A stretch of DNA of 64,000 nucleotides from contig JALSOH010000006.1 of the NCBI GenBank assembly GCA_026986575.1, positions 128,001-192,000 on the forward strand. The letters are read 5' to 3'. The notes beneath the pieces are model-generated. The model saw only the letters and a list, made by a program, of their open reading frames with translations, did not search any database and was not told where the DNA came from. Positions 1 to 64,000 of this stretch are shown piece after piece. This stretch comes from Thermoproteota archaeon (lineage in GTDB: Archaea; Korarchaeota; Korarchaeia; Korarchaeales; Korarchaeaceae). Positions within the stretch are counted from its first letter, which is position 1; every line of letters begins with the position of its first letter. A program made the position numbers and the translations under genes.

Positions 1-1019
1 ACAGCTCCCACATTGGTGAACCTCAGCTCCTCACCCGGATCTCCGAGTACGAGCACTCTGGCCGGAGATATAACATCTACGGCCTCCTCTACTTCCCTCC
101 AGCCATCTAGCACTAGGACGTTGGCGTCATCGACGGCAGGCATGGAGAGGCCATCCAGTATCTCCTCTGTCTCTTTCGCGATCTCATTGGCAAGGGCCTC
201 ATCCACCGTTAGCACCATCAGGAAGGTATCAAGTCCGTGCTCGGCTTGGGACACCAACTCCCAAGCTACCCTCTCGGCATCAACCCCCCTCCCGACTACG
301 ACCACATGTTCAACGGGAGAAGATGGGAAGTCCACCGCAACATCTGGGGAGACCATTCTCTTGGCTACCATGAAGAGCAGATCCCCAGTTCCGAATATCT
401 TCTGGACCTCCTGTATCGTCGTGGTTCCGTACGCCATGGCGGCGACCGCCACGGGGCCCCCGACCCTATACATCCTAGTGACGCCTGAGAGCTTCGCAGC
501 AGCTAGGAGATGGGGACTGACCTGACCGCCAGCAAGAGGTGGAGTGAATACGTAGATCTGCTGGACGCCAGCTACCTTCGCGGGTACGGCGGTGTAGATC
601 AAGGTGGAGAAGTAAGAGTACCCTTCGCCTTCCGGAACATGAATTCCTATCCTCTCAAGAGGAATCCACCTAACGCCGTACTCGCTCTCATTTCTCCTCA
701 CTACGAAGTCCTCCACCCTTTGCATGGAGTAGAACTCCTTAACTCTCTCCACAAGCTCCTCAATGGTGTCTAGATCCCGGCCGATCTGGGAGAGGGCCTC
801 ATCCATAGAATCTTCACTCACTTGAAACTCCTCCGGTGAGAGTTTAACGCCGTAAAGCCTCTCAGTGAACTCGGATACGGCCTCGTCCTCCCTCAACTTG
901 ATCTGCTCTATAATGGGCCTCACCGATTCCCTGAAAACCGCCAGATCTATCTCACGGGATTCCAGTTCGACTAGGAATTTCCACGCATCCTTACCTTTCA
1001 AAATGCGCAGGGGTATCAC
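1..1019 (-). CDS. Histidinol dehydrogenase (HisD)-family protein, divergent; 3' end runs off the window
   Basis: Absent from ORF track because it has no stop in the window. Manual translation from GTG 1019 gives RIGIHVP..STLIYTAVPAKVAGV..TPP..LLAAAKLSGV..YRVGG..AMAYGT..KIFGTGD..AKR..SQAEH..NVGA, matching HisD motif order. Confidence 0.85.
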   Translation of the reverse strand, partial: MIPLRILKGKDAWKFLVELESREIDLAVFRESVRPIIEQIKLREDEAVSEFTERLYGVKLSPEEFQVSEDSMDEALSQIGRDLDTIEELVERVKEFYSMQRVEDFVVRRNESEYGVRWIPLERIGIHVPEGEGYSYFSTLIYTAVPAKVAGVQQIYVFTPPLAGGQVSPHLLAAAKLSGVTRMYRVGGPVAVAAMAYGTTTIQEVQKIFGTGDLLFMVAKRMVSPDVAVDFPSSPVEHVVVVGRGVDAERVAWELVSQAEHGLDTFLMVLTVDEALANEIAKETEEILDGLSMPAVDDANVLVLDGWREVEEAVDVISPARVLVLGDPGEELRFTNVGA

Positions 1020-1176
1020 CCTGCCTTATGACTGGGCTATCCTTAAAATGATGGGCGCCCTCTACCTCAGGGGGGATGAGATAGCCATCCCAGAATGAGG
1101 GGACTCTAAAAATGATTTACCCAGGGGTAATCGACCCCCCACCTATGGAGCATGATATGGGCTGAAATCTCACTCA

Positions 1177-2112
1177 TCAGTATGCAAGGATCAGACCTTT
1201 CTCCCTATAGGCCCTTATGATTCTCTCCAAACCTTCTTCCAGCTCCACCTCGTACTTGAACCCTAGATCGTGCTCAGCCTTCCTCGTGTCAGCGAGCGTC
1301 CTGTAAACATAGTTCTTTATCGGGTTCTCCCTATACTCCAGCCTCAGATCGAGGCCCAACCTCCTTATCAACTCAGCTAACTCATTAAACGAGGTCTCCT
1401 TTCCGGTACCGACGTTGTAGACCTCGCAATCTTCACCTCTCTCCCAAGCCAGCAGGAAGGCCCTGACAACGTCTGTTACGTAGATGAAATCTCTAGTCTG
1501 CTTTCCATCACCGTATATGACGAAGGATCTGCCATCTAGCGCGGCCCATACCATCTGAGAGGCCACGTTTGCGAATGGACCCTTGGGCCTCTCGTTAGGC
1601 CCGTAAACGCTGAACAGCCTCAGTCCCACGCTTTCCACTCTGTGCAGCTCATAGTAGACCCTAGCCAACCTCTCTATCCAGTACCTCCCCTCTGTGTAGA
1701 AGTCTGTCGGGAAAACGGGCATATCCTCAGTGAACGGAGGATTGTTCCTGTTGTATAGGGAGGATGTTGACGCGTAAACGACCTTCGCACCTGACTCCTT
1801 GGCATATTCGAATATGGCGACGGCATCCCTCACAGCAATCGAGAGGAGATCAGGATTCTCTCGATACATCGGGCTCGAAGAGGGAATGCCTAAGTGGAAG
1901 ACTACATCGACGGGCGTCAATTCCCTGATGGAGGAAGAAGCTCCCTCCAAAAGTGTCGCACCCCTTTCCTTGAGGAGGTTGGCCACCTCCCTCGATCCGG
2001 TCATGAAGTTATCAATAACAACTACCTCTGCTCCATCCTTCAGAAGCTTCGCCGTTAAGTTGCTGCCTATAAACCCCGCTCCTCCAGTCACAACGGCTCT
2101 CAATTGAAGCAC
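1177..2112 (-). CDS. NAD-dependent nucleotide-sugar epimerase/dehydratase (extended SDR)
   Basis: TGGAGFIGS, YASTSS, RLFSVYGP, GDGKQTRDFIYV, YNVGTG. Confidence 0.92.
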   Translation of the reverse strand: MLQLRAVVTGGAGFIGSNLTAKLLKDGAEVVVIDNFMTGSREVANLLKERGATLLEGASSSIRELTPVDVVFHLGIPSSSPMYRENPDLLSIAVRDAVAIFEYAKESGAKVVYASTSSLYNRNNPPFTEDMPVFPTDFYTEGRYWIERLARVYYELHRVESVGLRLFSVYGPNERPKGPFANVASQMVWAALDGRSFVIYGDGKQTRDFIYVTDVVRAFLLAWERGEDCEVYNVGTGKETSFNELAELIRRLGLDLRLEYRENPIKNYVYRTLADTRKAEHDLGFKYEVELEEGLERIIRAYREKGLILAY

Positions 2113-2154
2113 CCGAATTCCGTCCAGCGAGAAAAATAATAATGTGGGAGGTGC

Positions 2155-3453
2155 TCAGGAGGACTTGATTATCTCAATGAGGTCGTCAGTCATCTTGTCA
2201 GCCTGATCCATGGTGACCGTGAGCGGGGGCTCGATCCTCACCACATTTCCAAACATGCCGCCAGTCCCGATTATGTATCCCCTCTTGAACATGCCCTCCT
2301 TGACCTTCTTCGTAAGCTCCGGATTCGGCTTCTTCCCGTCCTTGACGAGCTCAATACCTATGAAGAGGCCTCTCCCTCTCACCTCGCCTATAGATGGGAG
2401 AGCGGAGTCCCTGAGCTTCTTCATTATGAATTCTCCCACCTTATGGGCGTTCTCATGTAGCTTCTCCTCTAACATGACCTCTATCCCAGCGAGACCTGCC
2501 GCGCACGCCACCGGATTGCCAGAGAATGTGACGTTGTGATCTCCGGGCTCCCAAGCCCTGTCCACCTCATCCGTCGTCATGGTGCCAGCCAGTGGAAGTC
2601 CTGCTCCCAAGGCCTTGCCCATGGTCATTATATCGGCTCTGACATCCTCCCACTCGTGGGCGAAGATCTTACCGGTCCTCCCGAAACCGCTTTGCACCTC
2701 GTCCATTATGAGCAGGACGCCGTTCTCCCTAGCGATCTTCTCGAGTTCCTTCAACCAGCCATCGGGTGGGACTATTATCCCTCCCTCACCCATCACCGGC
2801 TCCATTATTATGGCGGCCACATTCTCCGATCCCAGATGGTACCTTATGTATTCGTCCACCTTCTCTAAGGTGTAGCTCTTGCAGGTCTCCACATCGCCGG
2901 GGAACCGGAAGCAGTAGGGGGAAGGAAGATGCACGACACCGGGATAGTTAGCGAAATGGCCTAAATGCCTCTTATACTTCCTCTCATGGGTGAGCGTGAG
3001 GGTCAGAGCTCCTCTACCGTGGAACGCGAAATCGAAAGCTATGACGTAGGCGCCAGTCTTACCCTGAACCTTCACCGAGTACTTCTTGGCCAGCTTTATT
3101 GCGCCTTCCACAGCCTCAGTGCCACTGTTGGCATAGTACGTCTTTTTGAGGTCCCCAGGAGCTATTTCCGCGAGCTTCTTGGCAAGCTCGAGAGCGGGAA
3201 CGTTGTAGTAGATCATACCTATGTGGGCGATCTTCTCCATCTGCTCCTTAACGGCGTTGACTATCTTGGGATGGGAATGACCGTAGTTAATAACTCCGAA
3301 TCCCGAGAAGAAGTCGAGATACTTGTTCCCATCCACATCCCAGATCTCAATTCCCTTGGCCTTTTCTAACACAATCGGGTATATTATTGGGTATGCACTC
3401 TGGAGGTAGGCCCTCCCATCCTCAACACTCAAAATACCACCTGAGAAAGCCAA
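2155..3453 (-). CDS. Class III PLP aminotransferase (GABA/ornithine-type)
   Basis: DVDGNKYLDF, NSGTEAVE, FHGR, EPVMGEGG, DEVQSGFGRTG, PLP lysine in MGKALG. Confidence 0.92.
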   Translation of the reverse strand: MAFSGGILSVEDGRAYLQSAYPIIYPIVLEKAKGIEIWDVDGNKYLDFFSGFGVINYGHSHPKIVNAVKEQMEKIAHIGMIYYNVPALELAKKLAEIAPGDLKKTYYANSGTEAVEGAIKLAKKYSVKVQGKTGAYVIAFDFAFHGRGALTLTLTHERKYKRHLGHFANYPGVVHLPSPYCFRFPGDVETCKSYTLEKVDEYIRYHLGSENVAAIIMEPVMGEGGIIVPPDGWLKELEKIARENGVLLIMDEVQSGFGRTGKIFAHEWEDVRADIMTMGKALGAGLPLAGTMTTDEVDRAWEPGDHNVTFSGNPVACAAGLAGIEVMLEEKLHENAHKVGEFIMKKLRDSALPSIGEVRGRGLFIGIELVKDGKKPNPELTKKVKEGMFKRGYIIGTGGMFGNVVRIEPPLTVTMDQADKMTDDLIEIIKSS

Positions 3454-3522
3454 TCGGGATTAGTGATAAACCTAACCTCTAGCCGTACGACCTCACAAAA
3501 AGATGGAGGAGGATGATCCTCA

Positions 3523-4239
3523 TCATTTGATTATGCCCAAGTACAGCTTAGCGAACTGAGGGTGCTCTAGTAGTTCTTTAGCGTTCCCTTCATATCTCAT
3601 AGTCCCGCTTACTAGAAGATATCCCCTATCCCCAACCTCCAGCGCTCTCTTTGCATGCTGCTCGACCATAACTATGGTCTGATGGTACTCATCCCTCAGC
3701 TCAACCACCTTATTGAGGACCTGCTTCACTAGGATGGGAGCTAGGTCGGTGGTCATCTCGTCCAACATGAGTACTTTGGGCCTCCTCATCAAAGCCATCC
3801 CTATCGCGAGCATTCTTCTTTCTCCACCGCTTAGGGTCCCCGCCTTCCTCTTCCTGAACTCCCTCAGCCTGGGAAACATGTCCAGAATCTCCTCTATTCT
3901 CTCAGGAACCTCTTCCCTAGGTAGAAGGTAGCCAGCTATCTTCAAGTTCTCCTCGACGCTTAATCCCGAGGCCACATTCCCCAGCTGGGGCAGGTAAGCT
4001 ATGCCCATCCTAGCCTTCTTATAGGCCGGGACCTTAGTGACATCCTGCCCCTCAAAGAGTACTTGACCCTTGTGAATGGTGGCTATCCCCATTATGCTGT
4101 TAAGGAGAGTAGTCTTACCCGCGCCGTTAGGCCCGACAACTACTGTTATCTCCCCCTCTCTCACTTCGAAGTTTATGTCGAACAGTACCTCTAGCTTTCC
4201 ATACCCAGAATACAAACCCTTCGTCTCCAGTATGGCCAT
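3523..4239 (-). CDS. livF: Branched-chain amino acid ABC transporter ATPase
   Basis: GPNGAGKTT, LSGGERRMLAIGMAL, MLDE, VEQH. Confidence 0.9.
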   Translation of the reverse strand: MAILETKGLYSGYGKLEVLFDINFEVREGEITVVVGPNGAGKTTLLNSIMGIATIHKGQVLFEGQDVTKVPAYKKARMGIAYLPQLGNVASGLSVEENLKIAGYLLPREEVPERIEEILDMFPRLREFRKRKAGTLSGGERRMLAIGMALMRRPKVLMLDEMTTDLAPILVKQVLNKVVELRDEYHQTIVMVEQHAKRALEVGDRGYLLVSGTMRYEGNAKELLEHPQFAKLYLGIIK

Positions 4240-4254
4240 AAGATCACCCGACCT

Positions 4255-5034
4255 TCATCCTATGTATATCTCGATTACCTTGGGGTTATTCGCGACCTCA
4301 TCAGGCAGTCCCTCTGCGATTAAAGTCCCCCTATCGAGGACGTACACGTAGTCAGCGAAAGGTAGGGCTATATCTATCCTGTGCTCTATCAGGAGGAAGC
4401 TGACATCCCACTGCTTCCTGAGGTTGCTCACGTAAGTCAGGATCTCACCAGCGTAGGCAGGATCTACTCCACCTATCGGCTCATCGAGGGCTATTAGCTT
4501 AGCTCCCGTTGCAAGGGCCCTAGATACCTCTAGCATCTTAAGCTGACCCCCTCCCAAGGTGACAGCGAGCTTATCCCAGTGATCCTCTAATCCCACGTGC
4601 CTTAATATCTCAAAGGCCTTCTCCACCTTCTCCTCTTCCTCCTCTATCCACAGTGATTTTATGGGCGCCTTCAATGGGCTCTCCCCTGAGTGGCTCATAG
4701 CCGCAAGTACGTTCTCTAAAACAGTGAGCCTCAAGAAGGGAGCGGGAATCTGGAAGGTCCTAACGAAACCGGCCCTGTAAACCTTGTGCGGGGGCCAGCC
4801 CGTTATATCTATCCCATCAAATACTACCCTGCCCCCATCGGGCTTTAGCACTCCAGTACATGTGTTGACGAAGGTGGATTTACCGGCGCCGTTCGGACCC
4901 ATGAGCATGGTCATAGAATTCCTCTTGACTTTTAGGGAGACGTTGTTCACTGCTATGAGACCGCCGAACCTCTTGGTCAGGTTCTCAGTGATCAGTATGT
5001 ACTCCTCCTTACTTTCAGCCAAGAGCATCACCAC
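4255..5034 (-). CDS. livG: Branched-chain amino acid ABC transporter ATPase
   Basis: KRFGGLIAV, GPNGAGKST, RTFQ, LDEP, IEH, NPKVIEIYIG. Confidence 0.9.
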   Translation of the reverse strand: MVMLLAESKEEYILITENLTKRFGGLIAVNNVSLKVKRNSMTMLMGPNGAGKSTFVNTCTGVLKPDGGRVVFDGIDITGWPPHKVYRAGFVRTFQIPAPFLRLTVLENVLAAMSHSGESPLKAPIKSLWIEEEEEKVEKAFEILRHVGLEDHWDKLAVTLGGGQLKMLEVSRALATGAKLIALDEPIGGVDPAYAGEILTYVSNLRKQWDVSFLLIEHRIDIALPFADYVYVLDRGTLIAEGLPDEVANNPKVIEIYIG

Positions 5035-5124
5035 GCATCCCGGTCGTCTGATTAAAATAAATGCTTTACCAAGTGTAAGATGCGAGATGTTAGTCGTAAA
5101 AAAGAAGAAAAGGTTTGAGAGGGA

Positions 5125-6516
5125 TTAGCTCTTGCCTAAGAGCTGGAGGAACCAATCGTTCCAAGTTATCTTTCCGGAGTCAGCGTGGTAGGTACCGGCT
5201 AGCTTCCAGACCCACTTGCCGCCCTCTTGGGCCGGCATGTAGAAGAAGTAGTCGGCGCTCGCCCTGTCTCCGTTCTTGTTAAGGACAATCACGCCGGAGG
5301 CGCCGTACCAGTGCTCTCCAATGGTGGGCAGCACCTTAGCAACGGCGACGGGATCGTAGGAGTCCACCAAATCGAGTGCTACGGCGACGGTCCACAGGGC
5401 ATCGTAGGCAGCATAGGCATAGCTGTCAGGCTCCCTTCCCAAGGTCTTCAGCACGTAGTTCTTTACCTTCTCCTTGATCTTAGTAGCGGCTCCGAATATC
5501 GGGCTCACGAACTTGGTGTCATAGGCGAACTTAGCCGCGTCAGGGTTGCTAGTTATTTCACTGAGCAAAGCAGTTCCGTCAGATCCTACCCATGGCACCT
5601 TCTTGAGCGAGTCATACTGGGCAGCCACAGCAGCGAACTGCACGTACTCGTTGAATCCTATGAAGGAGACTCCCACCTTGTCAGCTCCATACTTCTGGAT
5701 GAGCTGGCTCACTATGGAATCGAGCTGCGATACCACAGCGGAGAACTCGGTGGCCTGAGGATCGTACCTTATGCCTTTACCGTTCTTGGCGCCCCATATC
5801 TCTCCAGTCTCACCATGGGCCTTCAGTATCTTATCGAACTCCTCATCTATCTTCTCAGCTAGGGCAGTTCCCCACTCATCGCCCCTCCAGACCTGAACGA
5901 GGTACCTCACTCCCAACTGGTAGAGGGCGGTAGCACTAGCCGGACCCTGTATCTCATCGGTGGGACAGTACCTGTAAATCATGTCTCCGGGTATGGCGAG
6001 TCTCGGGGATGTGGAGGACTGGGATATCAGGAGCAGTTTGTTGGAGTCGACATAGTTCTTGAGCTCCTTGACCTCGGCGCTGCTCATCGGCCCTATGAAT
6101 ATCTTGACTCCCCTAGAGTGGAGAGCCTGTACCTTGTCCAGCGCGGTCTTCGGGTCGGTCGCAGTATCTTCATAGTACACCTTTATGCGCCAGTTCTCCC
6201 CTCTGGCAGCGAGCCAGTCATTTATCTCCTTCTCAGCTAACTCAAGAGCGGCCTTACTGTTCTCTCCGTAGGAGGAGAGACCACCAGTGAGGGCCAGCAG
6301 GGCCCCTATCGGGACCTCTCCCTTGAGCCCTGCGGCAGCTGCTCCAGCCTTGGTTACCGTCTGGGTTATGGTAACAGTCTTAGCTCCAGGAGCTCCAGCG
6401 GTTACAGTCGTGGTGACGGTCTTGACGCCGCCCCCTGCTCCACCCGCGGCCCATCCTATGCCTATCCCTATAATCAGGAGTATCAACATGAGGGCGTATG
6501 CGGTCTTGTCTGACAT
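5125..6516 (-). CDS. LivJ/K-family ABC substrate-binding protein, N-terminally anchored
   Basis: N-terminal TM helix, Thr-rich linker, IGALLALTG..SYG, EDTATDP, AYDA. Start moved to MSDKT after a GAGGTGA RBS. Confidence 0.88.
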   Translation of the reverse strand: MSDKTAYALMLILLIIGIGIGWAAGGAGGGVKTVTTTVTAGAPGAKTVTITQTVTKAGAAAAGLKGEVPIGALLALTGGLSSYGENSKAALELAEKEINDWLAARGENWRIKVYYEDTATDPKTALDKVQALHSRGVKIFIGPMSSAEVKELKNYVDSNKLLLISQSSTSPRLAIPGDMIYRYCPTDEIQGPASATALYQLGVRYLVQVWRGDEWGTALAEKIDEEFDKILKAHGETGEIWGAKNGKGIRYDPQATEFSAVVSQLDSIVSQLIQKYGADKVGVSFIGFNEYVQFAAVAAQYDSLKKVPWVGSDGTALLSEITSNPDAAKFAYDTKFVSPIFGAATKIKEKVKNYVLKTLGREPDSYAYAAYDALWTVAVALDLVDSYDPVAVAKVLPTIGEHWYGASGVIVLNKNGDRASADYFFYMPAQEGGKWVWKLAGTYHADSGKITWNDWFLQLLGKS

Positions 6517-6804
6517 ATTCATCACCTCGGGGTTTAAACCCCGCTGAAGGTCATACCATCCCTTTATTTTAAAATGATTATGGCCGCATATCAGCAATAA
6601 GCTATTGGACATGGCGAATTATATTGAAGAGAGATGCTCTCTTTGACATTAGTTGTATCCAAGGAGGCTTGAAGTCATTAAGAGGAGCTCAGCTCTAATT
6701 CCCCTAATCTCCGCAAAGGGACCCGGATACACCCTCAGCGCAACTAGCAGCAATTATGTTTTTAACAATCCTGAAGGGAGTTGAGAAGAGTGGGTTAAGT
6801 TGGG

Positions 6805-7779
6805 GTGATCCTAATGCAGATTCTCGCTGGGCCGATAGTACAGATCCTTATGACAGCAATAGGCTTCTCAGGCGGGCTGGCCTTGGCTGCCGCCGGGATA
6901 ACTCTAATATATATGACCACAGGCACCTTCAATTTCGCTCATGCCTCTATGACTGCATGGGGATTCTATATCGTATTTTCACTATACAAGGTGCTGCTAG
7001 GGGGAAATCCCTACTTGTACTTTCCAGTGGCATTCATATTCTCCGGTATCCTAGGAGTCATCACCTATCTAGTAGTGAACAGGTGGCTATTGAAGAGAGG
7101 GGCTGACATGGTCACCCTAATGATGTCGACACTGGGCGTTGACCTCGCCTTCTTCGCATTCATTAACATATTTGCAGATTACCTGACGGCCACATATAAG
7201 GTCAACACTAGACTGATTGTCTTGACCACTGAGGATATAATATTAGGCAAGATTGGCACCTTCCCGTTTAAGGCAATAACGGTAATCTCGGTCGCGATAG
7301 TCGTAGGAATGGCTCTATTCTTCTACCTACTCCTGAACAGAACCAAGTTCGGAATAGCCTTCAGGATAACGGTAGAAAATCCATCTCTAGCCTCAATACT
7401 GGGGATAAATACCGAGACGATTTACCTCTTCGCATGGTTCATGGGAGGAGCGATGGCTGGGCTGGGTGGAGCTATATTGTCTCTAGTGATCAGCGGTACA
7501 CCTACCGTCGGGAACACTGTGATAGTACCAGAATTCGCCGCATCAATAGTGGGAGGTCTCTACTCAATATATGGCGGACTAGTTGGAGGATTCCTAATTG
7601 GTCTCAGCCAGAAGCTGATAATAAACTGGTTAGGAAGCGTACTGGGAGGCAACATAGTGGTTTACGAGCCCATCATACCTCTGCTCATAATGGCTGCGAC
7701 GCTTCTGCTCTACCCAGAGGGTCTCGCTGGTATAGATTGGAGGAGAATCTTCTCGAGATCGAAGTCTAGCAGGAGGTGA
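6805..7779 (+). CDS. livH: Branched-chain amino acid ABC permease
   Basis: GITLIY..TGTFNFAH, RTKFGIAFR, multiple TM helices. Confidence 0.88.
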   Translation: MILMQILAGPIVQILMTAIGFSGGLALAAAGITLIYMTTGTFNFAHASMTAWGFYIVFSLYKVLLGGNPYLYFPVAFIFSGILGVITYLVVNRWLLKRGADMVTLMMSTLGVDLAFFAFINIFADYLTATYKVNTRLIVLTTEDIILGKIGTFPFKAITVISVAIVVGMALFFYLLLNRTKFGIAFRITVENPSLASILGINTETIYLFAWFMGGAMAGLGGAILSLVISGTPTVGNTVIVPEFAASIVGGLYSIYGGLVGGFLIGLSQKLIINWLGSVLGGNIVVYEPIIPLLIMAATLLLYPEGLAGIDWRRIFSRSKSSRR

Positions 7780-8864
7780 TAGTTATGATGGAGGGCATAC
7801 TTGAGTACCTCTACAATCCCCTTGTGCTGAGCATCCTAGTTAATATGGCCGTATTCCTCATAGTTACCTTAAGCCTCAACCTAGAAACTGGATTTGCGGG
7901 CATTCCACAGTTCGGTAGGGTGTTAGCAGTTATAGCTGGAGCTATAGGCGCAGGTGCGATAGCAGGAAGGATGATGGCGGCTATGATGGGATTACCTGCA
8001 GGTATCGAATATGTAGGGGATCAGAACTTCGTGATCGTAGGAGAGTTAAACAAAGCCCTGGAATCAAGTCCCCTCCTATCGATAGGAGCTCTCATTCTTA
8101 GTTTGGCTGTGGCGGCAGTAATGGGAGGTATAATGGGCTATCTAGCATCCTATCCAGCGATAAGGTTGAAGGAAGCCTACTTAGGCATCACCCTGCTAGC
8201 TTTCGGCGACGCACTCCAAATAGTGGGAATGTACTACGATCCCTTGGCAGGTGGAACAGCGGGAATAGTAGTCCCCGATGTCTTCAGGTTCGTGGGGACA
8301 GGGGAAATAAGGTTCCTCAGCAGCACATTGATAATACTGGGAATAGCTATCTTGGTATACCTGTATGTCCAAAGGCTAGCTAGATCGCCCTTCGGCAGGG
8401 CCCTCAAGGCCATGAGAGATAATGAGCTCGCTGCCAAGGTATACGGGAAGGACATTGTAAGTTTGAGGGCCAAAACCTTAATCATAGGAGGCGCGCTGGC
8501 TGGGATGGGGGGTGCTCTCTGGACCCTTTACACCGGGAGCTTCAAAGCCCTCACCTACAACAGGCTTACTTGGACCTTCTGGCCTTGGGCGTTCATGATG
8601 TTAGGAGGTACTGGAAATAACCTCGGTATAGTTCTCGGTACCTTGGTATTCTCCACCGTCAGAAGTCTGATCTATGCGTACAAGACTGAACTGACGGCAT
8701 TCATACCAATAAATCCAAATTGGCTTGAGTATCTCCTGATTGGCGTCATAATAATCGCAATTGCCTTGTTCAGACCTCAAGGAATACTTCCAGAGAAGCC
8801 AGAGCTTCCACTATCGAAGAAGAAGATCGAGAGCATAAGGGCTTCCCTAGCTAAGGGAGACTGA
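7776..8864 (+). CDS. livM: Branched-chain amino acid ABC permease
   Basis: SLNLETGFAG, YLGITLL, SPFGRALKAMRDNE, MLGGTGN, FRPQGI. Confidence 0.88.
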   Translation: MIVMMEGILEYLYNPLVLSILVNMAVFLIVTLSLNLETGFAGIPQFGRVLAVIAGAIGAGAIAGRMMAAMMGLPAGIEYVGDQNFVIVGELNKALESSPLLSIGALILSLAVAAVMGGIMGYLASYPAIRLKEAYLGITLLAFGDALQIVGMYYDPLAGGTAGIVVPDVFRFVGTGEIRFLSSTLIILGIAILVYLYVQRLARSPFGRALKAMRDNELAAKVYGKDIVSLRAKTLIIGGALAGMGGALWTLYTGSFKALTYNRLTWTFWPWAFMMLGGTGNNLGIVLGTLVFSTVRSLIYAYKTELTAFIPINPNWLEYLLIGVIIIAIALFRPQGILPEKPELPLSKKKIESIRASLAKGD

Positions 8865-9891
8865 GTACTCCATCTCCACTTTTTCCTATCAATGTGGGGA
8901 TTTCATCCTTGACACCAAGTCTGGGGAGCAGGCACCTCACTAAACTACCCCTCCTATTTCCCGTTATGAATAGAGGTGATCCACTCCTTCTGACTTCACT
9001 TAGGAGAAGGTCCACCCCCTCGCAGGAGTCGGGGAGGTTCATCTCTCCGACCCTCTTGGAAAACTCGTAAGACCACTCTCCAGCCACGGCAACCTTCGAG
9101 TAGTCGACCCATCTCTCCCTAATCATTTTGAGAAAGGCCCATGTCCTCCCGGGCCTGTCCCTTCTGAGCTGAATGAAGATGAAAGGGCTTTCACCCAGCC
9201 ATCTAACCAAAAGGGTCGCGCTATCCGGATCATTAACCTTAGATGCGTCAAAGTAAACTATTCCGTTAATCTCCTTCCACCTAAGCTTCTTCTTGATTGC
9301 CTCAAGGTAAGCATCGATGTTCACACTTCCTAACCCGAGGAATTCCAAGATTTCGTTCAGAAGGACCGGGATCTCAGCACCCGGCAGGTGGGGGTGGGCA
9401 GGTCCGACCCTTACGAGCTTCTTGGCTTTTTTACTCATTATATCGTTTAAGTGATCGTTCGTCTCACCGCTGAACACTATTTCCGCTTTTCCAAAGGAAG
9501 AAGCAATGGATCTGGCTATTTTCTCCCTAGTCCTGCCCATCTCCTCCACGTGATCTAACCTCACATTGGTCACAGCAACGATTTGAGGCTTAACGAAGAG
9601 ATCGTTGAATACCCTCATCGTGTAAGGGGACACTCCCTGATTCTCTAGAACGCAATAATCCGAATGTGGAACGCTGAAGAGATTCTCGTAAAGCCTAGTG
9701 GGTCCTCTACGCCTCAAGATCTTGACGTCCTTTCCGATACAAAGAAGAGGGAGTGTACCAGTGACCTTGCAGAAAGAGGTCTTCTTCCTATAAACTACCT
9801 CACTGTGCAACGAAATGGATAAGCTTGTCTTCCCCCTAGTCCCTTGGACGGAGATCCTCGTATCGGCTATCCTCCAAGGCGGGCCCCTCAT
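8851..9891 (-). CDS. capB: Poly-gamma-glutamate synthase CapB/PgsB-like (Mur ligase superfamily)
   Basis: GTRGKTS P-loop, KVTGT, ENQGVSPYT, TNVRLDHVEEMG, KVNDPDS, RRDRPGRT. Confidence 0.8.
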   Translation of the reverse strand: MRGPPWRIADTRISVQGTRGKTSLSISLHSEVVYRKKTSFCKVTGTLPLLCIGKDVKILRRRGPTRLYENLFSVPHSDYCVLENQGVSPYTMRVFNDLFVKPQIVAVTNVRLDHVEEMGRTREKIARSIASSFGKAEIVFSGETNDHLNDIMSKKAKKLVRVGPAHPHLPGAEIPVLLNEILEFLGLGSVNIDAYLEAIKKKLRWKEINGIVYFDASKVNDPDSATLLVRWLGESPFIFIQLRRDRPGRTWAFLKMIRERWVDYSKVAVAGEWSYEFSKRVGEMNLPDSCEGVDLLLSEVRRSGSPLFITGNRRGSLVRCLLPRLGVKDEIPTLIGKSGDGVLSLP

Positions 9892-9900
9892 TCAATCCCC

Positions 9901-10344
9901 TCACACTTTTAGAAAATTAACTAAAATGGAGGTCACGGACAGCTGTAACGTAAAGAATATTGCCGAAAAAGTGACCGTCAATTCCGGTTCTCGCGACGTA
10001 TGTATGTCGTAGGATAACAGTCCAGGGAGCGTGGAAATCAAGAGATACTCGATGCATAAGGAGTTGAAAGTCATAATGAGAACGGTGACGGAGCTGATGA
10101 TGCTCTGAAGAAAGAACATTCTCATTCCATAGAACAGGAATTTCCTGTACACCAGCTCCCCAGCTAAATACGACGTTATAGAACTTACGATGATTACCGG
10201 AATTGATTCAGGCATCAGCGAGGAGAAGGAAGCCAGCAAAGGAATGGACAGGGACACCGCTCTGAAGCTGAACCTTTCATATGCAACCCATACAATAGAA
10301 AGAGCAATGATCAATGATGCGTAAGCCACTATTACTCCTTCCAT
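9901..10344 (-). CDS. capC: CapC/PgsC-like membrane protein
   Basis: 147 aa hydrophobic protein with LFYGMRMF (cf. LYGRR) and LPGLLSY (cf. IPGLIA); directly upstream of capB. Confidence 0.7.
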   Translation of the reverse strand: MEGVIVAYASLIIALSIVWVAYERFSFRAVSLSIPLLASFSSLMPESIPVIIVSSITSYLAGELVYRKFLFYGMRMFFLQSIISSVTVLIMTFNSLCIEYLLISTLPGLLSYDIHTSREPELTVTFSAIFFTLQLSVTSILVNFLKV

Positions 10345-10476
10345 CTCCGCTAGAGCCCTTGAATTACAAATAACGGTTTATGTCAAAAGGCGAAATTCGA
10401 ATCGTGATGTTAAAGACCTTAATATTTAATAGCTTTCGGACCTTCATATCCACGACCCTTCAAGGGGGGATATCCT

Positions 10477-11745
10477 ATGTCCACGGAACTCAATCCATGG
10501 GAAGTTGCCCTTAAGCAGCTTGATAAGGCTGCTAAGGTTATGAATCTCGATCCCGGACTACATGCGATTTTGGCCAAGCCCAAGAGGGTCCTCGAGGTGG
10601 CCCTCCCCGTCAAGATGGATGATGGATCCATAAAGGTCTTCACTGGGTGGAGGGTCCAGCACAACGACGCTAGGGGGCCCCACAAGGGAGGTATAAGGTA
10701 CCACCCCAACACCGATGTTAACGAGGTCAAGGCTCTAGCCATGTGGATGACTTGGAAGACCGCCGTCGTTGATGTGCCCTATGGTGGTGCCAAAGGAGGA
10801 ATACAGGTAGATCCTCACAAGCTCAGCCTTGCCGAGCTAGAGAGGCTCACTAGGAGATACGCCTATGCAATAGCCCCCATAATCGGTGTGGATGCCGATA
10901 TTCCTGCTCCCGACGTGTACACCTCCCCGAGGGAAATGGCTTGGATAATGGACACCTACAGCATGCTCAAGGGCTACCCCGAGCCCGGTATAATCACCGG
11001 CAAGCCGCTCGAGATAGGCGGTAGTGAGGGCAGAGTGGAGGCCACCGCTAGAGGTCTGCAATACACCGTTGAGGAGGCGCTTAAAGTCCTCGGTATAGAT
11101 CCGAAGGGAGCCACTGCTGCCGTGCAGGGATACGGTAATGCTGGTTACTTCTCCGCCAAGTTCATGCATGAGCTCGGTATGAAGGTCGTGGCAGTGAGCG
11201 ACACTAGAGGCGCCATCTACAACCCCGACGGCCTCGATCCCGATGCCGTGCTCGAGCACAAGAAGAAGACCGGCAGCGTGAAGGACTTCCCTGGCTCCAC
11301 TCCGATAGCTGCAGATCCTATAGAGGGTAACAAGAAGCTGCTCGAGCTTGATGTGGATGTGCTGATCCCTGCTGCAATTGAGAATGTAATAACTAAGGAG
11401 AACGCCGACAATGTGAAGGCAAAGATAGTGGCCGAGGCTGCCAACGGTCCGACCACGCCTGAGGCTGATGAGATACTGTTCCAGAAGGGCGTGCTTATAA
11501 TACCTGACATCCTCGCCAACGCCGGTGGTGTGACCGTCAGCTACTTCGAGTGGGTGCAGGCTAGGACTAGGGAGTGGTGGGACATAGACACCGTCAGGCA
11601 GAAGCTCAGGGCCAAGATGACCAAGGCCTTCAGGGACGTCTACAACAAGCACAAGGAAATGAACATAGACATGAGGACCGCTGCTCTGGTACTCGCTGTC
11701 GGCAGAGTGGCCAAGGCCATGGAGATCAGGGGCATTTGGCCCTGA
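10477..11745 (+). CDS. gdhA: Glutamate dehydrogenase
   Basis: [53 protein letters not shown]. Confidence 0.97.
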
Positions 11746-11746
11746 A

Positions 11747-11765
11747 CTTTCTCTTTCCTTTTTAT
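11747..11765 (+). terminator. Pyrimidine/T-rich archaeal terminator after gdhA
   Basis: CTTTCTCTTTCCTTTTTAT immediately after the stop, between convergent genes. Confidence 0.5.
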
Positions 11766-11891
11766 TCAAATTTTAACTACTTTAATCTGGAAAAAGCCCA
11801 AGAAAATGTGAGGACCTTTTGTGCACTACCTAGAACCGTTAAAACAGGAGGGGAGAAGGAACATAAGTCCCGTTGGGTGATTATGACCCAG

Positions 11892-13355
11892 CTACCTCTG
11901 GAGGACCCCTACCTCATGGGCAGATTTGACTTCGGAGACCAATTCCTCCCACAGCCTCTCGTTGAACTCACAGCTGGGATCTGGTCCGAGAGGATCTCCG
12001 TAGTAGGCGTAAGCCCTCGCCCTGCACCCTCCACATATATACCTGTAGGGACAGAAGGAGCAGTAATGGGAATCCCTATCCCTCAACTTGTTGAACAGCT
12101 CGTTATTCTGCCATACGTTTAGGAAGCCATCCCTAAGGACGTTGCCCACGACAATGGGCATGAAGACGCAAGGTTGTATATCTCCATTATGCTCTATGGA
12201 GCAGTATATCCTTCCCGCACCGCATCCTCCCAGAAACTCTCCAAGAGCGAAGCCAGCCGCCATGTACTCGTCTGGTATGCTCAAGTCAGCGAAATGCGTC
12301 GGAGCGAGCTTTCCTCCCCTGTCAACTCCCTTCAAGGAGACTACGGCATATATAGGACTTGTGGAGAAGGCTTGTAGTCTCCCTGAAGACAGCTCTTCGT
12401 AAAGTAATTCAAGTACCTCATTCCTCTCCTTCGGAGATAGGTCCATCTCAACGATCTCCTTTCCCCTACCAGTCGGTATGAAGTTGAAGGCTATGAAGCG
12501 ATCGACCCTCAGCTCCTTCGCTAACTCTATCATCTCTGGGAGCTGCTTATAGTTAATTTTAGTGACAGTCGTAGCGATGCCTACCTCCAGACCCGCACTT
12601 TTCGCATTCTTGATGCCCTGCACTGCTCTCTCCCATGCTCCCCTCACCCCACGGAACCTGTCGTGCTCCTCTGGATACGGAGAATCTAGGCTCACCTCTA
12701 CATATCTTACCCCTATCTGCTTTAACCTCTCAGCGACATCCGGTCTTATCAGGGTCCCGTTTGTAGCCACACTGACGTACATCCCAGTTTCAGCCGCCTT
12801 TCTGGCCACGATCCAAAAATCAGGGCTCATAAGGGGCTCCCCTCCAGAAAAGGAAAGCGCAGCCACTCCAGCCTCGTCTAGTTGCCTGAGCACCTCGAGC
12901 TTCTGATCTAAGGTGAGCTCATCAGGTGCTGGGAAGGGTCCCGCGTTAGCGTAACAGTGCTTGCATCTGAGATTGCACCTCTTAGTAAAGTCCCACACGA
13001 CCATGAAGGGAGCGTAAAGCCTCTGGGGCCTAGTGATACCGTAGTAAGCTATTCCTAGGAGAACGTTGGCGACACCCCTCCTCATATAGGCATCTTTTAG
13101 ACCATTCCTGAGGGATTCCTCATTTACACCGAATCTAGATGCGGCCTTGGAGAGTATTAAAGTAAGCGTGGAGGAGAGAGTCCTCTCCTTCAAATTAGTC
13201 GGCTCCTCCACTCCCGCGTAGATTCCTAGAAGCTTAACGATGTTCTTAGGAGGACCTAACCTCCTTATAACCGAGCGAGTTAGTGGATTACCAAGGAGCC
13301 TCCTCAGGAAGTAGATCAGATCGTTAACCTCCACTCCACTCGCCCGCTCCTCCAT
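11892..13355 (-). CDS. Radical SAM/SPASM protein (AhbC/D-NirJ-PqqE-like)
   Basis: CNLRCKHC, SGGEPL, SPASM cysteines CGAG..C..QPC..CSFC..CGGCR..DPSC. Start moved to MEERAS. Confidence 0.9.
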   Translation of the reverse strand: MEERASGVEVNDLIYFLRRLLGNPLTRSVIRRLGPPKNIVKLLGIYAGVEEPTNLKERTLSSTLTLILSKAASRFGVNEESLRNGLKDAYMRRGVANVLLGIAYYGITRPQRLYAPFMVVWDFTKRCNLRCKHCYANAGPFPAPDELTLDQKLEVLRQLDEAGVAALSFSGGEPLMSPDFWIVARKAAETGMYVSVATNGTLIRPDVAERLKQIGVRYVEVSLDSPYPEEHDRFRGVRGAWERAVQGIKNAKSAGLEVGIATTVTKINYKQLPEMIELAKELRVDRFIAFNFIPTGRGKEIVEMDLSPKERNEVLELLYEELSSGRLQAFSTSPIYAVVSLKGVDRGGKLAPTHFADLSIPDEYMAAGFALGEFLGGCGAGRIYCSIEHNGDIQPCVFMPIVVGNVLRDGFLNVWQNNELFNKLRDRDSHYCSFCPYRYICGGCRARAYAYYGDPLGPDPSCEFNERLWEELVSEVKSAHEVGVLQR

Positions 13356-13615
13356 ACTAGGTCCAATACAAAATATAGCACGACTCTCGAATAAAATATT
13401 TTCTATTTTTCCATGACAAGCGGTATATAAAATCCTAATAAATAAAACCCCGCATATATCAATTAATTTTTGAGAAAGGTGATGATTGCAGCTATATAAG
13501 GATTGGCGGGGCTCCGTCAATGGAAAAATTATTCCGATTAATGGAATATTGTGCTGATGGGAATGTTTATAAATCCATCAGAGGAGCTAGGCCAACGCCT
13601 CTTGAGGCGAGTAGT

Positions 13616-14050
13616 ATGTCGACCAGCAAGAAAGTATCCGAGCTAAGACCCGGAGATAATAGCGTCAACGTTAAGGTCCGGGTCATCGAAGCGGGCGAAC
13701 CCCGCGTTGTAGAGACTAGGAAGGGCCCCCGAACTCTTTCGGAGGCCACTGTCGGGGATGAGACCGGAAGGGTCACCCTGACCTTGTGGGGAGACCACGC
13801 TGGAAAGCTGTCCGAGGGACAGGTCGTTGAGCTCCAGAACGCATTCACCACCGTCTATAGAGGAAAGGTACAACTCAACTTGGGTAATTTGGGCAGTATA
13901 GCCGAGGCAGAGGATTCCGACGTTGTTCCAGCTGATCAGATTCCAGAGGATGTTCCGGAGGCCCCCGAGGATTACAGGCCTCCTAGGAGAAGGAGGAGCT
14001 ACGGAGGGTACGGAAGGGATAACAGCTACAGGGGCAGGCCTAGGTGGTAG
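13616..14050 (+). CDS. ssb: Single-OB-fold ssDNA-binding protein (crenarchaeal type)
   Basis: KVSELRPG..VNVKVRV, VGDETGRVTLTLWG, Arg/Gly-rich tail. Confidence 0.85.
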   Translation: MSTSKKVSELRPGDNSVNVKVRVIEAGEPRVVETRKGPRTLSEATVGDETGRVTLTLWGDHAGKLSEGQVVELQNAFTTVYRGKVQLNLGNLGSIAEAEDSDVVPADQIPEDVPEAPEDYRPPRRRRSYGGYGRDNSYRGRPRW

Positions 14051-14277
14051 GGTCTCCACCTAATCTCAATATTTTATTACAAATCCGGTTTTTATGCTAA
14101 AATTTCTACTTCTCTTCCATATAACAGGTCATACCAATCAATATAATGTATCTCATGATTTCATTAATCATAATTAATTATTTTATTTTTCAATAGTAGG
14201 AACTTACTCGGAATTTTAACTAGATGATAATTTAAATAGGTGTTAAAGCCAAATCTAGTTGGAGCTGATGCACGCCC

Positions 14278-15654
14278 ATGAGACCTAGCTATATAATGCT
14301 GGCTTTCCTTCTAGCGTTCTTGTTCTTACTTTCTCCGTTATACGCACTTTCCTCACCTGAGGATGCAAAACTATATCTGAAACCCACGAGTGATACCTAC
14401 ATTTCCAAGGAATGTAGAGATTGCAAGATGTTCAATGAAAGCGAACTCAGAGTGGGGATGGAAGCTATTAAAGAGAGAAATCCTTTCGTTATCTCTCATG
14501 TAGAGTATAGGGTGATCCTCAGGGGCCCCTACAGCTCGCTGATAAAATTCAACTTATCCGAGATACCACCTGGGGCCGAAATAAAGCTTGCTAGACTCTG
14601 GCTTTACGTCAAGGAACCTCCTGAGGGCGGTTTGAAACTTCTACTTTACGTTTTAAGGGAGAAGTTCAATGACACGGAGACCACGTGGATTTACAGGACT
14701 AGCAGGGCTCGGTGGAAGACCTCCGGGGGGTACGCCGAACCAGACTATCTTACTAAGATCAGGGTGGACGAGACCCTCTCTGAAGGAAGGTCTGTAGGTT
14801 TCTTGGTAACAGACTATGTTAAGAGGGTCCTAAGTGGCCAAATAGAGGATTATGGACTGATAATAAGGCCAGATGTCGGCAAAGTGGAAGTCTCGGACTT
14901 CGGATCATCCTCGCACATGAATTTATATGTCGACTTCTACAGCAGCGAAGGTGCTGTTAGGGAGCACAAGAGCAAATATGTCCCCACACTTTACGTCGAG
15001 TTCGTCAAACCAACAGCTATCCTGAACATATCGAAGGACAGGGTAACTCTAGAAAGGGGAGAAAGTACCGAAGTAACTCTCATGGAAAGTGGGACCTTCC
15101 TTGGAAGTGTTGGACTTGGATACAGGATTGTAGAGGCCCCAAGTCTGAAAGTAGGCCCGCTTAAGATTACAATATCCAATTATACCAAGGAACCGGGATT
15201 CTCTGCCAATGTAAAGGTGGAAGCCAGCAAATACGCGCCCCCAGGGAAGTACGTGATAGAGTTCTATCCCGATACCTTCGGATATGGATCAGATGTAGTC
15301 GAATGGGGAAAGGTCAATCTTACCGTCACCGTTTCAGGAGAAACGGGAACCGAGGTTACATCGACTACTGAGTCCCAAACCGAAACCGGAACGCCCCCAA
15401 CGCAGACATCCGAGATCGGAACAACCACTCAGTCAACTATTGAGACATCTACCACAGAGTTCACGGGGACGGGAACTAGACCGACTAGCGGACCTCAAGG
15501 AGGTTCGTTCGCCCCTCAGTCCACAAGCAAGACAGCGATTACAGTCACTAGGACCACGACCAAGCCGCGCAGCCTAAGTCCTCTCACAGTAGCACTGGAA
15601 ATAATTGTGGTTGTACTTCTGGTGGCGGCCTTCCTGCTGATCAGGAGGAGGTAA
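14278..15654 (+). CDS. Cell-surface protein, DNRLRE/CBM96-like domain, Thr-rich linker, C-terminal anchor
   Basis: Signal peptide, DTYI, SLIKFNLSEIP..A.L.LY, ETTW, FYSSE..P.LYV, TM helix followed by RRR. Confidence 0.7.
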   Translation: MRPSYIMLAFLLAFLFLLSPLYALSSPEDAKLYLKPTSDTYISKECRDCKMFNESELRVGMEAIKERNPFVISHVEYRVILRGPYSSLIKFNLSEIPPGAEIKLARLWLYVKEPPEGGLKLLLYVLREKFNDTETTWIYRTSRARWKTSGGYAEPDYLTKIRVDETLSEGRSVGFLVTDYVKRVLSGQIEDYGLIIRPDVGKVEVSDFGSSSHMNLYVDFYSSEGAVREHKSKYVPTLYVEFVKPTAILNISKDRVTLERGESTEVTLMESGTFLGSVGLGYRIVEAPSLKVGPLKITISNYTKEPGFSANVKVEASKYAPPGKYVIEFYPDTFGYGSDVVEWGKVNLTVTVSGETGTEVTSTTESQTETGTPPTQTSEIGTTTQSTIETSTTEFTGTGTRPTSGPQGGSFAPQSTSKTAITVTRTTTKPRSLSPLTVALEIIVVVLLVAAFLLIRRR

Positions 15655-15785
15655 CAAGTTCCCATCACTCTTTTTTATTGCACCTTACCTTATAGGGTAA
15701 GAAATTCAACAAATTAAATTGGATATCGAACCTATCACCCTAACAACCGTTAAATTTTCCTCTTGGGGGGAAGTAAGGTGATCAT

Positions 15786-17075
15786 TTGACTGGGCCTATG
15801 GTCGAATTCTCAGCTTGGACTAGGCTCATCCCTGAGTCAGAGATAAGGAGGTTACTGAAGTATAAGGTGAAGTACTACTTCGCTGGGGGTAAACCGGGAG
15901 TCCTACCCCTAGGTGCCTTTCCGATGATACTAAATACCCTAGCCCTCCAAGAGCTTGAGAGCATATTCTCCGGAAGGGAGGTCGAGGTGATAGAGGACTA
16001 CAACTACGGACCGACTGACGGTCTTCCAGAGGTAAGGAAGGTAATGGCCAATATGATGAGGGAGAGGGACGGTATAAATCTAGACCCTGAGGAGGGATGG
16101 AAAGAGGTCCTGATAACCACAGGTTCTCAGCAAGCCATTCACCTGATACTGGATGTCCTGCTCAATCCGGATGATCTGGTGATAGTACCGGCCCCCGTTT
16201 ACCTCGGATTCGTGAATGTGGTCACCAAGTTCAGGGGGCAGGTGATAGCCGTACCCGGGGATAAGCAGGGGATGATTCCAGAGTACGTGGATAAGGCCAT
16301 AGACAGGGCGATCAACAAGTTCGGTAGGAAACCCAAGCTCATATATGTAGTGGCTGATTCTGACAATCCGTCCGGAACTACAATGCCGGAGAACAGGAGG
16401 AGGGATCTCCTAGATGTTGCGAAGGATAAGGGGCTGTATCTGGTAGAGGACGCAGCCTACAGGGAGATACAGTTTAGGGGAGAGAGACTCAAGCCTATAC
16501 GGGCCTTCGATGATGATGGGAGCACCGTCATATACATGAGGACAACCAGCAAAGAAGTCGCGGTGCTCAGGGTCGGGTACAACCTCATGCCCCCCGAGGT
16601 AAGAGAAGAGGTCATCAAGGCCAAGGGCTACAACGACCTCTGCACCCCCACGATAACCCAGAAGATCGCCAAAGTGTACTACGAGAAGTACTTCCCACAG
16701 TTCATAGAGAAGGTGAGGGAAGGCTACAGGAAGAGGTACGAGGCCATGGCCAAGGCGATAGACGAGGACTTCCCGGATGGCGAGAGAACCGATCCCACCG
16801 GCGGGTTCTTCATATGGTGGGAGGCTCCTAGGAAAGATTTCGACTCCAAGAAGTTCTTGGAGGAGGTTGCCATACCCAATGATGTACTGTATGTCCCCGG
16901 ACAGGCCTTCTACCCACTCAAGGGATACATATTCCATCCCGAGAGCGGCGACTTGGTGGATGCATCTAACAGCCCGACCAACGCCCTTAGACTGAGCTAT
17001 TCCTACATGGAGCCTGAGGTCATTGAGGAGGGCATAAGGAAGCTGGGATCTCTTCTGAAGGAGTATCTATCCTAG
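15786..17075 (+). CDS. Class I/II PLP aminotransferase (2-aminoadipate/aromatic type)
   Basis: FAGGKP, YGPTDG, TTGSQQA, NPSG, EDAAY, SK..LRVG, GGFFIW, LRLSYS. Confidence 0.9.
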   Translation: MTGPMVEFSAWTRLIPESEIRRLLKYKVKYYFAGGKPGVLPLGAFPMILNTLALQELESIFSGREVEVIEDYNYGPTDGLPEVRKVMANMMRERDGINLDPEEGWKEVLITTGSQQAIHLILDVLLNPDDLVIVPAPVYLGFVNVVTKFRGQVIAVPGDKQGMIPEYVDKAIDRAINKFGRKPKLIYVVADSDNPSGTTMPENRRRDLLDVAKDKGLYLVEDAAYREIQFRGERLKPIRAFDDDGSTVIYMRTTSKEVAVLRVGYNLMPPEVREEVIKAKGYNDLCTPTITQKIAKVYYEKYFPQFIEKVREGYRKRYEAMAKAIDEDFPDGERTDPTGGFFIWWEAPRKDFDSKKFLEEVAIPNDVLYVPGQAFYPLKGYIFHPESGDLVDASNSPTNALRLSYSYMEPEVIEEGIRKLGSLLKEYLS

Positions 17076-17174
17076 AAAAGATTCTTCCTCACTATTTTTC
17101 CTTTGCAGGAGCATGACAGCGTTCATAAAGCGTTAAATAATTTACCTCCCGCTTCTTTGGCGGGGGTTTCCCCT

Positions 17175-18053
17175 ATGCCGGATTTGAAGGAATCCATCAA
17201 GAGTGGTATAGTGACCATGATGAGAGAGGCCGCTTTTAACGTCCCAAGGGATGTAAGGGAGGCCCTTCAGAGGGCATATGAGATTGAGGATAACCCCGTG
17301 GCCAAAGCCAACTTGAAGGCAATCCTCAGGAACATAGAGGTCTCCGGAAAGACCAAGCTACCTATGTGCCAAGATACTGGAACTCCAACCTTCTTCATCG
17401 AGCTGGGTGAGGACTTTCCGCTGAAATCTGAACTAAGATCCCTGATAGAGGAGGCGGTCAGAACCGCCACGAGTGAGATTCCCCTCAGGCCCAACGCGGT
17501 AGATCCTTGGACCTACAAGAACTCAGGCGATAACACCGGGAGGTATGTGCCGATAATTCACTTGGAGCTGGTTCCGGGCTCCGAGATGAAGGTAATTTAC
17601 CTCGCTAAGGGAGGGGGGAGTGAGAACACATCAAAGCTTTACATGCTGAGCCCTGTCTTGGGCTTAAAGGGAATAAAGAGGGCGGTCATAGATGCAATGC
17701 TCGATGCCGGTCCGAAGCCCTGTCCGCCCATAGTGGTAGGGGTTGGTGTGGGAGGCAGCGCGGACATGGCGCTGAAGCTCGCGAAGAAGGCGACCTTTAG
17801 GAGACTGGACGAGCCTAATCCAGACCCCAAGCTGGCTGAGATAGAACAGGAACTGCTGGAGAAGATAAACTCCCTCGGGCTGGGGCCCATGGGCTTGGGA
17901 GGGAAGACCTATGCTTTAGGCGTCAAGATAGAGTGGGCTCACAAGCATCCAGCCAGCCTTCCCGTTGGAATAAACACTCAATGCTGGGCATTCAGGAGGT
18001 CCGAGGCAGTGTTTGACAGCAGCGGGAACATGAAGTTGCTGGTTCCCCCATGA
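17175..18053 (+). CDS. Fe-S fumarate hydratase/tartrate dehydratase alpha subunit
   Basis: PMCQDTG, KGGGSEN, PCPP, GLGPMGLGG, HPASLP, QCWA. Confidence 0.92.
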   Translation: MPDLKESIKSGIVTMMREAAFNVPRDVREALQRAYEIEDNPVAKANLKAILRNIEVSGKTKLPMCQDTGTPTFFIELGEDFPLKSELRSLIEEAVRTATSEIPLRPNAVDPWTYKNSGDNTGRYVPIIHLELVPGSEMKVIYLAKGGGSENTSKLYMLSPVLGLKGIKRAVIDAMLDAGPKPCPPIVVGVGVGGSADMALKLAKKATFRRLDEPNPDPKLAEIEQELLEKINSLGLGPMGLGGKTYALGVKIEWAHKHPASLPVGINTQCWAFRRSEAVFDSSGNMKLLVPP

Positions 18054-18057
18054 GGAG

Positions 18058-18666
18058 GTGAATCTTATGGCCGAGTACAGGTTGAGGACTCCTATATCTG
18101 AGGAGGATGTTAGGAAGCTCAAGGTAGGCGATATCGTCTATCTAGACGGGATAATTATAACCGGGAGGGATCAGGTACACAGGAGGGCCTTGGAGCTCGC
18201 AGCTAAGGGGGAGAAGGACAAGGTCCCTGTCAACTTGGAGGGAATGGCCCTCTATCACTGTGGCCCCATAGTCAAGAAGATAGATGATGAGTGGAAGATA
18301 TTCGGTTTTGGCCCGACGACCAGCGCTAGGATGGAGAGCGTCGAGGCGGACTTCATCAGGGAGTTCAAGGTAAGGCTGATTATAGGTAAGGGAGGGATGT
18401 TCGAGAAGACCACGCAGGGAATGAAGGAGTACGGCGCCGCCTACCTGGCCTATCCCGGTGGAACTTCGGCCGTGGCCACCAGTGCGGTGAAAAGAGTAGT
18501 TGATGTCCACTGGCTGGATCTGGGCACGCCTGAGGCGATGTGGGTCGTTGAAGTCGAGAACTTCGGTCCCACCATGGTCGCCATAGATTCCCATGGTAAT
18601 AACCTCTATACCGATGTGCTGAGCAAGGCCAAGAAGGTGGCTGAGGAGATAAAGGCCAAGTTCTGA
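18058..18666 (+). CDS. Fe-S fumarate hydratase/tartrate dehydratase beta subunit
   Basis: GRDQVH, YHCGP, GPTTSARM, IGKGGM, DLGTPEA, IDSHGN. Confidence 0.92.
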   Translation: MNLMAEYRLRTPISEEDVRKLKVGDIVYLDGIIITGRDQVHRRALELAAKGEKDKVPVNLEGMALYHCGPIVKKIDDEWKIFGFGPTTSARMESVEADFIREFKVRLIIGKGGMFEKTTQGMKEYGAAYLAYPGGTSAVATSAVKRVVDVHWLDLGTPEAMWVVEVENFGPTMVAIDSHGNNLYTDVLSKAKKVAEEIKAKF

Positions 18667-18703
18667 ACTTCTCATGAGATAAAATCCTCTCTCCTCTTTT
18701 TTG

Positions 18704-18731
18704 GAACGTATTGAAACGTTCTAGAACGTTT
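18704..18731. promoter_or_regulatory. Palindromic putative operator
   Basis: Perfect 18-bp palindrome AAACGTTCTAGAACGTTT (18714-18731); AACGT recurs at 18705, 18715 and 18725. Confidence 0.5.
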
Positions 18732-18770
18732 TAGATAATCATGTTTACATATCCCTCCCTCACATAATAT

Positions 18771-19076
18771 GTGGAGGTAGATATGGCCAGCTTGGTCGAA
18801 TCATCTATTTTCTCGCTCGAATCTATGGGATTCAAGGTCCTCTACTGGAGAATAGACAGGGGACGGGTGGAGGTCATACTCAGGGCACCGGAAGGAGACT
18901 TCACTAGCGCTCTTTCGAAGATGAGAAGGGATCTAAAGGCCAAAAGGGTAGCATTGGAGGTATCTATGGAAGGAGGGGAGCTCTTGGTCAGGATGAGCTT
19001 CGAGCTCGGGAAACCTCCCAAGGGACTTAAACCAAGGGGCCTGAATGACCTACTCGCTTGGGGACCTACGCTCTGA
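18771..19076 (+). CDS. Hypothetical protein (101 aa)
   Basis: Fills the gap, host-like codon use, GGAGG before an internal ATG. Confidence 0.6.
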   Translation: MEVDMASLVESSIFSLESMGFKVLYWRIDRGRVEVILRAPEGDFTSALSKMRRDLKAKRVALEVSMEGGELLVRMSFELGKPPKGLKPRGLNDLLAWGPTL

Positions 19077-19269
19077 CCTTAGCCCTCTTTAATGAGGTGA
19101 GAAGTTCGGCCGTCGCTAATACAGAAGCTATATCCTCTGGATCCTCGAAATTCATTTCCTCCAGCGTTCTCAAGTAGCGAATATATGCCCTTCTGAACGC
19201 CCTTTCCTCCCTCATTCCCAGCGGCAATTTGACCCTACGATATAAAAAGAACGTATAACTAATAAACAA
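19066..19269 (-). CDS. Small hypothetical protein (true start probably MREERAF)
   Basis: Charged helical sequence downstream of the radical SAM gene. Confidence 0.4.
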   Translation of the reverse strand: MFISYTFFLYRRVKLPLGMREERAFRRAYIRYLRTLEEMNFEDPEDIASVLATAELLTSLKRAKVRA

Positions 19270-19290
19270 TATCTAGGCCAGCCTATTTCT

Positions 19291-20094
19291 TCAAATTTTC
19301 CCACTAACTAACGAACCATCTGGCATAACGGCGATTTCCGGAGTTATCCTTGCCTTTCTTAACCTCTCTCTGACGCTGGGATACAAAACCACTAGTTCAG
19401 GCTCGAAATCCCTTACTAGAGTTGGATCCAGCTCCCTAAGCCTCTCCAGAAGTTGGGAGACCTCTTCCTCCTTTGAAAAGCTGATCACTGCTGATACGTG
19501 TACGCTGGCTCCGCTCTCCAACAGGTTCCTTAACCCTTCTAGTTGAAGGAAAAACCCCTCCTCTTTGGCGCCTGTCAGTTTAGAGAACTGCTCAGGGGTT
19601 GTTCCCTTCAGAGATACCCTCACATGAATGTGATCTCTCGCTAGATCTCTAGCATAATTCTTGTCTGAGAGGAGTATGGCGTTCGTCTCAAGTATGAAGA
19701 GGAGGCCGCTCCCTTCCAATTCTTCGATCAGTTCGATGAGGTGGCCCCTCCCTATGGTCGGTTCAGCACCGCTGACCCTTACCTTGGAGAACCCACGCCT
19801 CCTAGCTCCATCTATTAGAATTTTAGCCACTTCCTTGGGTGAGTAGAACCTACCCAATTCCATATTGACGACATGACGGAAGCTCCAGCAAAAGATACAT
19901 CTCAAGTTGCACCCAACGGCATCGGCGGTGAAGATGCCGCCGTAAAATCTGGTGGGGCGGAATCTATAGTATCTCCTGAGCTGCCCCTCCAACGAGGGCT
20001 TAGTGACCTTCTCCTCGACGATCCTCGAGAGGGTTAGGGGATCATACCCCCCTATTAACGCGAGAGTCTCTTGGCAATGTCCCTCCCGATCCAC
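19291..20094 (-). CDS. Radical SAM protein (archaeal, uncharacterised)
   Basis: RFYGGI.TADAVGCNLRCIFCW, RVSGAEPT, FILETN, RVSLKG; start uncertain. Confidence 0.88.
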   Translation of the reverse strand: MDREGHCQETLALIGGYDPLTLSRIVEEKVTKPSLEGQLRRYYRFRPTRFYGGIFTADAVGCNLRCIFCWSFRHVVNMELGRFYSPKEVAKILIDGARRRGFSKVRVSGAEPTIGRGHLIELIEELEGSGLLFILETNAILLSDKNYARDLARDHIHVRVSLKGTTPEQFSKLTGAKEEGFFLQLEGLRNLLESGASVHVSAVISFSKEEEVSQLLERLRELDPTLVRDFEPELVVLYPSVRERLRKARITPEIAVMPDGSLVSGKI

Positions 20095-21446
20095 ACTCCC
20101 GAGGCAGATGCCTGAACTAGTCCCCTAGAGACGCCGGCGCCATCGCCACCTGCGTAAAGTCCCTCAATGGTCTTGGTCTCCAAATTCTCCTTGAGATCCA
20201 GCTTGGCCGTGTGAAGCTTCACCTCTATCCCGTAGAGCAGGGTGTGGTCCGACGCTATCCCAGGCATTATCTCGTTCATTGCCTGTAGCATCTCCAGTAT
20301 ATCTTTTAAGTAGCGATAGGGAAGGACGAAGCTCAAATCTCCGGGAACGGCCGACGGGAGCGTAGGCTTTACTATACTGCGGCCCAACCTAGAGGGAGTG
20401 GATCTCCTCCCTCTCTTGAGGTCGCCGAACCTCTGGATGATGGGCTGATTGCCCGCTATGTTGTTGGCCATCCTAGCTATGCTGAGAGCGTAGGATATCG
20501 TGTCTTTATAGGGCTCTGTGAACTTGGTCGTGACGAGAACTGCGAAGTTCGTGTTATCTGTCTTGTAATCCTCCCTAGCCACTCCATTCACGGTTACAAT
20601 TCCCCAATAGGATTCAGTGACCACCTCCCCCCCAGGGTTGACGCAGAAGACTCTCACCCTGTCATCGAAGGTCTCGCTGTAGTAGATCAGCTTCGGCTCG
20701 TACAGAACCTCAGTGAACTCCTCCATGACCTCATAGGGCACCTCTACCCTAACACCGAGATCCACCTTGCCCCCCTCCACCTTTATGCCCAATCTCTTCG
20801 CCTCTCTAACGAGCCAACTAGCGCCTACCCTGCCCGGGGCCACCACCACGTACTTGGATAGGAGCTCCTCACCGTTGGATAGCTTCACCCCCTTGACTTT
20901 GCCGTTCTCCACTAGAATGTTGTCAGCCGCGATACCGAATCTGAAGACGACCCCCATCTCCAGAAGCCTCTTCCTGAAGTTCATGAGGACTTTGTAGCCG
21001 CCATCGCTCCCCATGTGCCTTATCCTGAAGGGGATCAACAGGAGCCCGGCCCTCAGCGCCTTGCTCTTCAACATCTCAATGGCCCTCCTGTTCTCACCGT
21101 ACACCTTCTTCGGAGCCCCTAAATCTAGGAATACCTTGTCTACATAGTCTATCAGTTCCCATACAACCTTCTCGCCTATGACGCTAGCTAAATCACCACC
21201 TATGTCCTTGGTTAGGTTGAGCTTGCCATCGCTGAAGGTCCCGGCTCCTCCAAATCCCGACACTATATCGCAGACCGGGCAGGCCAAGCACTTCCCCACA
21301 CTCTTCAATGGGCACTTTCTACCCTCTAGGTCCTTACCAAGTTCGACTACAATGACTTCAGACTCTGGAGCAAGCCTCTTTATCTCCATGGCGGCGAAGA
21401 GCCCGGTGGGTCCCGCACCTACTATGACGACATCCCACTCGCTCAA
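20055..21446 (-). CDS. FAD/NAD(P)-dependent oxidoreductase with Cys cluster
   Basis: VGAGPTG, C..C..C..C, GGAGTFSDGKL, GVRVE, GDGAGVSRG. Confidence 0.88.
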   Translation of the reverse strand: MSEWDVVIVGAGPTGLFAAMEIKRLAPESEVIVVELGKDLEGRKCPLKSVGKCLACPVCDIVSGFGGAGTFSDGKLNLTKDIGGDLASVIGEKVVWELIDYVDKVFLDLGAPKKVYGENRRAIEMLKSKALRAGLLLIPFRIRHMGSDGGYKVLMNFRKRLLEMGVVFRFGIAADNILVENGKVKGVKLSNGEELLSKYVVVAPGRVGASWLVREAKRLGIKVEGGKVDLGVRVEVPYEVMEEFTEVLYEPKLIYYSETFDDRVRVFCVNPGGEVVTESYWGIVTVNGVAREDYKTDNTNFAVLVTTKFTEPYKDTISYALSIARMANNIAGNQPIIQRFGDLKRGRRSTPSRLGRSIVKPTLPSAVPGDLSFVLPYRYLKDILEMLQAMNEIMPGIASDHTLLYGIEVKLHTAKLDLKENLETKTIEGLYAGGDGAGVSRGLVQASASGVWIGRDIAKRLSR

Positions 21447-21467
21447 CAGTTTCCCTTTCGGTTCCCG

Positions 21468-22181
21468 TCAGGTGAGTGATAATAAACCCTTCTCTCTGGA
21501 GAGGTAGGAGAGGGTTCCCAAGTAGCTGCCTTCTAGCGTGAGCACATCTGTCGCTTCAGGGTCTATGCACTTGGGGAACACGGGACCCCTCTCCCTCATC
21601 CGGAGTAGATCTCCATAACCCAGTATGTCATTGAAAGCGGGGACCACCACCAGTGTACGTGGAAGGTAGTTGCATGTGGTCTCGGCTATCAACCAGACAG
21701 GCATCTTGCCGAGGCCCTTGATCAAGATGGCCGGGTGGACATGCCCCATCACCCCGAACTCGTACTCAGAGGATTCAGGCGGGGGAAGGGCATGACCGTG
21801 AAACACCCACACCTCATCTAGGGGGACGCCCCTAGGCCCTCTGACATCACAGGAGTCCCCTACCACGCTTACTATACCCCCATCGTGATTCCCGGCCGTG
21901 AGGACGATCCTTGGAAAGGCGGCAGAGATCTCCTTGAGGAACTTCCTCACTCTGAATCTAGAAGAGAGGCCGATAGAGTGCTTCAAATCCCCTGCTATGA
22001 TCAGACCATCAGCTGGTCCCAAGGAGAGGAGCTTCTTGGCTAGGTGTTCGGTCCTATCGGGTATGTAGACCCCCTCCTTGGCGAGCTCTAACTCGAATCC
22101 CAAGTGGAGGTCGGCTATGAGGATCCACCTTTTCCCATCAACCTTTATCTCTAGGGCCGGGCTTCCCCATATGGGTTCCAT
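21468..22181 (-). CDS. Calcineurin-like metallophosphoesterase
   Basis: ADLHLG, GDLKH, GNHD, HGH, GHVHP, PAFN. Confidence 0.88.
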   Translation of the reverse strand: MEPIWGSPALEIKVDGKRWILIADLHLGFELELAKEGVYIPDRTEHLAKKLLSLGPADGLIIAGDLKHSIGLSSRFRVRKFLKEISAAFPRIVLTAGNHDGGIVSVVGDSCDVRGPRGVPLDEVWVFHGHALPPPESSEYEFGVMGHVHPAILIKGLGKMPVWLIAETTCNYLPRTLVVVPAFNDILGYGDLLRMRERGPVFPKCIDPEATDVLTLEGSYLGTLSYLSREKGLLSLT

Positions 22182-22557
22182 CGTGGGAGGGTGTAGTGAG
22201 GGACTTAAAAGGTATGGGACACTGAGCCAGCTATCGTGGGGCAGCGCGCTCAAGGCGCTCAAGTCCGCCCTGAAGGGCGGGGTCGAGAAACACGTCTTCA
22301 AGCCCAGTGGCAGATACGTATACGTGGTCAGGGGACCAACGGGCCCCCATCTGGTTATGGGGGATCTGGCATGTTCCTGTTTGGACTACTACCTGAACGT
22401 CGTAATCAGGGGTAAGAGGAAACTGTGCTATCATATAGCTGCTGCCATCATATCGGAAGAAGAGGGAACTTTCAGGGTTATAGAGCATAGAGATCCGGAA
22501 TTCATAGGAGTAATCAAGGGAGTTATCTCAGCTGAGGGTCTGGGTCCAGATCCCTAA
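22078..22557 (+). CDS. SWIM zinc-finger protein (true start downstream of ~22200)
   Basis: CSCLDY...CYH SWIM motif. Confidence 0.75.
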   Translation: MASSNSNPKWRSAMRIHLFPSTFISRAGLPHMGSIVGGCSEGLKRYGTLSQLSWGSALKALKSALKGGVEKHVFKPSGRYVYVVRGPTGPHLVMGDLACSCLDYYLNVVIRGKRKLCYHIAAAIISEEEGTFRVIEHRDPEFIGVIKGVISAEGLGPDP

Positions 22558-22607
22558 TCGTTGATAGGCGAAGCCTTTTTATCTCTCAATTATCCCTTTC
22601 GACGTAA

Positions 22608-23378
22608 GTGGTGATGATGGAGATCGAGGAGGAACTCGATAGGGAACTGCTTTCAACATATCACAGAAGGATCCTAAAAGAGATCGTGGCTAAGAAGATA
22701 GCCGGGGACATTCTTTTCAGCCAAAACATAGGGCTGGCCATGAGGAAGTGGAGGGAGTATTTCGGCATTAAGCAAAGCGAGTTGGCCAGGCTGCTAGGAG
22801 TATCCGCATCCGTAGTTTCGGACTACGAGTCGAGCAGGAGGAAGAGCCCGGGATCCCTCGTCCTCAGAAGATTCATAATGACCCTCCTCGATGAGGATGA
22901 GAAGAAGGGAGGGGCGGTAATCAGGACCCTAGTTAGGACGACCGGGATGATCCCGCTCCTCTCGAGTGTCATAGACATGAGCGAGTTCACACTTCCTATA
23001 GAGTTGGAGAAGTTCTTGGAGGTCATAGAGGGTAGGATAGTTGTTGAGGCCCCTCAGCCCACATACATTCACGGATATACTGTCATAGACAGCATTAAGG
23101 CCATACTCAGCCTGAGCGGATCCGACTTCATGAGGCTCTTCGGCACCTCCACCGAGAGGGCCCTCATCTTCACCAAGGTATCGGCTGGCAGGAGCCCCAT
23201 GGTGGCCCTCAAGGTCATAGACATAAGGCCCAGTCTAGTGGTCCTCCACGGACCTCAGCCGGATAACGTGGATAAGCTTGGTATGAAGCTGGCTTCCACC
23301 ATGAGAGTACCTCTGGCTGTCTCTATGATAGAAGATGTATATGAGCTCGTGGAGAGGCTCAGGGAGTTAACCGGCTGA
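22608..23378 (+). CDS. Archaeal XRE-HTH transcriptional regulator
   Basis: IAGDI, KWRE.FGIKQSELA, SVVSDYE.SRRKSPG, GRSPMVA. Confidence 0.85.
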   Translation: MVMMEIEEELDRELLSTYHRRILKEIVAKKIAGDILFSQNIGLAMRKWREYFGIKQSELARLLGVSASVVSDYESSRRKSPGSLVLRRFIMTLLDEDEKKGGAVIRTLVRTTGMIPLLSSVIDMSEFTLPIELEKFLEVIEGRIVVEAPQPTYIHGYTVIDSIKAILSLSGSDFMRLFGTSTERALIFTKVSAGRSPMVALKVIDIRPSLVVLHGPQPDNVDKLGMKLASTMRVPLAVSMIEDVYELVERLRELTG

Positions 23379-24191
23379 TCATCCCGCCAAGATCGCGCCC
23401 GCTATTACCAAAGCAGATCCCACCAGCCCCTCTGCACCCAGATTTTCACCCGTCAGCAGACCTAGGGCTACTGCAGATGCCGGTTCCACGTTGGATACTA
23501 TACCAGCGGTTCCAGCTTCCACCTTACCCACTCCTTTAGCGTGCAGGTAGTAAGCTAAGAAGGATGTGAATATCCCCAAATAAATCACGGACGTTAAGAA
23601 CGGTGGATTCAGCTCATACCTATCTAGGAAGAGGAAAGGAGCTAGCTCAAGCGCCGACCAGGGTTGAGGCCCTAACCCGACTTCCAAGGCGGAATATCCG
23701 GAGGTCATCAATTTTCTCGCCATCAGAATTATCCCCGAGTAGGCTATACTGCTCCCCAGTCCAAAGAGGATGCCGCCTAAGTTTGGATTGCCTATATTTG
23801 GAAGCTGGGTCAGGAAGGCGCCTATGCCAGCTAGGAACAGCGCGATCACCTTCTTCTTGGTTATCCCCTCACCTAAGAACACGGAAGCGAACAAGACGAC
23901 GAGCGCTGGAGCCGTGTATAGTAGGACAGCCGCGATTCCCATACCTGAGAGCATAACGCTGAACATGTAAGTGAGGAACAAAGGCCCTGTGAACAGCAAG
24001 CCTAGGAGAATCAGATTCCTGTCAAAGACCTTTCTTCGAAGAACTACTAGGGCGAGAATCGCGCTGACAGCCGCCCTAAAAGCGCTGATAGAGGCTGGAC
24101 CCGCTCCGGCTGATAGAGCTATTTTAGTAGCGACACCTATTGTTCCCCACAGGAACGCCGCTGCTGCGACGTAGACCCTACCGTCGGCCAA
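23379..24191 (-). CDS. EamA/DMT family transporter
   Basis: About 10 TM helices, LWG, LLYTAP, NVEP. Confidence 0.85.
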   Translation of the reverse strand: MADGRVYVAAAAFLWGTIGVATKIALSAGAGPASISAFRAAVSAILALVVLRRKVFDRNLILLGLLFTGPLFLTYMFSVMLSGMGIAAVLLYTAPALVVLFASVFLGEGITKKKVIALFLAGIGAFLTQLPNIGNPNLGGILFGLGSSIAYSGIILMARKLMTSGYSALEVGLGPQPWSALELAPFLFLDRYELNPPFLTSVIYLGIFTSFLAYYLHAKGVGKVEAGTAGIVSNVEPASAVALGLLTGENLGAEGLVGSALVIAGAILAG

Positions 24192-24293
24192 TGGCGGACA
24201 CCTTCATAGCCTCTAGACCGCAGCATGGAGGAGGGGCTTTTTGAGACTACTGTCGTATGGTGTTTATTACGCTTTCTCCCTATCTCGAGATCG

Positions 24294-25184
24294 ATGAGGA
24301 TAGGAGTAGCGGCTATATCCCTGATCGTGTTGCTCACCATATCTTTAGCGTCGTTGGATGCCGCCCCGATCAAGGCGAGGGTCCCAATCTATGTTCCGGC
24401 GAACCTGCCGGTCACTGGAACCGTATGCTTACCTTCAGCGCTGGCCGCCGGCCTGAAGGCCAAGCTCTACGTCGACGACGCCTTCGTTGACGAGGGATCG
24501 GCTGATGAGGTGGGATGCTACAAGGTCACCATAAAACCACTCACCCCGGGCAGGCACGAACTCTACGCCGAGATCTACAAGGGAAGCATAAAGATCGCGG
24601 AGATATCAGCGGAGGTCATAGCTATCGAGGGGATGATAACGGTCAGGCCCGATCCACTGGCCACCTTGAGGAGGGGGGAGACTAAGAAGGTCTCCCTCTT
24701 CATAGAGAACAAGTCCCCCGTCAACATGAGCAATGTTAGGGTTGAGATAGAGGCCCCGTTTCCCATTTACGCCGAGCGCATGACCAGGGTAAGGAACTTC
24801 GTGGTCAGGGGATCCATCGGAGATCTGAGAGTTAATGAGACGAGGGAGATAAGGATGGAACTCGCGATCCCCTCGAACTTCAGGCCGGGCACCTACACCC
24901 TCAAGATAAACATGACCTACGTTGTGGGCGAGTCCACCTACTCGGCTCCGCTTGGAGTGTCCGTAATAGTGTCCCAAGAGGGAGCAGAGGTCCCGCGAAC
25001 CCAGCAGGCTACATCCCAAACCACCTCTCCTGCATCCACGGTCACATTCCAGGATAGGAGCACCACCTCGCCAGAATTTGAGGTTCAGGAGGAGCCGACG
25101 CCAGCTTGGCTCTTCCTCCTAATCGCCTTCGTCGGTGCGCTGGTTGTCGGCTTGGTGCTCTGGATGGTGACCAGATCACACTGA
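24294..25184 (+). CDS. Membrane-anchored surface protein with Ig-like domains
   Basis: Signal peptide, beta-rich domains (PGRHEL, PGTYTL), Thr-rich linker, C-terminal TM helix. Confidence 0.65.
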   Translation: MRIGVAAISLIVLLTISLASLDAAPIKARVPIYVPANLPVTGTVCLPSALAAGLKAKLYVDDAFVDEGSADEVGCYKVTIKPLTPGRHELYAEIYKGSIKIAEISAEVIAIEGMITVRPDPLATLRRGETKKVSLFIENKSPVNMSNVRVEIEAPFPIYAERMTRVRNFVVRGSIGDLRVNETREIRMELAIPSNFRPGTYTLKINMTYVVGESTYSAPLGVSVIVSQEGAEVPRTQQATSQTTSPASTVTFQDRSTTSPEFEVQEEPTPAWLFLLIAFVGALVVGLVLWMVTRSH

Positions 25185-25233
25185 ACCGATAAACGTTAAA
25201 ATCCTAAATTTTCTCTCCCCTCTGGGGGAGAAC

Positions 25234-26592
25234 ATGGTCGAGATAGAGGAGATAGGCGGAGAGCTGAGGATGGAGAGGATAGGAGCGCACAGTCACATAA
25301 AGGGACTCGGGCTGGACGAGAGCGGCAGGGCGAAACAGGTAGCGGATGGGCTGGTCGGCCAGACTAGGGCTAGGGAAGCGGCCGGTCTGGTAGTGATGAT
25401 GGCAAAGGAGGGGAAACTGAGTGGGAAGGCGGTACTGCTTGCAGGTCCTCCCGGTACCGGGAAGACCGCCATAGCCGTGGCCATGGCTAGGGAGTTGGGG
25501 GAGGACGTTCCGTTCATCCAGCTGAGCGGATCCGAGATATACAGTACTGAGAGGAAGAAGACCGAGGTCCTGATGGAGGCAATGAGGAAGGCCATAGGTG
25601 TCAAGGTCAGGGAACTGAGGAAGGTCTACGAGGGAGAGGTCAAGGAGCTGGACATCAAGATGGGGTCCAGTCCCTACAATCCCTTTGTGAAGGTCCCTCA
25701 AGAGGCCGTGATAACCCTGAAGACCACGGATGAGGAGAAGAGGATAAGGGTCGGACCGAACGTGGCTAGGCAGCTCGTGGAATTCGGGATTGCTGAAGGG
25801 GACGTGATAATGATAGACGCCAAGGACGGTAGGGTGTCCAAAGTCGGCAGATCCACCGAATCGTTCTCATACGATCTGGAGGCTGAACAGCTCGTGCCGA
25901 GGCCGGATGGACAGGTCCTCAAGGAGAAGGAGTTCGTGTACGTGCTCACATTAGACGATCTGGATAGAATGGTGGCTAGGAGGAGGAGCGGTGGTGGTCT
26001 GTTCTCCCTACTCTTTGGAGTCGAGGAGAAGGAGATAGATCCCGAGGTGAGGGCCGCCGTGGATCAGCAGGTGAAGGAATGGGTCGAGATGGGCAGGGCT
26101 GAGATAGTGCCAGGAGTGATGTTCATAGATGACGCTCACTTGATGGATATAGAGGCTCTGAGCTTCATTTCTAGGGCCATGGAAAGCGAACTTGTACCCA
26201 TCATAGTGATGGCCACCAACAGGGGGATCACCAAGATCAGGGGGACGGAGATAGAGGCTCCCTTTGGCATGCCCCTTGACCTGCTGGACAGGCTCGTGAT
26301 AATAACCACTGACAAGTACAGCAAGGAGGAAATAGGCCACATACTCAAGATAAGAGCTAAGGAGGAGGGGGTGAAGCTAAGTGATGACGCCCTCGAACTT
26401 CTAATGGAGCTAGGTACCAAGAAATCCCTCAGGTACGCCGTTCAAATACTTGGAATAGCAGGTGTAAGGATCAGGTCCAGAGGTAAGGAGGAGATAGGCA
26501 GAGAAGATGTGGAAGAGGTGGCTAGGAGATTCAGCGATGTTAGGGAGGCGGTAGATCACCTGAGGAGGTATGAGGAGGAGCTGCTCAAATAA
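25234..26592 (+). CDS. TIP49/RuvB-like AAA+ ATPase
   Basis: RIGAHSHIKGLGL, GLVGQ..AREAAG, GPPGTGKT, GSEIYS, FIDDAH, ATNRG, DLLDR, SLRYA. Confidence 0.95.
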   Translation: MVEIEEIGGELRMERIGAHSHIKGLGLDESGRAKQVADGLVGQTRAREAAGLVVMMAKEGKLSGKAVLLAGPPGTGKTAIAVAMARELGEDVPFIQLSGSEIYSTERKKTEVLMEAMRKAIGVKVRELRKVYEGEVKELDIKMGSSPYNPFVKVPQEAVITLKTTDEEKRIRVGPNVARQLVEFGIAEGDVIMIDAKDGRVSKVGRSTESFSYDLEAEQLVPRPDGQVLKEKEFVYVLTLDDLDRMVARRRSGGGLFSLLFGVEEKEIDPEVRAAVDQQVKEWVEMGRAEIVPGVMFIDDAHLMDIEALSFISRAMESELVPIIVMATNRGITKIRGTEIEAPFGMPLDLLDRLVIITTDKYSKEEIGHILKIRAKEEGVKLSDDALELLMELGTKKSLRYAVQILGIAGVRIRSRGKEEIGREDVEEVARRFSDVREAVDHLRRYEEELLK

Positions 26593-26595
26593 CCC

Positions 26596-27870
26596 TCATC
26601 TCCCTCTCATTTTGAAGAGAGTGCATCTCTCCCCCTGAAACACGGGTTGGGCTCTCAACCTCCTCACGAGAGCTTCAGCCTTTGATGGAAGCGCTGAACC
26701 CTTTGCTGAAGATCCCATATGGGAGGGCTGACATACCAGCATGTAGCTGGCCCCCTCAGGCGTGGATGTCACATCGAAACTGAGGGTCTCCGCCCAGTAC
26801 CTGATCTTCACATCGGGGACGAAGATCGGAGAGCGGTACCTATCTAAGATGTACTTCATCTCATTGAATGTAGCCATGTCCACGGTGGGTCTCACCGTGG
26901 AAGCTAGTGTGAACCCTGAGGAGGCCACGAGCACCAGCGCTAGGACGGCGAGTATTCTCCCTCTCCCCACCTCGGCCTTCCCTCTAGAGAGTACGGCAGA
27001 TAGAGGTATCCCCCCTAAATTGCGAAACCTCATTACCCAACCTCTCCCGTAGACGGGGAGGCTGAACAGTAGCGAGACGAGACCTAAGGAGCCGTGCATC
27101 GGCTCCTTGTTCTTGTACCATGACCAGAGGAGAAGAAGGGAGGACACCAAGGGCACCAAATCTAAAAGACCCGAAGGTCCCACCTCTCCCTCGGCCACCT
27201 GTTCAACGAGGGCCACCCCTTTGGACACATCACCCCCGACTATCCAGGGCTGGAGAAAGGCTAAGGCGAGGAGGGCTGAACTAATTGAGGCCAAGGTCAT
27301 TGCCCTCCTGTCCCTCCTCAGTAAAGCGTAGAGGATAGAGAGGCCTACCGTGAACCCGAAATCCAAGATGTGGGTGAGCATGACCAAGAGAACCGAGATC
27401 GCCGCGCCCACCAAGTCCCTCAACTTCCCCTCTCTCCCGTACCTCAACGCGAAGAAGAGCCAAGAGAATACCCATATCAGACCGAAGGCGTTCTTCACGA
27501 AATCGGTAACCAGTCTAACAGTATAGTAAGAGGTGGTTAGTGCTAAAACCCCCAAGACGGCTGCCTCGTCATCTCCATCAACTTCCCTGAAGTACATGAA
27601 GGCCGGAATGAACATGAGCGAGGATATTATTGGGACCCCCACATTCACCGCCAAGATGTTATCTCCAGTAGCGAAGTAGAAGGGAAGCAGCAGGTAGAAG
27701 GTCAGTGGGGGATCTGGATGCCTGAGAGTCCAGTAGCTGGCTATCCAACTCACTTGGGCGGAGTAGTAGGGCCCATCTATTAGGGGAAGTAGGGGGGTCC
27801 TGAAATAGGCGTAGATGTAGAGAGCCAGTGGGACGATCAGGAATAGGAGCCACCTCATCCCTTTAACCAT
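26596..27870 (-). CDS. Polytopic membrane protein, possible GT-C glycosyltransferase
   Basis: DGPYY and DPPL in the first loop followed by many TM helices. Confidence 0.55.
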   Translation of the reverse strand: MVKGMRWLLFLIVPLALYIYAYFRTPLLPLIDGPYYSAQVSWIASYWTLRHPDPPLTFYLLLPFYFATGDNILAVNVGVPIISSLMFIPAFMYFREVDGDDEAAVLGVLALTTSYYTVRLVTDFVKNAFGLIWVFSWLFFALRYGREGKLRDLVGAAISVLLVMLTHILDFGFTVGLSILYALLRRDRRAMTLASISSALLALAFLQPWIVGGDVSKGVALVEQVAEGEVGPSGLLDLVPLVSSLLLLWSWYKNKEPMHGSLGLVSLLFSLPVYGRGWVMRFRNLGGIPLSAVLSRGKAEVGRGRILAVLALVLVASSGFTLASTVRPTVDMATFNEMKYILDRYRSPIFVPDVKIRYWAETLSFDVTSTPEGASYMLVCQPSHMGSSAKGSALPSKAEALVRRLRAQPVFQGERCTLFKMRGR

Positions 27871-28091
27871 TTCTCCACCTCCTCTCTCAGGAAATCAGGG
27901 AGCTCGTCGAATGGGATGATGGTTGTTCTCGCCCTAATATACGGCAGATCTTTATCTTCAAAACTACTGACGGCCAATACTCCTCCCTCGAACAGGTAGT
28001 ACGATATCTCCCCAATTACCTTGAGCGGAATAGCCTTCTCGGGGGTTACGCCCCTCAACCTCCCCTTGACCTCCCTCAGACTCAAAGCCAC
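27855..28091 (-). CDS. Small hypothetical protein
   Basis: Host-like codon use; overlaps the start of the next gene. Confidence 0.5.
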   Translation of the reverse strand: MALSLREVKGRLRGVTPEKAIPLKVIGEISYYLFEGGVLAVSSFEDKDLPYIRARTTIIPFDELPDFLREEVEKWLKG

Positions 28092-28173
28092 CCCCTCGCC
28101 GAATTAGCCTGCAGCATGAAGGTACTTCGCTTCCTCCTATATCAAACTTTTTCATGCTTGTGCCTGCCTGAAC

Positions 28174-29685
28174 TTGGGTGATAGCACGAAAGCTAGCTGG
28201 AAGCTACTGGCCATTGTAATCACACTCGCAGTGGTGCTCATCCCCCTGCCCCACCTGAGCGCTCAAGGTACCTTGACATGGTACGATCCCTTGGAGGAAC
28301 CGCAGCTACCTCAGCTGGATGTGAAGGCCATGCATATATCTTGGAACGGCAACATCACACTCGCGTTTGAGTTCTACGGAACCCCCTCGGTGGAGAACTT
28401 CACCGTGATAGGCAACGTGTATCTGGACAGGCTCGTGGAGGGTGAGGGCGTACCCGAGGGCGACGTTAAGGGAGCGGACTACAGGCTGGTGTTCTCCGTG
28501 AACCCCAACCGGACGGCCTGCTCAGTGCAGAGGTTCAACTCACTTAAGAATGGATGGGACACTCTTGCGGCCGCCTGCTGGGTGAGGATGGAGGGGGGGA
28601 GGGTGATACTCACCACTCCCAATGTGACGGCGGCCTTTCCCAAGGGAGAATTCGGTGTCAAGGCGTACATGTGGATGGTCGAGAGAGACGACTTCGACTG
28701 GGTGACTTACAAGCTGAAAAAGGAGGGAGCGGCGAAAATAGACGGGAAGCTAGGGGACTACGGTGCCCCTACAATACTGGACCCCGTCGGGGATGCCGAC
28801 AGGGTAGCCGATTACAAGGAACTTTACGTTAAGGACGACTTCTACAGGATTTACTTCGCGATAGTACCTGTGGACGGGCTAGGCTGCAACTTGAGAGGTT
28901 ATGGGGCGAGGCTGGAGAGGTTCTTCAACATATATGTGGATGCGGACCTTAACAGGAGCAACGGGCATGAGCTGTGGGAGAGTTACCTCTACAGGTGCAA
29001 TCTGACGGGCAGGATGTGGGAGAGGCTTCCCACTAAGGCTATATACGTGTCAAATCCCGCCCTTAGGAGGAAGGGCGTGATGGTCGGTGATGTGTTCGAG
29101 TCCTACGTGTACTTGGGTCCGGTGAGAAGGCAGATAGTTGATCACGGCAAGCAATTCGGCCTAAGGGCCAGCGTGGTGACTAGGCTTATGGACGCGATCC
29201 CAGATAGTGGGTGGCTCATCTACCGCAAGGATCACCTCTCCTCAAGCTCCTTCGAGGTGACCGGTCCTGATGTGGACATTAGTATGAGTAAGGATCTCTC
29301 AGACAGATTCAAGGCCTTCGGAAAAGCGTCAGGGCTTTACAGGATAACATTAGGAGGTCCAGCAGTCAATCCGTCCTACGGCGAGCCGGTAAAATTCGTT
29401 AAAGGAGAGAACGGCCTCTTCTATGGGGTTGAAATCGGCAACACGACCTACTGGGCGTCCTACGGACGCAGGGACTTCGCGGTAGTCGGAATCCACGAGG
29501 CTGGAGAGGGGATTTACATCACCGCAGCTGGTGTGACTAGGTTCGGGACCAGAGCCGCCTTGATCTGGCTCAGCGAGAACATGCCCTTGTTAAAAGAGGG
29601 GATATACGTCCTGAGCTGGATCGATGATGGAGACGGCAAGGTGGAGATCAGCGAGATAGGGGTGGTAACAGTTGAAGGATCCTAG
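28174..29685 (+). CDS. Secreted/S-layer-associated protein
   Basis: Signal peptide, DOMON-like repeats (DP.GD, YVDAD), C-terminal GGPAVN..AG.TRFGTRAA. Confidence 0.65.
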   Translation: MGDSTKASWKLLAIVITLAVVLIPLPHLSAQGTLTWYDPLEEPQLPQLDVKAMHISWNGNITLAFEFYGTPSVENFTVIGNVYLDRLVEGEGVPEGDVKGADYRLVFSVNPNRTACSVQRFNSLKNGWDTLAAACWVRMEGGRVILTTPNVTAAFPKGEFGVKAYMWMVERDDFDWVTYKLKKEGAAKIDGKLGDYGAPTILDPVGDADRVADYKELYVKDDFYRIYFAIVPVDGLGCNLRGYGARLERFFNIYVDADLNRSNGHELWESYLYRCNLTGRMWERLPTKAIYVSNPALRRKGVMVGDVFESYVYLGPVRRQIVDHGKQFGLRASVVTRLMDAIPDSGWLIYRKDHLSSSSFEVTGPDVDISMSKDLSDRFKAFGKASGLYRITLGGPAVNPSYGEPVKFVKGENGLFYGVEIGNTTYWASYGRRDFAVVGIHEAGEGIYITAAGVTRFGTRAALIWLSENMPLLKEGIYVLSWIDDGDGKVEISEIGVVTVEGS

Positions 29686-30304
29686 GCTAGTCCCAGTCGA
29701 GATAGCTGTGATGCTCCTCCAAGAGGTCCCTCAGAAGGCGCTCCGCGGAGTAGATCTGAAGCAGATAAGGGCTGAGGCCCAAACCCTAGTCTACAGCTTC
29801 ATGTCGTTGGAGGATCTGGCCGAGCAGGGAATGCTGGATGGGTTGGTTGCTAAGGGAAAGGAGCTACACTCCGTTTGGAGGGAATTGAGGGAGAGAGCCA
29901 GATCCCCGTCCGACGCCCTGAACGCGGCCAAGGTGAGGTTCGCAGCGATAACCTTGGAGGGCCTTCCTAACCGAGTCGGTAGGGAGCAGAGGCTGTACAG
30001 TGGGGTTGATTCGCTCTGGGGAACCATTGTCTCTATTAAACCGTTCGATGGACTCAGAGCGACCGTGGTGGACGCGGGCGAGAGGTTCAATGTGGTCACC
30101 AACCTGCAAGTGAGGGAGGGGGATGTGGTGGCCTTCGCCGTACTCCCCCCAAAGAGGTTCGGTTCTTACGTCTCGGAGGGCATGTTCATAGAGGCGGAGG
30201 GGGAGGGTAGGAGCGGTCAACCGGCCGTTCCAACCGAGAAGGGTAAGGGATCAATAGAGGCCGTTCTAAGAGAGGAGGCGGCTAGGCTTAAAGTGAAAAT
30301 ATGA
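29672..30304 (+). CDS. tRNA-binding OB-domain protein (Trbp/EMAP-like)
   Basis: YSFM N-terminal domain; VVTNL..EGD..A.LPP..F...SEGMF. Confidence 0.8.
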   Translation: MKDPRLVPVEIAVMLLQEVPQKALRGVDLKQIRAEAQTLVYSFMSLEDLAEQGMLDGLVAKGKELHSVWRELRERARSPSDALNAAKVRFAAITLEGLPNRVGREQRLYSGVDSLWGTIVSIKPFDGLRATVVDAGERFNVVTNLQVREGDVVAFAVLPPKRFGSYVSEGMFIEAEGEGRSGQPAVPTEKGKGSIEAVLREEAARLKVKI

Positions 30305-30314
30305 AGATCTAGCC

Positions 30315-31310
30315 CTAATCCTCCCCTCTCAACTCTCTCAGCAGGTTCCTCCAGAAGAGGTAGTCCTGCTCGGCTCTGTACAGTTCTGACCTACCAGTTA
30401 GGTAGGAGTCCCATCTCCTAGCGTACTCCAGAAGAAGGTCGTCGTGGTACCACCTTCCCAAGAAGTAAAGGAGCCTCACATGGAGTCTGTGGTAACGCTC
30501 ATCTGCCATTCCGTGCTTCGTGGAATAGAGGGACCAGTTCCCCGTATCATAATCTGGGAGCATCCTGTGCAGGGTCCCGAGTCCCTCCATAACGAGCTGA
30601 TAACCTCCGCTATCATTCATTAGACAGCTGTAAATGGTCAATCCCTTCAAGGACAACATGAAGCCGTTGAGCACCAAATCATCTGGGGAGTTAGAATACT
30701 CCAAGAAGAACCTTCCATAGATGGTATTCACGGAGAATCCACCCTCATTTCTCGGGATCAGGAAACTGTTCGCGAAACCCTTCGCCGCTCTCAGGTATTT
30801 AATGCCGCCAAATTTCCTGTATGCTATGGCGTAGTAGCCAGCAGCCAGCCCCTGACTCAGGGAGGAGTTCCAAGGAATCCCGGGAGCTTCCCATTGAAAG
30901 TAGTAGTTGAAGAACAACGCGTTGTCCTTCTCCTCCGCATATGAGAGCATCCAATCCATTATCTCCCTGAACTCACTCCAGTTCCTCCTGTACTGCAGGG
31001 CCTCCGTGGCTAGGTTCATCGCATTGGTGGGATGGACATTGAAACCCTGTCCTCTTATTTAGACGAGAGGGACGCCCACGCCCTCAGGTCTGTACCTCTC
31101 GAACTCCGAAGGCATTCTGACCCTCTCAAAGTACTCCAGATCCGCCTTCAAGGAGTCGATCAGCTGCTTCCTCGCGACTTCCCTGCTCCAGACGAGGTGC
31201 ATCCTTAGCAAAGTGTCTAGGACGTCAGCTAGGATGTAGTTCATCCCGCGCCTGTCTACAGTTCTGTGCTCGTGGCGGGGCGACGGAATTAGGAGAACCG
31301 CTAACAACAA
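30315..31310 (-). pseudogene. D-glucuronyl C5-epimerase-domain secreted protein interrupted by an in-frame TAA
   Basis: ORFs 31059-31310 and 30315-31019 share a frame (VPLV*IRGQGFNVHPT); W.S.LSQG, FLEY, VLNGF, YDTG.WSLY, YH.LHV. Confidence 0.75.
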
Positions 31311-31329
31311 GAGGGAGGCCAGGAAAATC

Positions 31330-33018
31330 TTAGTTTGCTTTCCAACCAGTTGACCTCACCTCAACCACCCTGTCCCTGTAGAACGAGAGGGGACACACAT
31401 CATTGCATACCCCGCACCTCGTGCACCTATCAGGAAGTATTCGGGCCTTTCCTTGGATTTCGATCGCCCCAAATTCGCAGTATTCCCTGCAAACTCCGCA
31501 TCCTGTGCAAGCGGATCTGGCGATCAGGCCTCTAACCCCCTCCAACTCACCCTTGTACGCGATAAGTCCCTTCTCCTTACTAACGACCTCCACCGTGAAG
31601 TCCCTGCCCGATATCTTACCATTCATGACCACCCCCAGACTGTGAGCTAACGATAGGAATGTCTCTACGTCGAAGGGATCGATGACTAGGAGCTTCCCGT
31701 GCGAATCAGGGGTCATAGTCACCAAAGCCCTTCTCCTCTCGGGACACAACTGCTCCATCCTCCGAGGTGGGTGGATCCACCTCCATACCCCGTACTTGAT
31801 CCAGCACTCGCCTAACCCTTCTTTTGATGCGTACTCCAAGAGGAACGAGTGCCACCGTTCCCATAGACTCGGATACTGTTCCTCCAACTTCTCAAACTCG
31901 GAGAGTCTGGAGGCGGAGCACAGGTAGCATCCTAACCTCTCGAACCCCCTCTGGTAGAGAGGATTGATCTTCACGGATCTCAGTCTCAGATAAAGCCAAG
32001 TCTGTAAAGCGCTCCATTCGTTAATCGGCGCCCCCGTCAGGAACCCGGGGAGCCACCTGTTTCTCCAGATCGGAGGACTTCTCATCCTGGCAAGGGACTC
32101 GAACTTCCTCTGCCCCACCAAGGTGAGTCCCGGAGCTAAATCCCTCAATGCCCTATAGGTTGGGAGGAGCTTTATCACCTTACAGCACCACCTGTAATCC
32201 CTCGCAGGAGGTCCGAATTTGCCCACATTCTCCCAGAAAGCATTTCCGGCGTCGCCCACTACATCGTATCCAACATCCTCCACGAACCTCAGCGTCTCGG
32301 GAAGCTCTAAACCCGTATCATTGAAGTAAACCAGATGGTCCACGCCACTCCTCCTCACGACCTCCAAGAGGGCTGAACTATCCTTCCCACCGGAGAACGA
32401 CACTATGGTCTTACCCGCGCGCTTCGATGCCCTCCACACGAATCTAATGGCCTTGGACTCGTCAGAAAGTAAGCATGGTTCATTCACCTTCAGAACACGA
32501 TTCCAACTGCTTTTCTCCTCTAATAGGGTGTCTCTTGGCTTGAACACCCGGGCAACTACATACCTGTCGCCTACCCTCTCCGCCAACCCGTTCTCCAGTA
32601 ACTTGAACTTAGGACCTCCATCAGCACGCCCGACTATCTCACCCCTCTTCCCTCCTAGGCTAAGGGTCTCCATCCTGTGACCTATTCTGTCGATGGATTG
32701 CTCGAGCGGTTTGAAGTACCACCTCATCTCGTATAAGTCGAAGAAGAGATGTCCAAGGACTCCCCCGTCGGATATAACCTCGTAAGCGGTATCCAAATAG
32801 GGAGCCCTGCCAAAGAGAACGACCTCACTCCGTATGAGCTCGTTATAGGTTCCTGAACCGAGCTGCTCGTCCACAACCCTCTTGAGCAGCTCGAGGTCCG
32901 CGCTTGTCGCGGGTCTGGGATCGCTGGTCTTGGACGTCGGGACTATCCTGATCTCCCTCTCGGCGCATCTCCTAGAGACAACGGGCACATTCTCCTGGAC
33001 GCTCCAGTGCAACCTCAT
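31330..33018 (-). CDS. PAPS-reductase-family protein with C-terminal 4Fe-4S ferredoxin domain
   Basis: SFSGGKDS, DTGLE, RWCCKVIK, RLGCYLC, two CxxCxxCxxxC motifs. Confidence 0.88.
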   Translation of the reverse strand: MRLHWSVQENVPVVSRRCAEREIRIVPTSKTSDPRPATSADLELLKRVVDEQLGSGTYNELIRSEVVLFGRAPYLDTAYEVISDGGVLGHLFFDLYEMRWYFKPLEQSIDRIGHRMETLSLGGKRGEIVGRADGGPKFKLLENGLAERVGDRYVVARVFKPRDTLLEEKSSWNRVLKVNEPCLLSDESKAIRFVWRASKRAGKTIVSFSGGKDSSALLEVVRRSGVDHLVYFNDTGLELPETLRFVEDVGYDVVGDAGNAFWENVGKFGPPARDYRWCCKVIKLLPTYRALRDLAPGLTLVGQRKFESLARMRSPPIWRNRWLPGFLTGAPINEWSALQTWLYLRLRSVKINPLYQRGFERLGCYLCSASRLSEFEKLEEQYPSLWERWHSFLLEYASKEGLGECWIKYGVWRWIHPPRRMEQLCPERRRALVTMTPDSHGKLLVIDPFDVETFLSLAHSLGVVMNGKISGRDFTVEVVSKEKGLIAYKGELEGVRGLIARSACTGCGVCREYCEFGAIEIQGKARILPDRCTRCGVCNDVCPLSFYRDRVVEVRSTGWKAN

Positions 33019-33058
33019 TTCCGCTCAACTTTTTATTAGATCTAGTCATGAGGGTTAG

Positions 33059-34099
33059 ATGCCACTTAAAGAGCTCAACATCAATGTGCCTTATATAATT
33101 CGCGTCGGGAGAGGGTCTATCTCCGAAGCCCCATCCCTCATTTCGGAGGCGCTGGGCGAGAGGGGGAAAACCCTCATCTTAGGTAGTAGGAGTATATGGC
33201 CAGAGGTGGAGTGGCTCTCATCCGAGTTACAGGCGAAAGGATTAGATACCAAGGTGGCTAAGGTGGGGGCAGCATCCCCTGAGGAGGTCTCTAGGCTTGT
33301 AGGTGAGGGCAGAGGATCTTCCCTCGTAATAGGAATAGGTGGCGGAAGGAACATAGATGTTGCCAAGGCTGTGGCCCACGATCTCGGGGCCAAGCTAGTT
33401 TCCATACCGACCACCACATCCACCGACGCCATGGCAACCCCCTTCGCCATTCTGTGGGAAGGAGGGAGATCCAAGGCGGTCAAGGGTGCAACACCCTTGC
33501 TCCTCATAGCCGACCTAGATCTGATATGGAGGGCCCCCGAGAGGCTCCAGTTCTCGGGATTCGGCGACTACATTGCCAAGGTAACCGCTCTCCCCGACTT
33601 GGAACTTGCCTACATGCTGGGCAGGGAGGAGAACTTCAGCCCTGTGGCCGTATCGATGGCTTACCAGTTCACGGAGATGCTCATAGAGGTGGCCGATGGA
33701 ATACCCGTGAGGGACGAGGAAGTGTGGAAGCTCTACGTACTCCTCTTGGCCTTGGATGGCATGCTCATGAGCATGTGCAACACCACTAGGATAGCCGCGG
33801 GTAGTGAACATCTCTTCGCCTACGCATTAGAGGAGGTAACTGGGAAGGAGCTTCTACATGGGGAGACTGTTGGTCTAGGTTCCGCCCTGCTGGCTCCCCT
33901 CCACGGGATAGATAGGGAATATGTGCTCGATGCTTTAGACAGGGCATCCCTACCCACGAGCTTCTCCGACTTGGGAGTGTCCAAGGAAGAGGTGGCTACC
34001 GCGCTCACCATCGCTCATAAAATGAGGAACTGGTATACAGTGCTGGGGGAGGGAATGAGCCGGGAAGCCGCTGAGAGACTGGCTGAAGGCCTCGCCTAA
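33059..34099 (+). CDS. egsA: sn-glycerol-1-phosphate dehydrogenase
   Basis: GGGRNIDVAK, PT..STD, GFGD..AK, GSEH, LHGE.VG, R.WYTVLG. Confidence 0.85.
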   Translation: MPLKELNINVPYIIRVGRGSISEAPSLISEALGERGKTLILGSRSIWPEVEWLSSELQAKGLDTKVAKVGAASPEEVSRLVGEGRGSSLVIGIGGGRNIDVAKAVAHDLGAKLVSIPTTTSTDAMATPFAILWEGGRSKAVKGATPLLLIADLDLIWRAPERLQFSGFGDYIAKVTALPDLELAYMLGREENFSPVAVSMAYQFTEMLIEVADGIPVRDEEVWKLYVLLLALDGMLMSMCNTTRIAAGSEHLFAYALEEVTGKELLHGETVGLGSALLAPLHGIDREYVLDALDRASLPTSFSDLGVSKEEVATALTIAHKMRNWYTVLGEGMSREAAERLAEGLA

Positions 34100-34899
34100 T
34101 CGCCCTCATTGAGTTTCTTGGCTATCTCCTTAGCTCTCTTGGTGGCGGCCTCAACGGCCTTCATCACGGCGGTCCTTATACCGCTCTCCTCCAAGTAGAA
34201 TATGCCCTCTATGGTCGTCCCAGCCGGGGTGAGGACCATCTCCTTTATTTCCGCGGGATGCCTCCCTGATTCGAGGTAGAGCTTCGCCGTCCCGAACACC
34301 GTGTAGGCCGAGCTCAGGTAAGCGAAGTCCCTCGGCAGACCCACCTTCAAACCAGCGTAGGCCATGGCCTCTATCAAGGTCGCTATGTAGGCAGGGCCGC
34401 TCCCGCTCAACGCAGTGACTGCATCCATCAGCTCCTCGTCAACCTCGTGGGCCTCTCCCATCTCTTTCAGGAGCTGTACAACTACAGCTTCATCCCTAGA
34501 GTCTAGGTCTGGTCCCTTAGAGTAGGCGGTGAAAGAGGCCTTTACCATCACAGCTATGTTCGGCATCGCCCTGACTATCTTGGCTCCGGGCGCGGCGGCC
34601 TTGAGCTTCTTTATCGGAACCGCTGCAGCCACAGATATTACGATCTTACCCTCCACCAAGTCTGAGATCTCCTTAAGCACATCGACAGCCTTGTAAGGTT
34701 TGACGGCGATTATCACTATATCGGAGCTGGCAGCGACCTCCCTGTTGTCGCTAGTCACCCTAACGCCCAGCCTCCTCAACTCCTCCAGCTCGTGCAACTT
34801 CCTCCTAGAGGCTATCACGGACCATCTGCCACTCTCGACCAGTACCTTGGCCATAGCGGAACCGATCTGACCTGCCCCTATTATACCAACGTTCCTCAT
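34096..34899 (-). CDS. proC: Pyrroline-5-carboxylate reductase
   Basis: GAGQIG, AVKP, RAMPN, TALSGSGPAY, TPAGTT. Confidence 0.95.
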   Translation of the reverse strand: MRNVGIIGAGQIGSAMAKVLVESGRWSVIASRRKLHELEELRRLGVRVTSDNREVAASSDIVIIAVKPYKAVDVLKEISDLVEGKIVISVAAAVPIKKLKAAAPGAKIVRAMPNIAVMVKASFTAYSKGPDLDSRDEAVVVQLLKEMGEAHEVDEELMDAVTALSGSGPAYIATLIEAMAYAGLKVGLPRDFAYLSSAYTVFGTAKLYLESGRHPAEIKEMVLTPAGTTIEGIFYLEESGIRTAVMKAVEAATKRAKEIAKKLNEGD

Positions 34900-34957
34900 A
34901 TTCGCAAACCCTCATCCGATCTCTTAAAAATTGAGTGTGGAATGGGGCTCGAGCCCC

Positions 34958-35245
34958 TTACAGCGCGAGGGAGTAGAGGCCGTCCTCAGATCTCTTCACT
35001 ATCCCCTTCCTTGCGAGAGACCTCATCTTGGCCGCTACCTTCTGCGTCGAGAAGCCAGCCTCTTTCGCTATCTCACCGCACTTGGCGGGCTTTCCTATCT
35101 TCTCCAAGGCCTTCAATATCTTCTTAGCATCCTCATCCACGTCAAGTGCCTCTATCTTGATCTTCTCGGTCTTTTTGGCCTTTGTCTTCCTACTAGAGGT
35201 TTTTTTCGTGCTCTTAGACTTGCTACCTCTCTTCTTACAGGGCAT
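34958..35245 (-). CDS. Small winged-helix protein with Lys-rich N-terminal tail
   Basis: 12 Lys and 2 Arg in the first 30 aa, then KILKAL..GKP...GEIAKEAG.STQKV...MRSL..KGIV...EDGLY. Confidence 0.8.
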   Translation of the reverse strand: MPCKKRGSKSKSTKKTSSRKTKAKKTEKIKIEALDVDEDAKKILKALEKIGKPAKCGEIAKEAGFSTQKVAAKMRSLARKGIVKRSEDGLYSLAL

Positions 35246-35309
35246 TAGATCACCTTTCGCTTGGACCCACGAGCAAAATTAATACTTTACTTTTGAAATA
35301 ACTGATTAA

Positions 35310-35387
35310 GGCAAGGGAATCTACGAGGGGTCGCAATCCTTTATCATTAAGATCTTTAACTCTCGCGGTGAGACGGCTTCCTTGCCA
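35310..35387. ncRNA. Candidate structured RNA or leader (four-way junction)
   Basis: GGCAAGG/CCTTGCC closing stem around three short hairpins; AT-rich TATA-like box about 25 nt upstream on +. Confidence 0.3.
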
Positions 35388-35450
35388 GTTTACGTCGAAC
35401 GTTGAATTACATCTATTAAATATGATATGACCGTAAATGATGGTGGGGCT

Positions 35451-35708
35451 ATGATCAAGGTGATCGATTGGAACAATTTCCCCGATGTCCCTGAAGGTTT
35501 CTCCAAGTTGGATCTCGCTGAGGTCAAGAGAGTATATGATTACGAGCTCCCTCCTCTCGTCGTGTACGCCGGAGTCGCCGAAGACCGTGAAGGCCATGTG
35601 ATCCCAGTTGTGGCTGTAATAGAGGAAGGTACAGAGATAGCCAAGCTTTATATTCTCGAGAAAGGAGAGGAGAGCGTAGAGAGGGAGCTTATAGCTTCTC
35701 TCGTGTGA
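35451..35708 (+). CDS. Hypothetical acidic protein
   Basis: GGTGG RBS, host-like codons, T-tract after the stop. Confidence 0.6.
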   Translation: MIKVIDWNNFPDVPEGFSKLDLAEVKRVYDYELPPLVVYAGVAEDREGHVIPVVAVIEEGTEIAKLYILEKGEESVERELIASLV

Positions 35709-35744
35709 GGAACTTTTTTCTTTTTACAAACCCCCTCTCGTGGG

Positions 35745-37694
35745 GTGGTCCTGTTGATCCGTCGGATTGCTGTTTTAGGAGCTGGTACGATGGGGCATGG
35801 TATTGCACAGGTAGCTGCTATGGCTGGATATAATGTGATAATGAGGGACATAAAGGAGGAATTCGTTCAGAGCGGGCTTAACAGGATAAGGGCTAGCTTG
35901 GAGAAATTCGTTAAAAAGGGCAAGATGTCAGAGGAAGAAATGAATGAGGTACTATCAAGAATAAAGACGACTCTTGATCTAGAAGAGGCCGTCAGGTATG
36001 CAGATTTCGTGATAGAGGCTATTCCAGAGGTTTTCGACATAAAGGCCGATACTTTCAGGACGGTGGATAGGGTAGCACCTCGCCATGCCGTGATGGCCAC
36101 AAACACGAGCAGCCTTCCCATAACCGAACTGGCAGCAGTCACCTCGAGGCCTGACAAGTTCGTTGGAATGCACTTCTTCAATCCCCCTCAGTTGATGAAG
36201 CTTGTCGAAGTAGTCAGGGGAGCGAAGACCTCCGATGAGACGGTCAACATCACGGTGGAGTTGGCGAAATCCATGGGAAAGGTGCCTGTAGTCGTGGCCA
36301 AGGATGTCCCAGGCTTCATCGTGAACAGGGTGCTGGTAAGGTGGCTTAACGAGGCCTGCCTCATTATGGAGAGAGAGGGAGTGGACAAGCTCCTCATAGA
36401 TGCTGCACTCAAGGGTAAGGCGGATCTCCCGATGGGTGCCTTCGAGCTGTCAGATTTCATCGGTCTTGACGTGATGAGGGACATAATCGATGCGATGGTC
36501 CAGAGAGGCTTCATCCTCACCCCGTGTAAGAGCTGGAAGGAGCTCCCTGAGGGTGGAAAGCTGGGCAGGAAGAGCGGCCAGGGCTTCTACGACTGGTCCT
36601 CAGGGAGACCCAACATACCTGCTGATCCCGATGCGCCCTTCGATCCATTGGAGGTCCTGAGCATGGCCATAAACGAGGCAGCGTGGTTGGTAAGGAGTGG
36701 AGTAGCTTCAGCAGAGGATGTTGATAAGGCCGTCGTACTGGGGCTCAACTTTCCGAAGGGGCCCCTCAAAATGGCTGATGAGATAGGATTGGATAGGGTA
36801 AAGGCGGTAATAGAGGCTAAGAAGGAAAAGTACGGCCTCCCGGAGTACGAAGTGGATCCACTAATCGCCGAGAAGGTGGACAGAGGAGAGCTGGGAGTGA
36901 AATCTGGCAGAGGTTTCTTCGACTATGGACTCAAGGAGAAGGAGTTTGGATCGGTCCTGTACCGAGAAACCCCACCGATCGCTTGGATCATCGTTAATAG
37001 GCCGGACAAGCTCAACGCGATCAACACGGATGTCGTGGAGGGAATAATGTCGTCGCTCGACGAAGCTGAGAGCGAGGCCATCAGAGTGGTGGTGATTACT
37101 GGAGAGGGAAGGGCGTTCAGTGCGGGAGCCGATGTGACCATGTTTAAGGAGCTAAAACCCATTGAGGCCTTTGAACTCTCAAAGAGGCTTAATGAGGCCT
37201 TTAGAAGGATAAGAGAGTTCCGAAAACCTGTCATCGCTATGGTGAACGGTTTTGCCTTGGGTGGAGGCTTGGAACTAGCGATGGCATGTGATCTGAGGAT
37301 AGCCAGCGACAGGGCGCAGTTCGGACAACCCGAGATAACCTTGGGGATAATAACCGGAGCGGGTGGATCCTACAGGCTCCCTGAACTTGTGGGAATAGCC
37401 AAGGCCAAGGAGCTCTTGTTCACTGGGGATCTCATAGGCGCCGACGAGGCCCTCAGGATAGGATTGGTGAACAGAGTCGTCCCTCACGATAAACTGGAGG
37501 AGGAAACTAGGTCATTGGCCATGAAGATAGCTGAGAGACCAGCGAAGGCCCTAGAGATATACAAGGCCCTCCTGAACGGCACCAAGTTGGATGCGGAGAC
37601 CTTGGCTTTTGGACTGGTATTCGGGACAGAGGACTCTAAGGAGGGAATAAACTTCTTCTTAGAGAAAATGAAGCCCGAGTTCAAGGGTATATGA
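35745..37694 (+). CDS. Bifunctional 3-hydroxyacyl-CoA dehydrogenase/enoyl-CoA hydratase
   Basis: GAGTMGHGIAQ, EAIPE, NTSS, GMHFFNP; crotonase FSAGAD, GGGLE, GQPE. Confidence 0.95.
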   Translation: MVLLIRRIAVLGAGTMGHGIAQVAAMAGYNVIMRDIKEEFVQSGLNRIRASLEKFVKKGKMSEEEMNEVLSRIKTTLDLEEAVRYADFVIEAIPEVFDIKADTFRTVDRVAPRHAVMATNTSSLPITELAAVTSRPDKFVGMHFFNPPQLMKLVEVVRGAKTSDETVNITVELAKSMGKVPVVVAKDVPGFIVNRVLVRWLNEACLIMEREGVDKLLIDAALKGKADLPMGAFELSDFIGLDVMRDIIDAMVQRGFILTPCKSWKELPEGGKLGRKSGQGFYDWSSGRPNIPADPDAPFDPLEVLSMAINEAAWLVRSGVASAEDVDKAVVLGLNFPKGPLKMADEIGLDRVKAVIEAKKEKYGLPEYEVDPLIAEKVDRGELGVKSGRGFFDYGLKEKEFGSVLYRETPPIAWIIVNRPDKLNAINTDVVEGIMSSLDEAESEAIRVVVITGEGRAFSAGADVTMFKELKPIEAFELSKRLNEAFRRIREFRKPVIAMVNGFALGGGLELAMACDLRIASDRAQFGQPEITLGIITGAGGSYRLPELVGIAKAKELLFTGDLIGADEALRIGLVNRVVPHDKLEEETRSLAMKIAERPAKALEIYKALLNGTKLDAETLAFGLVFGTEDSKEGINFFLEKMKPEFKGI

Positions 37695-37744
37695 TCTTCA
37701 TCCCTTTTTTCTTTTCTGTTCTTCCCTAGGAAAAAGGTAGGGAA

Positions 37745-37951
37745 TCAGACCTGAACAATGTATATGTCCTTGCAGGCCTTCACGGCGTCGTAGGATATGG
37801 TCCTTCGTTCACCTCTCCTTCCAGTGGAGACCACTAGAGCAGCCAGCCTTCCCTCCACATCGTCGAAAACAAAATCCTCAGTTATCCCCAGATATTGACC
37901 GTCACTCGTGTAGACCTGCATCTCATAGAGTTCCGAAATCTTCCTAGCCAT
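37745..37951 (-). CDS. Standalone PRC-barrel protein
   Basis: ISELY.MQVYTSDGQYLG..EDFVFD...G.LAAL, V.A.KDI.IV. Confidence 0.8.
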   Translation of the reverse strand: MARKISELYEMQVYTSDGQYLGITEDFVFDDVEGRLAALVVSTGRRGERRTISYDAVKACKDIYIVQV

Positions 37952-37955
37952 ATGA

Positions 37956-38657
37956 TCACCTCAGAATGATCCTAGCGTCAACGACCTTTATTCCCTTTGG
38001 ATATGCGATAACCGGATTTAAATCCATCTCGGCTATCTCCTCAATGTCAAGTCCTATCTGACCCACCTTTATGAGAGCATCCTTGAGGGCCTCCAGATCA
38101 ACTGGTTCCATTCCCCTGAACCCGGTCAGCAGCTTGTAGGCCTTGATCTCTCTCATCATGGAGTCCGCGTCGTATTCTGAGAGAGGAGCTACCCTGAAGG
38201 AGACATCCCTGTACACCTCGACGAATATACCTCCCAGTCCGAACATGACTGTGGGTCCGAACTGGGGATCCCTGATCAGACCTATTATTAGCTCTAGACC
38301 TTGGGGGGCGAACTCCTGAACGAGTATGCCAGTTATCCTCGCGTTGGGTACGTTGGCCTTCACGCTCTCCAGAATATCCCTATAAGCATTTCTGACCTCT
38401 TCCTCAGTTTTCAGGTTCACCTTGACCCCGCCGACATCGCTCTTATGGATGACATTCGGAGATACTATCTTCAGAACGACAGGAAATCCTATCTCCCCAG
38501 CGGCCTCGACAGCCTCATCCTCGCTTCTAGCTAAGTGTATTTTAGTTACGGGTATTCCGTAGCTGGCTATGAGTTCCTTGGCTTCATGCTCTAGGAGGAC
38601 CTTCCTTCCCTCCTCCTTGGCCTTGGCAACGATCTCTCGAGGCTCCAATGAGATCAC
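37956..38657 (-). CDS. acdB: ADP-forming acetate/acyl-CoA ligase beta subunit
   Basis: LLEHEAK, LKIVSP..IHKSDVGGV, DPQFGP.VMFGLGGIFVE, DLNP, DAR. Confidence 0.92.
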   Translation of the reverse strand: MISLEPREIVAKAKEEGRKVLLEHEAKELIASYGIPVTKIHLARSEDEAVEAAGEIGFPVVLKIVSPNVIHKSDVGGVKVNLKTEEEVRNAYRDILESVKANVPNARITGILVQEFAPQGLELIIGLIRDPQFGPTVMFGLGGIFVEVYRDVSFRVAPLSEYDADSMMREIKAYKLLTGFRGMEPVDLEALKDALIKVGQIGLDIEEIAEMDLNPVIAYPKGIKVVDARIILR

Positions 38658-38720
38658 CGGTAGATCCGGCGGGTATAGTAAATAAAGTTGTCACGCCTGA
38701 TGGTCCCAAAATGAGGAAGA

Positions 38721-40004
38721 TCAGGGCCACCAGAGGCCCTTCTTCAACCTCTTCAGCTTGATGATGCTCCTAGTGACCCTTCTCGTGGGTCTCTCCTTCT
38801 TGGCCCTCTTGACCTTCTCGCGTTTCTCCTCTTCCTCCTCTCTTTCCTTCGGTCTAGCTCTCAAGGCCCCCTTCGGCACGTAGTACCTTCCAGACCTGTC
38901 CTTCTCGAGCAGTCCAGTGACTACGAGGGCCTCAAGTCTGGAGTAGGCGAGTGATATGGGAACCTCGGCCTCTATGGCCACCTTCTCCAAGCCGACGGGT
39001 CCGCCATTGAAGTTCCTTAGTATAAGGTCCAATTCCCTTCTCATCTTCGGTGGGGCCTTCTTCACATACTCTATTATCTCCCTCTCGGCATCCAGCACTT
39101 TATCGAACACATACATATCCACCTGACTCCTACCCAGTATGACGGCCACATCTAGGCTTTTGGAGAGTAGCTCGAGCAGCCTCGCAGGATTGCCCTCAGC
39201 GACTCGATTGGCTGCGAGTACCACGTCTTCCGTCAACGGATCGAGAGGAGACTCCGGCTCTCTGGCTCTGAACTTGCTCAACCTCTTGGAGATCAAGCTG
39301 ATGGCCTCATCGTCGGTTAGGGGAGGTAAGGCTATCCTCTCGTGCACCCTCGACGTCAAGGCCGGGAACCTCTTATCCAGCTCCTCATAGGCCTCGTCGC
39401 TCATGGCCATGACTACCAATATGCCCTCGGGCATCACGGAAACTATCTCCCTTATCATCTCGAAGAAGAAGAAGGACCACCTCTCGTCGGCGTACATCAT
39501 GTTGTGCACATCGTCAAGCAGCAGCGCTGAGGGCGCTATCGAATCTAAGGCCTTCACTATCATTCTCCCCGCCTCAGCAGGGGAGGTCTTCAGCTGATCG
39601 AGTTCCTCGTCGGTCAAACTCTCCGGCATTCCCAAGAGGACCTTCTTCAGGGCCTTCGTTATACTCCTAGAGAGCTCGTAGGAGGTTATGAGGAGATTAT
39701 CTATTATGTCGGGTCCCTCTACGACCGATATCTCTTGATATATGGAGTCTAGCTCCGCATTGGTGTAGGAAAACTTGAGAAGATGGAGCCTCAAGCTCCT
39801 ACCGGATCCGGGAGGTCCCGTCAGGGCGACGAATGCGGAAGCCACCCCAGACATGGCCTCCGCAGCTAGAGAGTCTAGGATATCGTCTACCCACTGCTTG
39901 CTGAATATGGAACTCGGGTCCTCCAACTCGATGATCGACGATCTCAGAAAGGGATTCCTGTACAGCCCTAGAAGCTGGTGGTAATGGCTCGGGCTGGCGG
40001 ACAA
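38721..40004 (-). CDS. AAA+/P-loop protein with C-terminal winged helix; degenerate Walker A
   Basis: GPPGSGRS, LLLDDVH, PAL.SR, GNPAR, wHTH, basic tail. Confidence 0.7.
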   Translation of the reverse strand: MSASPSHYHQLLGLYRNPFLRSSIIELEDPSSIFSKQWVDDILDSLAAEAMSGVASAFVALTGPPGSGRSLRLHLLKFSYTNAELDSIYQEISVVEGPDIIDNLLITSYELSRSITKALKKVLLGMPESLTDEELDQLKTSPAEAGRMIVKALDSIAPSALLLDDVHNMMYADERWSFFFFEMIREIVSVMPEGILVVMAMSDEAYEELDKRFPALTSRVHERIALPPLTDDEAISLISKRLSKFRAREPESPLDPLTEDVVLAANRVAEGNPARLLELLSKSLDVAVILGRSQVDMYVFDKVLDAEREIIEYVKKAPPKMRRELDLILRNFNGGPVGLEKVAIEAEVPISLAYSRLEALVVTGLLEKDRSGRYYVPKGALRARPKEREEEEEKREKVKRAKKERPTRRVTRSIIKLKRLKKGLWWP

Positions 40005-40680
40005 CTTTTATCATCTCCCAGCTTGGAGCACTCATCTCCCTTAAAAAAGGCTCGGAGCCATAGGGAAAATAAGCCTAATGTCGCAAAGGTGCTCGATTCA
40101 AGGTAGGCTTGAGGACCCTGCTCCACCTTTGGACCTCTCTAGCCAAGAGATCAAGGACCTGATCCTCTCCTTCGGTGGCCCACCTCTGACCTTAGGGAAC
40201 ATGAACAGGTAACATCCTTTCTCAGTGCAGACTCGATATGGAAGGGAACTTTCTCAGCAAGGAGGAGCCCTCCAAAATCCCCCATCTGTCAATACTGTCT
40301 TTCTCTAGCCGAAAGCCTTTCCTGCCAATGAGCCGGTTCAGAGCGTCTATCTCAAAAACAGGGGCATTTGCGTCGATGAGTAACTTTCCTCCGCTATCTA
40401 TACGCCACCCAGGCGCTTTTACGAGCACGCGACCCAGATCTATGTGCATACGAAGAATTACCATAAAGCCCATATTTATTCATAACTTCCCCATCCTAGG
40501 GAGAATTGTCAACAATTTGTCGGTCTTACACGGAAATCTCTATCCGTTAAGCATGGGTCAGATCCATTGAGGGTTCCATGATTTCTTCACTACAGTGAAG
40601 CCCCCCTTTCATCTCTCTGTTCTCCCCTTCGCACGCTATAGTGGGATACTGGATGGAATTAGACCTCTCTCAGCGACATA

Positions 40681-40700
40681 ACCGATAACCGCATATCGGT
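40681..40700. promoter_or_regulatory. Inverted repeat upstream of EF-2
   Basis: ACCGATA-N6-TATCGGT, about 40 bp before TTTTTAA at ~40740. Confidence 0.4.
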
Positions 40701-40785
40701 ATCACTGCCGATTGGGAAACTCGCATCCAATCCTCAACCTTTTTAACTCCGATTGTGAGGGACCCATGACGGTAGGTGATAGGAT

Positions 40786-43005
40786 TTGCAGAAGTATAAG
40801 AAGGTTATAGAGCACCTACAGGGCCTTATGAAGGATCCCCGGAACATAAAGAACATAGGCATCATAGCTCACGTCGATCACGGCAAGACCACGCTCTCCG
40901 ACAATCTACTCTCGGCTGCTGGAATGATCAGCGACAAGATGGCAGGGGAGATGCGAGCGCTTGACTATCACGAGATAGAGCAGGCCAGGGGTATAACGAT
41001 AAAGGCAGCCAACATCTCCCTATACTATCAGAAGGACGGCAGGGAGTACGCGATAAACTTGGTGGACACGCCGGGCCACATAGACTTTACTGGCCATGTG
41101 ACGCGATCCCTTAGGGTCATAGACGGTGCCATAGTCGTGGTCGATGCTGTGGAGGAAGTAATGGTCCAGACGGAGACGGTGACGAGGCAGGCGTTGGAGG
41201 AGAGAGTGAGGCCGCTCCTCTTCATCAATAAGGTGGATAGGCTCATAAAGGAACTCAAGCTCACTCCTCAGGAGGTCCAGCAGAAGATTCTCAGGATAAT
41301 AAGGGAGTTCAATAACCTGATCGAGGCATACGCTGAGCCTGAGTTCAGAGACAAGTGGAAGGTCAGGTGGGACAACGACAGCGTGGCCTTTGGTTCCGCC
41401 CTCCACGGCTGGGGTCTCACCAACTCGATAGCCGCCAAGAAGGGGATCAAGTTCTCCGACATAATAGACTCATACGCTGAGGATCCGGACGGGGTCATCC
41501 TGAGAAAGGAACTACCGGTCCACGAGGCCCTCCTAGACATGGTCACCCTTCACGTTCCAAGTCCCGTCGAGGCCCAGCCCTACAGGATAGACAGGCTGTG
41601 GAAGGATCAGCACGATGAGGAGATAGTCAGGGCCCTGAAGGCGTGCGACCCTAACGGCCCTCTCATCGTTGGAGTCAATGCCGTCAGGGTGGATCCCCAC
41701 GCTGGCGTAGTAGTTACCGGAAGAGTCTTCAGCGGTACTCTCAGGGAGGGCGAGGAGGTATACCTACTCAACGCGAAGAAGAAGCAGAAGATCCAGCAAA
41801 CCAGCATCTACATGGGTCCATACAGGCTCAGAATGGAGGAAATTCCGGCCGGTAACATAGCGGCCGTCTTGGGACTCACCTCAGCTAGCTCGGGAGAGAC
41901 TGTAATAGCTCCTGATATAAAGGAGAGGGTACAGCAAGGGTTCGAGGCCATAAGGTACGTGACCGAACCCGTGGTTACTGTGGCAGTTGAAGCTAAGAAC
42001 CCTCAAGACCTACCTAAGCTCATAGATACACTGAGGAAGCTCACACTCCAAGATCCGAACTTGGTGATGATTCACAATCAGGAGACTGGGGAAATCCTCC
42101 TCAAAGGAACAGGGGAGCTTCACCTCGAGATATCCCTCTATGAGGTGAAGAAGGCTGGGCTGGAGTTCGAGGTCAGCGAGCCCACCGTGGTCTACAGGGA
42201 GAGCGTCAAGGGACAGAGCGACGTCGTGCTAGCCAAGTCGCCCAACAAGCTGAACAGGCTCTGGGTCACCGCCTCACCCCTCGATGAGAAGGTGATCAAC
42301 CTCATCCGCGAGAGGAAGGTCAACGAGAGAATGGACAGCAGGAGCGTGGCCAAGATACTCAGGGAGGAGGGGGGAATGGAAACCGACGATGCTAGGAATG
42401 TCTGGAAGATAGACGAGGAGAACTACAACCTATTCATAAACAGAACGGTCGGAGTGCAAAGGTTGGACGAGGTCAGGGAGATCTTGAAGCAGGGCTTCAT
42501 GTGGGTCATGAGGGAAGGACCTCTAGCTGGAGAGCCTGTAATGGGCGTGGTCATAAGGCTGGTCAACGCCATGATACACGAAGACCCAGCCCACAGGGGT
42601 CCGGCGCAGCTCACCCCCGCCATAAGGAGGGCTATATTCGGTGCCATGCTGAGCGCCGATCCAGTACTGCTCGAACCGATCTACGAGATACAGGTCTCCA
42701 CGCCGCCCGAACTGATAGGGTCCGTGATATCCCTCATATCCCAAAAGAGGGGCAAGGTAATAGGAGTGGAGGAAAGAGGTAGGGTAAGCGTTGTGAAAGG
42801 CTACATACCGGTCAGGGAGACTCTCGGAGGCTTCAGCAACGAGATGAGGAGCGTCACCAGCGGTAGGGCCTTCTGGCAGACCAAGTTCTCTCACTGGGAG
42901 CCCTTACCCAAGAGTCTGATGGAGCAGGTCATCTTGGAGATAAGGAGAAGGAAGGGCATGAAGGAGGAGATACCCAAAGCGGAGGAGTACATGGATACCC
43001 TCTGA
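40786..43005 (+). CDS. fusA: Translation elongation factor aEF-2
   Basis: AHVDHGKTT, RGITI, DTPGH, NKVD, GELHLE, diphthamide loop HEDPAHRGPAQ. Confidence 0.98.
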   Translation: MQKYKKVIEHLQGLMKDPRNIKNIGIIAHVDHGKTTLSDNLLSAAGMISDKMAGEMRALDYHEIEQARGITIKAANISLYYQKDGREYAINLVDTPGHIDFTGHVTRSLRVIDGAIVVVDAVEEVMVQTETVTRQALEERVRPLLFINKVDRLIKELKLTPQEVQQKILRIIREFNNLIEAYAEPEFRDKWKVRWDNDSVAFGSALHGWGLTNSIAAKKGIKFSDIIDSYAEDPDGVILRKELPVHEALLDMVTLHVPSPVEAQPYRIDRLWKDQHDEEIVRALKACDPNGPLIVGVNAVRVDPHAGVVVTGRVFSGTLREGEEVYLLNAKKKQKIQQTSIYMGPYRLRMEEIPAGNIAAVLGLTSASSGETVIAPDIKERVQQGFEAIRYVTEPVVTVAVEAKNPQDLPKLIDTLRKLTLQDPNLVMIHNQETGEILLKGTGELHLEISLYEVKKAGLEFEVSEPTVVYRESVKGQSDVVLAKSPNKLNRLWVTASPLDEKVINLIRERKVNERMDSRSVAKILREEGGMETDDARNVWKIDEENYNLFINRTVGVQRLDEVREILKQGFMWVMREGPLAGEPVMGVVIRLVNAMIHEDPAHRGPAQLTPAIRRAIFGAMLSADPVLLEPIYEIQVSTPPELIGSVISLISQKRGKVIGVEERGRVSVVKGYIPVRETLGGFSNEMRSVTSGRAFWQTKFSHWEPLPKSLMEQVILEIRRRKGMKEEIPKAEEYMDTL

Positions 43006-43071
43006 GCCTCCTTCACTTTATCTCTTGAGATATCTCTTGAGAGCTACATCCCATTACTTCTTCTTTCCTTT

Positions 43072-43644
43072 TTATGAGTCATGAAGCTTACTGACCCTTC
43101 TTAGGAAAATAAACGCCCTCTCCAAAGCGGTCAGATAGTTGAGTATGGCTATGGCGAGCAATCCCACCCTGACTTGGTTCAGAGCGCAGAAGAGTGCGGC
43201 CAAAAGCACCCTCTCAGCTCTCCCGGTCAGGCTGTACTGTGTTCCGGTAACCCTCAAAGACTCCGCCTTAGCCCTTATGTAGCTCACTAACATGGAGGAA
43301 TGGATAGCCAGTGCCGCCAAGAGGAGATCCCCCGAGTAGATCCCCATGCCTAGGAGGAGTATGCCGTCCTCAACCCTATCGACCACCGAGTCTAGAAAAG
43401 ACCCTAGCACGCCCACCTGACCCATTCTTCTAGCTACCGCTCCATCTAATGCATCGGAGAAACCGGCTAGGATGATTAGTACGGCCGCTCCTACGTAATT
43501 CCCCACGTACAGGTAGAAGAAGGACGCGATAGTTAGGAAGAGCCCGAAAAAAGTTACTGAGTTGGCTGTAAATCCCATAGAAACCAACCAACCGGCAATT
43601 CTGTCCATGAATCCGGAGACACGGTCCCTGAGCATCTCTAGCAT
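43072..43644 (-). CDS. pgsA: CDP-alcohol phosphatidyltransferase (archaetidylinositol phosphate synthase-like)
   Basis: DALDGAVAR..G..LDSVVDR, SYIRAKAE, RAER. Confidence 0.88.
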   Translation of the reverse strand: MLEMLRDRVSGFMDRIAGWLVSMGFTANSVTFFGLFLTIASFFYLYVGNYVGAAVLIILAGFSDALDGAVARRMGQVGVLGSFLDSVVDRVEDGILLLGMGIYSGDLLLAALAIHSSMLVSYIRAKAESLRVTGTQYSLTGRAERVLLAALFCALNQVRVGLLAIAILNYLTALERAFIFLRRVSKLHDS

Positions 43645-43710
43645 TTTATGGCACCTTTTTTCAACATCGGACTGGCGATCCTTTTTTATCTTTATCTGAG
43701 GAAATTCGAG

Positions 43711-44424
43711 ATGCCAGATCTCGTGGTCATACTGGTGGAGCCGGAGAAGGCAGATAATGTGGGGATGATAGCTAGGGCGATGAAGAACTTCGGCTTCAAG
43801 AGGCTAAGGATAGTGAGACCCATGTTCGAGTCCTTCGACAGGGCTTTAGCTGCAGCGATGCACGCAAAGGACGTGGTCAACGAGGCAGAAATACTCACAA
43901 CGTTAGAGGAAGCCAGAGAGGGAATTGACCTCCTGATCGGGACAACGGCCAGAGTGAGCAGATACTCCTTGGACAGGAGAGCCATCCCAATAAGAGACCT
44001 CCTGAGGGAGCTCACTTGGAACGCAACCTACGGCCTAGTGATGGGTAGGGAATCAGTGGGGCTCACGACCGAAGAGCTGGCCTTCTGCGACGTCGTCACC
44101 ACCATACCGTCGAGCGAGGAGTACCCGGCCCTGAACTTGGCCAATGCTACGGCCATACTCCTCTACGAATTCTTCCTGATGTTCAAGGACTCAACCCGCT
44201 TCCAAGAAAAGCCCGTTCCCCGCGAGGTGAGGGAGCTAATGGTTAACTATATAAGGGACATTGTGAATGCCATTGAGCTGGCGGACCACAAGAGGGAGAG
44301 GGTCGTCCCTCTCTTCAGGAGGATAGTGGAGAGGACCTTCCCCTGTGGTATGTCCGCCGGTGAGGCCACCTACCTAGTAGGGATTATAAAGGCCGTTAGG
44401 GACAGGTTGGTGAAGGTGAGGTAA
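43711..44424 (+). CDS. trmJ: TrmJ-family SPOUT tRNA methyltransferase
   Basis: EP...NVG.IARAMKNFG, GTTAR, GRESVGL..EEL, YPALNLA. Confidence 0.88.
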   Translation: MPDLVVILVEPEKADNVGMIARAMKNFGFKRLRIVRPMFESFDRALAAAMHAKDVVNEAEILTTLEEAREGIDLLIGTTARVSRYSLDRRAIPIRDLLRELTWNATYGLVMGRESVGLTTEELAFCDVVTTIPSSEEYPALNLANATAILLYEFFLMFKDSTRFQEKPVPREVRELMVNYIRDIVNAIELADHKRERVVPLFRRIVERTFPCGMSAGEATYLVGIIKAVRDRLVKVR

Positions 44425-44425
44425 T

Positions 44426-44947
44426 ATGTCCCTGAGACCAGCGAGGAACTATAGGGCGCTGCAGAGGCCCTACACCCGGAAGGAGTACATAAAGAGCATC
44501 CCCTACAGCAAGATCAACAAGTTCGACCACGGCAACGTGCACGGGGATTTCGACTACGAGGTGAGGCTCGTAGCGGATGCTAGCTTCCAAATCAGGAGCA
44601 ACGCTCTAGAGGCTGCGAGGATGACCATCCTAGCCCAACTCAGAAAGAGGACCCCATCGGACGAGTACTACTTCTTCAAGATAGTCCCCTACCCCCATCA
44701 CATACTCAGGAAGCACGCAATGGCCGGTGTTCACAAGGCGGAGAGGCTTCAGAAGGGTATGAGGCTGGCTTTCGGTAAGCCCGATGGCAGAGCGGCTCAG
44801 ATAAGGAAGGGCGACACCATCCTGTTCATAAGGGTAAAGGAGGAGCACTTGGACGTGGCCAAGTACTGCGTCAAGCTGGCGAAGCTCAAGATCCCTCACA
44901 TGACCAAGGTGGAAGTGGTCAAGCTAGATGGAAAGGCCGAGGGATAA
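44426..44947 (+). CDS. rpl10e: 50S ribosomal protein uL16 (L10e)
   Basis: RPARNYR, QIRSNALEAAR, YPHHILR, GMRLAFGKP. Confidence 0.96.
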   Translation: MSLRPARNYRALQRPYTRKEYIKSIPYSKINKFDHGNVHGDFDYEVRLVADASFQIRSNALEAARMTILAQLRKRTPSDEYYFFKIVPYPHHILRKHAMAGVHKAERLQKGMRLAFGKPDGRAAQIRKGDTILFIRVKEEHLDVAKYCVKLAKLKIPHMTKVEVVKLDGKAEG

Positions 44948-45548
44948 GAAGGAGCTGGAGATATTTCTTCAGAGGCTCAAAGACCTGAAAAACCCCAAGC
45001 CGGAGCTGGAGCAACACTCCACCCCTCCAGACCTCGCTTCCTCTTTAATCCATTTGGTATACCTCATGGGCGATCTGGAGGGATCGAGGGTCGCAGATCT
45101 CGGGTGCGGTAACGGCATATTGGCGATAGGCTCGGTCCTGTATGGGGCATCATACGCCATAGGCGTGGACATAGACCCAGAGGCGGTGGAGGTAGCCAAG
45201 GAGAATGCCGAAGCAGTAGAGGTTTCGGATAGAACTGAGTTCGTGGCGATGAATGTCTCAAACTTCGAGGAGAAAGTGGATGTGGTTATACAGAATCCCC
45301 CTTTTGGAGTAGTGCGCAGGCACGCGGACCTTAAGTTTTTGGATAAGGCACTTCAGATCTCTAGGGTGGTTTACTCCATACACATGGCTGGGAACTCTAG
45401 GTTCCTAGCCGAGTATGCCTCTAAGAGGGGAGCTAGGCTGACTCACGTCGAGAGATGGCCCTTCCCCCTCAGGAGGATCTTCTACTACCACAGGAGGAGG
45501 GTTGTCAGCATACCCGTGGAGATGTTGAGGTTCGAGGTGATATCGTGA
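44928..45548 (+). CDS. METTL5-like SAM-dependent methyltransferase
   Basis: LEQH.TP, DLGCGNG, NPPFG, YSIH. Confidence 0.88.
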   Translation: MERPRDKKELEIFLQRLKDLKNPKPELEQHSTPPDLASSLIHLVYLMGDLEGSRVADLGCGNGILAIGSVLYGASYAIGVDIDPEAVEVAKENAEAVEVSDRTEFVAMNVSNFEEKVDVVIQNPPFGVVRRHADLKFLDKALQISRVVYSIHMAGNSRFLAEYASKRGARLTHVERWPFPLRRIFYYHRRRVVSIPVEMLRFEVIS

Positions 45549-46123
45549 GGGAAAGGAGGATCGTGGTTCCCGGAGAGAGGCTGGGAGTTGTTGAGGAGTT
45601 CATACCCGGAGAGGGGGTCAGGGAGGAGAGAGGTACCCTCTACTCCATTTACTTGGGTTCCTTACAAGAGAAGGACATCAATGTGTCCGTAAGACCCTTT
45701 AAGAAACCTATACTTCCCCTCAGACCTGGGGAGATAGCCTTAGGAGAGATAAGGAGTGCTGACAGGAGCGTCTACCATGTCCACCTCACAGCCCTCGTGA
45801 AACCGAGGAGAGCTCTGCTCTCCCCTCCCGTTCAGGCGGTGATGTCCAAAAGACCCCCTAACGTGGGAGCTAGGCCAAGCGATATCGTTCTCGTGAGGAT
45901 AAACTCCATCGACAACGGTACAGTGACGGTTACGATGGGAGGGCCGCCCGACTTGGGCGTCATACTGAGCTTCTGTCCCACTTGCGGTGCGCCCCTGAGG
46001 AAGGGTGTGGGGTACACCTTGGTGTGCGAGAGATGTGGTAAGGTATATTTAGACAAGAAGATCAGTAGCAGATACGGGTGGAATCCCTTCAAGGAAGGGC
46101 TGATAAGGTATGTCAAGAGGTAG
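45545..46123 (+). CDS. csl4: Exosome RNA-binding subunit Csl4
   Basis: VVPGERLG..EEFIPGEG, S1 domain, LGV...CPTCG..CERCG..KKIS; neighbours rpoL. Confidence 0.88.
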   Translation: MRERRIVVPGERLGVVEEFIPGEGVREERGTLYSIYLGSLQEKDINVSVRPFKKPILPLRPGEIALGEIRSADRSVYHVHLTALVKPRRALLSPPVQAVMSKRPPNVGARPSDIVLVRINSIDNGTVTVTMGGPPDLGVILSFCPTCGAPLRKGVGYTLVCERCGKVYLDKKISSRYGWNPFKEGLIRYVKR

Positions 46124-46757
46124 CCTCCTAGACAAGAGGAGTTTCGTGCTCTCGCTCTCTCATGATGAGCTGGAAGACTTCCTTGAGTATCTGGAGAGGA
46201 GGATGGAAGGCAGGGATTACTCCTACAAGTATGTGACTGGCTCAGGCCTGAAGATAACCCTCTTCGGCACCAGGGAGGAGAATAAGGCAGCGGAGAGTGT
46301 GGTGAGAAGATCTTACAGGAACTTCAAGATAGTGAGGAATCCCGTCGGGGGGCTCTACAGGTACCCGTCGGAGTGGTTGATGGAGCATGGTGGAGGTGTC
46401 TCCATGAGCCTCCTGACCCTCTCGCTGAAGGGAGCTGGCCTCACGGCTAACTGGAAGAAGGACCTCCTCTACACTGAGCTGGAGCCAGAAGAGATGGTGG
46501 ATCTAATGTCCGAACTCAGGACCCTAGTCAACGAGATAAAGTACGAGATAAGGCAGAGGAAGGCTAGGGAGGTGGTGGTAGCAGCTGCCGTCAATGCTGG
46601 CGTGTCCCCAATCGAGGTACTGGACTTAGCTGAGGAGGAGGGCCTGCTAGAGAGGGACGAGAGGGGGATGTGGTGGTTCAGGGCGGATCCCGAGCTCGTG
46701 ATGGATACCCTGATAAGGAAGCTATCGGAGACGGAGGTAGATGAGGATGGATATTGA
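46110..46757 (+). CDS. Conserved archaeal protein (DUF2067-like)
   Basis: Position between csl4 and rpoL, typical length. Confidence 0.6.
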   Translation: MSRGSLLDKRSFVLSLSHDELEDFLEYLERRMEGRDYSYKYVTGSGLKITLFGTREENKAAESVVRRSYRNFKIVRNPVGGLYRYPSEWLMEHGGGVSMSLLTLSLKGAGLTANWKKDLLYTELEPEEMVDLMSELRTLVNEIKYEIRQRKAREVVVAAAVNAGVSPIEVLDLAEEEGLLERDERGMWWFRADPELVMDTLIRKLSETEVDEDGY

Positions 46758-47043
46758 GGTAAAGGAGATCGGACCTAGTGAGATAAAGGTCGTGATCAAG
46801 GGTGAGACGTACACCCTTCTGACCCCTATAGTTGAGGAGCTTAACACTCGCGATGATGTGGAGTTCGCTGGTTACGATGTCCCCCACCCCCTTAAGGAGG
46901 AGGGGATAATCTTCCTGAGGGTCAGGGATGGCCTTGATCCGAGGAAGATCCTGAGGGAGACCGTAGAGAAGCTCATAAAAGAGTATGAGGGTTTAGAGAA
47001 AAGCTTCAGGGAGGAATTGGAGAGGCTAGCTACCGGAACATGA
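46741..47043 (+). CDS. rpoL: RNA polymerase subunit L (Rpo11)
   Basis: GETYTL, VEFAGY..PHPL. Confidence 0.9.
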   Translation: MRMDIEVKEIGPSEIKVVIKGETYTLLTPIVEELNTRDDVEFAGYDVPHPLKEEGIIFLRVRDGLDPRKILRETVEKLIKEYEGLEKSFREELERLATGT

Positions 47044-48250
47044 GCCTCGGTATATCCATGTAAGCCCTCACAACCTTTTTCAGAGGGTCCAAGTCTAGGT
47101 ACTCGTCCTGCACGTGCGCCCTCGCTCCCGGACCCAGTATTATAGATGGAATGCCCGCAAAGGACCAGAGTATCTCGGCATCAGTGTACCCTGTCCCGTA
47201 GGAAAGCTCTACCTTACCTTCCAGATCTTTCACGACCTTCTTCGCAGCGTTCAGCAGTCTGGTAGCCTCTTCGGTATCGGGCAGCATGTAAGGTGGCCTG
47301 TTCATGCCAATCTCCTCGACATCAGCTCCGATGTCCCTGCCCAGCTCCCCTAGCCTCGGTGCCAGCTCCTGCCTCAGCCCCTCGATCACGTGCTCCACCA
47401 AGCTGGAGTAGCGCCTCCTCAACTCTTCTATGTCCTCCCCGTAAACTATCCTCCTGTCCACCAAGAATTCGGCCTCACTAGGTATCTGATTTATAGCTCC
47501 ACCCGCCCTGAAGACGTTTATCGAGAGGGGCGGCCTTATTTCACTATCTAACGTCACCTTGGGTATCTTAATCGGATTAGTGTAGTCGTAGCTCTCCTTG
47601 AAGGCCCTCACCACCTCCATGGCCAGATATATGGCATTCACCGCGTAGTCAGGCCTCGATCCGTGACCTGCTACTCCCCGGACCTTGATCTTCATCCTCA
47701 GCTTACCGTTGTGGCCTATCCTGATGATTAGCTTCCCATCCTTATCGACGGAACCCTCTCCCACTATACCCACAGCCTTCTTTCCCTGCAGGAACGTCTT
47801 AGCGAGGTGGAGAGCTCCTCTCATGTTCTCCAGGGTGTCATCGCCGCCTTCCTCTCTTACTACGGCGGTGTACATCAGAGGGAGGTGGGTGCAGTTGGCC
47901 AGCTCCGCGTAAGCGACGGCCATGGCAGCTAATCCGCCCTTCATGTCCGAGCTGCCGAGGCCGTAGAGCTTGTCTCCCTCGATGACGGGGTCAAAGGGAT
48001 CTTTGGTCCATCCCGGCTGAGGGGGGACGGTGTCCATGTGCCCGTTGTAGAGGAGGTACAGGGGACCCTCACCGCTCATCGATATGACGTTCCCGACCTC
48101 ATCCCTCCGTACCATCAGTCCCTTGTCTGCCAACCAGTCAGCGAGGAATTTGGAGATTTCTTCCTCGCTTCCTATCACACTAGGGATACTGACTAACCTC
48201 CTAGTCAGCTCAACAGCCTCTCTGTAAAGTTCCTCATAATCCCTGCACAT
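47030..48250 (-). CDS. M20 metallopeptidase (ArgE/DapE family)
   Basis: NGHMDTV, GSSDMKGG, REE, GE, GHGS.P...NAI, AHVQDE. Confidence 0.9.
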   Translation of the reverse strand: MCRDYEELYREAVELTRRLVSIPSVIGSEEEISKFLADWLADKGLMVRRDEVGNVISMSGEGPLYLLYNGHMDTVPPQPGWTKDPFDPVIEGDKLYGLGSSDMKGGLAAMAVAYAELANCTHLPLMYTAVVREEGGDDTLENMRGALHLAKTFLQGKKAVGIVGEGSVDKDGKLIIRIGHNGKLRMKIKVRGVAGHGSRPDYAVNAIYLAMEVVRAFKESYDYTNPIKIPKVTLDSEIRPPLSINVFRAGGAINQIPSEAEFLVDRRIVYGEDIEELRRRYSSLVEHVIEGLRQELAPRLGELGRDIGADVEEIGMNRPPYMLPDTEEATRLLNAAKKVVKDLEGKVELSYGTGYTDAEILWSFAGIPSIILGPGARAHVQDEYLDLDPLKKVVRAYMDIPRLMFR

Positions 48251-48355
48251 GGTATCACTCGGGAGTCTTGAGGTCGAATAACTTAACCGCGCCGGGTGGG
48301 ATCTCCCACTCATGCGAGCCGCAAACTTATTGAATTTTCATGTACTGAATACACG

Positions 48356-48596
48356 ATGTCAAAGGCCATAACCATATCAGATGATGTATACAAGGAACTG
48401 CTCAGGATAAAGGAGAAGAGATCATTCTCGGAGGTCATAGGTGGGCCTCCTAAAAGAAAGGAGAGGTAACTCCCATGTATTGCTCATGCTATTCAGCACG
48501 ATGAGTAAAGAGAGGTATGAGGAAATGAAGAGAGCTGTGGGAGAGTTAGAGGAGGAGTTCGAGAGATGGGGGCGGTCCTTGACACGAACATCGTGA
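48356..48596 (+). pseudogene. vapB: VapB-type antitoxin, frameshifted
   Basis: MSKAITISDDVYKELLRIK..SFSEVI; continuation LLKERRGN..EEEFERW lies in another frame from ~48443. Confidence 0.75.
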
Positions 48597-48945
48597 TGGA
48601 AATAGCAGCGGGAAATAAGGAGGTCCTAGATAAGATTCTATCCCTAGATGATGAGTTCTATCTGACTACCATCAGCAGATTCGAGTTGTTTTCCGGAAAT
48701 CTGACCGATAGGGAGAAGTTCTGGATAGATCAGCTGGTAAATCCCTCTCGACGATGATTCCTCCGAGCTGGCAGCAATGTTATTCAAGTCCCTAAAAGAA
48801 GGAGGAAAGGACTGTATCGCTGAGGGACCTCTTCATAGGAGCCATATGTGTGTCCAACGGACTTTCTCTGATAACTTTGGATACAGACTTCCTAGTCCTT
48901 CAGGATCACGGCCTTGAACTCCACCTGCCCGGGGATCGGCGGTAG
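48566..48945 (+). pseudogene. vapC: VapC PIN-domain toxin with two frameshifts
   Basis: VLDTN..SRFEL; LDDDSSELAA in a second frame; LRDLFIGAIC..LITLDTDF after a further shift. Confidence 0.8.
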
Positions 48946-49928
48946 AGGTGGCAGGCCACGAACCTGCCCTCCTCCACCTCCACAAGCTTAGGCTCATCCT
49001 TATTGCACGGCTCAAAAGCCTCTACGCATCTTGGATGGAATATGCATCCGTTCGGCAAGTCTATGGGGCTTGGAACGTCTCCCTTTATCGGGACCTTCTT
49101 CAACTTCCTCCTGTAATCCACTTGACCCTTGGGAACAGCTTCGACGAGTGCCTTAGTGTATGGATGCTTGGGATCGAGTATCACGCTATCTGCAGGTCCT
49201 AGCTCCACTATTTTCCCCAAGTACATGATGGCCAGCCTGTCGCACATGTGATAGGCCACCGACAGGTCGTGGGTTATGAAGAGGTAGGTAAGACCGTACT
49301 TCTCCTTGAGATCGAGCATTAGCTTAAGTATGCCTGCCCTTATAGACACATCAAGCATGCTGACTGGCTCGTCGGCTACCACGAACTTGGGGTTCAGTAT
49401 CAGCGCCCGAGCAATGGCCACCCTCTGCCTCTGCCCCCCAGACAGCTGGTGGGGGTACCTTATCATGAAGTCCTCGGGAGGCTCCAGTCCCACATCCTTC
49501 AAGGCTTGATAAACCATATCGAACCTCTCCTCCTCGCTTCGAACTCCATGTATGCGGAGAGGTTCCTCCACTAGATCGTAGATTGTCATTCTAGGGTTCA
49601 GGGACTCGTAGGGATCTTGGAATATTATCTGCATCCTCCTCCTGTATTCCTTGAACTCTCCTTTGGGTATTTCGTAGATATTCCTACCTTCAAAGAGGAC
49701 CTGTCCCCCAGTCGGCTCCAGCAACCTGACCAGAAGCCTGCCGGTGGTGCTCTTTCCGCATCCCGACTCTCCTGCTAAGCAAAAGACCTCATTCTCCTCA
49801 ATTGTGAAATTGAGGTCGTTAACTGCCTTCACGAACTTCTGCTCTCTACCCTTCAGGATGTCAGACCAGCTCCTCCTCACGGGGAAGTACTTCTTGAGAC
49901 CCCTGACCTCTATCAGCATGGCTCTCAC
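48906..49928 (-). CDS. oppF: Oligopeptide ABC transporter ATPase
   Basis: GESGCGKST, QIIFQDP, LSGGQRQR, DEPVS, HPYT, VACHL. Confidence 0.92.
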   Translation of the reverse strand: MRAMLIEVRGLKKYFPVRRSWSDILKGREQKFVKAVNDLNFTIEENEVFCLAGESGCGKSTTGRLLVRLLEPTGGQVLFEGRNIYEIPKGEFKEYRRRMQIIFQDPYESLNPRMTIYDLVEEPLRIHGVRSEEERFDMVYQALKDVGLEPPEDFMIRYPHQLSGGQRQRVAIARALILNPKFVVADEPVSMLDVSIRAGILKLMLDLKEKYGLTYLFITHDLSVAYHMCDRLAIMYLGKIVELGPADSVILDPKHPYTKALVEAVPKGQVDYRRKLKKVPIKGDVPSPIDLPNGCIFHPRCVEAFEPCNKDEPKLVEVEEGRFVACHLYRRSPGRWSSRP

Positions 49929-50000
49929 CTAAGATGTCTTACCTGCAATCAGGTGACAGGCCACGAACCTGCCCTCCTCCACCTCCACAAGCTTAGGCTC
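48952..50000. repeat. Identical 44-bp direct repeat in the 3' ends of oppF and oppD
   Basis: CAGGCCACGAACCTGCCCTCCTCCACCTCCACAAGCTTAGGCTC at 48952-48995 and 49957-50000. Confidence 0.9.
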
Positions 50001-50921
50001 CTCCTTATCACAAGGCTCGAACCTCTTCGGGCAGCGGGGATGAAATCTACATCCAGGCGGGGGTTCCAGCAGATTTGGCGGGGATCCCGGTATATATTCG
50101 AACCTTCCCTTCTCCCCCACGCCTATCCTTGGGACCGCCCTCACCAGCAGCTCCGTGTAGGGATGAAGGGGATCATCCACTATCTTGTCGGTCGGCCCTA
50201 TTTCTACTATCCTCCCGGCGTACATTATCGCAATCCTATCCACCAGTTCGAACATGGTAGTGAGGTCGTGGGTTATGAAGATAAGCGACATGTTAAACTT
50301 ACTCCTCAATTCCTTGAATAGGTTGAGGATCTGGGCCTGAACCACCACGTCGAGGGCGGTGGTAGGTTCGTCAGCTATGACAACGGGGGGATTGAGTGCC
50401 AAGGCCATGGCGATCATGACTCTCTGCCTCTGCCCCCCGGAGAGCTCGTGAGGGTAGCTCCTAACCCTTTGTCTGCCTACCCCCACCAGATCAAGCAGTT
50501 CTTCCGCTCTGGCTAGCGCATCATCCTTACTCATCGCCTCGTGGGCCAATATCGCCTCGGCTATCTGATCACCGACGGTGTACACGGGGTTCAAAGCATT
50601 CATCGCAGCTTGGGGTATAACGCTAATTTCTTTCCACCTTATTTTCCGCATCTCGTCCTCTGAGAGCGGAACTACGTCCCTTCCGTTTACGTAGATCCTA
50701 CCTCGGATTATCCTACCAGGAGGTGGAACTTCCTTTACTAAAGAGTATGCTACTGTACTCTTTCCACACCCAGACTCCCCAGCTAATCCAAAAAATTCGC
50801 CTTTCTTCACCTGAAACGTCACATCCGAAGCAGCATCGACGACGCCGAAGCTCGTCTCGTACACAACTTTTAACCCTTCTACGGCCAGCACATGCTCAGA
50901 GGGACCGCTAGATAGTGACAT
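49929..50921 (-). CDS. oppD: Oligopeptide ABC transporter ATPase
   Basis: GESGCGKST, ALNPV, YPHELSGGQRQR, DEPTTALDV. Confidence 0.92.
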   Translation of the reverse strand: MSLSSGPSEHVLAVEGLKVVYETSFGVVDAASDVTFQVKKGEFFGLAGESGCGKSTVAYSLVKEVPPPGRIIRGRIYVNGRDVVPLSEDEMRKIRWKEISVIPQAAMNALNPVYTVGDQIAEAILAHEAMSKDDALARAEELLDLVGVGRQRVRSYPHELSGGQRQRVMIAMALALNPPVVIADEPTTALDVVVQAQILNLFKELRSKFNMSLIFITHDLTTMFELVDRIAIMYAGRIVEIGPTDKIVDDPLHPYTELLVRAVPRIGVGEKGRFEYIPGSPPNLLEPPPGCRFHPRCPKRFEPCDKEEPKLVEVEEGRFVACHLIAGKTS

Positions 50922-51004
50922 TTAAAGGCATTCACCTCGAGCCCCAGCTAGGGCCTTCTAAAAAACCATTGCGGCCCCATAAAACGTCATATGAGGTGCA
51001 AGTT

Positions 51005-52822
51005 ATGAAGCGTGGTTCGAGTCTCGCGAGCATTCTATCCGCCCTACTTTTAACTGCCGTTATAGCCCTGCCGAGCATCCCCGTCGGTCTTGCTGAGGAG
51101 CCTACACTTCGAATCGCTTTACCCAGCCCACCTCAGACCTTGAATGCTTGGTCTGATACCTCTACTTGGACGATTATCACCCTTGACATGATCTACGAAC
51201 CATTGGCGACGACTGACCCGGACGGCAAATACATACCTTGGCTGGCCGAATCTTGGGAGGCATCTCCCGACGGTAAGGTCTGGACGATAAAACTGAGGAA
51301 GGATGTGAAGTGGCAGGATGGAAAGCCCTTCACTGCTGAGGATGTTAAGTTCACCTTCGAGTACTTCAAGAAGGATGTCACCGCCAAGAGAGGCCACTCC
51401 GATATGGACTACTTGGATCATGTGGAGGTAGTGGACGATCACACAGTCAAGCTCCACCTGACCGAGCCGTTCGTAGCCGTAGTAAATACGATGCTAACCA
51501 ACCCGATACTGCCCAAGCACATCTGGGAGCCAATAGTCAGCAAGGACGGCTTCGTTGCCTCGAAATATGAGCCGAAACTCAGTGAAGTCGTAGGCACAGG
51601 TCCCTTCAAGGTAGTAGAGTACAAAACCAACGAGTACGTCAAGCTAGTGGCTAACGAGAACTACTGGAAGGGAGCTCCTGCTGTGAAAAACGTCGTGATC
51701 CAGTTCGTTAAAGAGGGAGATACGCAAGTCCTGATGATAAAGAAGGGCGAGATAGATGCCGCTATACACCTCGCCATAAACCCAGCGGTCGAGAAGGACC
51801 TGAAGGCCGCTGGAGTTAAGGTCCACAGGTACCTAAGGCCCTACTTCTACCACTGGGGTTTCAACCTCAAACACTTCCCGTTCACAGAGAAGAAGTTCAG
51901 GAAGGCCATGGCGTACGCGATAAACCTGACCGAGATAGTGGAGATAGCTAGGCTCGGAGCTGGAGAGCCCGGGAGCTATGGAGTGATGCCAGCGGTCTGG
52001 AAGGATTGGTACTGCGAAGAAGCCGGTAAGATGTATTCCTACAACCCGGAGAAGGCCAAACAGCTTCTGGACGAGCTAGGATGGGTTGATAAGGACAATG
52101 ACGGAATAAGGGAGACCCCCGACGGTAAGGACGTGGCCTTCGAGATATACCCGCCGAGCTACGATCCCGCTAGGGTCAGGGCCGCTGAGATGATAAGGGA
52201 CTACCTCAAGGAGATCGGAGTGAAGGTCACCGTACAAGTGGGTGACTGGAAGGGTGTGGTGTGGCCCGGAATAAAGGCCCACAAGTTCGACAGTTTCATC
52301 CTCGGTGCTGGTCCGACCGAGCCCGACCCCGACTGGATGAGGCTCAGGTTCAAGACGAACGCCTCCGCTAACTACTACGAGCTATCCGACCCCGAGCTCG
52401 ATCAGCTGCTTGAGGAGCAGGCCGTGACCTTGGATGTGGCCAAGAGGAAGGAGTTGGCCTGCAAGATACAGCTCAAACTTGCCGATCTGCTGCCGCTGAT
52501 AACTCTCTACTATCCTGTGATAATCAACCCCTACAGGACGGACAGGTTCGAGGGATGGGTCCCGATAAAGTTCGACTGGATAATAAACAGGTGGACCATG
52601 CTCAACCTCAAGCCTAAGGCAAAGCCGACCCCGACCCAGACTCAGCCTCCCAAGACCACGGCTCCAGCTACGACACCAGCTCCCTCACCCGCTCCAGCCA
52701 CCACATCAGCCCCAGCTACGACACCAGCTCCATCAGGGCCTGACATGACCATGATAGGCGCAATAATAGTTCTCCTAATCATCATAATAGCAGCGGTCTG
52801 GCTGTTCCTAAAGAAGAAATAG
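51005..52822 (+). CDS. oppA: Oligopeptide ABC substrate-binding protein with PT-rich linker and C-terminal anchor
   Basis: Signal peptide, PWLAESW, WQDGKPFTAEDVKFTF, GTGPF, repeated APATT linker, TM helix then KKK. Confidence 0.92.
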   Translation: MKRGSSLASILSALLLTAVIALPSIPVGLAEEPTLRIALPSPPQTLNAWSDTSTWTIITLDMIYEPLATTDPDGKYIPWLAESWEASPDGKVWTIKLRKDVKWQDGKPFTAEDVKFTFEYFKKDVTAKRGHSDMDYLDHVEVVDDHTVKLHLTEPFVAVVNTMLTNPILPKHIWEPIVSKDGFVASKYEPKLSEVVGTGPFKVVEYKTNEYVKLVANENYWKGAPAVKNVVIQFVKEGDTQVLMIKKGEIDAAIHLAINPAVEKDLKAAGVKVHRYLRPYFYHWGFNLKHFPFTEKKFRKAMAYAINLTEIVEIARLGAGEPGSYGVMPAVWKDWYCEEAGKMYSYNPEKAKQLLDELGWVDKDNDGIRETPDGKDVAFEIYPPSYDPARVRAAEMIRDYLKEIGVKVTVQVGDWKGVVWPGIKAHKFDSFILGAGPTEPDPDWMRLRFKTNASANYYELSDPELDQLLEEQAVTLDVAKRKELACKIQLKLADLLPLITLYYPVIINPYRTDRFEGWVPIKFDWIINRWTMLNLKPKAKPTPTQTQPPKTTAPATTPAPSPAPATTSAPATTPAPSGPDMTMIGAIIVLLIIIIAAVWLFLKKK

Positions 52823-52886
52823 CCTCAACCACCAATCTTTTTCTTTTTCCGCTCATAGCCCGCGAGGTCCCTGGGGTGTTAAATGA

Positions 52887-53864
52887 ATGGCAAGCTACAG
52901 TGTGTTCTTGATCAGGAAGGTCTTCGCCATATTCCTGACGTTTATCGCCGCCGTGACCTTCGTCTTCATAATGGTCAGGCTGGTCGGAGACCCCTTTGGC
53001 ACCTTAGTTCTAGAGGATCCCAGAATAACTCCCGAGCAGATAGAGAAGATCAAGGCCGTATACGGGCTGGATAAACCGCTTCACGAGCAATACATTGATT
53101 TCATTCTCAACACTTTCAAGGGGGAGTTCGGGTACTCCCTCCACTACCAGAGGCCGGTCATGGATGTCATCATGGAGAGGCTGCCGTGGACACTCCTCCT
53201 TCTCCTCCCAGCCATCATAATCTCCACAATCCTAAGCATATACACAGGTATGAAGACCGCTTGGAAGCATGGCACTAGGTATGATGTGGTGGTGACCTCG
53301 ACAGCCCTCTTCATCAGGAGTACCCCTCACTTCTGGCTCGCTCTGCTCTTCCTGATGTTCTTCGGCTACTACCTTGGACTGTTCCCTCTAGCTGGATCGG
53401 TAACGCCGGCGAAGGAGTTTCCGTCCGTGCTCGACTACCTCGCCGACATAGCTTGGCACGCGGCCCTCCCTATCACCGTTTTGGTGGTCAGGGAGATCGG
53501 GATGTACATGCTCTACATGAGGAACGCGATGGTCGAGGTCATGGGTCAGGACTTCGTCTGGATGGCGAAGCTAAAGGGGTTAGCGGAGAGGACCGTCATG
53601 TACAGGCACGCAGCTAGGGTGGCGATCCTGCCCATGGTCACGGTAACGGCCCTGAGGTTCGGTTTCATGATAAATGGAGCGATTCTAACGGAGACGGTGT
53701 TCAGCTACCCCGGCATGGGAAGGCTCATCTTCGACGCCATAATGAACGATGATTACTTCCTCGTCCAAGGGGCCTTCATCATAATGACGGTCACGGTTCT
53801 CCTCGCTAACTTAGTGGCCGATCTGCTCTATGGGATACTCGATCCTAGGGTTAGGGTGACCTGA
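52887..53864 (+). CDS. oppB: Oligopeptide ABC permease
   Basis: GDP, YGLDKPL..QY, RLPWT, P.FW, ETVFSYPGMG. Confidence 0.92.
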   Translation: MASYSVFLIRKVFAIFLTFIAAVTFVFIMVRLVGDPFGTLVLEDPRITPEQIEKIKAVYGLDKPLHEQYIDFILNTFKGEFGYSLHYQRPVMDVIMERLPWTLLLLLPAIIISTILSIYTGMKTAWKHGTRYDVVVTSTALFIRSTPHFWLALLFLMFFGYYLGLFPLAGSVTPAKEFPSVLDYLADIAWHAALPITVLVVREIGMYMLYMRNAMVEVMGQDFVWMAKLKGLAERTVMYRHAARVAILPMVTVTALRFGFMINGAILTETVFSYPGMGRLIFDAIMNDDYFLVQGAFIIMTVTVLLANLVADLLYGILDPRVRVT

Positions 53865-54790
53865 TGGCAGCAGTCAGGAAGGAGGAACTGATCAGGAACC
53901 TCAAGAAGACGGGATGGCAGAGAAAGGTACAAGGGGTAAAGGAATTCCTAGGTATAGTCAGAAGCCACAAGGCATCGCTCTTCGGATCCATCTTGCTCAC
54001 GATCATAGTAGTGATGGCCCTTTTCGCTCCCTACCTAGCGCCCTACGACCCCTACAAGAGAACTGGCAGACCCTTGGAGCCTCCGAGCTGGAAGCATCCG
54101 CTGGGCACCAATGACGCTGGCCAAGATATACTGAGCGAGCTGATCTATGGAGCTAGGATCTCCCTCATGATAGGAATAGTATCGGCGGTTTCGGCCGTGG
54201 CCATAGGCGTGGTGGTAGGGATGGTCGCTGGCTACAAGGGAGGCAAGGTGGACGAGGTGCTCATGAGGATAGTGGACCTCTTCATGGTCATGCCCAGCCT
54301 TCTCTTGGTGATCTTCCTGGCTATGGTCTTCAAGGGCACGTGGCTAGGAACCCAGATGTTCTTAGTACTCATCGTGGCCATAGCAATAACGAGCTGGCCC
54401 ACCGTTGCTAGGGTGGTCAGGAGCATGATACTATCGCTCAAGGAGAGGCCCTTCGTGGAGAGTGTCAGGGCCTTGGGAGCCTCGGATGCCTACGTGATGG
54501 CCAAGTACCTGCTGCCGAACACGGCTCCCCTCATACTGGCGGAGACTCTCCTGAGAACGGCAAGCAACATGATAACCGAGGCATCCCTCAGCTTCCTAGG
54601 TCTGGGAGATGCTACCCAGAAGAGCTGGGGTATGATGCTCCACTATGCCTTCTCGAGGCAGGCCATAGTGCTTGGACTCTGGACATGGGTCATTCCTCCA
54701 GGCCTGATGATATCGCTGAGCGTCCTATCCCTGTTGCTCGTTGGACAAGCATTGGAGATCTATGTGAATCCGAGACTGAGGAGGAGATAG
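53864..54790 (+). CDS. oppC: Oligopeptide ABC permease
   Basis: HPLGTNDAGQD, GARISL, EASLSFLGLG, SWG, NPRLR. Confidence 0.92.
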   Translation: MAAVRKEELIRNLKKTGWQRKVQGVKEFLGIVRSHKASLFGSILLTIIVVMALFAPYLAPYDPYKRTGRPLEPPSWKHPLGTNDAGQDILSELIYGARISLMIGIVSAVSAVAIGVVVGMVAGYKGGKVDEVLMRIVDLFMVMPSLLLVIFLAMVFKGTWLGTQMFLVLIVAIAITSWPTVARVVRSMILSLKERPFVESVRALGASDAYVMAKYLLPNTAPLILAETLLRTASNMITEASLSFLGLGDATQKSWGMMLHYAFSRQAIVLGLWTWVIPPGLMISLSVLSLLLVGQALEIYVNPRLRRR

Positions 54791-54843
54791 ACAGACGTAC
54801 ACAGCAGTAATATAAGGGAGCAACAACCCTTTTCACTATCTTT

Positions 54844-55164
54844 CTAGTCCCCTAGGTTGGCTATCCTGATTCCCCTTCGCCTCACTTCAGAGAGTAGCTC
54901 AGAGGACTCATTCACAACGATTATATCGGGAGGGAGACCGGCATCCAGCAGATTTCTGATCTCCTCATCTAGCAGGGAGAAATAATCTAACTTCTCCAAG
55001 GGAACTATCACTATATCCACGTCACTCTCCCCGGGAATGGCGCAGCCCTCTACGAGCGAGCCCACCACGTATGCCTCCTTCACTAAGCCCGATAGTTTCC
55101 TTCCTATCCTCTCGATTACCTCCCTCAAATCTTCCAAGGAGACGGTCCTCACTGGATCAGTCAT
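54844..55164 (-). CDS. Minimal nucleotidyltransferase (MNT)
   Basis: VGS...G......SDVD, later PDI; 106 aa. Confidence 0.85.
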   Translation of the reverse strand: MTDPVRTVSLEDLREVIERIGRKLSGLVKEAYVVGSLVEGCAIPGESDVDIVIVPLEKLDYFSLLDEEIRNLLDAGLPPDIIVVNESSELLSEVRRRGIRIANLGD

Positions 55165-55335
55165 CTTTCACAATCCCCCCGCAGCTCCTTTATTATCTCC
55201 TCCATCAGATCCAGATCTTCTTCGGACAATGATGGGATTACCCCGTAATACCCCTTTTCCCTTACAGAGTATGCCTTGGAAATTCCCTTCACAAGCTCTT
55301 TCTTTGAGCCCCCAACTCTTCCCTCCTTTGATTCT
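55157..55335 (-). pseudogene. C-terminal remnant of a probable HEPN partner
   Basis: Startless frame ..AYSVREKGYYGVIPSLSEEDLDLMEEIIKEL..DD* overlapping the MNT start; 5' part absent where AT-rich DNA begins. Confidence 0.5.
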
Positions 55336-55420
55336 AGAGTTTATTCAAAATTTGTTACTTTATCATCAAGTAAATTATTAACGATAATGTTTATAAGATG
55401 ATTAAATTATTATAATTATA

Positions 55421-56725
55421 ATGGTCAGAGATACAAGAAGAATTGCCATCCAAAGAATGTGGATTTTGCTGACTTCTCTTTTCTTTGTTGTATCCTTAGT
55501 TATTCCTTTAGCCGTCTCAGTAATAGCGTCGGACTATTCCTATGACATGTCAATAAGTCTCACGAGAAGTGATCTATGTCAGAGTAAATTACCTTACTTC
55601 AATGTACTAGATTCTGGTACAAACAATATATCTTCTTCTCTAAGAGATGTCTACATAATTCCCGAATCAGAGATGCTGTTAATGAAAAAAGCTTTCGAGA
55701 AAGACTTCATGAGTTTAAGCAGAGAATATGTTAAGTATATGAACAGTTATAGCATTAAATACTTAAATATATCACGTATAGACAGGTGAGAGTGCGGGTT
55801 CCCACCGGTATTCTTTACTGCCGAAGAATGGCATATCCTTATGAATAGAGTAGTTACTCTAGACAAAGAGTTAAGGACACTACTAAGAATGTACAATATG
55901 GCCTTCAAGATCAACATATTAATACCTCCAACGGCTAATTCGTCTTATATCATTGCTAGTAGTAAGATCATTAAAAAATACGCTGAAAAACTTGAGAATA
56001 TTAAGCTAAGTATGATATTTATTATCGACTTAACAGGCAAAATCAACAGTCTATCGTTGGAGGATACGTACCATGTTCTCAGGGAAGTATCGGAAATAAC
56101 AAATATTCCCATGCAATTGGCCTTAGGCGGTCTCTTTGGAAAGAAAGTACTCGTTACTCCACAAAATAGATCAATTCTCACTAATTTTCAAACATTCAAA
56201 GACGTATTGACCAAGACCGCTGAAAGTAAGAGCATTCTCTCATCCTGCAGCACAATGTCTTGGTCTTGCAATACCATTTATAGCGGGGGGATATATGTTA
56301 ATAACGTTAACATGGATACGAAATGGTGGTATTGGAGGTACTTTCCCAGTCTGATTCCTTCAGGTTGTAAATATTACCATCCCTCTGAGTACGGTGCTTG
56401 TGATATACATTACGAAAGAGAGATGTTTTTCTACGCACAAGAGGATATAACATGGGGGCTTATTAATTTTTACGGAGCAGAATATGCATATAACTGCAGG
56501 TATCATAATCCAGATCCGAACAGCTATTGTGGATCAGCAAACACCTTAATCCATTCCACGTGTGCAATTAAATACGCTGATTTAGGTAGCAGGCTATACA
56601 GCCCGGGTTACTATATCTACGCATATTATACACTTACCAATCCATGCCCGTACTGTAGCTACTGCGGATGTTATTCAACGTGTGGGTATCCACAAATGTT
56701 TATAATCAATGTCATTGTACCATGA
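55421..56725 (+). CDS. Secreted precursor with Cys/Tyr-rich C-terminal domain; one in-frame TGA at 55787-55789
   Basis: ORFs 55421-55789 and 55841-56725 are in frame, linked by open codons (IDR*ECGFPPVFFTAEEWHILM); N-terminal signal/TM; AT-rich. Confidence 0.6.
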
Positions 56726-56789
56726 GATCAATAATTATCATAGCTAACAAATACTCCCCTATTTTTATGACCGTGAAAGGTGAATACTG

Positions 56790-59447
56790 ATGGAAAAACT
56801 GGAACATTTTATATTTCTAGTGATTTTAGTAATTGCTATCCTGACTATAGCCTATATTTTCGATAATTATAATTACTTAGTTTCTAGTGTTTCTAGTACT
56901 AAAATAATTAAAACCAATAATATTACTACTAACAGAGCCAATACAAGATGTACAAACACCAGTAGAGAAGCTATTGGAAAAATAAATGCTTCTAATATCG
57001 GATTAAGGGAAAGACTTAATGCCTCTTTGTTCTTCATTGATGACTTGAACTGTGATGGCGTAACCGACTTGATCGTGGCAAAAGGTGATGAGTTATCTGG
57101 TGTCTCGCTATCCCACGGGGAGAAACGGGTTCTCTGGAAGTACGATGCAAAGGGGTCGATAACGGCCCTCTCAGTAATCGAATCCGATGAAGGCGCGCCC
57201 GTTGTTCTGGCGAGCTTCACCTATGAAGGGAGGATCTACGCGCTTAAAATGGGTCAGCTACTGTGGACTTTCAGCCCCTCCGATGAGGCGACTAGAGGCA
57301 GCTATCTTTTCATCCCTATCATAAAGACGGGCGACCTCAACGGGGATGGGAGAGATGAAGTGGTGGCTTACGAATTCTACACGACAGAGATGTACGCGCT
57401 GAGCCAGGATGGAAGGCTCCTCTGGAGGATTAAGGTCAATCAATCCGTGGAAGGGCTTACAATAGCTGACTTGAACGGCGATGGAAAGGGGGAGATAGTG
57501 TACAGTGGATATGAGCCTCCTGAAGGGACACCCTTCCCCCAATCGGTGAGCTACCTCTTGGGCCTCATCAACGGTGAGGGCAAATCACTATGGAAGGTGA
57601 GGGATGCTGCTTACCGACACTCCGAGCCATTGGTGGTAGATTTAGATGGTGACGGCACTCCAGAGATAGTTACTGGATGCAGGGAAGGCCTTTGCGTGCT
57701 GAACGGAGAGGGTGTCCTTGAATGGACCTTTAAGACATCCCCCGGAACCTTCAGGCCAATCTCCGGCGATTTGAACGGAGATGGCAGGCCAGAGATCGTT
57801 TTCGCTACGGTGAACGGTTCTGTTTACGCGGTGAGCTTCGATGGCGGAGCGGTCTGGAGGTATGACGCAGGCAGTATGGACTCCTCTCCCCTAATGTGGG
57901 ATGTTGATGGCGACGGACAGAGCGAGATTCTGATCCCGTGCGAGGATGGATTGAAGGTCCTAAGTCGCAACGGTACTGTTGAGTGGGTGTACGGGAAAGA
58001 GAGCCTCAGTGTAGCCCACGCAGACGTAGATGGAGACAGAGAGGGAGAACTCTTGGTATTGACTCCATCCGGTCTAGAGGTCCTCGATAGCACCAGATAT
58101 CGATTGGAGGTGGAAACCCACCCTTACGAGATCGTCGTCAGGTTAGAGCAAGACATAATACCCCTGACCGCGCAGGAGAGGAGGATCTTCATAAAATCCA
58201 CAGCCGCCACCTTCTACAGAATCAACGATTTCGAACTCGCCCTGAACGCCCTCCCCGGCAAGTACGAGATCGGCTTGATGGTAGGTAATTGGGTCGCGGC
58301 CACGCGAAGGGTGGTCGTCCCTTGGACTCCGACCATGGAGTGGCCGAGCCCATCAGGATCTGTTTCTAGGAGCTTCTTGGTGAGATACGCCACTGGCAAG
58401 GGGATAAGTATCGAACATGAAGAGACCCCCTTTCCCGACTATACTCTGACTCCCCTCATCGGAGATGTTGATGGGGATGGTAGCCCAGATCTAATCCTCA
58501 TGGACGGTAGGGAGATGCAGATATTCGATATGAGCGGGAGAGTCGTTGAAGTTCAGCTGGATAGCGAAGCTAGAGGGGGAATTATAGCCGATCTGAACGG
58601 GGATGGCATCTCTGAAGTCCTAGTAGTGGAAAGGAGGGAGGTTCAGGCGTTCTCCCACCTTACCAATCTATGGAACTTCAAGGCTGAGAACGGTGAGGAG
58701 TTCACTGGAGCGGCGATAACGCCCGTGGGGAGGGAGAAATGGCTGGTCATCACTGCAAGATCGAGCGTCTACTCCCTCACACCTGAGGGCACCTTGAAGT
58801 GGAAGCTGAGCCTAGGTGGAGAGCTGTCGCCACCGGCCATGTCAGATATCGATAATGACGGTGAATTTGAGGCTGTGGTAGCCGTTAATCTAGGTAATAA
58901 GTCTGAGATCTTTGCAGTGGATGAAGGGGGAACTCCCAGCCCGATTATCTCGATGAACGCAGGTGTGAGGGAGATCCTCGTATCTGATATTGGAGGCGAC
59001 GGCACCAAGGATCTCGTAATGCTGTGCAATTCCGGCTTATACATCAAATCAGGGGAAAACATCGTTCTAATTCTACCGGATGCCTATCCACCAGCAATAG
59101 CCGACATCGATGGAGATTCGAGGATAGATGTAGTGGCATCCTCCAAAGAGGGTATCCTCACGATAGTCACGGCCGAGGGCGTCAGGAAGTTTAGCTTAGG
59201 GTTTGAAGCCGCCTCTCCACCTGTAGTAGTCGATCTAAAGAATGAAACTTCTAAAATTCTATTAGGTGACTACCAGGGACGCCTACACCTCATCGACCTA
59301 GAGGGGACCGCAACATCTACGATCAAGGTATCTCGCTTTCCCGTGAGGGGAGTCTATCCCGTGGATTTGGATTCGGACGGTCGCTTGGAAGTGGTATTCA
59401 CAGACCTCGAGGGAGTTCACGTGCTCTCCTCGGGTCATCTTCCTTAA
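56790..59447 (+). CDS. Membrane-anchored FG-GAP/VCBS repeat beta-propeller protein
   Basis: N-terminal TM helix; many D[LVI][ND]GDG Ca-binding repeats with LLW/KW motifs in two clusters. Confidence 0.85.
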   Translation: MEKLEHFIFLVILVIAILTIAYIFDNYNYLVSSVSSTKIIKTNNITTNRANTRCTNTSREAIGKINASNIGLRERLNASLFFIDDLNCDGVTDLIVAKGDELSGVSLSHGEKRVLWKYDAKGSITALSVIESDEGAPVVLASFTYEGRIYALKMGQLLWTFSPSDEATRGSYLFIPIIKTGDLNGDGRDEVVAYEFYTTEMYALSQDGRLLWRIKVNQSVEGLTIADLNGDGKGEIVYSGYEPPEGTPFPQSVSYLLGLINGEGKSLWKVRDAAYRHSEPLVVDLDGDGTPEIVTGCREGLCVLNGEGVLEWTFKTSPGTFRPISGDLNGDGRPEIVFATVNGSVYAVSFDGGAVWRYDAGSMDSSPLMWDVDGDGQSEILIPCEDGLKVLSRNGTVEWVYGKESLSVAHADVDGDREGELLVLTPSGLEVLDSTRYRLEVETHPYEIVVRLEQDIIPLTAQERRIFIKSTAATFYRINDFELALNALPGKYEIGLMVGNWVAATRRVVVPWTPTMEWPSPSGSVSRSFLVRYATGKGISIEHEETPFPDYTLTPLIGDVDGDGSPDLILMDGREMQIFDMSGRVVEVQLDSEARGGIIADLNGDGISEVLVVERREVQAFSHLTNLWNFKAENGEEFTGAAITPVGREKWLVITARSSVYSLTPEGTLKWKLSLGGELSPPAMSDIDNDGEFEAVVAVNLGNKSEIFAVDEGGTPSPIISMNAGVREILVSDIGGDGTKDLVMLCNSGLYIKSGENIVLILPDAYPPAIADIDGDSRIDVVASSKEGILTIVTAEGVRKFSLGFEAASPPVVVDLKNETSKILLGDYQGRLHLIDLEGTATSTIKVSRFPVRGVYPVDLDSDGRLEVVFTDLEGVHVLSSGHLP

Positions 59448-59872
59448 GACGATTCTAATCATCACCTCGAAATCTCTCTGAATCTGCTCCACTATGAATC
59501 TCATGATAGAGACCATGCCAGGTAACCTTTCCAGCAGCACCTCTCCCTCCAGTACTTTCGCCCTGAACCAAGGTGGGGCGTAATCTATTACCCTCACATC
59601 CACGGGAATCCCTATGATGCGGCTTAGCTCATCCGATAAGGTCTCCTCGTAACAAGGCAGCTCCTCGTAAGAGACCTGCCACCGGTGAGGACTCCGACAT
59701 CGATATCCCTGAACACGGACGATGAGATGAAGCCCCCGTAGACTATGGCAGCTAGGATCTCCTCTCTAGGTAGGAGGGCCTCGAGCAACCTACGCTTAAC
59801 TTCCCCTTTCTCAGGGTCAGAGAGCCTGTAGAAGGTGAACCTCTGCCTGTCCTCACGGATTCTCAAAGACAT
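59440..59872 (-). pseudogene. MNT antitoxin, frameshifted
   Basis: VYGGF...FRDIDVGV; after a shift near 59675 continues as YEETLSDELSRIIGIPVDVRVIDYAPPWF; 3' end approximate. Confidence 0.75.
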
Positions 59873-60200
59873 AAGCCCTCACCTTCTCTAGGAATGACTC
59901 TATCGCCTCTATTCCGCCACCTCTTGCCTCCTCATACAATCTGAGTGAGATAGTCCACCTCCCGGTACCTGTGGACGAGCATGTTCCTCAGCGATGCGAG
60001 TCTCTCCATCTTGGTACCCACCGATGGTCTCGCTGCCCCCTTCCTGTATAGCTCGGTAAAGGATTCCTTGTATCCCTTGGGTAGCACCCCGAAATCCCTC
60101 TCCAGTATGGAAACAGCGATCTTAGATAATGACTCGACAATCACTATGAGAAGGTACCCTTAATGTGTACGAGTTTCTCCTATCTGACAGATATTCATCG
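59853..60200 (-). pseudogene. HepT/DUF86 HEPN RNase toxin, disrupted
   Basis: PKGYKESF..L, LRNMLVHRY (RX4HXY), internal stop, then GGIEAIESFLEKV; N-terminus broken. Confidence 0.78.
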
Positions 60201-60439
60201 ACGGAGAGCCTACAGACCTCCCTTAGACTGGACAGATAGTCCGAATCTTCCTCCATTAACCTCAGGACCATATTTCTATCGACATTTGTCATCTCGTGTC
60301 GGTGAATGTGGAAGAACTCCTTTAAAAGGCCTAAGACCTCGGCTCCGCCACTTATTGATCGGATTACTGAGTTTGATGTTTATGTAAGGGGCTATCCTTG
60401 GCGAGGGTGGTTAGCTCCTGATGATGTCGATGAAGTTAT

Positions 60440-60656
60440 GTTATATTACATGATTTGATAAAAAAGCCCTTAAATAGCTAGGAAACCTAGAAGGAAGGAC
60501 AGAGGACAATAAAAGCTATTAAAGGAACTGCTTAGACCTCTAGAAGAATGATTTCTCCCTAGAATGTATCAGAAGAAACTCAGGGGAGAGTGGGTTAGAA
60601 TATTATAGGCTAAGCCTAGGCTAAGAGTAGGAGATTTTAGAGCGATACTAACTTGA
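60440..60656 (+). pseudogene. RelE/ParE toxin remnant
   Basis: FDKKALK*L..L, KKLRGE, YYRL and RLRVGDFRAIL split across frames with stops. Confidence 0.55.
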
Positions 60657-61007
60657 GGGAGCCCCTCCTTCGTTTATGGGATCTAAAAGGAGAAGATCGA
60701 ACTATTAGGAGAGCTAGGGAAGGAGCTGAGGAGAGTCTTCTTGAAGTTGCTACCTTATATCAGCAACGAGGAATAAGAGGCTAGAGAAGGAGTTCTCTGG
60801 AGGGCAGGAGGAATTTGAGAAGGTAGTGTGATAATCCAAGCCTTAATATTCACTACCTCCTCTTCGAAAACCAGCAGTAGTAGAGTTCAGAAAATTGAGT
60901 GCTTGAGTCTGCGAATTCCTTTACGATGTTCTAGGCTCTCATTACCCTCATTTCAGGGGAAGGTTCGCGATACAGCGATACTAAGTAGAGGGAAGCCGGA
61001 GCTAGGA

Positions 61008-62309
61008 TCATACGATGCTGACAACCTCACCGACCTCACCCGATCTCAGCCTGTCGTATAGGGCTGCCACTACAGGAGAGGCTCTAACCTCGTAGATCAC
61101 CTTCCTGTATATCTGATCTAGGTTTGCAGGGTTCTCCGGATCTCCCGGCGGGTAATCAACCCTCTTCTGCTTCGATACCTCTCCTCTAACCTCAACTATT
61201 GAAGGTTGTCTCTCGGGGAACTGCGTTGACAACTCCGGATTCACCACTACATTCACTTTCCTCTCTAGGGTCCTTACCCTAGAATCTCCGAGCCCTCTCT
61301 CTAGCTCGTCTAAACCTACTCTCCCGTAGATGAGGGCCAACGCCACCAAGTAGGGGAGGCTGAATCTAGCCTGATCCACGCTTTTCGGCCCCCTAATTCC
61401 CGCGACTCTCGCTGCCTCTTCGAATACCTCCACCCTGACTTCCCTCACCTCCTCCGGCCTCACCTCGTCACTCAACATTATCGCGGCCGTTAGCGCGGTG
61501 TGGGTGTGCCTGCATGTCGGGAAGAACTTGTAACCGTTCAGTAGTATGGCATAGTTCCATCCGGGGTCCAAGCCCTCCTCTAACCTGCATCCGGGAGCCA
61601 TGTTCTTGCAGAACCCTCTTTCATCCTCGAGGGCCCTTAGATTCGTTTTCATGCCATTCCTCGCCATTAGTGAGGAGGTAACTCCCAGAAAGGCGGCGTG
61701 ACCTGGGCTGAACGGTTTGATGGACGATCCCCCAGATATGAAGCCCCAGAGCCCTGAGGCATAATAAGAGGAGATCGCTAAAGCCTGGGAAGCCTCCTCC
61801 AAACTTAACCCCAAAACCCTCGACGCGGCAGCTGCAGCACCCAGAGACCCAGCAGTAGCGGTGGTGTGCCACTTGGAGTAATGATTCCTGTCGAAGGCCC
61901 TTCCAAACCTTGCAGCCACCTCATATCCGATAACCACGGACTCAAGCAGCTTCTCCCAGCTGACCCTCCCCTCCCCAAGCGCTATAGCGGCCGGAACAAT
62001 AACGCTGCCTGCATGGACGAAGCCCTGTCTCAACCAGTCGTCATACTCGAGTGAATGGATGGCAAAGCCGTTTACGAGAGCGGCCATCGATGGAGAAGAG
62101 CGCCACCAGCCTCCCAGAACTAGAGAGCCGTTATCGATTGGGTAGGCTAGAGAAGTGAACCTCTTTACCCTCTCCTCCCTCTCAAAGCCGAGTATACCCA
62201 CTCCAATGGAGTCTAGGAGGGCCTTTTTGGCCTCCTCCCTGACCTCCAACGGTAGAGAGGAGTAGTCCCAAGACCACACCTGTGACAGGATATCCACCAC
62301 TACCGGCAT
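61008..62309 (-). CDS. MmgE/PrpD family protein
   Basis: ALLDSIG, NGFAIHSLEYDD, HAG..IVPAA, GYEV, KFFPTCRHTH, FSLPY, PGDPENP. Confidence 0.92.
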   Translation of the reverse strand: MPVVVDILSQVWSWDYSSLPLEVREEAKKALLDSIGVGILGFEREERVKRFTSLAYPIDNGSLVLGGWWRSSPSMAALVNGFAIHSLEYDDWLRQGFVHAGSVIVPAAIALGEGRVSWEKLLESVVIGYEVAARFGRAFDRNHYSKWHTTATAGSLGAAAAASRVLGLSLEEASQALAISSYYASGLWGFISGGSSIKPFSPGHAAFLGVTSSLMARNGMKTNLRALEDERGFCKNMAPGCRLEEGLDPGWNYAILLNGYKFFPTCRHTHTALTAAIMLSDEVRPEEVREVRVEVFEEAARVAGIRGPKSVDQARFSLPYLVALALIYGRVGLDELERGLGDSRVRTLERKVNVVVNPELSTQFPERQPSIVEVRGEVSKQKRVDYPPGDPENPANLDQIYRKVIYEVRASPVVAALYDRLRSGEVGEVVSIV

Positions 62310-62355
62310 CTCGCTACCTAGGAGGTCTACCTTATCAATTATGGGATCAGTCTAG

Positions 62356-63255
62356 TTAGGATTCCCGCCCTGATCTGGACTTGATCTCTCTCACTATTTC
62401 CAGCAGGGTTCTAGCCTGCTCGTAGTTCATTCGGTCTATCATCATTCCCCTATGAGAAGCCGCCCCTAGCCCCCTTCTAACCGCCTCCTCGTAAGCCTTG
62501 ACTATCTCCTCAGCCTCTCTAATCTCTTTTTCGCTTGGCGTGAACACCTCGTTGATTATCGGTATATGGGAGGGATGGATCGCATACTTCCCCTTATAGC
62601 CCAGCCTCCTAGCCAGGAGGGCTTGCCTCCTCACCCCCTCCCTGTCAATGATCAGCCCGAGGAATGGGGTGTCCAAGGCCGGGATTCTGGCAGCAGCGGA
62701 TGCGACGCTCACCTTAGACCTAGCATACAGGAGTTCGATCTCATCATCAGAGAGGTCGCTGACGCTTCTACCGAGGTCCCTCAAAAAGTCCCCCATGCCG
62801 AACGAGAGTGCGCAGATCCTATGCGAAGAGAGGGCTATATCGAGGGATCTCTCAACGCCCATCGCGCTTTCTACCAGCGGGATTATCCTGACCTCCTCCA
62901 GTCCTCTCTCCTCCTCTAGGCGCTGTAGCCGCTCCTCCAAGTGCTTAATGTCCTCCACTCTCTCAGTCTTGGGGAGCACGATCCCGTCCAGCCCCTTCGC
63001 CATTATGAACCCCAGATCTTCCTCAAGCATCCCTGTCGTGGACGAATTCACCCTGACGAACACCTCGCCACCGAATTTCCCCCTTTCTTCTTTCAGGAAC
63101 TCCCTCACAAGCCACCTAGCAGTCTCCTTCTCCCCTATAGGTACGGCATCCTCCATGCCCAGTACCACGACATCCGCTCCGCTCCTCAACGAGCTCAGCA
63201 TCAACCTCCAGCTATTGGCAGGTACGAAGAGCAAGGATCTGGCTAGAAAGGTCAT
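62356..63255 (-). CDS. CitE/malyl-CoA/citramalyl-CoA lyase family
   Basis: RSLLFVP, EDAVP, VRVN, LPK, LVES, GMGD, GK.AIHP, GMMID. Confidence 0.9.
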   Translation of the reverse strand: MTFLARSLLFVPANSWRLMLSSLRSGADVVVLGMEDAVPIGEKETARWLVREFLKEERGKFGGEVFVRVNSSTTGMLEEDLGFIMAKGLDGIVLPKTERVEDIKHLEERLQRLEEERGLEEVRIIPLVESAMGVERSLDIALSSHRICALSFGMGDFLRDLGRSVSDLSDDEIELLYARSKVSVASAAARIPALDTPFLGLIIDREGVRRQALLARRLGYKGKYAIHPSHIPIINEVFTPSEKEIREAEEIVKAYEEAVRRGLGAASHRGMMIDRMNYEQARTLLEIVREIKSRSGRES

Positions 63256-64000
63256 AACACATCCCTCAGCAGCTCGATTATATGCTTGGGCGACTCGGCC
63301 AACTTAACTCCCGCCTCCTTGAAGGCCCTGATCTTGCTCTCAGCCGATCCTCTATCGCCCACGACCATGGCGCTCGCGTGGGAGAACCTCATCCCCTTGG
63401 GAAGCATCCTCCCTGCCACGTAAGCTACCAAGGGCTTCGTGAACCCTCCGTTTGACACGAATTCAGCAGCTTCCTCCTCTTGAACTCCACCTATCTCGGC
63501 GAAAAGCACGACAGCATCCGTCTCTTCATCTTCCTCGAACATGGCCAGCAGCTCCGCCTCGGTCAGTCCCACCAGTGGTTCACTGCCAGTATGCACCGCG
63601 GTGGTAATCCCGAAGCCGGCCCTGCTTATGGCCCAAGAGGTGGTGGTCGTCTGCCCACCGCTCCTCGAGATAACACCCACCTTACCGGGGACGAAGGCCT
63701 CCTTGGCCAGCTCTAGGGACCCGCCCACCCATCCCATGACCGCCTTACTTGGGCTTATTACGCCGAAGGATCCAGGTCCCTGAACCCTCACGCCCCTCCC
63801 CCTAGCTAAAGCGAGTATCCTCATGGCGTCGTGCACGGGCACCCTCTCGGTCGGGATAAGCACATAGCTTATTCCGGCCTCTACGGCCTCAGTCACGGCC
63901 TCCAAGAGGTGAGCCGGTGGGACTAGAGTGATGGTCGCATCCACGCGCCCCACCTCTTCCAAGGCCTCCTTAACGGAATCGAAGACCGGTACCCCCCAGA
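63252..64000 (-). CDS. SucD-like CoA ligase alpha subunit; 5' end outside the window
   Basis: GVPVFDSVKEA, TERVP.HD, ISRSGG, EIGG, KPLVAYVAG, phospho-His in FSHAS. Confidence 0.88.
   Translation of the reverse strand, partial: WGVPVFDSVKEALEEVGRVDATITLVPPAHLLEAVTEAVEAGISYVLIPTERVPVHDAMRILALARGRGVRVQGPGSFGVISPSKAVMGWVGGSLELAKEAFVPGKVGVISRSGGQTTTTSWAISRAGFGITTAVHTGSEPLVGLTEAELLAMFEEDEETDAVVLFAEIGGVQEEEAAEFVSNGGFTKPLVAYVAGRMLPKGMRFSHASAMVVGDRGSAESKIRAFKEAGVKLAESPKHIIELLRDVL

Follow-up and report, generated by a model that had tools for sequence, protein, structure and literature searches.

A compact capC-capB gene pair beside gdhA in two genera of Korarchaeota, a likely minimal L-polyglutamate synthase

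The window, i.e., the whole 64,000-nt stretch of DNA that was analyzed (contig JALSOH010000006.1 of a Korarchaeota genome, positions 128,001 to 192,000), contains a capC-capB pair that is transcribed divergently from gdhA. An earlier note on this DNA had described these genes as lying head-to-head across a gap of ~130 bp. The following open reading frames were recovered, with a gap of 132 bp between the start codons of capC and gdhA:

8851-9891, minus strand: capB-like gene for an ATP-dependent amide ligase (346 aa, with Mur middle and C-terminal domains)
9901-10344, minus strand: capC-like gene for a helical membrane protein (147 aa, single CapC domain)
10345-10476, no strand: divergent intergenic region (132 bp)
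10477-11745, plus strand: gdhA, glutamate dehydrogenase (422 aa)

The spacing between capC and capB is 9 bp. The 422-aa protein, a glutamate dehydrogenase by profile (645 bits with GdhA_Arch, cut-off 750), is the only match in the host genome at E ≤ 1e-30. The capC-capB-gdhA arrangement is not a product of chance, as it recurs in 20 of the 22 carrier genomes, down to a CapB identity of ~31%; in the other two genomes, the block is cut at contig ends. The synteny with gdhA that the earlier note had drawn attention to is thus strongly kept.

In line with the relationship to PgsB and PgsC put forward in that note, the best NCBIfam match of the 346-aa CapB was PgsB (TIGR04012, E 5e-18), although its score of 64.9 bits did not reach the curated cut-off of 222.7. 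The second-best profile was FolC (E 4e-5, 23.2 bits), also short of the cut-off (162.65 for TIGR01499). With TIGR04012, all 12 other archaeal-type proteins scored 53-98 bits, compared to 242-428 bits for all 10 bacterial ones. The ATP-binding motif G-x-R-G-K-[ST] of CapB (PMC6029982) is present as GTRGKT at residues 17-22. All 16 positions that are invariant across the 45 CapB-type rows of the alignment are kept in the korarchaeal protein, among them G17-R19-G20-K21, K42-T44-G45, E83, N109, H114, N220, S224, R243, D245, and R249. In its C-terminal part, N220-D221 and R-x-D-R-x-x-R are found in bacterial PgsB as well, in nearly all rows. Other positions that are fixed in bacterial PgsB have changed (Q to N70, M to Q85, F to G171) or have lost the bacterial residue (N and D, at 174 and 193), and near the metal site the bacterial E-x-M is replaced by E-N-Q, as in the archaeal-type clade.

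CapB is a basic protein (pI 9.7) with a very short N-terminus. The earlier note had seen no N-terminal transmembrane helix, and this was borne out: the P-loop starts at residue 17, and the 16 residues before it leave no room for a membrane helix. The N-terminus was hydrophobic (1.9-3.2) in 13 of the 15 scorable bacterial rows, while none of the 29 archaeal-type rows exceeded 1.2. The absent helix is therefore a trait of the whole archaeal-type clade, as seen in all 29 proteins tested. The structure model of CapB (pLDDT 87.9) has the Mur/FolC fold, with Z ~21-22 over residues 1-329, and the fold search ranked FolC structures level with Mur ligases. PDB searches returned no CapB or CapC entry, and CapB matched only Mur, FolC, and CphA structures.

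The position of CapB was examined with a quick tree of 55 rows with SH-aLRT support and no bootstrap; rows L086, L110, and L122, missed by the P-loop pattern, were left out. The 45 CapB-type rows were split from the 10 FolC/Mur rows with an SH-aLRT of 100, so that the grouping with FolC or cofactor ligases considered in the earlier note was not observed. Korarchaeal CapB fell inside the archaeal-type clade, together with haloarchaea and Methanomicrobiales (support 98-100). This clade is sister to bacterial PgsB, separate and long-branched, and carries substitutions of its own around the metal site. Monophyly of korarchaeal CapB was absent from the best trees, yet it was not rejected (p-AU 0.40). 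Judged by tree and profiles, the pair is of the CapB/CapC family and is neither a FolC nor a cofactor ligase.

The 147-aa CapC matched PF14102 weakly (E 0.0011, 19.9 bits, below the cut-off of 27) and did not match TIGR04011 at E 0.1. Seventeen of the 27 aligned homologues matched PF14102 at E ≤ 0.1. The CapC-like membrane partner of the earlier note was confirmed by profile-profile comparison with bacterial PgsC (hhalign probability 95.8, E 6.9e-9, 110 columns), and by this measure the homology over the membrane core is real. The structure model is all-helical (pLDDT 93), and the fold search against solved structures gave nothing at E ≤ 0.001. Two motifs, a G-G-x-x-V-P-G-Y loop and YGRR, were defined from an alignment of 18 bacterial PgsC. 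The Gly-Gly loop is missing in all eight korarchaeal CapC rows, whereas all seven other archaeal-type rows keep it. Korarchaeal CapC has YG[ML][RK] in place of YGRR, with one Arg replaced; the later P/S/A-G motif is retained.

The block is limited to two genera of Korarchaeota (g1 and g5), where it is present in every genome in which the site is assembled, and it was inverted once, as a unit. A capCB-type pair occurs in only 3 of the 401 genomes of a neighboring archaeal phylum. In all 20 orthologous loci that are intact, the capC gene immediately precedes capB, as it does in nine other archaeal-type loci and in a second capCB copy in genome G007. The flanking genes vary between subclades; most g1 loci lie among genes for amino-acid uptake and transamination. 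No relative was found among 29 pattern matches in viral contigs. Both genes are under purifying selection: none of the 20 intact loci has a broken frame, and dN/dS, where dS was measurable, is 0.115-0.147 (capB) and 0.09-0.22 (capC). They are also among the fastest-evolving genes sampled: identity to the relative G011 is 66% for capB and 64% for capC, compared to a median of 92% for 132 open reading frames. This rate equals that of the neighboring, likely secreted, DNRLRE-domain protein.

Alignment of 11 loci revealed two conserved blocks in the gap. Compared with the general archaeal consensus, the AT-rich block at 10410-10433 is a candidate BRE/TATA of gdhA, and that at 10369-10399 is a candidate capC TATA with a possible operator. 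In the seven most distant loci, block identity was 0.79-1.00 and 0.58-1.00, compared to 0.29-0.42 in the capC leader. An 18-bp conserved intergenic motif occurred once in the host genome at up to 3 mismatches, and no regulon was found at this threshold; shorter versions gave 6-7 scattered matches. A sigma-70 scan gave chance-level counts, with a bacterial consensus that is ill-suited to archaea. Codon adaptation lies at the 97th percentile for gdhA, the 18th for capB, and the 2nd for capC, and the low values suggest low expression of the pair. In peptide fermenters, glutamate dehydrogenase commonly works toward glutamate breakdown. The idea that a polymer is fed by a co-regulated dehydrogenase was thus overstated, given the apparently separate TATA-like elements and the disparate codon adaptation. 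The gdhA gene appears to be an inherited neighbor with a candidate promoter of its own, and the odds that the conserved block separating the promoters controls both sides are about even.

The earlier note had found no capA, capD, or racemase gene in the window. Their absence extends to the whole host genome (G000, 99.69% complete), where CapA (PF09587), glutamate racemase MurI (TIGR00067), PGA hydrolase (PF05908), and GGT/CapD (PF01019) all gave zero matches; GGT/CapD was detected in 8 of 14 control genomes. A Bacillus GGT fragment used as query gave no match in the host genome either. CapA was present in 2 of the 36 genomes of the family, both from a genus without a capB match. One PgsW query did not match the host genome; a PgsW family search was uninformative, as none of the control genomes matched. 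A gene of the Asp/Glu-racemase family (PF01177) elsewhere in the genome was rejected as a glutamate racemase; it most resembled, below the cut-off, EutA/arylmalonate decarboxylase. A class III aminotransferase at 2155-3453 shares its fold with archaeal racemases. An orthologue reached 292-300 bits with the racemase models, which require 639-800, so that it is only conceivably a source of D-amino acids.

The best explanation, to which we assign a probability of ~0.55, is that CapB and CapC form a minimal synthase making L-polyglutamate. The two proteins are predicted to join L-glutamate units by gamma-amide bonds and to export the chain. By analogy with Bacillus PgsBC and Mur-ligase chemistry, CapB would be kept on the cytoplasmic side of the membrane by CapC alone, since it lacks a helix itself. 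Its reaction would start with ATP-dependent phosphorylation of the gamma-carboxyl at the chain end, followed by addition of the next glutamate, with the Arg-rich patch R243-x-D245-R246-x-x-R249 binding the carboxylate. The Mur/FolC ligase family works by an acyl-phosphate mechanism, and the same is expected for CapB. CapC likely works as a dimer, since haloarchaeal CapC is a tandem duplicate in all four proteins. L-polyglutamate is the best guess because PgsBC without PgsA in B. subtilis gave 26 g/L of a polymer with a D/L ratio of 5/95 (Sawada 2018, PMC6029982), i.e., about 95% L; an older study, in the part of its findings cited there, obtained no PGA without pgsA. Without CapA, the korarchaeal chain would therefore stay L-rich, which agrees with the L-PGA of the earlier note. 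Its capsule was overstated: no CapD/GGT anchor was found, and a polymer that is released or only loosely attached appears as likely as a capsule. Under the synthase model, the chain would lack covalent anchoring and would come off the cell or stay loosely attached to it. Against a synthase stand the scores of both proteins, far below the curated cut-offs, the lost Gly-Gly loop, the altered YGRR, the changed PgsB-fixed positions, the fast evolution, the low codon adaptation, and the older result without pgsA.

Some of these features would also fit other activities. It is possible, if doubtful, that no long free chain is exported and that the pair instead attaches a single gamma-glutamyl (or glutaminyl) residue, or a few of them, to an acceptor bound to the membrane, for instance a surface protein or a lipid-linked glycan, as has been suggested for the glutaminylglycan wall of Natronococcus. 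Such an activity would suit the replacement of the Gly-Gly loop and of an otherwise conserved Arg in CapC, the lack of a detected anchor or hydrolase gene, and an evolutionary rate equal to that of a likely secreted neighbor; moreover, haloarchaeal CapB has been proposed to serve glutaminylglycan (PMC11915815). However, the block is not accompanied by a glycosyltransferase or acceptor gene, its flanks differ between subclades, and the catalytic set of CapB is the same as that of PgsB. Incorporation of glutamine, aspartate, or some other amino acid, singly or mixed, to yield a polyamide that is not PGA, is improbable. The long-branched clade with E-N-Q at the metal site and the amino-acid uptake and transamination genes around most g1 loci would be consistent with it, but the C-terminal motifs are common to bacterial PgsB, the linkage to gdhA suggests glutamate, and the sister haloarchaea make L-PGA (PMC3815933). 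An unlikely, more far-reaching scenario is that the ancestor of the two genera fixed capCB beside gdhA and rebuilt CapC, and that the product of the pair is now a polyamide or glutamyl modification of the surface that differs from known PGA, controlled jointly with glutamate dehydrogenase by an operator lying between the two promoters.

Two further readings are less probable still. The pair could be a weakly constrained, barely expressed relic that stays by gdhA only since breakage in the short gap would harm the gdhA promoter. This is very unlikely: the fast divergence, the low codon adaptation, and genome G023, where gdhA adjoins the same flanking oxidoreductase family without capCB, would fit a relic, but the open frames, the dN/dS well under 1, the catalytic residues invariant down to ~31% identity, and the presence of the pair at every assembled g1/g5 site would not. 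That CapB is a FolC-like ligase polyglutamylating folate, F420, or another cofactor is most improbable, and a FolC or cofactor-ligase identity was rejected on tree and profile scores. CapB is the sole Mur_ligase_M match in the host genome, so that a separate FolC was not found there, and FolC came second among the profiles and tied in the fold search. Yet the FolC score was 23 bits compared to 65 for PgsB, the tree placed the protein with CapB at full support, it is coupled to the CapC membrane protein in all intact loci, and CofE was not found in the genome.

The korarchaeal pair is the smallest CapCB form among those compared, with 493 residues in two genes and no anchor helix. Korarchaeota are known mostly from vents and hot springs. 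Archaeal CapCB pairs have been predicted from genomes, and the korarchaeal pair, being the smallest form seen and from such a lineage, is a handy candidate for the first CapB-CapC structure and assay; it could serve as a heat-stable L-PGA catalyst. The pair may mark an envelope trait of the lineage, since it is core in two genera and rare in the neighboring phylum. If the polyamide unlike PGA, controlled together with glutamate dehydrogenase, were true, the two proteins would form a heat-stable polyamide synthase, and the product would be an unrecognized envelope layer of these thin filamentous archaea that varies as fast as a surface antigen. If the pair is inactive or ordinary, these archaea would be just another host of a known system.

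CapB in Korarchaeota had already been noted in one line (PMC11915815). Our literature search, with subscription papers and bioRxiv supplements outside its scope, returned no other report of the locus, no prior report of the gdhA link, the fast evolution, or the lost CapC motifs, and no archaeal-type CapCB pair demonstrated to make PGA. The CapsuleFinder model of the PGA capsule (PMC5542703) requires adjacent CapB and CapC, with CapA and CapE accessory; adjacent homologues of both are present here, each scoring below the library cut-offs.

In Bacillus PgsBC(A,E) and CapBC(A,D,E), both the ligase and its membrane partner are homologous to the korarchaeal proteins, and the motifs of the P-loop, the metal site, and the C-terminal Arg residues recur in both systems. 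The korarchaeal pair differs in belonging to a sister clade, in staying below the cut-offs for both proteins (TIGR04012 and TIGR04011/PF14102), in its reversed gene order, in its CapB without a membrane helix, and in a genome where no CapA, CapD, or MurI was found. The pgsB-pgsC-pgsW locus of Cetobacterium somerae likewise has no capA in the stretch viewed, but its third gene, pgsW, had no counterpart in the korarchaeal genome with one PgsW query. FolC/FPGS and MurC-F have a two-domain fold like that of CapB (Z 18-22, 10-18% identity in structural alignments); unlike CapB, they form the outgroup of the tree and have no membrane partner.

The closest systems are the haloarchaeal loci predicted from genomes: Haloferax volcanii HVO_RS00750/00745, Haloarcula hispanica HISP_RS17295/17290, and Haloquadratum walsbyi capCB. 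They share with the korarchaeal pair the clade, the capC-then-capB order, the helix-less CapB, and the E-N-Q motif, and capA is also absent from two of the four haloarchaeal loci viewed. The surprise that the earlier note attached to the locus was therefore overstated, given that the helix is absent throughout the clade and that korarchaeal CapB was already on record. However, korarchaeal CapC is a single 147-aa domain without the Gly-Gly loop that other archaeal-type CapC keeps, while haloarchaeal CapC is a tandem duplicate of ~390-420 aa, the basic korarchaeal CapB with its very short N-terminus also sets the pair apart, and the korarchaeal locus is fixed beside gdhA and co-inherited with it, while the four haloarchaeal loci lie on plasmids among varied neighbors. 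Korarchaeal CapB was thus known before, and its missing helix is a trait of the archaeal clade at large; the link to gdhA, the fast evolution, and the lost CapC motifs are apparently new.

The locus comprises three open reading frames, at the positions where the earlier note had placed them:

8851-9891, minus strand, capB-like ligase ORF, 346 aa
9901-10344, minus strand, capC-like membrane protein ORF, 147 aa
10477-11745, plus strand, gdhA ORF, 422 aa

The capC-capB gap is 9 bp, and the capC and gdhA start codons lie 132 bp apart. CapB is basic (pI 9.7), in contrast to typical halophile proteins. The source genome (G000; 1.91 Mb, 99.69% complete) belongs to a Korarchaeota-type archaeon: a protein labelled Candidatus Korarchaeota was the top hit with a name (93% identity), and the named orthologous loci include those of Ca. 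Methanodesulfokora washburnensis and Ca. Korarchaeum sp. According to Tahon et al., vents and hot springs are the source of Korarchaeota genomes; another paper reports temperate members.

The top NCBIfam model for CapB was PgsB (E = 5e-18; 64.9 bits vs a cut-off of 222.7), followed by FolC (23.2 bits). In a profile scan, the PgsB cut-off was missed by 12/12 other archaeal-type proteins and passed by 10/10 bacterial ones. The predicted structure (pLDDT 87.9) contained the Mur middle and C-terminal domains, and its matches to Mur ligases, FolC, and cyanophycin synthetase were near-tied (Z 19–22); PDB searches found no solved CapB structure. A quick maximum-likelihood tree, built from 55 rows after three had been left out, separated all 45 CapB-type rows from the 10 FolC/Mur rows (SH-aLRT 100); within the former, bacterial PgsB (97) stood apart from an archaeal-type clade (98). 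Besides the Korarchaeal proteins, this clade contained those of haloarchaea and Methanomicrobiales, an Acidilobaceae bin and one bacterial bin, plus unnamed proteins. In a second tree, with 37 rows, the same split received 100, and a single origin of the 16 Korarchaeal rows was not rejected (p-AU 0.40). The alignment showed 16 positions invariant in all 45 CapB-type rows, among them the P-loop, K42-T44-G45, E83, N109, H114, N220, and the R243-x-D245-x-x-x-R249 patch. CapB therefore does not group with FolC, the outcome that the earlier note had named as refuting its reading. The absence of an N-terminal membrane helix, which the earlier note had remarked on, is real, but it is general to the archaeal-type clade (helix present in 0/29 rows vs 13/15 scorable bacterial rows). 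An archaeal-type capC-capB pair also occurs in a bin labelled Mycobacteriales (L041:5357-7053), either because bacteria acquired it by transfer or because the contig was misbinned.

The 147-aa protein matched PF14102 below the cut-off (E = 0.0011), and 17 of 27 CapC homologues matched this family at E ≤ 0.1. Profile-profile alignment of the homologues with 18 bacterial PgsC proteins (probability 95.8, E = 6.9e-9) upheld the proposed likeness to CapC. The model was all-helical (pLDDT 93), and a structure search found no PDB match. The Gly-Gly loop was missing in 8/8 Korarchaeal orthologues and present in 7/7 other archaeal-type and 4/6 bacterial rows; Korarchaeal CapC also carries YG[ML][RK] in place of YGRR. 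All four haloarchaeal CapC proteins (~390–420 aa; L126:4343-5509, L127:3736-4920, L128:3340-4557, and L131:3650-4906) contain two tandem CapC domains in one chain, which suggests, by analogy, that single-domain CapC works as a dimer.

Profile search detected capB in 22/43 phylum genomes; the count among relatives was 22/61, G000 included. The carriers were 17 of the 20 other own-genus genomes and 4/4 genomes of a second genus (g5), with none elsewhere in the phylum set. Three own-genus genomes gave no match: two (63% and 70% complete) lacked gdhA as well, and the third has a gdhA truncated on its capC side, where the contig ends. The head-to-head capB-capC-gdhA block described in the earlier note was intact in 20/22 carriers, the other two stopping at contig edges. 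The divergent gap measured 129–216 bp in 19 loci; the remaining locus had 77 bp, probably through an over-called start. The block flanks differ among loci; G012, G015, and G016 carry the whole three-gene block in the opposite orientation to the window, between livM and a radical SAM gene.

Because GDH tree groups largely match CapB tree groups, the sequences point to joint vertical inheritance of capCB and gdhA. In the GDH tree, 16 own-genus and g5 rows fell on one side (99) vs five non-carriers. No capB or capC was seen at five non-carrier gdhA loci. In one of these, G023, gdhA is preceded, without capCB, by a homologue (34%) of the oxidoreductase flanking capB in g5, so this locus looks like an empty site. 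Tahon et al. infer that GDH was acquired by the common ancestor of Korarchaeum, Methanodesulfokora, and Fumariihydrokora; their main text mentions neither capB nor a capsule. In the phylum of the Acidilobaceae bin, 3/401 sampled genomes had a capB match; two genomes of that phylum, other than the bin itself, hold minimal capC-capB pairs, one partial (L162:1022-2604 and L164:1486-1881), with no gdhA within the extracted flanks. In one carrier, G007, a second capCB copy (L088:5429-7152, also L023) is at most distantly related to the first; it is closest to the Acidilobaceae-bin pair and has intact CapC motifs. It lies between EutA-like and MFS genes that adjoin directly in G000 (L025), and looks like a recent insertion.

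For pairs with unsaturated dS, dN/dS was 0.115–0.147 for capB, 0.09–0.22 for capC, and 0.01–0.03 for gdhA; these ratios indicate purifying selection on both capB and capC. In the ten loci holding them, capB, capC, and a DNRLRE-domain protein were the least conserved of the orthologous neighbours. Identity to G011 was 66% for CapB and 64% for CapC, at a genome-pair median of 92% (132/155 ORFs, 177 kb, 20 contig pieces); 11/132 ORFs were at ≤66%, several being apparent paralogues or false frames. The dS to G011 was 0.42 for gdhA vs 3.3 for capC and 2.2 for livM, which would fit local recombination at gdhA or a strong codon bias. The DNRLRE-domain protein (14278-15654; signal-like N-terminus, Thr-rich linker, C-terminal hydrophobic tail) is likely a surface protein and diverges as fast as capB and capC (49–68% identity where most neighbours have 80–98%).

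Two blocks of the 132-bp gap were conserved in the alignment (10369-10399 and 10410-10433). By the archaeal promoter consensus, we take these to be candidate separate TATA-type elements with a candidate operator between them. The operator sequence occurs once in G000 and was not evident in an alignment of nine more distant loci. In a self-trained codon index (1535 frames), gdhA ranked in the 97th percentile, capB in the 18th, and capC in the 2nd. Co-regulation is thus possible. The pair could also have stayed next to gdhA simply because rearrangements within so short a promoter region do damage. GDH of peptide-fermenting thermophiles often runs towards glutamate breakdown, so the supply by GDH proposed in the earlier note may or may not apply.

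Searches of the whole G000 genome, in which controls matched, found no CapA, GGT/CapD, MurI, PghP-type hydrolase, or CofE. The absence of capA and capD claimed for the window thus extends genome-wide; for the racemase, no MurI was found, but one Asp/Glu-racemase-family gene lies elsewhere. This sole family member scored best as EutA-like and was rejected as a glutamate racemase. PgsW was not found in G000 with one query, and the PgsW family search matched no control genome and so was uninformative. CapA occurred in 2/36 family genomes, which belong to one genus that lacks capB. A class III PLP aminotransferase lies beside the liv operon (2155-3453); its fold includes archaeal amino-acid racemases, and an orthologue scored far under their cut-offs. 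Elsewhere in the window, a cluster at 26596-31019 possibly serves surface glycan modification: two unassigned ORFs are accompanied by a PMT_2 (GT-C type) membrane protein and by a protein with a D-glucuronyl C5-epimerase C-terminal domain. A lower-GC region (~45%; 55037-59447) holds an FG-GAP repeat protein of 885 aa and three ORFs without assignment.

If the pair works like PgsBC, CapB would bind a CapC dimer, use ATP to activate the terminal γ-carboxyl, and attach L-glutamate; export of the chain would fall to CapC. We give a PgsBC-like synthase of an L-glutamate polymer a probability of about 0.55. With neither CapA nor MurI, an L-rich product would be expected, and the lack of CapD would leave no anchoring by the known route. 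The same ligase and membrane partner might instead glutamylate a membrane acceptor, a tentative and clearly less probable reading. Joining of another monomer is unlikely. A relic, set beside the fast divergence and the purifying selection of the pair, is very improbable, and slightly more so is a cofactor ligase, with the FolC-like fold on one side and the tree and missing CofE on the other.

The capCB block is a real, conserved form of a known kind of system, with a predicted function of polymer synthesis. In PMC11915815, CapB is reported in Halobacteria, some Methanosarcinales, and 'Korarchaota', with a proposed glutaminylglycan role; its supplements gave no match for 'Korarch'. PMC5542703 describes poly-γ-glutamate (PGA) systems in archaeal genomes, and one is also reported for Haloquadratum. 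In the literature searched, which covered sources outside subscription journals, no report was found of the link to gdhA, the changes in CapC, or the fast evolution. The L-PGA review (PMC3815933) suggests that some L-PGA producers use a synthase yet to be identified and describes the Natrialba and Natronococcus polymer as pure L. In Sawada et al. (PMC6029982), an earlier study is cited as finding no polymer without pgsA; in their own work, pgsBC without pgsA yielded 26 g/L of polymer with a D/L ratio of 5/95, compared with 75/25 when pgsA was present.
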